This document shows, piece after piece, positions 1 through 64,000 of a stretch of DNA of 64,000 bases. The stretch covers positions 2,688,001 through 2,752,000 of the forward strand of contig CM000150.2 of NCBI GenBank assembly GCA_000004695.1. Direction: 5' to 3'. The stretch comes from Dictyostelium discoideum. Its lineage: Eukaryota. The notes under the pieces are model-generated. The model was not told the DNA's origin. It worked only from the letters and a program-made list of their open reading frames with translations, and did no database searches. Numbering within the stretch: position 1 is the first letter of the stretch; each line of letters opens with the position of its first letter. The position numbers were made by a program, and so were the translations under genes.

Positions 1-388
1 ATAACATTACTCTGAAATATTACTTCAATGGGACTAATTGTATTACCAATATACACTTTTGAAAGATGATTATACTTTGAAATTGGTACCTTGGTTTCGT
101 GTCTAAAGCCGTTTAAAAAGTATAAAGTATGTATACCATGTCCTATTGCTTGTTGGGGAAGAGGTTGAATAATATCTCCAATGTAGACATTTTTAACAGA
201 AAGTGGAATGGTTCCCATCGTTATATTTAAATTTAGACCATCTAAAAGGAAAAAAGTATGAACAGATCCAGGAATTAGTTCTTTATCAAAAAATTTAATA
301 ATTCCACCAAGTGCAACACAACTTATTCCATATGGAACTGGGCATCCTTCTTGAAAATAAAAGAATTCTACACCATCGATTTTAATTG

Positions 389-419
<31 letters not shown>

Positions 420-690
420 AAAAAATAAATACAAAAGTTAATATTAATAATTATTTTCTATTTTTATAATTATTTAAATTTTTTTTAAATTACCAGAGAT
501 ATTTGGATGGTATATAGAACCCTTTTCAACAACAACAGTTTTATTAATATTTTCTTGAATAGATTTAATCTCATCTCCAAAGGTAACATTAGTTTTATGA
601 TACCCACATAATAAATTCTTTTTTTGTTCTTTCTCTTTTACAATTAATATAGATTGATATGAATGTTTTAATATTTCTAAATGTTTTAAT

Positions 691-739
<49 letters not shown>

Positions 740-1235
740 ATAGTTGTATAATATCAATAGTATTAAGAGAGTTTTTATATTTTTCAGTTATTAAATCAAT
801 AGTTTTTAATTCATTTTCTAATAAATTTTTAATGGTTGAGTTATTTTCTTCATTCTGTTCTAAACATGTAATTAATTGTCTAATTTTATCTTTTTCTTGA
901 GTTTCTAATATGTTACGTAATTGTTTGAATGTATATTCTATCTTTTCTAAATATTCAGTATGATTGGCTTCAATCTCTTTATAAATTTTATTTGATTTAG
1001 TTTCTAATTTTTCATTTTCTTTTTTACATTCTAATAGTTGATTGTAATTTTCATCTTTGAAAATATTGAAAATCATTAATGTATTCTCTGAATTAATCTT
1101 TTCAACTTTATGTCCCCTGTGATGCTCGTCGCTATATATACATTCCATACATATTCCAACCTTACATTCTGAACAAATTGAACATATTATTGATTCATTA
1201 TGAAATACACATGTATTATCAAAATTAATATCCAT
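1..1235 (-). CDS. B-box zinc-finger / coiled-coil protein with a C-terminal beta-propeller-like (possibly NHL) repeat region (TRIM-like architecture). Two exons: complement(494..1235) and complement(1..394). Intron 395..493. The 3' end runs off the window start.
   Basis: The N-terminus CVFHNESIICSICSECKVGICMECIYSDEHHRGH fits a B-box C/H spacing. It is followed by a heptad-rich coiled coil and a poly-Asn tract. A GTAATT donor follows codon TCT-G at position 494. An AAAAAG|AG acceptor at 395 restores an open frame (E-KTIKIDGVEFFYFQEGCPVPYGISCVALGGII...). That frame stays stop-free to position 1 and has a GxxxP-YGI-V and hydrophobic beta-strand periodicity. Confidence 0.5.
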
Positions 1236-1497
1236 TTTATAACTCTATGCTTTGTAGAGACACAAAGAAAAAAAATAAACTATGAAAATTCTATTAACCA
1301 AAACTTAAAAACATCAAAACAACCCACCAAAAAAAAAAATTTTTAAATTTTTAATTTTTTCAACCGTCTAAAAATTTTTAGATTTTTCACTTAATGGTCA
1401 TACAACAATAAAAATTAATTTATGATCGGATTAAAATAATGGTAAAGATTATTTTTTTTTTATTTTTTATTTTTATTTTTATTTTTTTTTATGAGAT

Positions 1498-2085
1498 TTA
1501 GATTTGTAATTTTAATTTTTCAATTATTTTTAAAGATTCATCGACATGAGAAGTTGAACTGAGTAAACCATCATGAATACTGCCATAAATCCATGTTTAT
1601 CAATAATAAATGTTTTTCTACCTGGTAATAATATACCATTAACACCATATAATTTAGCTAATTTACTATGTTTATCTGTTAATAATGTGAATGGTAATGA
1701 ATATTTTGAAACGAATGATTTATGACTATCTTCACCATCACTACTGACTCCAATTACTTCTGCACCTGCTTCTATAGATTTTTGATATTTATCTCTAAAT
1801 TCGCAACTCTCTATATATGGTGATATTATTATAATATTAAAAGATATTATGTTAAATTATTAGTATCATTTTTATAAAAAAAAAATATATTTATATTTAT
1901 ATATATATATATTACAATAATATTAATTAACTTACCTTTTGACATTCTGGACTATTATCTTTTGGATAAAAGTATAAAACAATTGGTTGACTCTTTTCTT
2001 TAAATTCTTTTAATGTGACTATTTGACCTAAATAATTTTTAGCTTCAAAATCTGGTGCAATATTTCCAACTTTTAATTTTGTCAT
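1498..2085 (-). CDS. Peroxiredoxin of the BCP/PrxQ (AhpC/TSA) type. Exons complement(1936..2085) and complement(1498..1808). Intron 1809..1935 (GTAAGT..TAG). There is an apparent one-base frame break near 1583-1590.
   Basis: Exon 1 reads MTKLKVGNIAPDFEAKNYLGQIVTLKEFKEKSQPIVLYFYPKDNSPECQK. This has the P-x3-S-x2-C peroxidatic motif. Exon 2 reads SCEFRDKYQKSIEAGAEVIGVSSDGEDSHKSFVSKYSLPFTLLTDKHSKLAKLYGVNGILLPGRKTFIIDKHGFMAV. The conserved C-terminus (IHDGLLSSTSHVDESLKIIEKLKLQI-stop at 1498) is in the +1 frame. Confidence 0.6.
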
Positions 2086-2649
2086 TTTTTTATTTATAAT
2101 TTTTTTTTTTTTTTAAATAAATGATTTTTTAATTTATGATTATTAATTTATGATTATTAATTTATAATTTTAAAAAAGTGATTGATAGTATCAATTATAT
2201 TTAGTCAATCAAATATAAATTTAAATATATAATTAGAATTAAAATTATTTAAGTTTGAATATTAAAAAATAAATTCTAAAAATTTAAATAAACATTCATT
2301 TAAAGAATCTAAATAATTCGATATCATTTTAGAATGTTTTATTAATAGTTGGGAGTGTGGATAGAACATCAACAGAGATGATTGTGACATTGATTCACTG
2401 AAAAAAAAAAAAAAAAAATATTGAGAATGTTAATTTAAATAAAATCGATACTTTTAATAATAATAAACAAAATTATAACTAAAAAACCCACTTTTTTTTT
2501 TTTTGATTTGTAAAAAATCCCACTTTTTTTTTTTTTTTTTGAATTGGATAATGCAATTATCAGTTTTTTCTCCTTGAGATGCTAGATCTCATTTTATTTG
2601 TAGTATTTTTTACAGGGTCTCTAAAAGAGGGGTTAGTTTACCTTTTTTT

Positions 2650-2945
2650 TTTTTTTTTTTTGGAATTTTGAATTGTATTATTACTTTTGATTAAAACATC
2701 TTTTTTGTCCAAACTTTCTAAATCTTATTTTATTTTATCGTCGGCTTCGTGATTGATGTTGACGACATATTTGAATTGTTTTTTTTTTAATTTGAATTTT
2801 GTCTACAATTTCGCTTATTTTTTGTAGGCATTTGTATTGCTTAATATTTGTGGTGATGTTTGTAATTTTCATCTTATTTTCTTTCTATTTTTTTATTTTA
2901 CTTTAAAAAGTTAAAAATTTGGAAATTTTCTGATTAACTTGGGTT
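2650..2945 (-). repeat. Retrotransposon 300-bp UTR module (B-module-like), copy 3 of 3
   Basis: About 90% identical to 3525-3821 and 8431-8730 (gaattttgaattgtattattacttttgattaaaacatc ... ttctgattaacttgggttcccagg). Confidence 0.8.
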
Positions 2946-3524
2946 CCCAGGTTATTTTTTTATTTTTTTTTTTTTTATTTTTTTATTTTTTTATTTTTTA
3001 TTTTTATTTATAGAGAGTACTGAGTGAATAATTGTATTTTTTGAGATGTTTTGGGGTTCTATTGCGTGAAGAGGTGAGTTCCATTGTCTGCTAAATTGTA
3101 ACCAACGGCTTCGCTTGTGCCGTACTGGGGTGTCCTGTCGGCCGTTTGTGCCGTGGGATGGTATTGAAAACTACCTCCCCAGATTCGGTGTATTGTAATC
3201 CTCATTTCGGAGTTTTTTAGTTACGATACTTATTGGTCTGGTTATACATGTCTGAGGAAATTTTTACTTTAACCCACTTTTTTTTTTTTTTAATTGGATA
3301 ACGCAATTATTATTTGCTTCTCCTTGAGATGCTGGATATTTATTTTATTTTTGCTTTAACCCACTTTTTTTTTTTTTTTTTTTTTTTTTTTTGAATTGGA
3401 TAACGCAATTATTATTTGCTTCTCCTTGAGATGCTAGATCTCATTTTATTTTATTTTTTTTTTTTTTTTTACAGGGTCTCTAAAAGAGGGGTTAGTTTAC
3501 TTTTTTTTTTTTTTTTTTTTTTTT

Positions 3525-3816
3525 GTTTCGAATTTTGAATTGTATTATTACTTTTGATTAAAACATCTTTTTTGTCCAAACTTTTTTCTAAATCTTTTTT
3601 TATTTTATCGTCTGGTTCGTGATTGATGTTTATGACGTATTTGAATTGTTTTTTTTTTAATTGAGTTTTATCCACAATTTCGCTTATTTTTTGTAGGCAT
3701 TTGTGTTGCTTAATATTTGTGGTGTTGTTTGTGATTTTCATTTTATTTTCTTTCTATTTTTTATATTTTTCTTTAAAAAGTTAAAAATCTGGAAATTTTC
3801 TGATTAACTTGGTTCC

Positions 3817-3821
<5 letters not shown>
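3525..3821 (-). repeat. Retrotransposon 300-bp UTR module (B-module-like), copy 2 of 3. It encodes a duplicate of the ORF1 N-terminus.
   Basis: Near-identical to 8431-8730. ORF 3469..3741 has its first 67 aa identical to ORF1. Confidence 0.8.

Positions 3822-3882
<61 letters not shown>
3822..3882. repeat. A:T homopolymer of 61 nt (oligo-A on the element strand) between the ORF2 stop and the 3' module
   Basis: Direct reading. Confidence 0.95.
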
Positions 3883-3884
<2 letters not shown>

Positions 3885-6800
3885 TTATTTATAGAAAGTA
3901 CTGAGTGAATTATTGTATTTTTTGAGATGTTTAGGAAGTTCTATTGCGTGAAGAGGTGAGTTCCATTGTCTGCTAAATTGTAATAGCTTTAGCGAGATTA
4001 GTGAGTCTAATTTATTTTGTTCTTCTGGCCGTTGTTTTGATTTGATTCTTAATGTTTTGTTTATAACCGCTTGTGTCCTGTCCCATGCAGCTCTTTGTGT
4101 TTTAATTAGTTCACGTATGACTTGTTGTCTGTGAATTATTATTTCTTTTTCATCGTGAATGAGTTTATTTCTTTTGTGCCAGATTTTATCGAATATAATA
4201 GCTATTAAATTGGCTACTAGTGCAATTTGTAGATGGTTTAAAATCTTCACATTCCAGGTGTGAGTGGTGTGTCCAGACTTAGTTAGGGTGTAGTTGAAGA
4301 TTTCTTGTGTGTTTTTGATGTGGGCTTTGCAGTTGAAGAATATATGTTCTGAGGTCTCATCTTCCCCACACTGTTGGCATGGCATGTTGTATATTTTTGG
4401 TAGTGCTTTCAGTGTGTATCTCCATAATAGATCTCTACCTTTCATGTTTATTATTTTTTTGATTTCTTTAAATGGAAGGTGTTTGCTATTAATTTTGGTC
4501 ATTATTTCTTTTTGGCCAGGAGTTGGTATGAATTTGTTGTGTTCAGGAGATTGAGTTGTCATCATATCCTCGTATATTTTTTTTAATTTTGGGAGGTGTT
4601 CGTAGTGTGTTTGTTTATTTTGTGGAGTTTTTAATTGGGTCCATGCTTGCTTGCATTGCCAGTGTAGTTGTAGTTGATTTTGTTTTGTTGTTGTTTTGTT
4701 GTTGTTGTTGTTTTTGAGTTCCTCTTCCCACAGTTTTATATATGAACTAGGAGTGTTACTTACTCTTTGGTGGAGGTATCTTTCGAATAACCATGCTTTC
4801 TGTGCTAGTTCTCTTGTCTTCAGGTTCCATAAGTTTAGGCCACCATTGATATAGTTGTTTTGTCTTCTTTGTAGTGAAAGAGAGTTTTTAGATTTTGTGT
4901 TGAAAACGAATTTTACGATGTTATTTTCAATACTATTGTGTTGTGGTGTGGTGTTGATGTAAGTGTGGAACGTTAACTGAGATAGTGCATATGTTTTTGC
5001 CATTATGAGTCTGCCCATATAGGTTGATGAAGTTGAGTTCCATGTTACTAGTTTAGCTCTGATGTTGTCTGAGATTGTATTGATTTTGGATTTGATACCC
5101 TTATTGTTGAAGTCAAAGCCGAGGTACCTTTCGTTTGATTTTATGACGGTGTATAGCGTTCTGGTGTTCCATTTGAAAGTGATACACGAGCATTTGGTTT
5201 GGTTTATTTTTGCGCTGGTTGCTTGGCAAAACTTCTTGATCCATTCATTCATGAGGAAATGGTCCATAAAGTTGTATGCTATTGTTGCTGTATCATCGGC
5301 GAACTGTAGTATTTTAATGGTTTCTTTGGTTACACCATTGATGCAGCGGTCATTTATTATAGTAGTTGCCATGCATTCAACCACTAATGCGAAGATAGTG
5401 GGAGAGATAGGATCACCTTGTTTGGTTCCTCTTTTTGATGTAAAGCTTTTAGATAATGAGTTATTGATGTACACTGATGTTTCTGATTCATTGAGTAAGT
5501 TCATTATTGTGAGGACCATTTTGAGTGGTAGTTTTAGATGTGCAAGAGTACGTAGAATGGCGTTATGTGAGATTGAATCGAATGCTTTTTCAAAATCATA
5601 AAATGTTATGATTGGTTCCATATCCTCTTTTGTGTTAATCTCTCGTTTTATTATTTCTATTGTTGAGTTTAAGGTGATGATGTTATCGTGCAGTAGTCTT
5701 CTTGGTACGAATCCAGTTTGGAATGGTGAGATTATTTTGTTTAAGAACTTCAGGATCCTATTGTTGATTATTTTCGAATAGATTTTGTAATCGACATTTA
5801 GAAGTGTTATTGGTCTATAATTATCCAGGTTGTTTGGGTCTCCTTTGTTTTTATATATAGTAATCAATATCCCTTGTTTGAAGTCCTTTGGGATTGTTGT
5901 GTTCCAGAAGTGATTGTATAGTTTTGATATTATTGGTAGAATTTCATTAATGTGGTTTTTGTAAAATGTTGGAAGGAGTCCATCTTTACCAGGTGCTTTT
6001 CCTTCTTGTATTTTTTCAATGCCTAGTCTGATTTCGTATTCTTCTATTGGTTGATTAATTTCGTCCAATATCTTTTGATCAATCCTTTTATTGAATGTTT
6101 TTAGGAGTTCGTGGTGAGTGTCTTCGTTGCATTCTCTCTTCTGGTACAGGTTCTCGTAATATCTTCTTGCTACTTCGAGGATATCCTCGTTTTTTGTTAC
6201 CAAACAATTGTTGCTTGGATCTAGAATTTGAGGGATTTCATTTGTCTTTCTTTGGACTTTTAACCTTCTGGTTAAGTATTTTGATGGTGTTTCTTTGTTG
6301 TTGATGTGGGTGTTGGTTTGGTTTGCTTGTTTTATTCTTACTTGTTCCTTTAGAATATTGTTGATCTCTTCTTTAAGGAAGATTGCTCTTGAATCTTTGG
6401 CTGTTTCGAGTTTTTCTGCGAGTTCTTTTAGTTTGTTTTTGGTTTTATTGCTTTCTCTAATTTCTATATTAATTGACAGTTTCTTTATTTCATCTTTTAG
6501 TTTCAACCATTGTTCGCAAATGTTTAATTTGTACCATTTGCTGGTGTTCTCTTCGAATTTTTTATTGTAGTATTTAATTGTTTTATTAATTTTGAGGCTG
6601 GTTGAATTCATTTTGAGAGTTTCTAGGTTTTGTCTCCATAGTCTTTCTCCTTTCTTTTGTTGCTCGTATTCTGGTATTTTTAATTCAATGATTACCATGT
6701 TGTGATCAGATTTTAATTTGATTTCCTTAGTAGTAACTATTGGGTTTAGATGGAGTATCTTCTTTGAGACAAAGACCCTATCGATGGTTGATTTGTTTCT

Positions 6801-7106
6801 TGGAAATGTGATTCCATTCTTAATTTCTGTAAATTCGAATTCGTCGAAGATTGTTTTAATATATTTGTTAAGGTTATTATCCACTGAACAGTCTACATTG
6901 AAGTCTCCGGTTATAATATCGCTGTGTAGTATTTCTTCTGTGAGATTTTCCTTATACCATTCATGTCTTTCGTTTGACTTTGCTGGGGCATAAATGGTTG
7001 TGCATTTGATCTGTGTTTTTGCAATCATCCATTCGGAAGATATAATTCTTTCGTTTATTGTTTTTGTTGTTGTTTTTATTTGGGTGTTGATGATGATTTG
7101 TGACAC
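3885..7106 (-). CDS. Retrotransposon ORF2: apurinic-like endonuclease plus reverse transcriptase plus C-terminal zinc knuckle (1073 aa)
   Basis: An endonuclease-type N-terminus (..SDHNMVIIELK..) and RT blocks including FADDTATIA. The C-terminus reads CQQCGEDETSEHIFFNCKAH. The stop is immediately followed by a 61-nt oligo(A) tract on the coding strand. Confidence 0.8.
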   Translation of the reverse strand: MSQIIINTQIKTTTKTINERIISSEWMIAKTQIKCTTIYAPAKSNERHEWYKENLTEEILHSDIITGDFNVDCSVDNNLNKYIKTIFDEFEFTEIKNGITFPRNKSTIDRVFVSKKILHLNPIVTTKEIKLKSDHNMVIIELKIPEYEQQKKGERLWRQNLETLKMNSTSLKINKTIKYYNKKFEENTSKWYKLNICEQWLKLKDEIKKLSINIEIRESNKTKNKLKELAEKLETAKDSRAIFLKEEINNILKEQVRIKQANQTNTHINNKETPSKYLTRRLKVQRKTNEIPQILDPSNNCLVTKNEDILEVARRYYENLYQKRECNEDTHHELLKTFNKRIDQKILDEINQPIEEYEIRLGIEKIQEGKAPGKDGLLPTFYKNHINEILPIISKLYNHFWNTTIPKDFKQGILITIYKNKGDPNNLDNYRPITLLNVDYKIYSKIINNRILKFLNKIISPFQTGFVPRRLLHDNIITLNSTIEIIKREINTKEDMEPIITFYDFEKAFDSISHNAILRTLAHLKLPLKMVLTIMNLLNESETSVYINNSLSKSFTSKRGTKQGDPISPTIFALVVECMATTIINDRCINGVTKETIKILQFADDTATIAYNFMDHFLMNEWIKKFCQATSAKINQTKCSCITFKWNTRTLYTVIKSNERYLGFDFNNKGIKSKINTISDNIRAKLVTWNSTSSTYMGRLIMAKTYALSQLTFHTYINTTPQHNSIENNIVKFVFNTKSKNSLSLQRRQNNYINGGLNLWNLKTRELAQKAWLFERYLHQRVSNTPSSYIKLWEEELKNNNNNKTTTKQNQLQLHWQCKQAWTQLKTPQNKQTHYEHLPKLKKIYEDMMTTQSPEHNKFIPTPGQKEIMTKINSKHLPFKEIKKIINMKGRDLLWRYTLKALPKIYNMPCQQCGEDETSEHIFFNCKAHIKNTQEIFNYTLTKSGHTTHTWNVKILNHLQIALVANLIAIIFDKIWHKRNKLIHDEKEIIIHRQQVIRELIKTQRAAWDRTQAVINKTLRIKSKQRPEEQNKLDSLISLKLLQFSRQWNSPLHAIELPKHLKKYNNSLSTFYK

Positions 7107-7318
7107 CCCTTGTCCTGTTTTATCAATTGGTGCGTGGTGTGTTATTTTGTTTTTATATTGTTGATTTATTGAGTAAATTTTATTTGTTTTTATATTTGTT
7201 TCAGTTAGAAGTGCTGCGTCCAGCTTGTTGTTGTCTAATACGGTGTTTATTATGCTGGCAGATTGGATGGTGTTGGATCCTTGGACGTTCCAAACACCTA
7301 TTCTTATTGTGTTTTTCT

Positions 7319-8653
7319 TTATAGTTTTATTTGGGGTAGATTTTTATCTACCTTTTGAAGTTTCTGGTTTATTTTGTCTTCTAACTGATCTTTACTTTGT
7401 TCGTTGTGTTGTTGGTCTTGTGTGTTTGTGGGGTTTTTTGATTTACTGATTTGTTTTAGAATTTCCTTGTTGAAGTTGTCTATATCTTCATCCATTTTTG
7501 TTTTTATGCTTTTTTGTCCATATTCACCCAATTTTGGTTTGACTGGTGTTTTGTTGGTCCTGTTTGTTTTGTCTTGTTGTTTGTTTTTTGGTGTGTTTAA
7601 CAATTTACTTGGTGAATCGATAATTTTCGATGGTGTACCATAGGTTGGGCTGAAACTCATGATATGTTTTATTGGAGAGGAGAAGAACCATTGATTTGAA
7701 GGGATTGAAAGTGGGAATTCTATTTTTCTTATTGCATCAGTGTTTGGGCTGGTGAAGTCGAAGATATCATTTACCTCTCTAAGTTTTTCTTCCGTTGTTA
7801 GTCTCTTTGTTTCGCCGTGTTGTTTTATTGGTGTATTGTATGGAGATGGTGGTTCAATAGGTTTTTCTGATTTTGTTTTAATTTCTTGATTGTTTATCGA
7901 TTGGGTATTGATCTCATTCTCTATTCTTGTTAGTTCATCTACGTTTTCTAGTGATGCATCTATTACCTTTTGAGCTGTATCATCTAGGGCCATAAATGTT
8001 TTATCATTAGATGAGGAGGTGATTGGTGGGATAATGATTGTTCTTTTTCCTTGTTTTGGTATTTGTTCTGATGTAGATTGTGGTTGTTGTTCATCTGATT
8101 GTTTTTTATTTTTGTTTTCTTCTTGATTTTCTGGTAATGAGGTTTGATCTCTCCATCCTTTGTTGGAGTGACCAATTAATGTTAGATTGTCTAGTTCAAT
8201 GATAGTGTCATATTCTTCTACGACTCTTTTCACTGTTTTGATAATTAGAGTTTCGCCTTTAATTTCAGATTTAATTAGTTTACATCCTTCATTTTCTATT
8301 ACCCATTCTATTTCTGTGAGTGATTTATACCAATCGAAATCCGTATACATATTTTTTGGTCTTAGAGTGGTTATAAATTGTCCTTTTAATTCTGCATCAA
8401 ACATATTTACAAAATAGATTACTGTACTAATACTGTCTGTGAGAATTTTGAATGTATTATTACTTTTGATTAAAACATCTTTTTTGTCCAAACTTTTTTC
8501 TAAATCTTTTTTTATTTTATCGTCTGGTTCGTGATTGATGTTTATGACGTATTTGAATTGTTTTTTTTTTAATTGAGTTTTATCCACAATTTCGCTTATT
8601 TTTTGTAGGCATTTGTGTTGCTTAATATTTGTGGTGTTGTTTGTGATTTTCAT
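7319..8653 (-). CDS. Retrotransposon ORF1 (444 aa)
   Basis: The ORF is intact. Its first 67 codons lie inside the repeated 300-bp module. The same N-terminus is re-encoded by the 3' module copy (ORF 3469..3741). Confidence 0.6.
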   Translation of the reverse strand: MKITNNTTNIKQHKCLQKISEIVDKTQLKKKQFKYVININHEPDDKIKKDLEKSLDKKDVLIKSNNTFKILTDSISTVIYFVNMFDAELKGQFITTLRPKNMYTDFDWYKSLTEIEWVIENEGCKLIKSEIKGETLIIKTVKRVVEEYDTIIELDNLTLIGHSNKGWRDQTSLPENQEENKNKKQSDEQQPQSTSEQIPKQGKRTIIIPPITSSSNDKTFMALDDTAQKVIDASLENVDELTRIENEINTQSINNQEIKTKSEKPIEPPSPYNTPIKQHGETKRLTTEEKLREVNDIFDFTSPNTDAIRKIEFPLSIPSNQWFFSSPIKHIMSFSPTYGTPSKIIDSPSKLLNTPKNKQQDKTNRTNKTPVKPKLGEYGQKSIKTKMDEDIDNFNKEILKQISKSKNPTNTQDQQHNEQSKDQLEDKINQKLQKVDKNLPQIKL

Positions 8654-8728
8654 TTTATTTTCTTTCTATTTTTTATATTTTTCTTTAAAAAGTTAAAAAT
8701 CTGGAAATTTTCTGATTAACTTGGTTCC

Positions 8729-8730
<2 letters not shown>
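8431..8730 (-). repeat. Retrotransposon 300-bp UTR module (B-module-like), copy 1 of 3. It contains the ORF1 start.
   Basis: Sequence identity to the two other copies. It is followed on the plus strand by 45 T (8731-8775). Confidence 0.8.
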
Positions 8731-8775
<45 letters not shown>

Positions 8776-8777
<2 letters not shown>

Positions 8778-9034
8778 TCTTTTTTATATGAAAAATGAAA
8801 TAATCAAAAAAAGAGATTGTTGTTGTTGTTTGTTTTTTTTCGATCTGATTATTTTTTGCTTTTTTTTGAAAATTTTGCTACGCAAAATTCTCAAAACGAA
8901 ACAAATAATAAATTACAATAAAGTAAAAAGATGGCTTTTTAAGATAGTTTATTTATTTATTTATTTGTTTTTTAAGTCTTTTTTATATGAAAAATGAAAT
9001 AATCAAAAAAAGAGATTGTTGTTGTTGTTTGTTT
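8776..9034. repeat. 67-bp direct repeat (8776-8842 and 8967-9034, near-identical) flanking a 124-bp spacer, between the retroelement 5' end and tRNA-Lys
   Basis: aagtcttttttatatgaaaaatgaaataatcaaaaaaagagattgttgttgttgtttgttttttttc occurs twice. The second copy ends about 48 bp upstream of tRNA position +1 (9090). Confidence 0.8.
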
Positions 9035-9089
9035 TTTTTCCAAAAAATAAAAACCCATCTAAGTAAAAAAATTTTAATTTCACAACAAT

Positions 9090-9162
9090 GCCCGGCTAGC
9101 TCAGTCGGTAGAGCGCCAGACTCTTAATCTGGTGGTCGGGGGTTCGAGCCCCCCGTTGGGCG
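9090..9162 (+). tRNA. tRNA-Lys (anticodon CUU)
   Basis: GCCCGGCTAGCTCAGTCGGTAGAGCGCCAGACTCTTAATCTGGTGGTCGGGGGTTCGAGCCCCCCGTTGGGCG. It has a 7-bp acceptor stem, D-loop AGTCGGTAGA and T-loop GGTTCGAGCC. The anticodon loop is ctCTTaa. An aatttttc terminator follows. Confidence 0.9.
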
Positions 9163-9194
9163 AATTTTTCTAAAATAAAACATAAGTACAATGG

Positions 9195-9205
9195 TTCAAT
9201 TCTCG
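9195..9205 (+). promoter_or_regulatory. Extra B-box (ex-B) downstream of tRNA-Lys
   Basis: ggttcaattct matches the B-box consensus GGTTCGANTCC. It lies 33 nt past the tRNA 3' end, which is typical of dictyostelid tRNA genes. Confidence 0.5.
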
Positions 9206-9920
9206 ATTGGTTTTTATTTATAAATTAACCAAATTTTTTAATATAAAAATTATATTAATATAAAAAATTTTTTCAATTAATCAGTGAGGACCGGTCAAAT
9301 TTTTTTTTTTAATTATTAATAATGTATTATTAATTATGGACACCAATTTCAATTTATTTATTATTCATTAATTTTTTATTTTTTTTTTTTTTTTTTTTTT
9401 ATTTATATGAAAAAAAAAATAAACCCAAAAAAACACACTAAGTTTTAATATTAAAGTTTCATATAATTTAATAATTTATTATTTTTTTATTTTTTATTTA
9501 TTATTTTTTAATTTTATTTTTAATTTTATTTTTTTTTTCCCCAAAAAAATTCCCTTTATTTACTCAAGGATGCACCAATAAGTGTAAAGAAAATTCGATA
9601 AAAATAACCCAATATGTGTTAAAATACCAATCCAATGCTTCCATTTTCCATTTCCCCCATAATTTGAATTTTTTTTTCCGGAAATTGGAGAACACTATTT
9701 TAATCTTAAAAAATAATAATTACCAACTTAATTTTATTTTGAAAAAGATAACGAACCATTTAAATAATTTGAATTTTTATAAATAATAGAATTAAAAATC
9801 AATAGTTTTTTATTTTTTTTATTTTTATTTTTTGTATTAATTTAAATTGATTTTTTAAACAATAATGAAAAAAAAAATATTTAAATTATATTTTATTAAA
9901 ATTTATTTTATTTTATATTA

Positions 9921-10450
9921 TTTTAAGTTTTTTTGGTATTTCTAATTTTTTATTTATTAATGATATCAATTTCATTTCAACATGTGAAAGTGCATAGATT
10001 AATCTTTCCTTTCTCTGGCATTTGATTAGTATTGATTCATTTATTACTTTAGAAATTATATTTAAATAAAGGTCACCTTTCTTTATGATATAGTTTGTTG
10101 CAGGGAAATTCCAGGAAAATTTAAAGTTAGATTTAAGTTGTTATTTTTTTTAATTTTTTTTTTATTATTTTACCTTTTTTTTTTTTTTTTAAATCTAAAC
10201 AATAAACTTTATGTAAACCTTTTAATTGTTAGTTGGATTTACTTTTTTTTTACATTTTTTTAATGATTATTTTTTTTTTTTTTTTCAAAAAATTTATTCT
10301 ATTTATACTAAATCATTTTTCAATTTTAAAAATTATTTGAAAGTAAAAAATGGAATTTTTCCTATTTTTGAGTAATATCTAATAGCAAAAAAGAAAATTA
10401 CCAAATCTGAAAATATTAAAAATTTAAAAAATGGGTTATTATTTAAATTG
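9921..10450 (+). repeat. Dispersed repeat family, copy 1 (about 530 bp). Possible fragment of a tRNA-associated element.
   Basis: 70-85% identical over its length to 33190-33890 in the same orientation. Examples are ggtatttctaattttttatttat..gatatcaatt..tgcatagat.aatctttcctttctct..catttgatt.gt.ttgattcatttattactttagaaat and the tail ..attctatttatact.aatcatttttcaat..aaaaattatttcaaagtaaaaaa.ggaattttt.ctattttagtaa.atctaa.gcaaaaagaaaatt.ccaaatctgaaaatatt.aaaa. Confidence 0.7.
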
Positions 10451-10631
10451 TTTTAAAGTGATTAAAATGAACTATAATCAAATTTACTAGACCTTTTGAT
10501 AATCTATTTTTTAAAAAGATAATTATGAACATCTATATAAAAATCTCGTAGTCAGTCTATCTCCCTACCTATTGTTTCAAGAATTTTTGAATTTATGAAA
10601 TTTTTCGAGGGGTTTCACCAGTTAGTTTTAA

Positions 10632-10641
10632 GGAGTCGAAC
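10632..10641 (-). promoter_or_regulatory. Extra B-box downstream of tRNA-Glu
   Basis: The minus-strand gttcgactcc lies about 30 nt past the tRNA 3' end. Confidence 0.5.
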
Positions 10642-10671
10642 ATGCGACGTATTATATCATTTATAAAAAAG

Positions 10672-10743
10672 CTCCCCATTCGGGAATCGAACCCGAGGTA
10701 CCAGTGTGAAAGACTAGAGTGTTACCGACTACACCAATGAGGA
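10672..10743 (-). tRNA. tRNA-Glu (anticodon UUC)
   Basis: The minus strand reads TCCTCATTGGTGTAGTCGGTAACACTCTAGTCTTTCACACTGGTACCTCGGGTTCGATTCCCGAATGGGGAG. It folds as a cloverleaf with an anticodon stem ctagt/actgg and loop ctTTCac. A TTTTTT terminator follows. Confidence 0.9.
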
Positions 10744-11016
10744 TTTGGTTGAAATTTCGATTTTTATATTTTAAAAATTATAAAAAAATATAATTTATTG
10801 AAAAAATTGTTATTTTTCTAAATTAATTGAAAATAAAAACAATTTAGTTTTTTTAAAAAATAGAAAAAATAATTATGAAATCGATTTTAGAAAAAAATGG
10901 GATCGATTTCTCGTTTTTAAAAAATTTTGTCGTTTTTTTTTATTTTTTAATTTTTTTTTTATTTCATATTTTAAATTAATAACACCAACCAAAATATAAT
11001 TTAAAAAAGAAGCAAA

Positions 11017-12122
11017 ATGGAAAATAAAAAAGAATCTTCATTGTTATATATTTTAACAGGTGCAACAAGTGGACTTTTAGCAGATTCAATTATGCATCCA
11101 GTTGACACAGTTAGAGCAAGAGTTCAAATAGAAGTAAAATTATAATAACAATAATAATTTATAATAATAATATTTTTCAAAATATTTATAAATATTAATT
11201 CTATTTATAGAAAGTTGGAAAATCACAATATAAAGGTACATTTAATGCATTAAATCAAATTATAAAGAATGAAGGAGTTAGTTATCTTTATAAAGGATTT
11301 CCAATTGTAGCAACAGCAACAGTACCAGCACATGCATTATATTTTTTAGGATATGAATATAGTAAACAATGGGTAACCGATCGATATGGTAAGAAATGGG
11401 GTGAGAGTACTATTACACATTTTTCAGCAGGATTTGTAGCGGATGCATTAGGATCATTAATTTGGGTACCAATGGATATCATTAAACAGAGATTACAAGT
11501 TCAAACCAATACACAAAAATTAAATCCGAATCAAACCTATTATAAAGGTAGTTTTCATGCAGGTAAAATAATATTACAAGAAGAGGGTATCAGAGGATTA
11601 TATCGTGGATTTATGCCAGCATTAGCAACGTATGGACCATTTGTTGGAATTTATTTCTCAGTTTATGAAAAATGTAAATCAACCATCTCTTCATTACTAT
11701 CAAAAGAAAAAGACCAATACCTACCAATACCATATCAATTAGGTTCTGGTTTCTTTGCTGGTGCATTTGCTGCCGCTGTCACTTGTCCTTTAGATGTCAT
11801 TAAAACTAGAATTCAAGTACAACGTTCAACTGAAAAACAAATTTATAAAGGTATGTGGGATTCATTTAAAACAATCTTAAAAGAAGAAGGTCCAAAAGCA
11901 TTTGTAAAAGGTATGGGCGCTAGAATTTGGTGGATTGCTCCTGGTAACGCTTTAACAATTGCATCTTGTAAGTTTTTATAATTATAAATTATTACTATTA
12001 TTATTATTATTAAACATAAATAAAATAATAATTTAATTAAATAATATTAATTTTAAAACTATTTTTTAAATAATAAATCAATAGATGAACAATTAAAATA
12101 TTTATTTAAAGATTTAATTTAA
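11017..12122 (+). CDS. Mitochondrial carrier family protein (about 304 aa). Exons 11017..11133, 11211..11967 and 12085..12122.
   Basis: The signature PVDTVRARVQ lies in exon 1. Three carrier repeats are present (…GFMPALATYGPF…, …CPLDVIKTRIQV…). Splice sites are GTAAAA/..TATAG and GTAAGT/..AATAG. The last exon completes the typical MCF C-terminus TIASYEQLKYLFKDLI-stop. Confidence 0.8.
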
Positions 12123-12288
12123 TAAAATTATAAGGAAAAAAAAGTTATTATTTTTGGTCTATTAATACATATTTTATTATTTTTTTTTTTATTATTATTT
12201 TATTATTATTATACATTTTATTTTTCTTTTTTTTTTTTTTTCTTTTTTTTTTTTTTATTTATACATATATATAAAAGATTATTAAAAA

Positions 12289-17516
<5,228 letters not shown>

Positions 17517-17594
17517 ATTAATTCTATTTTTTTAAATTTATAGGTTATTTTATAAATTTACTTTCTCTTTAAATAATAAATAGAAAAAAAAATG

Positions 17595-17625
<31 letters not shown>

Positions 17626-17892
17626 CAACCATCAAAAGAAAGTGATTGTTATTTTTTTTATTTTTTTTTCTTCAAATATTATTTAATTTCCCTTTTTTTT
17701 TTTTTTAATTGAAAAATATTTATCATAAATAATTTAAAATAAAACCAAATCAGATCAAATCAAAAAAAAAAAAAAAATAAAATTGTGTATGCCAAATATT
17801 TTTAGAAAATTGTTATTTTTACTTTCACTAATGTATTAATGTTTATTATTATTATAATTATTATTTTTATTATTATTTTTATTATTTATTTA

Positions 17893-17969
<77 letters not shown>

Positions 17970-18304
17970 TTTATTATTTTTATTATTATTTTTATTATTA
18001 TTATTCTAAAATAATACTATTATATAAATATATATATATATATTTTATATTTTTTTTTATTTATCAAATTTGGAAATCTAGTGTAATGAAATAAAAGATT
18101 GATTTAGTTGATTGTGTTTATAATTGTAGTTTATATTAAAAATGAAAAAAAATAAATAAAATAAAATATAATGAAAAAAAAAAATAATAATAATATTAAA
18201 TAAAAACAAATAAATTCGTTTTTTTTCTTTTTATTTTTATTTTTTTTTATTATTTTTTTTTTATGTTATTATTCTATTCTAAAACTTTTTTGTTATTCTT
18301 TTGT

Positions 18305-18350
<46 letters not shown>

Positions 18351-19010
18351 TGGTAGATCGGGGGAGAGTGAGTGTATGTGTTTTGTGTTTAATTATTATT
18401 TTTATTTTATTTTATTTTTATTTTTTATTTTTTTTTTTGTGGTGTGTTTTTTAACCTACTCTATGGTAAAGCTTGGTTGAAAAAAGTTATTTTGATGAGG
18501 ATAAAGATGAATGTGTAATGTGTGAGTGTTTTTATGTGTTATTTTTATCGCCTCAATATTATTTATTATTATTATTTTTTTTTTTTTTTTTTTTTGTTTT
18601 TCAATTAATATTAAAAAAAATAAATTAAAAAAAAATTTATTTTTTATTTATTAATTTTTTTATTTTTATTTTTTTTATTTTTTATTTTCTAAATTTATTT
18701 ATTAATTTAAAGGAAACAATGAATATGATAACGTGATATTTATCTATCTAAAAAAAAAAAAAAAATTATAAAAAAAAAAAATAAAAATAAAAAAAAAAAG
18801 TTTTTTTATCAAAAAAAAAAAAAAAATGCGTTTTTTTCTTTGGTGAAGCAACTCTATCATAAATAGAAAAACCCAAAATGGAAAAAAACTTTAAAAAAAA
18901 AAAAATCAAAAAAAAAAAATCAAAAAAAAAAAAAAAAATTAAATAAAAATTATTTTTTAAAAAAAAAAAAAATCATGGTGATTGGATTTCGCCAATAACC
19001 ATTCATTTTT

Positions 19011-19042
<32 letters not shown>

Positions 19043-19334
19043 CGAAATTATAAATGTTGGTAGTACTTTTCTAAAATATAATATAATCACCTCCAAAGGT
19101 AACTGTCCCCGACTAAATGGGTTTGAGATTTATTTTTTATAACAATTGTTTTAAAAATTTTTTTTTAAAATAATTTTTAAAAAAAAAAAAACAAAAAAAT
19201 ATATATATCAAAAATAATACATGATATTTTACTATTTATCATACTACTATTAAATTTTAATAATAAAAATAATAATAATAATAAAAATAATAAAAATAAT
19301 AATAATAAAAAAAATAATAAAAAAATAATAAAAA

Positions 19335-19372
<38 letters not shown>

Positions 19373-19410
19373 CCATCTACTCTTTTTTTTTTTTTTTTTT
19401 TTTTTTTAAT

Positions 19411-19560
19411 ATTAATCTTGATTATCGTCGTCATTATTATCGTAGCCATTATTTTTTGGTTGGTATGATGGATTAAACTACATTTACATTTTATACGGGG
19501 GTTGGAATTATTTTCAAAATAAATTTCATAACCATCAGGTTCCCATTTACAAAATTAAAA
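19411..19560 (-). pseudogene. Degenerate partial duplicate of the 3' end of the zinc-finger gene at 20681..21448
   Basis: The minus strand reads F-stop-FCKWEPDGYEIYFENNSNPRIKCKCSLIHHTNQ. The parent gene reads CKWCDGYEIDSKSKEQLCINCKCSLIHHITTN. The nucleotide blocks ggattaaactacatttaca and aatttcataaccatc are shared. Confidence 0.5.
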
Positions 19561-20364
19561 TAATAATAAAAAAAAAAAAAAATTAAATTCATAATAATTA
19601 TTATTTGTTTTTTCAATGTCTTCATTTAATTTTATTTAAAAAAAAATTAATTAATTTTTATTTTTTTATTATTATTATTTTTATTATTATTATTATTATT
19701 ATTAATATTATTTTTTTTTGTAGAATTGATTTATTTATTAATTTATCTTGAAAAAAAAAAAAACCTATAAAATTTTGGATTAATCTAAAAATTTTTATAT
19801 TATTTTCTTTTGGGTTTTAATAATTTTTTTACCATGATTTTAATTCAAAAAAAAAAAAAATTTGAAAAGATTTTAATTTTTTTTAAAGGGCGAAAAAAAA
19901 AAAAAAAAAAATACCAATCTATTCAAAGAATGATCTTGATTTTTTCTATTCATAAATCCCCAAATAAAATTATTATTATTAATATTAAATTCCATTTTTT
20001 CTAATATTTTATTGTTTTCACTTAAAATATTAAATAATTTAAAAGGAGTTTTAAGAAAAAAAAAAAAAAAAAAACTGAAGATAATAATATTACTATCAAT
20101 CTAATCAATATCATGATTAAAAACAATTATTTTTCATTTTTTCAAAAAAAATTCAAAAAAAAAAAAAATTTTAAAATTTATTAATCCCAACCAGACAACA
20201 ATAAATATTTTAATTTAAATTTTAACTAAAAAAAATAAAAAAAAAAAAAAAAATTATAAAATAAAATAAAATAAAATTTTGAGCCAAACTTTTAATTTGT
20301 AATATTTTATTATTTTATTTTTTTATTTTTGTATTATTTTTTAATAGTTAAGATAAATAAAATC

Positions 20365-20399
<35 letters not shown>

Positions 20400-20680
20400 G
20401 GTCAATTATTTGAATGGAGTTTAAAAATAACTTTTTTTTTCTTGCTCTCCTGAGATTTTTTTTTTTATTTTTTTTTTTTTTATTTTTTTTTTTTATCTTA
20501 ATTTTTATTTTTTTTTGAAAAATGCACTTTGAATAAATTTAATAAAACAACAAAATTTTGACCTTTTAGGTTTTTTTTTACATGATAACCATTCTACCAC
20601 ATTTTTTTTTTTTTTTTTTTTTTATTTTTTTTTTTTTTTCTTTTAACAATTTATTATTATTTTATTATTTTAACATATTT

Positions 20681-21448
20681 TTAATGATGATCTCCATAGT
20701 AATCAGCTTCATCACTACTATTATCGAAATAATCTTCTTCATCGTTATCATCATCTTCGTCATCATCGTAACCATTAAAATTAGTTGTTATGTGATGGAT
20801 TAAACTACATTTACAATTTATACAAAGTTGTTCTTTACTTTTGCTATCAATTTCATAACCATCGCACCATTTACAATTTTCACAAACATAATCATGTTTA
20901 TTATTATTATTATTATTAGTGATTGAGTTTTCAATAAAATCATCACCATCATCATTGTTATCATTATCATTATTAATATTATTATTATTATTAATTTTTG
21001 ATAATTCTTGAAAATCTTGATTAATTTTTTGTAGAATTGATTTATCAGATTGAGCATCTTCATCAATTTCTCTATATTGATACTTTTTTAAATTTTCACT
21101 TTTAATTTCATTTCCAATATTTTCATTTTCATTATCAGAATCATTATCAGAATCATTTTCACTACCATTGGTTTTAATCTCTAATTTTGAAAATGAATTC
21201 AATGTGTTTCCGTTTAAAATTTCATGAGATTGTGTTTGTGATGATGGTTGACTTGTTCTAAAAAGTGAGAGATCATTTATCTTGAATTTAAACATTAATT
21301 CCTCTCTTTCTCTATTTGTAATTTGAACACCATTCTTTAAAAGGCCTAATAGATATTCTTTCCTTTCATTCTCCTTATTATCTTCTACTTTTATTGTTGT
21401 TGATGTTATTGTTGGTGTTGTTGTTGACATAGGATTAATATCAACCAT
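20681..21448 (-). CDS. Ser/Thr-rich acidic protein with a C-terminal Cys-rich zinc-finger-like motif (255 aa)
   Basis: Single ORF. It contains YVCENCKWCDGYEIDSKSKEQLCINCKCSLIHH followed by an acidic D/E tail. No family assignment was possible from the sequence alone. Confidence 0.55.
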   Translation of the reverse strand: MVDINPMSTTTPTITSTTIKVEDNKENERKEYLLGLLKNGVQITNREREELMFKFKINDLSLFRTSQPSSQTQSHEILNGNTLNSFSKLEIKTNGSENDSDNDSDNENENIGNEIKSENLKKYQYREIDEDAQSDKSILQKINQDFQELSKINNNNNINNDNDNNDDGDDFIENSITNNNNNNKHDYVCENCKWCDGYEIDSKSKEQLCINCKCSLIHHITTNFNGYDDDEDDDNDEEDYFDNSSDEADYYGDHH

Positions 21449-21752
21449 ATGGAAAAAATGTGATATTTAAAAAGGTAAGAAAAAAAAAAAAAATTTAATT
21501 TTTATGAAAAAAAAAAAAAAAATAAAAAAAATTAAGAAAAAAAAAGATATTTGTGATTTTTATGAGAAATAAATGAATGTTGATTTTGGAAAATTTTTAA
21601 TAATAAAGAGAATATAGTTTTTTTTTTTTTAAAAAAAAAAAAACTAAATAATTGATTAAATTGTTATTATCATTATTTTTTTTTTTTTTTTTTTTTTTTT
21701 TTATATTTAGGTTTATTAATTTTTAAAGTTCTATTATTAGATTTTTATTGCA

Positions 21753-21785
<33 letters not shown>

Positions 21786-22209
21786 ATATTCTTTATTATT
21801 AAAATTTTTCAATAAAATTTAATTTTCTCCTAAAAAAATGAAAAAAAAAAAAAAAAAAATCTAAATAAAATTTATGTAGGTATGTAACGTTATATATATG
21901 TGGTAAACTTTTGATTTTATCATCGTTGCGACATAAATATTTTCACCTTTTTGAATAAATTTTTATTTATTTTAATTTTTTTTTTTATTTTTAAAAAATT
22001 TTTATTTATTTTAATTTTTTTTTATTTTTTTTTTTATTTTTTATTTTTTTTTTTTTTTAAAAATTAAATTAAATTTTTCAACACTGTTGTATATATATTT
22101 AATACAAAAAAAAAAAAAAAAAAAAAAAGAAAACAAAACAAAAAAAAAAACAAAACAAAACAAATAAAAAAAAAAAAGTACCTTATACAGAAAAAAAAAA
22201 AAAAAAAAA

Positions 22210-23100
22210 ATGTCAGAAGAATTAATTATTCCAATTTCGGAAATGGAGGGCATTACACCAGAATATCAAAGATTAATGGATAAATCAAACAATGTTGATT
22301 ATAAATGGATTGCAGACAATAATATTTTTGTTCAAGTTGGTTGTGATATGGAGGGTGTACCAGTTTTCTTATTAAATGCTTCAAATTTACCTCCAACCTC
22401 GCAAATTGAACCTGTATTAATCGGTATTTTGTAAGTTATTTATTTTTCAAATAAAAACAAAATTAAAATAAAATAAAAAAAATAAAAATAAATAAAAATG
22501 TTAATTATTAATAATAATAATAATATTTTATTAGAAAAACATTAGAACAAATTGTTAAAGGTAATAGATATACATTATTATATTCACATGCATTACTAAA
22601 ACAAGAAAGTACACCAGACAAATCATGGTTAAATTCATTTTATCAAATGTTACCAAGAAAGTAAATATTTATTAAATTTTATTAAATTATTTTATAAAAT
22701 AAATCATAAATTAATTTTTATTTTTTTATTTTTATTTTTATTTTTTTTTTTAATTAGTTATAAAAAGAATTTAAAAAATTTGTATATTTTACATCCAAGT
22801 GGTTGGTTAAAGATTTTATTATTAGCAATGTCACCATTTTTAAGTGAAAAGTTTTGGAGTAAAGTTGAATATTTAGATTACATTCAAGAGATACCAGGTG
22901 TTTTAGATAGATCAAATATTATATCAAAATTACCACAATCAATTAAAGATTATGATAAAGGTTTATTAGAAACACCAGAAGTTACTGAACAAGTTGTTTC
23001 TGGTATGGATACTTTAGGAAAAGAATATTTATCAAGTTTTGCTTCATCTTTTAATTTCTTTTCTTCAACCAATCCATCATCTTGGACAAGTCCAAAATAA
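22210..23100 (+). CDS. CRAL-TRIO_2 (BCH-like, divergent Sec14) domain protein (about 230 aa). Exons 22210..22430, 22535..22660 and 22758..23100.
   Basis: Splice sites are GTAAGT/..TTATTAG and GTAAAT/..TTAATTAG. The spliced protein reads ..FLLNASNLPP..VLIGILKTLEQIVKGNRYTLLYSHALLKQESTPDKSWLNSFYQMLPRNYKKNLKNLYILHPSGWLKILL.., which matches the CRAL_TRIO_2 signature (…YKKNLK.LYIVHP..W.K). Confidence 0.7.
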
Positions 23101-23220
23101 TTTTAAAATAATGTTTTAAAAATTTTAAAATAATCATTTTCTTTTTTTTTTTTCCCCCATCTTTTTTCTCTCCAGTTTTCTATGTTTTTTTTTTTGTTTT
23201 TTCTGTTTTTATAAATATAA

Positions 23221-23221
23221 A

Positions 23222-23304
<83 letters not shown>
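23221..23304. repeat. (ATA)n microsatellite of about 28 units
   Basis: Direct reading. Confidence 0.95.
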
Positions 23305-23307
<3 letters not shown>

Positions 23308-23494
23308 TGTAATAATAAATAATAATAATAATTGTTATAATAAAATAAATAAAAAATACCATTGTTTTTAAAAATATATATATATTAAAAATTTTGTGTA
23401 TACATATTTTTGAAAGTTAAAATTTTAAATAAAGTTTTTTATTTTTTATATATATTTATTTGAAGTTATTAATCTAGATTTGTAATTTAAAAAA

Positions 23495-25021
<1,527 letters not shown>

Positions 25022-25344
25022 TTTATTAATTGTATATATTAATAAAAAAAAAAAAATAAAAAAAATAAAAAAAAGAAAAAAGGAATTAAAAAATTATAAT
25101 TAATTTATATAGCAAAAAATAAAATAAAATAAAAAAAAATAAAAAAAAATAAAATAAAATAAAATAATAAAAAAATAAATTAAAATTTATTTAGTTTATT
25201 CTTTTATTTTTTTTTTTTTTTTTTAATAAAATACAAAGGGTTTTCCAAATTAGTTCAAATTTTGGAATTTTTTTTTTTATTTTATTTTTTTTTTTTAATT
25301 TTTGGACCAGACTCGAAAGGGTAACTGAAAAATGATCGCAAAAA

Positions 25345-25376
<32 letters not shown>

Positions 25377-25557
25377 ATAAAAAAAAAACTTAAATTGGTA
25401 AACTTGAAATGGAATTGTTTTTCTTGAGTGGGTATGAATATGAATAAATAGATTACTCGGATTTGAAATATTCTATTAATATGGAACAATTGTACTGGAT
25501 TTTAATTTTTTTTTTTTTTTTTTTTCCCAAAAGAATTCTGTTTAATAATAATCATAT

Positions 25558-26296
25558 TTATGATTCCATACCACCACCACTGCCACCACTACTATTATCA
25601 TCATTATTACAATCATTGGATATTAATTTTTTTTTTGTAATTGTTGTGGTAGTTGTGGTAGTTGTTGTTGTTGAAATTACATTTTGATTTTTTAAAATTG
25701 TAGCTTCATAATTAATTAATTGATTGATGAAACCAGTATTTGGTTGAATACAAGGTCTAATATTACGAAGATATTGCATACAATACCAAAATGGTTTAAA
25801 GAATACACTCATTAAATAACTGATTACAACAGATGCACTTCTACTAACACCTGCACTACAATGTACTAATATCCCACCTAATTTCCTACCATTTTCAATG
25901 AAACCATGACATTGTTGGAAGTAACTAGAAATATCTTTTTGACTTTCATCTTCAATATTAATACAAAGTGTTGTAAATTCCTATAAAAAATAAAAAAAAA
26001 ATAAAAAAAAAAAATAATAATAATAATTAACATATTTGTATTAAAAAATAATAAAAAAAAAAAAAAATAGTAATAATTACTTTAATTTTTGGAGGATTAG
26101 TTGAAATTGATAAAATATGAGTAATTTTATGTTCTTTTAAGCTAGTTGTGCAAGTTGCAGCACTAATTGACCCGATGTATAGATTTGGTATGACTTCCTG
26201 GGCATCGAAACATATTTCTTCCTCGAGGTCTTCTACCATATCCCAGTAGCCACCTCCACCACAATAACTTTCTTCATCATCTTTGTTTTTTGCCAT
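25558..26296 (-). CDS. Dual-specificity protein phosphatase (about 212 aa). Exons complement(26081..26296) and complement(25558..25980). Intron 25981..26080.
   Basis: The catalytic loop VHCSAGVSRSASVVISYLM matches the HCxxGxxRS motif. Exon 1 ends ..STNPPKIK with a GTAATT donor. The acceptor is TTTTTTATAG. Confidence 0.8.
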
Positions 26297-27189
26297 TTTT
26301 GTACAATTTTATTTAAATTTTTATTTTTTTTATTTTTAATAATTAATAATTATTTATTTATTTATTTTATCTTTTTTTTATTTTCTTTGCTGAATGTTAC
26401 TTATAAACACCACTTTTCATTCAACACTTTATTTTATTTTTTTTATTATTGTTATTGTTTTATTTAATTTTTTTTATTTTAAATTTTTATTTTTATTTTT
26501 ATTATTTTTATTATTATTTATTTTTTATTTTAATTTTTTATTTTTATTATTATTATTAATTTCTTATTTTCTAAATATTATTAATAGATTAATAATAATT
26601 TTATTTGAAAATGGGTTTTTTTTTTTTTAATTGGTTAAAAATGGGTGGAAGATAAAGAAAAAAAAAACACAGTGTGGTATTTTTGTTATTTTCTTTTTTT
26701 TTTTTTTTATTATTGTCAATAAATGAAAAAAAACACCCCAAATAATGGTTTTTTATATGATCAATATGTTTTGGAAAAATAAAAAAAAATAAAAAATATG
26801 CAAAAAATAGTGGTGATTAGTTTTAGTAGTTTAGTGAACAAAAAAAAAAAAAAAAATAAAAAATAAAAAAAATAAAAAAAAACAAAAAATAAAAAAAAAA
26901 AATTAAAAAAAAAAAAAAAAAAATGTTTGACTTTGTGATGAAGATTTTTTAAGCCCATCAATTTTATTATTTACAATAAAAAAAAAAAAAGTTTTGTTTG
27001 ACTTTTCTCGGCAGACAATTGAAACTAAAAAGATATTTATAAAAAAAAAAAAAAAAGAAGATATTTATAAAAAAAAAAATAAAAGATATTTATAATAAAA
27101 GAAAAAATAGAAAAAAAAAAAAAAAGCGCCAAAGATATTTTATTATTGTCATTATTTTTCTATTATTATTATTTTATAAATTAAAAAGA

Positions 27190-27232
27190 TTAAGGGAAAT
27201 CACCAAAATCTGGTTCGTCGTCAATTTGTTGC

Positions 27233-27263
<31 letters not shown>

Positions 27264-28197
27264 GAGGCTGTTGTTGTTGTTGTTGTTGTTGGAATTGAGG
27301 GATGGCAGGGTTTTTCATTGGAAAACTTGGAGCAGTTTTTGGTGGTGAAGAGGTTGGTTTTGGTGGCACAGTGCCTAGTGATGGACTTGGTTTATTTTGT
27401 TGAAATTGAGGTTGTGGTGGAGGTTGTTGTTGTTGTTGTTGTTGTTGTTGCTGTTGTTGTTGAACCATTGGCTTTGCTGGTGCCTTTTGTTGTGGTTGTT
27501 GTGGTGGTGGTTGCTGTGGTTGTTGAGCTTGTTGTTGTGGTGCATTTTTAGCAGCAGCAGCAGCTTGAATCATAGCTTGTTTTTGCTTTTTCTTTTCATT
27601 TGTAACTAATACACCCATATTTTTATTGACATCTTTGTCATATAATGAATTACCAATACGATCACCAAACAATCTCAATGTTCTCTTTCTTGCATCTGAT
27701 ACTGCTTCCTGTAAAAATAATAATTAATAACAATAGTAATAATAAATTAGGGGGGTGTGTTAGATAAATGAATAATAGGATTGATTAATTGAATGAATTT
27801 ATTTATTTACCTTTTTAGCATTTTCAATAGCACTACCTTTACTGGGATGTTCAGTTGAACCATAACCAACATCCTCTTGAAAAGTACCATCTTTTAAAGT
27901 GACTCTAACGATTGCAGTTACACCAACTCTATAACGTACAATACCATTTACATTAACCTCTTCAATGAAATCTGGTGATAACTCTTTAATTGATGAACTC
28001 CAACCATTGAATTGAAATATTTTATTTGCTAAATTAATTGCTTTCCATGATTCTAAATATGATAATGTTGTACCACCAGGTCCTTGTCTAGTAGATACAT
28101 CTTCCAATGGTATATTTTCACTTAATATTTGTGAAATCGATGATATCTCTTCCTCTGTGAATGCTACTTGACCAAAAACTGTATTCATTTGTTCCAT
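27190..28197 (-). CDS. rad52: RAD52 homolog (about 301 aa). Exons complement(27811..28197) and complement(27190..27708). Intron 27709..27810.
   Basis: The N-terminal domain matches RAD52 closely (..LANKIFQFNGWSSSIKEL..IVRVTLKDGTFQEDVGYGSTEHPSKGSAIENAKK | EAVSDARKRTLRLFGDRIGNSLYDKD). The donor is GTAAAT and the acceptor is TTTTTACAG. The tail is rich in Q/P. Confidence 0.8.
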
Positions 28198-28336
28198 ATC
28201 TTTATATTATTTATTTATTTATTTATTATTTACAATTACTATTTACAATTTATTTATTTATTTATTATTTGTTTATTTATATATTTGTTTTTCTTTTTTT
28301 TTTTAAAATTATGTTTTTGTGGCGCCATTAAATTTT

Positions 28337-28376
<40 letters not shown>

Positions 28377-28651
28377 CACTTTTTATTTTTTTAATAATTC
28401 TCATTTTTCTGTGAATTATTGAAATTCTATTTGTTATTTTTTTTTAATTATTTTTTTTTTTATATCATTTCGTAAAATTACAATAAATTTATATTTGAAT
28501 ATAATCCAAAATACAAACTAAAAACAAAAAAAAAAATTATTATATAATTCCAATTTAATTGGGATTAAATAATCACCAATAAAAACTGACAAATTTTGAT
28601 TATTATCAAAATATAAAATAAAATCAAAAGATAATTTATTTTTATAATTTA

Positions 28652-28685
<34 letters not shown>

Positions 28686-29072
28686 ATACCAAAATAAAAT
28701 AAAATAAAATAAAATAATTAGAAAACTATTTACATTTGTTAATTTAAAATTTATTTACACTTGTTTTTTTTTTCACAAACAATTTTGTATTTTTTTTTTT
28801 TATTTTTTTTTTTTCCTATGGAACATTATCTTTGTTTAATTCACCTAATAATTTAATTCTTTTCTGATTGAGTAAATGCACAATGTATTCTAATGAATCT
28901 GGGTATGTTACTAACAAATCCTTCTGCAGATGTTTTTTTTTTTTTTTGCTTGTTGTGAGCGTTCAGTCACCGAATCTAAATATTCGTTGTCTTGTGGATT
29001 GATATTTGGTTTTTGAGCACCTTGGATTAAATTTGTAGGGCCAGTATGGCAAACACAATTCAGCTCAATGGC

Positions 29073-29199
29073 AGCACTAGATGACATAACCTTCTTTTTT
29101 AAATTGTGATCGCTAGATATCACTTTGGAAAGTACGTTATTTTCGAAGGTAGTATCTAGTGGTCACAATTTAAAAAAGAAGGGTATGTCATCTAGTGCT
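29073..29199. repeat. Imperfect inverted repeat of about 46 bp. Arms 29073-29119 and 29153-29199 with 3 mismatches. Loop 33 nt.
   Basis: The left arm is agcactagatgacataaccttcttttttaaattgtgatcgctagata. The right arm reverse complement is agcactagatgacatacccttcttttttaaattgtgaccactagata. Confidence 0.75.
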
Positions 29200-54979: not shown

Positions 54980-55067
54980 AAAAAAAAGAACCAATTCTGG
55001 TTGCACCAATCTTTTTATTTTTTAAAAAAAAAAAAGAACAAATTCTGGATGCACCAATCTTTTTATT
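54980..55067. repeat. Tandem direct repeat, 2 x 44 bp with 2-3 mismatches, about 230 bp upstream of the intact terpene synthase gene
   Basis: aaaaaaaagaaccaattctggttgcaccaatctttttatttttt and aaaaaaaaaaaagaacaaattctggatgcaccaatctttttatt. Confidence 0.75.
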
Positions 55068-55299
55068 ATAATACTTAAAATATTTATAGTTTAAAAAAGG
55101 GGGTGTTATTTTCATTTAAAAATGATAAAAAAACAATATATTTTTTATTTATAAAAATAATTAATTGATTTTTGGTTTTATAATTTGAAATTATATTTAA
55201 AATAAAATTAAAAACCAACTTTATATCCAATTTTTGAAAACAATAAATACAAGAAAAAAAAAAAATTTTAATTAGTTTTAAAATAAATAATTAAAAAAA

Positions 55300-56337
55300 A
55301 TGAATATTTTATTAAAAGATTTTAAATACCCAGAGTCATGGAATAAAAGCCCAAATCAAAGCAATCAATATATTGATCAAGTTTTTGAAGATACAAATAA
55401 AATTGGAATTTATGAATTAAATAATCAAGATCATTATTTATACGTAGAAAATTTATTAAATGTTACTTCTTATTTGTATCCAACCTTTGATAAAGAGCAA
55501 TTAAGATTATGTGCTACCTATTTGCATTGGTTATTTTTAATTGATGATTTTTTAGAAGACGAATACAATACAATGTCTGAAAAACAAAATGACGTTATAA
55601 AAAGTCATGCACAAATATTATTAACTGGCCAATATTTGAATAGTGATGTTGATGTGAAACCATCAGAAAAATTAACAATGTTTTTACAAAATACTTCCAA
55701 AGATTGGGCAATTAAATATAATAAATTTGATGTTCATAATATTTATATGACAACTTTATTTCAATGGTTATATTCAGTTTATCCATTAAATAAAACCACA
55801 GAATCAACCAAACCAATTCATATGGATTTATATACATTTATTCGTAAAGTTAATATTGGTGTTGCAGGTTCAATCATTGTTGGTCTTTTAGCGGATAAGG
55901 ATATTACTGATATTGATATTTCAAAAATTTGGTTAAATCCAATATTCACACGTATAATGGAAAATTCAACTATCCAAATTGGCCTTGTAAATGATTGTGC
56001 ATCCTATGACAAAGAATATGCCAATGGTGGTCACATCACTAATCCATTATACTTTTTGCAAGTTAGAGATAATTTAACATTTAATGAAACACTTAATTTT
56101 ATTGTTAATAAATGTAATCAAAGTATAGATGAAATAATTAAAGATGAGCAATTATTATTAAAACAATTAAAAGATCAAGGATATACTGAAAATCAATTAA
56201 ATCAAGTAAATATAATTTTAAATTATAATCATAATTTAATTCAAGGTAATATTAATTGGTCATTAATTTCAAAAAGATATAATAATCATGATGGTAAACC
56301 TTTTATTTTTGAAAATACAAAATCAAAATACATTTAA
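55300..56337 (+). CDS. Terpene synthase, microbial type (345 aa, single exon)
   Basis: The Asp-rich motif is [10 protein letters not shown]. The NSE/DTE triad is [10 protein letters not shown]. The overall helical-TPS length fits the family known in dictyostelids. Confidence 0.8.
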
Positions 56338-56469
56338 ATAAAAAAAAGACATTTATCATTTATAGAATCGTTATTATATTGCATTTTTTTTTTATTTTTT
56401 TTTTTACATAGTGTTCGATTGAAATTTGAGAATGAGATTAATAAATATAAGGTTGTGTTTTACAATGTT

Positions 56470-56494
<25 letters not shown>

Positions 56495-56502
<8 letters not shown>

Positions 56503-59094
56503 TACCAGTGTCAACTGTACCACCAGCTTTCTTTAATTTAACAGCAGATGGATCAAAGGATGGCATAATTGGAACTCCACCAGATGGAGGTGGTCTATTG
56601 GCAGCTGGTTTCTTTAATTTAACAGCAGATGGATCAAAACCCATTGGCATCATTGAAACTCCACCAAATTTATTTGGTGATGATTTTGATGGGGAAGTGG
56701 TGGTAGTGGTAGTTGAGGTTAAAGATTCACTTTCTTCTTCATCATCGTCATGTTTTGAATAACTGATTACCTCTTTAATTGCTGGATGTTCAGATAATTT
56801 ACGAGTTGATTTCTTTCTAGTAATCTTAACTTTTGGTCTTTCCAATGTCATATGTTGTAATTTCTTATAACTAGCTTTGCCACCCTCTGATTGGTCATCA
56901 TCACCATCATGACCTCTCTTTCTCTTATCATGATGAGAATGATCAATTGATGGTGATACTGTTTTTGATTGTTGTTTTTCTTTTTCTTCTTTTTCTTTTA
57001 ATGCTTTTTGTTCATCCTCTAATCTTTTATTTTCTGCTTCGGCTGCTAATCTTTCCTCTTCTGCTTTCTTTGCTGCAACTGCTGCAACTTCTTCTGCAAT
57101 TCTTTTAGCTTCTTTTTCAGCTGCTAATCTCTCTTCCTCTGCTTTCTTTGCTGCTTCTGCTGCTAATCTTTCTTCTTCTTTCTTTGCTGCTTCTGCTGCT
57201 AATCTTTCTTCCTCTGCTTTCTTTGCTGCTTCTGCTGCTAATCTTTCCTCTTCTTCTTTCTTTGCTGCTTCTGCTGTTAATCTTTCTTCTTCTGCTTTCT
57301 TTGCTACTTCAGCTGCTAATCTTTCCTCTTCTTCTTTTTTTACTGCCTCAGCTGCCAATCTTTCTTCTTCTTTCTTTGCTGCTTCAGCTGCTAATCTTTC
57401 TTCTTCTGCTTTCTTGGCTGCTTCAGCTGCTAATCTTTCTTCTTCTGCTTTCTTTGCTGCTTCAGCTGCTAATCTCTCCTCTTCTGCTTTCTTGGCTGCT
57501 TCAGCTGCTAATCTATCTTCTTCTGCTTTTTTGGCTGCTTCAGCTGCTAATCTTTGTTCTTCAGCTTTCTTGGCTGCTTCGGCTGTTAATCTGTCTTCCT
57601 CTGCTTTTTTGGCAGCTTCTTCTGCTAATCTGGCTTCTTCGGCTCTTTTAGCTTCCTCTTCAGCAATTCTCTTTGCCTCTTGTTCATCAGCTAATCTCTT
57701 CTTCTCAATTTCAGCTAATCTCTCCTCTTCTTCTTTCTTGGCTGCCTCAGCTGCTAATCTATCTTCTTCTGCTTTCTTTGCTGCTTCAACTGCTAATCTC
57801 TCCTCTTCAGCTTTCTTTGCTGCTTCAGCTGCTAATCTGTCATCTTCTGCTTTTTTGGCAGCGGCTTCTTCTGCTAATTTCTTTGTTTGTTCTTCTTCAG
57901 CTAATCTTTTCTTTTCGAGTTCAGCTAATCTATCTTCCTCTACTTTCTTTGCAGCTTCTTGAGCAACTCTGTTTGCCTCTACTTCCTCTGTCAATTTTTT
58001 CTCTTCTGCTAATCTTGATTCTTCAGCTAATCTCTTCTCTTCTGCCAATCTAGCTTCCTCTGCTAATCTCTTTGCTTCTTCTTCTTCTGATCTCTTCTTT
58101 TCGAGTTCAACCAATCTCTTTTCTTCAGCCAATCTAGCTTCTTCTGTCAATCTTTTGTTTTCAGATTCTTCAGCAGCCAATCTATCATTTTCAAGTTTCT
58201 TTGCAACAGCGGCTTGTTCATCAGCTAATCTTTTCTTTTCTTGTAATTCTAATTTTCTTTGTTTTTCTTTTTCCAATTGTTCTTGTTCTTGTTTTTGTTT
58301 TTCTTCTTGATCCTTTTTGAATTTCTCTTGTCTTTCCTTATCCAATTGTTCATTTCTTTGTTTTAATTTTTCACGACGTTCTTTTTCTAAACGATCTTTC
58401 TCTTGTTTCTCTTGTTCTTCTTTATCACGAATTTCTTGTCTTTCCTTTTCCAATTGTTCATTTCTAAGTCTAAGTTTTTCTCTGTGTTCAGCATCTTCAC
58501 GTTCTTGTCTTTGTTTCTTTTCATTGTTAACACGATCTTGTTCTTCTTTTCTCTTTCTTTGTTCTTGTTCACGCTCTTCACGTTCTGCCTCTTCTTTTTG
58601 TTGATTTAATCTCTCTTTCTCTTCTTCAATCTTTTGTTTTAATTTTCTTTCTTTCTCTAATCTTTCTTTTTGTCTTTGTTCTTTACGTTCTTTTTCATCT
58701 TTTTCTCTACGTTGTTTTGCTTCTTCTCTTTCTTTTTCTAATTTTTCAATTCTTTCTTTTTCTGCTAATGTTGATGTTACAGTTGGAGTTGTTGTTGTTG
58801 TTGGAGTTGTTGTTGTTGTGGTGGTAGTGGTAGTGATTGGAGTATGAGTTGTATCAGTAGTATTTGAAGAAGATGGTTCAGATTTTGGGTTTTCCTGTTG
58901 TTGTCCTTGTTCTACCTTTTTATCAATTTCCAATTTATTATTTTCTACCAATGTGTTTGTTGCATCATTTAAATCTTCATATGATGGTTTTCTATTGCCT
59001 AATGTTGAATCAATATCATAAATTTCATCTAAAAATAGAATTTTAATTTTAATTTTTTCAAAAAAAAAAAAAAACTCCAAGTTATTATTAACAT

Positions 59095-59133
<39 letters not shown>

Positions 59134-59528
59134 TTAAATAATAAATTTTTAAAAAATTTTAAAAACTTACCACCAAATTTTAATTTATCATCAGTAATTC
59201 TTTGAATAGTTGTACCAGAAGGAGCGAAAAAGATTGTTAATAAAGGTAACTCTGCTAAATAGAATAAAACAATACCAGTCATATGGACTTCATTCATTGC
59301 AACATCTTCTCTAAAACTAAGTAATAATGGACTCTCTTTTAATTGATCAGGATTACTAATTAATTGTTTCTCTTTTTCAATTGCAAGTGGGTCTCCTTTT
59401 GAAACTTTACGTAATGGATAAAATGATGACTCTTTTTTAAGTGTTGGAGGGTTGGATGCTGTTGTAGTCGTTGTTTCTTGTGCTGGAGTTCCATACCACC
59501 ATGAATAAAAGTAATCTAAAAGTGCCAT
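56495..59528 (-). CDS. Coiled-coil repeat protein with an N-terminal hydrophobic anchor, a tandem 13-aa AEEERLAAEAAKK repeat array and a duplicated C-terminal WH2-like motif (about 963 aa). Exons complement(59171..59528) and complement(56495..59028).
   Basis: Exon 1 reads MALLDYFYSWWYG..GIVLFYLAELPLLTIFFAP.. A GTAAGT donor follows ..KLKFG. The acceptor is TTTTTAG, giving |DEIYDID.. A long E/R/K coiled coil follows, then more than 25 copies of the 13-aa repeat. The tail carries GFDPSAVKLKKPAAN and SFDPSAVKLKKAGG. Confidence 0.7.
57040..57900 (-). repeat. Coding minisatellite of about 22 imperfect copies of a 39-bp unit inside the coiled-coil gene
   Basis: The unit is gctgcttcagctgctaatctttcttcttctgctttcttt and variants. 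It encodes AEEERLAAEAAKK on the minus strand. Confidence 0.8.
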
Positions 59529-59823
59529 ATTTTTTTCAAAAAAAAAAAAAAACAAAATAAAATGAAATAAAAATATATAAATATGTAAATATATATATAT
59601 ATTTAAGAGATATTACTATAAATTATTTATTTATTTTATTATTTGTGGAATTTTAATATTATACAAGTTATCGATATTTAAAAATAATAATTATTATTCT
59701 TTGAATAATCAAAAAAAAAAAAAAAAAATTAATGTTGTGTGTATTAATATTTAAAATATAATTTAGGATGTGGGTGTTAATTATTTGAATTGTTTTATAA
59801 AAAAAATTAAATTGAATTTAATG

Positions 59824-59869
<46 letters not shown>

Positions 59870-60061
59870 TTTTTATTTATTTTTTTTTTTTATTTTATTT
59901 TGTCGGGGTTCCTTAGATTGGTTTAATCTAAATAAAATTTATTTTTAAATTATTTTTTTTTTAAAAAAATTAAAAATTAATTTTTTAAGTTATTTGATTA
60001 ATTATTTGTGTTTTTGAGTTTTATTATTATTATTTTGATTTTATTTTATTATTTTTTTAAG

Positions 60062-60096
<35 letters not shown>

Positions 60097-60241
60097 AAAG
60101 AAAAAAAAAAAAAAAAAAAAATTGAAAAAAAAAAAAATTATTTGAAAAGAAGGTTAGTATCATTATTTGAAATTGAAAATCCAAAGTGTGAAAAAAAGTA
60201 AAAACCCTCCAAAAAATTTTTTGATTTTTGATTTTTTTTTT

Positions 60242-60277
<36 letters not shown>

Positions 60278-60294
60278 ATAATTATTATATTTAC

Positions 60295-60899
60295 CTTAAA
60301 ATGAAGTCCAATTAAAGAAAATACTAAACATTTTAAATCTTGAATTAAATAAAACATAACTTTTAAACCTTCTGGGTCATCACTTTTTTCAACATCCATT
60401 AATGAACCAATTTTAGTTGTCTTTTTATTTTTATTTTTTATTTTTTTTAAAAAATTAAATAATGGTTAATAGAAATAAAAATAAGAATAGAAATAAAAAA
60501 GTTAAAAAAGTTAAAAAAATTTATAAAAGGAAATATCCCAAAATGACAAAAAAGGGATTTGTTATGAAATATGATGATGATAATTATCATTAAAAGTGGG
60601 GGGGGGGGGGGGGGGTATGATACATACAGAAAAAGAGATATGTTCATCTTTAAATACGATTTCAAGTTCTTGTTTACCTACAACATCAGGTTCTGGCCAA
60701 TTCTTATCATCTTCCAACATTATACCTGAATCTAAAATCACCTTTTTAATTTCTGAAATTACACCATCACTAACACAAACTTCTTTTCTAATTAAATTTT
60801 CACTTTTATAATGAGAATTATTCGCATATCTTAATTTATTTCCTGATCTAAATTCAAATTCTAAAAATTCATGACCATATTTACCTTTATGTCCAACAC

Positions 60900-60932
<33 letters not shown>

Positions 60933-61221
60933 CAAAAAATTAATATATAATTCAGTCTGATAACTGGTTACAATTACCACACCCTATTATTTCGAGTACA
61001 GTAACTATGAATATAACAAACTATTTTAATCCAACTTACTAATATCTAAGATAAAAATCATCTTTTTGTTTTTGAGTCTCTGTTTTTAAAATATCTTCTG
61101 TAGTTTGAGTTTCTGATGATGATGTAGCTGTTGCTGTTGTTTTATTATTATCATTTTCTGGGCTTGTTATATCCATGGCTGAATCAGTTGCCAATTCTAT
61201 TTTTGTATCAACATCTGACAT
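60295..61221 (-). CDS. Mago nashi homolog (exon junction complex). Exons complement(61040..61221), complement(60628..60898) and complement(60295..60420). The C-terminal end of the model is unresolved.
   Basis: The exon 1/2 junction is ..DFYLRY|[67 protein letters not shown]. Exon 3 reads [42 protein letters not shown], nearly identical in pattern to animal Mago. The donors are GTAAGT and GTATGT. The acceptors are ..AATAG and ..AAAAAG. After HFK the frame reads VNIII and then enters a 33-nt A tract without a stop, or splices at GTAAAT. Confidence 0.8.
60598..60615. repeat. G18 homopolymer (C18 on the transcribed strand) 12 nt inside the second mago nashi intron
   Basis: Direct reading. This is the only G/C homopolymer longer than 8 nt in the window. 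Confidence 0.95.
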
Positions 61222-62053
61222 TTTATTATTTTTATTATTATCACCTTTTTCTGATATATTATTATTTTTATTTATTATTTATTTTTCTTTTTTTTATTAC
61301 TTTCTTTTTCAATTCCAAATATTGGGTAAAAAAAAAAAAGTAGCAAAAATCTTCCTGGTTCTGGTTGATCTACAACAAATATCTTTGATGGAGAAAAAAG
61401 GAATGAAAAAAAAAAAAAAAAAAATGAAAAAAAATAAATAAAAAAAAAATAAATAAAAAAATATAATTTAAAAAATAATAAAATTAAAAAAAAAAAAAAA
61501 AAAAATTAAATTTTTAATAAAAATTCGAAAAAAAAAAAATAAAAAAAATAAAAAAAATAAAATCTACCCCACACACCACAACAAATAAAAATTAAGTTTA
61601 AACTAAAAAAACATTTTTATATTAACAACAATAAAAATAAAATTAATATTAATAGTAATAATAATAATAATACCAATAATAAACATAAACAAAACACTGG
61701 TAATAAAAAATTGTTGATAATAAAAAAAATAATAATAAAAGTAATAAAATAAAAAAAATATAAAAAAAAAAGTTAAAAAATCACAATTTCTTGTAATATG
61801 TTTAAAAAATTTCAAAAATATACTTTCATTTCATTTTTTATATATAATAATTTAATTATTTAATTTTTTTTAAAAAAAAAAAAAAATAAAAAAATAAAAA
61901 GAAAAAAAAAATAAAAAATAAAACAGCATAATATTACCATTTAAAAAATAATAATAATAATACATAAAATAAATAAACAAACAAATAAATAATAAACTTT
62001 TAATATTACATATATATGTATATGAACAATAGTGAAATTAAAAACGAAAACGA

Positions 62054-64000
62054 TATGGAAGATATTAATTTTTTAAAAAATTATGATAAAAACGATTTAA
62101 AACATGCAATAAAATCATTGACAGGTGTTGAGGTTAGTGATGATTTCATATCTATATTACAAAAACAAATTGCAAGTAATGGTGATACAGAGATTGATTT
62201 TGATGAGTTTAGGGAAGCATTTTCACAAATTACTAAATCATTATATCCAAATGGGATATTGGGTAATAGTGATAATCATAGTAATAATGGTGTCATTGAT
62301 GGTAATTGTAGTATGCTGCATCAAAATGGTAATAATGGATGTGAGTCTAAAACCCAATCGAACCCACCAACACCACAACCAACACCACAAAGATCTAGAA
62401 GTAATTCATGTTCATCATCAGTTTCACAATTATCAGATTTACCATCACCACCCAATTCGCCACGTAATTCAGATTCTGAGAATTCATTCTCACCATACTC
62501 ATTCTCACCATTATCTTCATCACCACCTAAATTCATTTATGCATTATCAACCTCACCTGGTGGTAGTGGTAGTGGTAGTAATAGTGGTAGTCCACCTAAA
62601 CCAACCTATTACTCAACTACGGCCAATATATTTAATAAACCACCTCCACCATTAACATCATCACCAAGACGACCAAGATCATCTTCAGTTAGACAATCAC
62701 AACCAATTGGAATTACAAAAGAGCCATTAAATGATGATCAACATATAATGTTAATGAATCATAATAGTGGAAGTAATCATCACCATCATCATCACCACCA
62801 TCATAATAATAATAATAATAATAACAATTTGGTTGGTAATAGTACATTTAATTCACCATCAGATAAATCAAAATATAAACCACAACCAACTCAAATAAAT
62901 AGTCATAGTCGTAATAATAGTCATCATAATTCACAAAATAGTTTACATACAAATCAATTATTTAAATCATTATTAAATATGGATGAAAATTATTCAGATA
63001 CAAAGAAATCTAGGTCAAAACATAGTCATCAAAGAAGGTCACCTATTGCATCAATTGAAAATTCTGATAATGAAGATAATGGTAATAATAATAATAATAA
63101 TCAATTTCATATGGATATCGATTGGTCAAAACAATTAGAGAATAAAAATAAAAAGAAATTTACATATAAAATTCAAGATGGATTAGATAATGAATCAAAT
63201 TCATCATCAGAATCTGAAGATATATATAATACTTTAAATTTTAATTTTAATAATAATAATAATAAAAAGCATAGTAGTAAAAAAAGTAATAAAAAAAGTA
63301 GTAGTAATAATAAAAACAATAATAATAAATTTAAAGATGAAATTGAATGGGCAACAGAAGAATTTTATTATGATCCAACATTAGACAATTCAGAGGATTT
63401 ACATCAAGTTATATCAATTTTAAAGGAGAAGTATTCATTATATTCAAATAAATCTAGTGAACTAGAGAAAAAGGTACAAACTGCATTGAAAACTAATAAT
63501 CAATTAGAGGATGATTTAGATGTAATAAAAAAGGATTGTATAACATTATCATTATCTAATCAAGCATTGAAAAAGAATAATCAAATTTTAGAATCATCAT
63601 TAGAGTATCATAATACAACCAATGCTCAAATTAAACAGAGTTGTTTCAATTTGGAGAAGGAGAATCAAATTCTAAAGAAAAGATTACAACTATTTGAAGA
63701 TCAAATGGAAAAGAATCAATTACTATTGGAGAACCAAAGATTGGAGCAGGAATTACGTGATTCCAAATTCAATTCAGAGATTGAATTATTGTCAACACAA
63801 TATTCTAAAACTATTCAATCGATTAAATCAGAGTATCAGAAAGAGTTTGAATTGGAATATAAGAAAAATAAAGATTTATTAACAAAGAATGAATTGAAAT
63901 CAATGGAGATTCAATTGGAGAATCAACAATTACGTCAACTACTATTGGAATCCAATAAGAATTTAGAACATCTTGAAAAACTTTATGATGAAAAGATTAA
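62054..64000 (+). CDS. EF-hand plus Ser/Pro-rich plus C-terminal coiled-coil protein. It is 3' partial and runs off the window. An apparent +1 frame break lies in an A5 run at 62098-62102.
   Basis: The ATG at 62054 gives MEDINFLKNYDKNDLK. This stops 10 codons later. The adjacent frame continues as HAIKSLTGVEVSDDFISILQKQIASNGDTEIDFDEFREAFSQ.. (an EF-hand loop DTEIDFDEF). That frame remains open for more than 630 codons to position 64000 and ends in heptad-rich coiled coil (..LEKKVQTALKTNNQLEDDLDVIKKD..). Confidence 0.55.

Follow-up and report, generated by a model that had tools for sequence, protein, structure and literature searches.

What is the function of a long Dictyostelium discoideum protein that is made up largely of charged repeats and resembles no named protein over its full length? 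The question is posed by a locus in a 64,000-nucleotide window of D. discoideum chromosome 1 (contig CM000150.2, positions 2,688,001 to 2,752,000; all coordinates below are counted from the first base of this window), for which a preliminary description had proposed a membrane-anchored spacer with a WH2-like tail. Most of what was observed there holds, and the interpretation placed on it is supported in part. The reading that we regard as probable is that of a cytosolic modular scaffold, whose effector end would be a capping-protein-interaction (CPI) motif that recruits or tunes capping protein, a role that we infer from the sequence of an 18-residue motif.

The locus is a real gene of two exons, encoding a 963-aa protein on the minus strand (as are all of the features described below) from an ATG at 59528 to a TAA ending at 56495. 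Sequence and translation place aa 1-119 and the first base of codon 120 in exon 1 (59171..59528), and aa 120-963 together with the TAA stop at 56497-56495 in exon 2 (56495..59028). Between them lies a 142-nt phase-1 intron (59029..59170, GTAAGT...TTTTTAG). Read on the gene strand it contains a poly-A run, this poly-A/T run being 6 nt shorter in assembly GCA_054883475.1. The intron, spanning 59170-59029 in the direction of transcription, was absent from the preliminary description. The splice model is supported because orthologues align over the junction (KFG|DEIYDID versus DELYRID), their conservation reaching the splice site of exon 1, and because gene calls made independently for three further D. 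discoideum assemblies agree with it, the two-exon model reproducing their 963-, 977- and 1003-aa products exactly. Use of another splice donor, at 59276, would remove aa 85-119 from the product; it was rejected since these residues are kept in orthologues. The neighbouring gene is a Mago-nashi gene, and the synteny is kept in P. violaceum. As for the surrounding literature, the locus tag DDB_G0269426 corresponds to RbdB, and the neighbouring tag DDB_G0269430 is mentioned in no paper.

T. lacteum, C. fasciculata and P. violaceum each have an orthologue, and a full-length Polysphondylium-like contig carries a further one, the family being recovered by an index-free HMMER search with a chimeric N- plus C-terminal query. 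Neither the N-terminal 175 aa nor the C-terminal 164 aa gave any match in a word-indexed homology search, which missed even the D. discoideum protein itself, and the exact 963-aa sequence is absent from the protein collection searched, despite the 963-aa product called in another assembly. A profile of the N-domain retrieved two Polysphondylium-type sequences only. The succession of N-domain, spacer, CPI motif and tandem FDP motifs (FDP..V.LKK) recurs in other dictyostelids, and the N-terminally truncated environmental contigs L002-L004 carry helical repeats, then the CPI motif, then 2-3 FDP motifs. A LIM-domain protein of another eukaryote has the CPI motif and one FDP motif after its LIM domain. 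Conservation covers the N-domain, the CPI motif and the tail motifs. The spacers differ between species, those of the orthologues being unrelated and made of 21-aa EK repeats, of AEKKRLADEQ repeats or of PEVK-like repeats in which Pro accounts for 21%. The modular idea of the preliminary description holds, in that an N-terminal module and an actin-related tail, both conserved, are separated by a spacer of variable length. Its remark that no known homolog could be named also stands for the protein as a whole, since all relatives are annotated as hypothetical; Pfam searches of the homologues gave no match beyond sub-threshold noise. Judged by sequence, this is a previously undescribed family in dictyostelids and some environmental eukaryotes.

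The CPI consensus LxHxTxxRPK(x)6P (PMC5491179, PMC4598739, PMC12803934) is found in proteins that have no other relation to one another and that all bind capping protein (PMC5491179, PMC4598739). The candidate CPI motif of the D. discoideum protein, LQHMTLERPKVKITRKKS, spans aa 843-860 (56807..56860), and its first ten residues, LQHMTLERPK (aa 843-852, with the key Arg at R850), match all six fixed residues of the LxHxTxxRPK core. When the window is translated in all six frames this core appears only once, and its chance expectation in a 963-aa protein is 1.6e-5. Across seven family sequences from at least five lineages the L, H, T and R are invariant while the flanks diverge, and the P and K positions vary (RPG, RPN, RAN, RTC). 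CKIP-type CPI motifs likewise vary at these P and K positions. The Arg that is invariant in all seven sequences is equivalent to the essential CPI Arg of CARMIL, mutation of which abolishes CARMIL binding (PMC12803934); CARMIL is itself a CPI protein bound by Dictyostelium capping protein (PMC5491179, PMC12803934).

When searched against 177,635 PDB sequences, a four-sequence CPI profile gave four matches, every one a CD2AP or CARMIL1 CPI peptide, and a seven-sequence profile gave seven, again all CPI peptides (best E=0.0011), with individual E-values that are modest at 0.001-0.5. The chains matched by profiles A1 and A6 are CD2AP (3lk4, 3aa6) and CARMIL1 (3lk2, 3lk3, 3aae, 2kz7, 3aa0), peptides that were co-crystallised with capping protein, and hhalign of the CPI region returned 91.8% probability (P=7e-7). 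Family profiles were needed for this result, as the D. discoideum CPI sequence used singly retrieved no CPI peptide from the PDB, and the Pfam CARMIL_C and CAP-ZIP models have no match in the N-terminal 175 plus C-terminal 167 aa of the window protein. The terminal Pro of the (x)6P element is Ser in D. discoideum, with a spacing one residue longer; it is kept at consensus spacing in T. lacteum, C. fasciculata, L008 and P0007, and is present one or two residues further on in L002 and L009. An AF2 model of aa 828-963 contains no regular secondary structure (pTM 0.15) and the flanks are low-complexity S/T/D/E/K sequence; the motif, which lies about 55 aa upstream of the tail motifs, is thus predicted to belong to an intrinsically disordered part of the protein. 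It is invariant among D. discoideum strains, and is followed by an extension, STRKLSEHPAIKEVISYSK (56753..56809; aa 860-878), in which dictyostelid orthologues retain the pattern (K/R)(L/I)S(E/Q)HP.(I/V)K(E/D)V. An RPEL-like reading of RKLSEHPAIKEV was rejected (Phactr1 RPEL E=4.8, Arg of RP replaced by His, no Pfam RPEL match), as was a conserved NLS, the KRKRG cluster not being kept in orthologues. The CPI motif is the strongest feature of the protein and had been overlooked in the preliminary description; the portion of the CPI-motif literature available to us holds no report of the 963-aa protein as a CPI protein.

The spacer that separates this region from the N-domain begins with a poly-threonine/proline tract (58781..58834; aa 185-202), which forms a low-complexity hinge and differs in length from strain to strain. 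It continues as an E/R/K-rich segment that is ER/K single-alpha-helix-like in composition (58202..58774; aa 205-395), degenerate (A)RLAEE(K)-type repeats with a 22-aa/6-aa indel polymorphism between strains (57851..58201; aa 396-512), and a 39-bp coding minisatellite with units AEEERLAAEAAKK (57026..57857). TRF confirms the minisatellite (period 39, 21.2 copies, 77% matches), which parses into 13 clean 39-nt units with 89% mean pairwise identity, several 36-nt units and some irregular ones; the earlier figure of more than 25 units was an over-count, about 19-21 being right. Its copy number is polymorphic, with two extra units in strains L006 and L007, and the strain lengths of 963, 977 and 1003 aa reflect in part the gain or loss of 13-aa units. 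That the spacer is variable in length, as originally proposed, is clear from these polymorphisms, and strain differences lie mostly within it (repeat and poly-Thr indels and scattered substitutions), with few point substitutions outside. The spacer is putatively helical in D. discoideum and PEVK-like in Polysphondylium.

The E/R/K-rich part of the spacer had been described as either a single alpha-helix or a coiled coil. Residues 205-395 are 63% E+R+K and 11% hydrophobic and lack both Pro and Gly; they have 0.38 opposite-charge i/i+4 pairs per residue and a heptad a/d occupancy of 0.17, and the whole helix region of 602 aa has corresponding values of 57%, 12%, 0 Pro/Gly and 0.33 pairs per residue. 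Its best-register heptad a/d hydrophobic occupancy is 0.15 (range 0.13-0.24), which provides no continuous coiled-coil seam, and a 13-residue period would place Leu 220 degrees apart on successive repeats, so that no hydrophobic seam is expected. From composition alone the region appears more like an ER/K single alpha-helix (SAH) than a coiled coil; of the two descriptions the SAH composition is borne out and the coiled coil is doubtful, although some spacers may form a dimeric coiled coil.

The N-terminus had been described as hydrophobic or TM-like, and as a membrane anchor. It is instead aromatic, with a Kyte-Doolittle (KD) value of -0.24 over the first 19 aa, and begins with a conserved peptide, MALLDYFYSWWYG (59490..59528; aa 1-13), whose pattern M..L(N/D)Y.YS.(F/W) is common to the D. 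discoideum, T. lacteum and Polysphondylium-like sequences and has decayed in C. fasciculata (MFYIIINFILSLF). On the Wimley-White interfacial scale the energies of this peptide sum to -5.2 to -7.5 kcal/mol, and it is possibly an interfacial membrane-binding or protein-docking element, through which the protein may bind membranes peripherally. A cleaved signal peptide was rejected for D. discoideum, there being no basic n-region, an Asp at position 5 and a best 9-residue/h-region KD of 0.8. The conserved core of the N-terminal domain, presumed to be a targeting domain, covers aa 33-126 (59009..59432, an interval that includes the intron); with the aromatic peptide it makes up a conserved N-terminal module about 126 aa long. 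Within it lies the sole TM-like segment of the protein, MTGIVLFYLAELPLLTIFFAP (59220..59282; aa 83-103, KD 1.9), the counterpart of which has a KD of only 1.24-1.4 in T. lacteum and two Polysphondylium-like orthologues, the best-scoring hydrophobic window of C. fasciculata being the N-terminal peptide instead. A conserved D/E-L-P-x-N, with its acidic residue and Pro, sits in the middle of the stretch, and a low-confidence AF2 model places strands at 84-88 and 99-101, so that aa 83-103 are probably buried beta strands of the N-domain and not the anchor that had been suggested. PDB sequence searches with the N-domain, by single sequence and by profile, gave no match, and Pfam searches of the N-terminal 175 aa of the window protein and of five N-domains gave none beyond sub-threshold noise.

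The tail motif (G/S)FDPSAVKLKK does occur in the two copies first reported, with core repeats MGFDPSAVKLKK (aa 915-926) and PSFDPSAVKLKK (aa 942-953) that have 30 identical nucleotides in common; both copies are invariant among D. discoideum strains. A consensus from 12 instances in six proteins, GGV.(I/M)MP.(G)F(D/N)P..V.LKK, extends the copies to GGVSMMPMGFDPSAVKLKK (56609..56665; aa 908-926) and GGVPIMPSFDPSAVKLKK (56528..56581; aa 936-953). Five residues, namely P, F, V, L and the first K, never change across the 12 instances, two of which have Ser in place of the second K. The LKK-type basic motif is present, as V-K-L-K-K-P and V-K-L-K-K-A in D. discoideum and as LKKT, LKKS, LKKA or LKKQ in homologues, where the K preceding it is replaced by T, L, M, V or Q. 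The assignment of this tail to the WH2/thymosin class does not hold up, KLKK being all that they share. Pfam WH2 (PF02205) and Thymosin models found no match at E<=10 in the C-terminus or the 12 motif instances, a profile of the tail motif retrieved no WH2/thymosin chain from the PDB (chance matches to an NTF2-like protein and ribosomal protein L11 only), and hhalign against a set of WH2 sequences gave 27% probability over the LKK part alone. Prolines stand at F-2/-3 and F+2, two of them within four residues of the Phe, and AF2 predicts no helix in the tail motifs apart from a 3-residue turn, a combination incompatible with the WH2 amphipathic helix. We regard the tail as very probably cytoskeletal, and its FDP..V.LKK repeat as a new repeated motif and a candidate short linear motif for actin or capping-protein biology.

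How would such a protein work? The CPI motif would bind the stalk of heterodimeric capping protein (Cap32/34) in the manner of the CPI peptides from CARMIL and CD2AP, concentrating capping protein wherever the N-terminal module is targeted. Capping would be weakened allosterically, in competition with V-1. How far the effector end extends would depend on the spacer, an unbroken helix with 0.15 nm per residue giving up to about 90 nm, and the tandem FDP..V.LKK would serve as a companion to the CPI motif, most likely as an actin contact via KLKK (as in thymosin and WIP) or as a second capping-protein site.

Three other explanations have to be weighed against a CPI scaffold. In the account closest to the preliminary description, a membrane-anchored spacer with duplicated WH2/thymosin-type G-actin sites links the membrane to monomers independently of capping protein. 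KLKK, present in both tail copies, is the consensus by which WIP and thymosin beta4 contact actin (PMC3397550, PMC10340426), and both Legionella MavH and the amoeba CARMILs contain CPI together with WH2-like elements (PMC10381072, PMC5491179). The tail motifs are also tandem and strongly conserved, the KD 1.9 segment at aa 83-103 is accompanied by an interface-seeking N-terminal peptide, and F-D-x-S...KLKK loosely resembles the FDKSKLKK of thymosin beta4. This account is nevertheless unlikely, given the profile searches without WH2/thymosin matches, the prolines around the Phe and the lack of a predicted helix, the non-conserved K before LKK, and an aa 83-103 segment that is modelled as strands and whose hydrophobicity is not conserved; it also leaves the CPI motif unaccounted for. 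Still more improbable in our judgement is that the CPI match is fortuitous or non-functional and that the protein is a fast-evolving, low-complexity helical one, for example nuclear, with no role at barbed ends. E/K-rich and homopolymer-rich proteins abound in Dictyostelium proteomes, the basic clusters KRKRG and RKKSTRK near the motif look NLS-like, and Pfam offers no match of any kind in the terminal regions; but a core motif expected by chance only about 1e-5 times per protein, four residues kept in seven sequences of at least five lineages while their flanks diverge, profiles that match CPI peptides exclusively and a KRKRG cluster that orthologues lack all argue against coincidence.

The third explanation concerns the tail, and we hold it as a tentative one: the tandem FDP..V.LKK would bind not actin but capping protein, as a second contact with a CSI-like role, or would be a weak basic-hydrophobic membrane element like the CARMIL MBD, the C-terminus forming one bipartite capping-protein-binding region. 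Consistent with it, the FDP motif always lies 30-80 aa downstream of the CPI motif, in every family member and in the unrelated LIM-domain architecture, and CARMIL has the CPI and CSI motifs in tandem and, after them, an MBD that is short and basic/hydrophobic (PMC5491179, PMC13208823). On the other hand, the motif bears no similarity to the CSI consensus RxDEGxEEFFxKR (EEFF is absent from the protein), and its net charge of only about +2 per motif is weak for a membrane-binding element. Although speculative, it is also conceivable that the CPI motif and the tandem (M)P.F(D/N)P..V.LKK together form a two-part module for capping protein and actin that has so far gone unrecognised and can move from one architecture to another, standing here behind the N-domain and spacer and elsewhere behind a LIM domain. 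In this family it would be carried on a molecular ruler, its length adjusted as the minisatellite expands and contracts. If so, regulated barbed-end capping or monomer delivery would be positioned tens of nanometres from the anchoring site. Amoebae are natural hosts of Legionella, and the module could be a host one that amoeba pathogens imitate, as with the WH2-like and CPI elements of Legionella MavH.

Actin dynamics are under the central control of capping protein, and current models hold that it works in cells only when engaged by CPI proteins that target and tune it (PMC4598739). Dictyostelium is a model for the CARMIL / V-1 / capping-protein cycle, and the only Dictyostelium CPI proteins discussed in those parts of the searched literature that were accessible are CARMIL and CARMIL-GAP. 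FAM21 and twinfilin are further ones. The 963-aa protein is, on the strength of its motif, a likely regulator of actin filament ends, and as a lineage-specific CPI scaffold it would give this cycle a further node in a genetically tractable organism, where a spacer that is length-polymorphic and unconstrained in sequence would offer a natural test of linker length in barbed-end regulation. Should the CPI motif not bind capping protein, it would be an ordinary fast-evolving low-complexity protein.

Among known systems the closest class is that of the CPI proteins, namely CARMIL, CD2AP/CIN85, CKIP-1, CapZIP, WASHCAP/FAM21 and twinfilin, together with fungal Aim21/Bsp1. The D. discoideum protein shares with them the LxHxTxxRPK core with basic residues clustered after it in a disordered region, a domain apart from these that presumably serves in targeting, and a remainder unrelated to other members, as is the rule in this class. 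It departs from them in an N-domain that matches no known fold and is without PH, LRR, SH3 or ADF-H, in the lack of the terminal Pro in the D. discoideum copy, and in its conserved tandem FDP..V.LKK downstream, undescribed for any known CPI protein. As in the amoeba CARMILs (Dictyostelium p116, CARMIL-GAP), which also bear a verprolin-like element, the CPI motif lies near the C-terminus of a scaffold thought to position capping protein. Unlike CARMIL, the protein has no PH, LRR or HD (by Pfam, over the N-terminal 175 and C-terminal 167 aa, outside the central repeats), no CSI motif and no PxxP-rich myosin-I-binding region, and its size and architecture are unrelated. With WH2, thymosin beta4 and WIP it has in common KLKK twice, a Phe 7 residues before the Leu and a tandem arrangement, but its tail has no amphipathic helix, its Phe is flanked by prolines and the first K of KLKK is not conserved.

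Legionella pneumophila MavH likewise unites, within one small disordered module, an element for targeting, a CPI motif and a short WH2-like element that binds actin, a likeness at the level of the CPI consensus (PMC10381072). In contrast to the 963-aa protein, MavH has the order WH2-like element, CPI motif and PI(3)P-binding domain, and its actin element is a hydrophobic helix (PMC10381072). For the spacer the nearest parallels are the SAH spacers, which differ from it in having no sequence homology to it, whereas its own repeat number is polymorphic between strains and it is replaced by a PEVK-like sequence in the Polysphondylium-like orthologue. The central helix of smooth-muscle caldesmon, with units of 13 residues, and the helices of myosin VI/X and INCENP are ER/K SAH spacers of this sort, and like them the D. 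discoideum spacer is a long E/R/K/A-rich, Pro/Gly-free putative helix of short tandem units between two functional ends.

The gene under study is read on the minus strand of a very AT-rich window (13-35% GC). Exon 1 runs from the ATG at 59528 to 59171 and is followed by a 142-nt phase 1 intron (59170-59029, GTAAGT...TTTTTAG), and exon 2 extends to the TAA at 56497-56495, giving a product of 963 aa. Enumeration of alternatives gave 63 in-frame splice models. The canonical model is supported because orthologues align uninterrupted over the exon junction (KFG/DEIYDID versus DELYRID or ELYRID), and because gene calls made independently in three further assemblies of D. discoideum give 963, 977 and 1003 aa, exactly the lengths obtained from this model. 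The gene is the convergent neighbour of terpene synthase 1 (TPS1, DDB_G0269428), to which the ORF at 55300-56337 (plus strand) is an exact match, placing the window on D. discoideum chromosome 1. Directly upstream lies a Mago-nashi homologue (window ~59907-61195, minus strand; L001 4535-5648). A Mago-nashi gene also adjoins the Polysphondylium violaceum orthologue, and local synteny is thus conserved.

The surrounding region holds several further genes. A second terpene-synthase-like gene, a tandem paralogue, sits just upstream of TPS1 (~53124-54391, plus strand), its sole uninterrupted part in the window being a 115-aa ORF (53804-54151) that resembles the TPS1 C-terminus. At the equivalent place, strains L006 and L007 carry an intact 346-aa Terpene_syn_C_2 gene and the L005 assembly a 353-aa call without a Pfam match. 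The ORF at 46250-48502 (minus strand) encodes a fragment of a calponin-homology plus RhoGEF-like (DH) protein, and that at 50717-52498 (plus strand) a poly-Q/poly-T-rich protein that is probably RbdB (DDB_G0269426), given where it lies and how long it is (733 aa in L005).

Two word-indexed homology searches returned no relatives of the 963-aa protein. The D. discoideum protein is itself absent from the word-indexed collection and from exact look-up, though gene calling in another assembly yields a 963-aa product. Including the relatives from Tieghemostelium lacteum and Cavenderia fasciculata in the query alignment did not make the indexed search return them. Its negatives are not to be taken as absence of homologues. 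An exhaustive HMMER search of 1.84 billion representatives found six: T. lacteum DLAC_05256 (513 aa), C. fasciculata DFA_02780 (1687 aa) and four metagenomic fragments. A profile search added a partial P. violaceum protein, and a metagenome scan contributed both a different protein (L009, see below) and L008, a full-length Polysphondylium-like orthologue of 631 aa (contig Ga0256900_1014368, frame 2, ~nt 80-1975) that is apparently intronless. Every named relative is annotated ‘hypothetical’, and our literature search found no paper describing the 963-aa protein or its family.

The relatives share a modular anatomy consisting of an aromatic peptide at the N-terminus, a domain of ~90 aa with 26 invariant columns (identity 44-48% for three orthologues and 34% for C. 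fasciculata), a segment of the form L.H(L/M)TL.RP..KGRKKP, and two or three copies of the tail motif (M)P.(G)F(D/N)P..V.LKK. The spacers between the N-domain and these motifs are wholly different between species, and the distance from N-domain to motif varies from 253 to 716 aa. T. lacteum has 21-aa EKADKEEKDRLAKIEADRIAK units and C. fasciculata has AEKKRLADEQEKKRL units, and the Polysphondylium-like proteins have PEVK-like units, KPVEQPKPVEI, with 21% Pro; in L008 ~300 aa of such repeats stand in place of a helix. The C-terminus of L008 bears an extra VDFRSLLKKK motif that is also found in T. lacteum, not in D. discoideum, and probably in C. fasciculata. In the last species the DFA_02780 model interrupts the conserved VDFRS(LLKK) ending and runs ~950 aa past the first FDP-type motif, through a weak TUG-UBL1 match and a coiled coil to an acidic C-terminus; it is probably an orthologue fused to a downstream gene in annotation.

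The main interest of this lineage-restricted and uncharacterised family lies in a previously unrecognised capping-protein-interaction (CPI) motif and a new motif that accompanies it. The CPI segment, LQHMTLERPKVKITRKKS (aa 843-860, window 56860-56807, minus strand), had escaped the preliminary description altogether. It agrees with all six fixed core residues of the consensus LxHxTxxRPK(x)6P. Translation of the 64-kb window in six frames gives a single occurrence of the core pattern, whose chance expectation in this protein is 1.6e-5. When a four-sequence family profile was compared with 177,635 distinct PDB sequences, all four matches at E<=10 were CPI peptides from crystals with capping protein (3lk4 and 3aa6 for CD2AP; 3lk2 and 3lk3 for CARMIL1). 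A seven-sequence profile likewise gave CPI peptides in 7/7 matches (best E=0.0011), and hhalign against two CPI peptide sequences from these PDB matches returned 91.8% probability (P=7e-7). The Arg of the motif, which in CARMIL matters more than any other residue for binding capping protein (PMC12803934), is invariant across the family together with L, H and T. In the D. discoideum segment Ser replaces the terminal Pro and the spacing is longer by one residue; the orthologues retain the Pro. AlphaFold2, run with a 4-sequence alignment, models the C-terminal 136 aa as all coil (pTM 0.15), with pLDDT marginally raised over the CPI and tail motifs, a pattern to be expected where short linear motifs lie in disordered sequence. 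Directly after the CPI core, STRKLSEHPAIKEVISYSK (aa 860-878, window 56753-56809, minus strand) is conserved in dictyostelids; its similarity to the RPEL repeats of Phactr1, which bind G-actin, is weak and non-significant (E=4.8), and the RPEL Arg is His here.

Both tail-motif copies reported in the preliminary description are present, namely MGFDPSAVKLKK (aa 915-926, window 56609-56641, minus strand) and PSFDPSAVKLKK (aa 942-953, window 56528-56560, minus strand). They have in common a run of 30 identical nucleotides, all synonymous sites included, and the two-copy arrangement is old, being also found in other genera, which together suggest concerted evolution, or gene conversion, between the copies. 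Elsewhere, on the environmental contigs L002 and L003, repeats of the ARLAEEARKAEE type are followed by LEHMTLRRPKLRSYRHAPS and three FDP/FNP motifs, and L004 encodes EKLEAERKAQEEKEKQ repeats followed by LNHLTLHRANQTGRQLPS and two motifs. The L009 protein, a different eukaryotic protein (Ga0247634_10010624, frame 1, ~nt 1-850), has a LIM domain of EPLIN type (Pfam LIM, E=3e-13); after it come the CPI-like LIHMTKGRTCLAGSTRRLPS and a single FPGAFDPKAVKLKK motif. The CPI and FDP..V.LKK motifs are therefore paired in two or more architectures, a distribution suggesting that they function jointly.

The resemblance of the tail motif to WH2 goes no further than the KLKK tetrapeptide, the cited actin-binding consensus of thymosin beta4 and of the WH2 of WIP (PMC3397550, PMC10340426). 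Neither the C-terminus nor any of 12 motif instances matched Pfam WH2 or Thymosin at E<=10, and a 12-instance profile searched against the PDB retrieved only chance matches (an NTF2-like protein and ribosomal protein L11), with no actin-bound WH2 or thymosin chain among them. Comparison by hhalign with ten WH2 sequences gave 27% probability and aligned only V.LKK and the tail, not the helix. The conserved Phe is flanked by prolines with no helix predicted there, and homologues vary at the first K of KLKK. We treat the motif as a candidate new conserved short linear motif. Contact with actin is our leading guess; the main alternative is a second contact with capping protein, CSI-like in role but not in sequence. 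Supposing that the protein is a functional CPI protein, actin binding by the tail is a tentative possibility, binding to capping protein or membrane a somewhat less likely one, and the remaining probability goes to some other role.

The D. discoideum spacer contains a 39-bp minisatellite at 57026-57857 (TRF: period 39, 77% matches) that codes for AEEERLAAEAAKK units; the repeat is as real as proposed, but the figure of more than 25 units was an over-count, 21.2 copies being found. Codon-aligned parsing gave 13 clean 39-nt units (mean identity 89%, neighbours differing at 1-7 nt), along with several of 36 nt and a few that are irregular. The minisatellite is preceded, towards the N-terminus, by an E/R/K-rich stretch of 191 aa and by degenerate RLAEE repeats that cover 117 aa. 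The helical region of 602 aa is 57% E+R+K with zero Pro or Gly, and in composition it looks more like an ER/K single alpha-helix than a coiled coil. The best heptad a/d hydrophobic occupancy is 0.15 and the 13-residue period gives no hydrophobic seam, making a coiled coil less likely, if still formally admissible. The 13-residue E/K/A repeats recall the central helix of caldesmon.

Three further D. discoideum assemblies were located via their TPS1 genes for the strain comparison proposed in the preliminary description. In GCA_054883475.1 the whole gene is identical to that of the window except for an intronic homopolymer (32 T on the plus strand, window 59097-59128) that is 6 nt shorter, and the other two assemblies encode the 977- and 1003-aa forms. 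The repeats do differ in number, the longer strains having two extra 13-aa units, and the remaining differences are a 22-aa/6-aa indel within the degenerate repeats and the length of the poly-Thr tract. Few point changes fall in the N-domain, and none of the assemblies differs in the L.H.T..RPK segment or in either tail motif. The spacer is therefore naturally length-variable and the ends of the protein are under constraint.

At the N-terminus, MALLDYFYSWWYG is aromatic and not hydrophobic (Kyte-Doolittle score -0.24), nor is it signal-peptide-like in appearance in D. discoideum. The sole TM-like stretch of the protein (aa 83-103, score 1.9) falls to 1.24-1.4 in T. lacteum and the two Polysphondylium-like orthologues, has a conserved acidic residue, Pro and Asn at its centre, and is modelled by AlphaFold2 at low confidence (pLDDT 51) as beta strands in a helix-plus-strands domain. 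As far as can be told, then, the N-terminus is not a transmembrane anchor. For the conserved 13-residue aromatic peptide, the summed Wimley-White interfacial partitioning energy is strongly favourable, at -5 to -7.5 kcal/mol, and peripheral membrane binding is possible. The observations in the preliminary description were largely right, while its WH2 and membrane-anchor interpretations are mostly unsupported.

We think it fairly probable that the 963-aa protein is a functional CPI-motif protein, and we classify it among the CPI-motif regulators of capping protein. Its C-terminal CPI motif would bind the stalk of Cap32/34, the Dictyostelium capping protein heterodimer, and recruit it to the site of the N-terminal module. 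The protein would thereby reduce the barbed-end affinity of capping protein and compete with V-1, effects that CARMIL, CD2AP and further proteins with a CPI motif are established to have (PMC4598739, PMC12803934). The spacer could provide reach, by our arithmetic up to ~90 nm if all helical at 0.15 nm per residue, and the tandem FDP..V.LKK motifs may supply an actin or second capping-protein contact.

In this the protein would work as other CPI-motif scaffolds do. It is not a CARMIL: Pfam places no PH, LRR or HD domain in its N-terminal 175 or C-terminal 167 aa, and a CSI motif is absent. It bears no relation to CD2AP, CKIP-1, CapZIP, FAM21 or twinfilin beyond the motif. Its combination of CPI motif, short actin-type motif and targeting domain brings to mind Legionella MavH (PMC10381072) and also amoeba CARMILs, with their verprolin-like region (PMC5491179).
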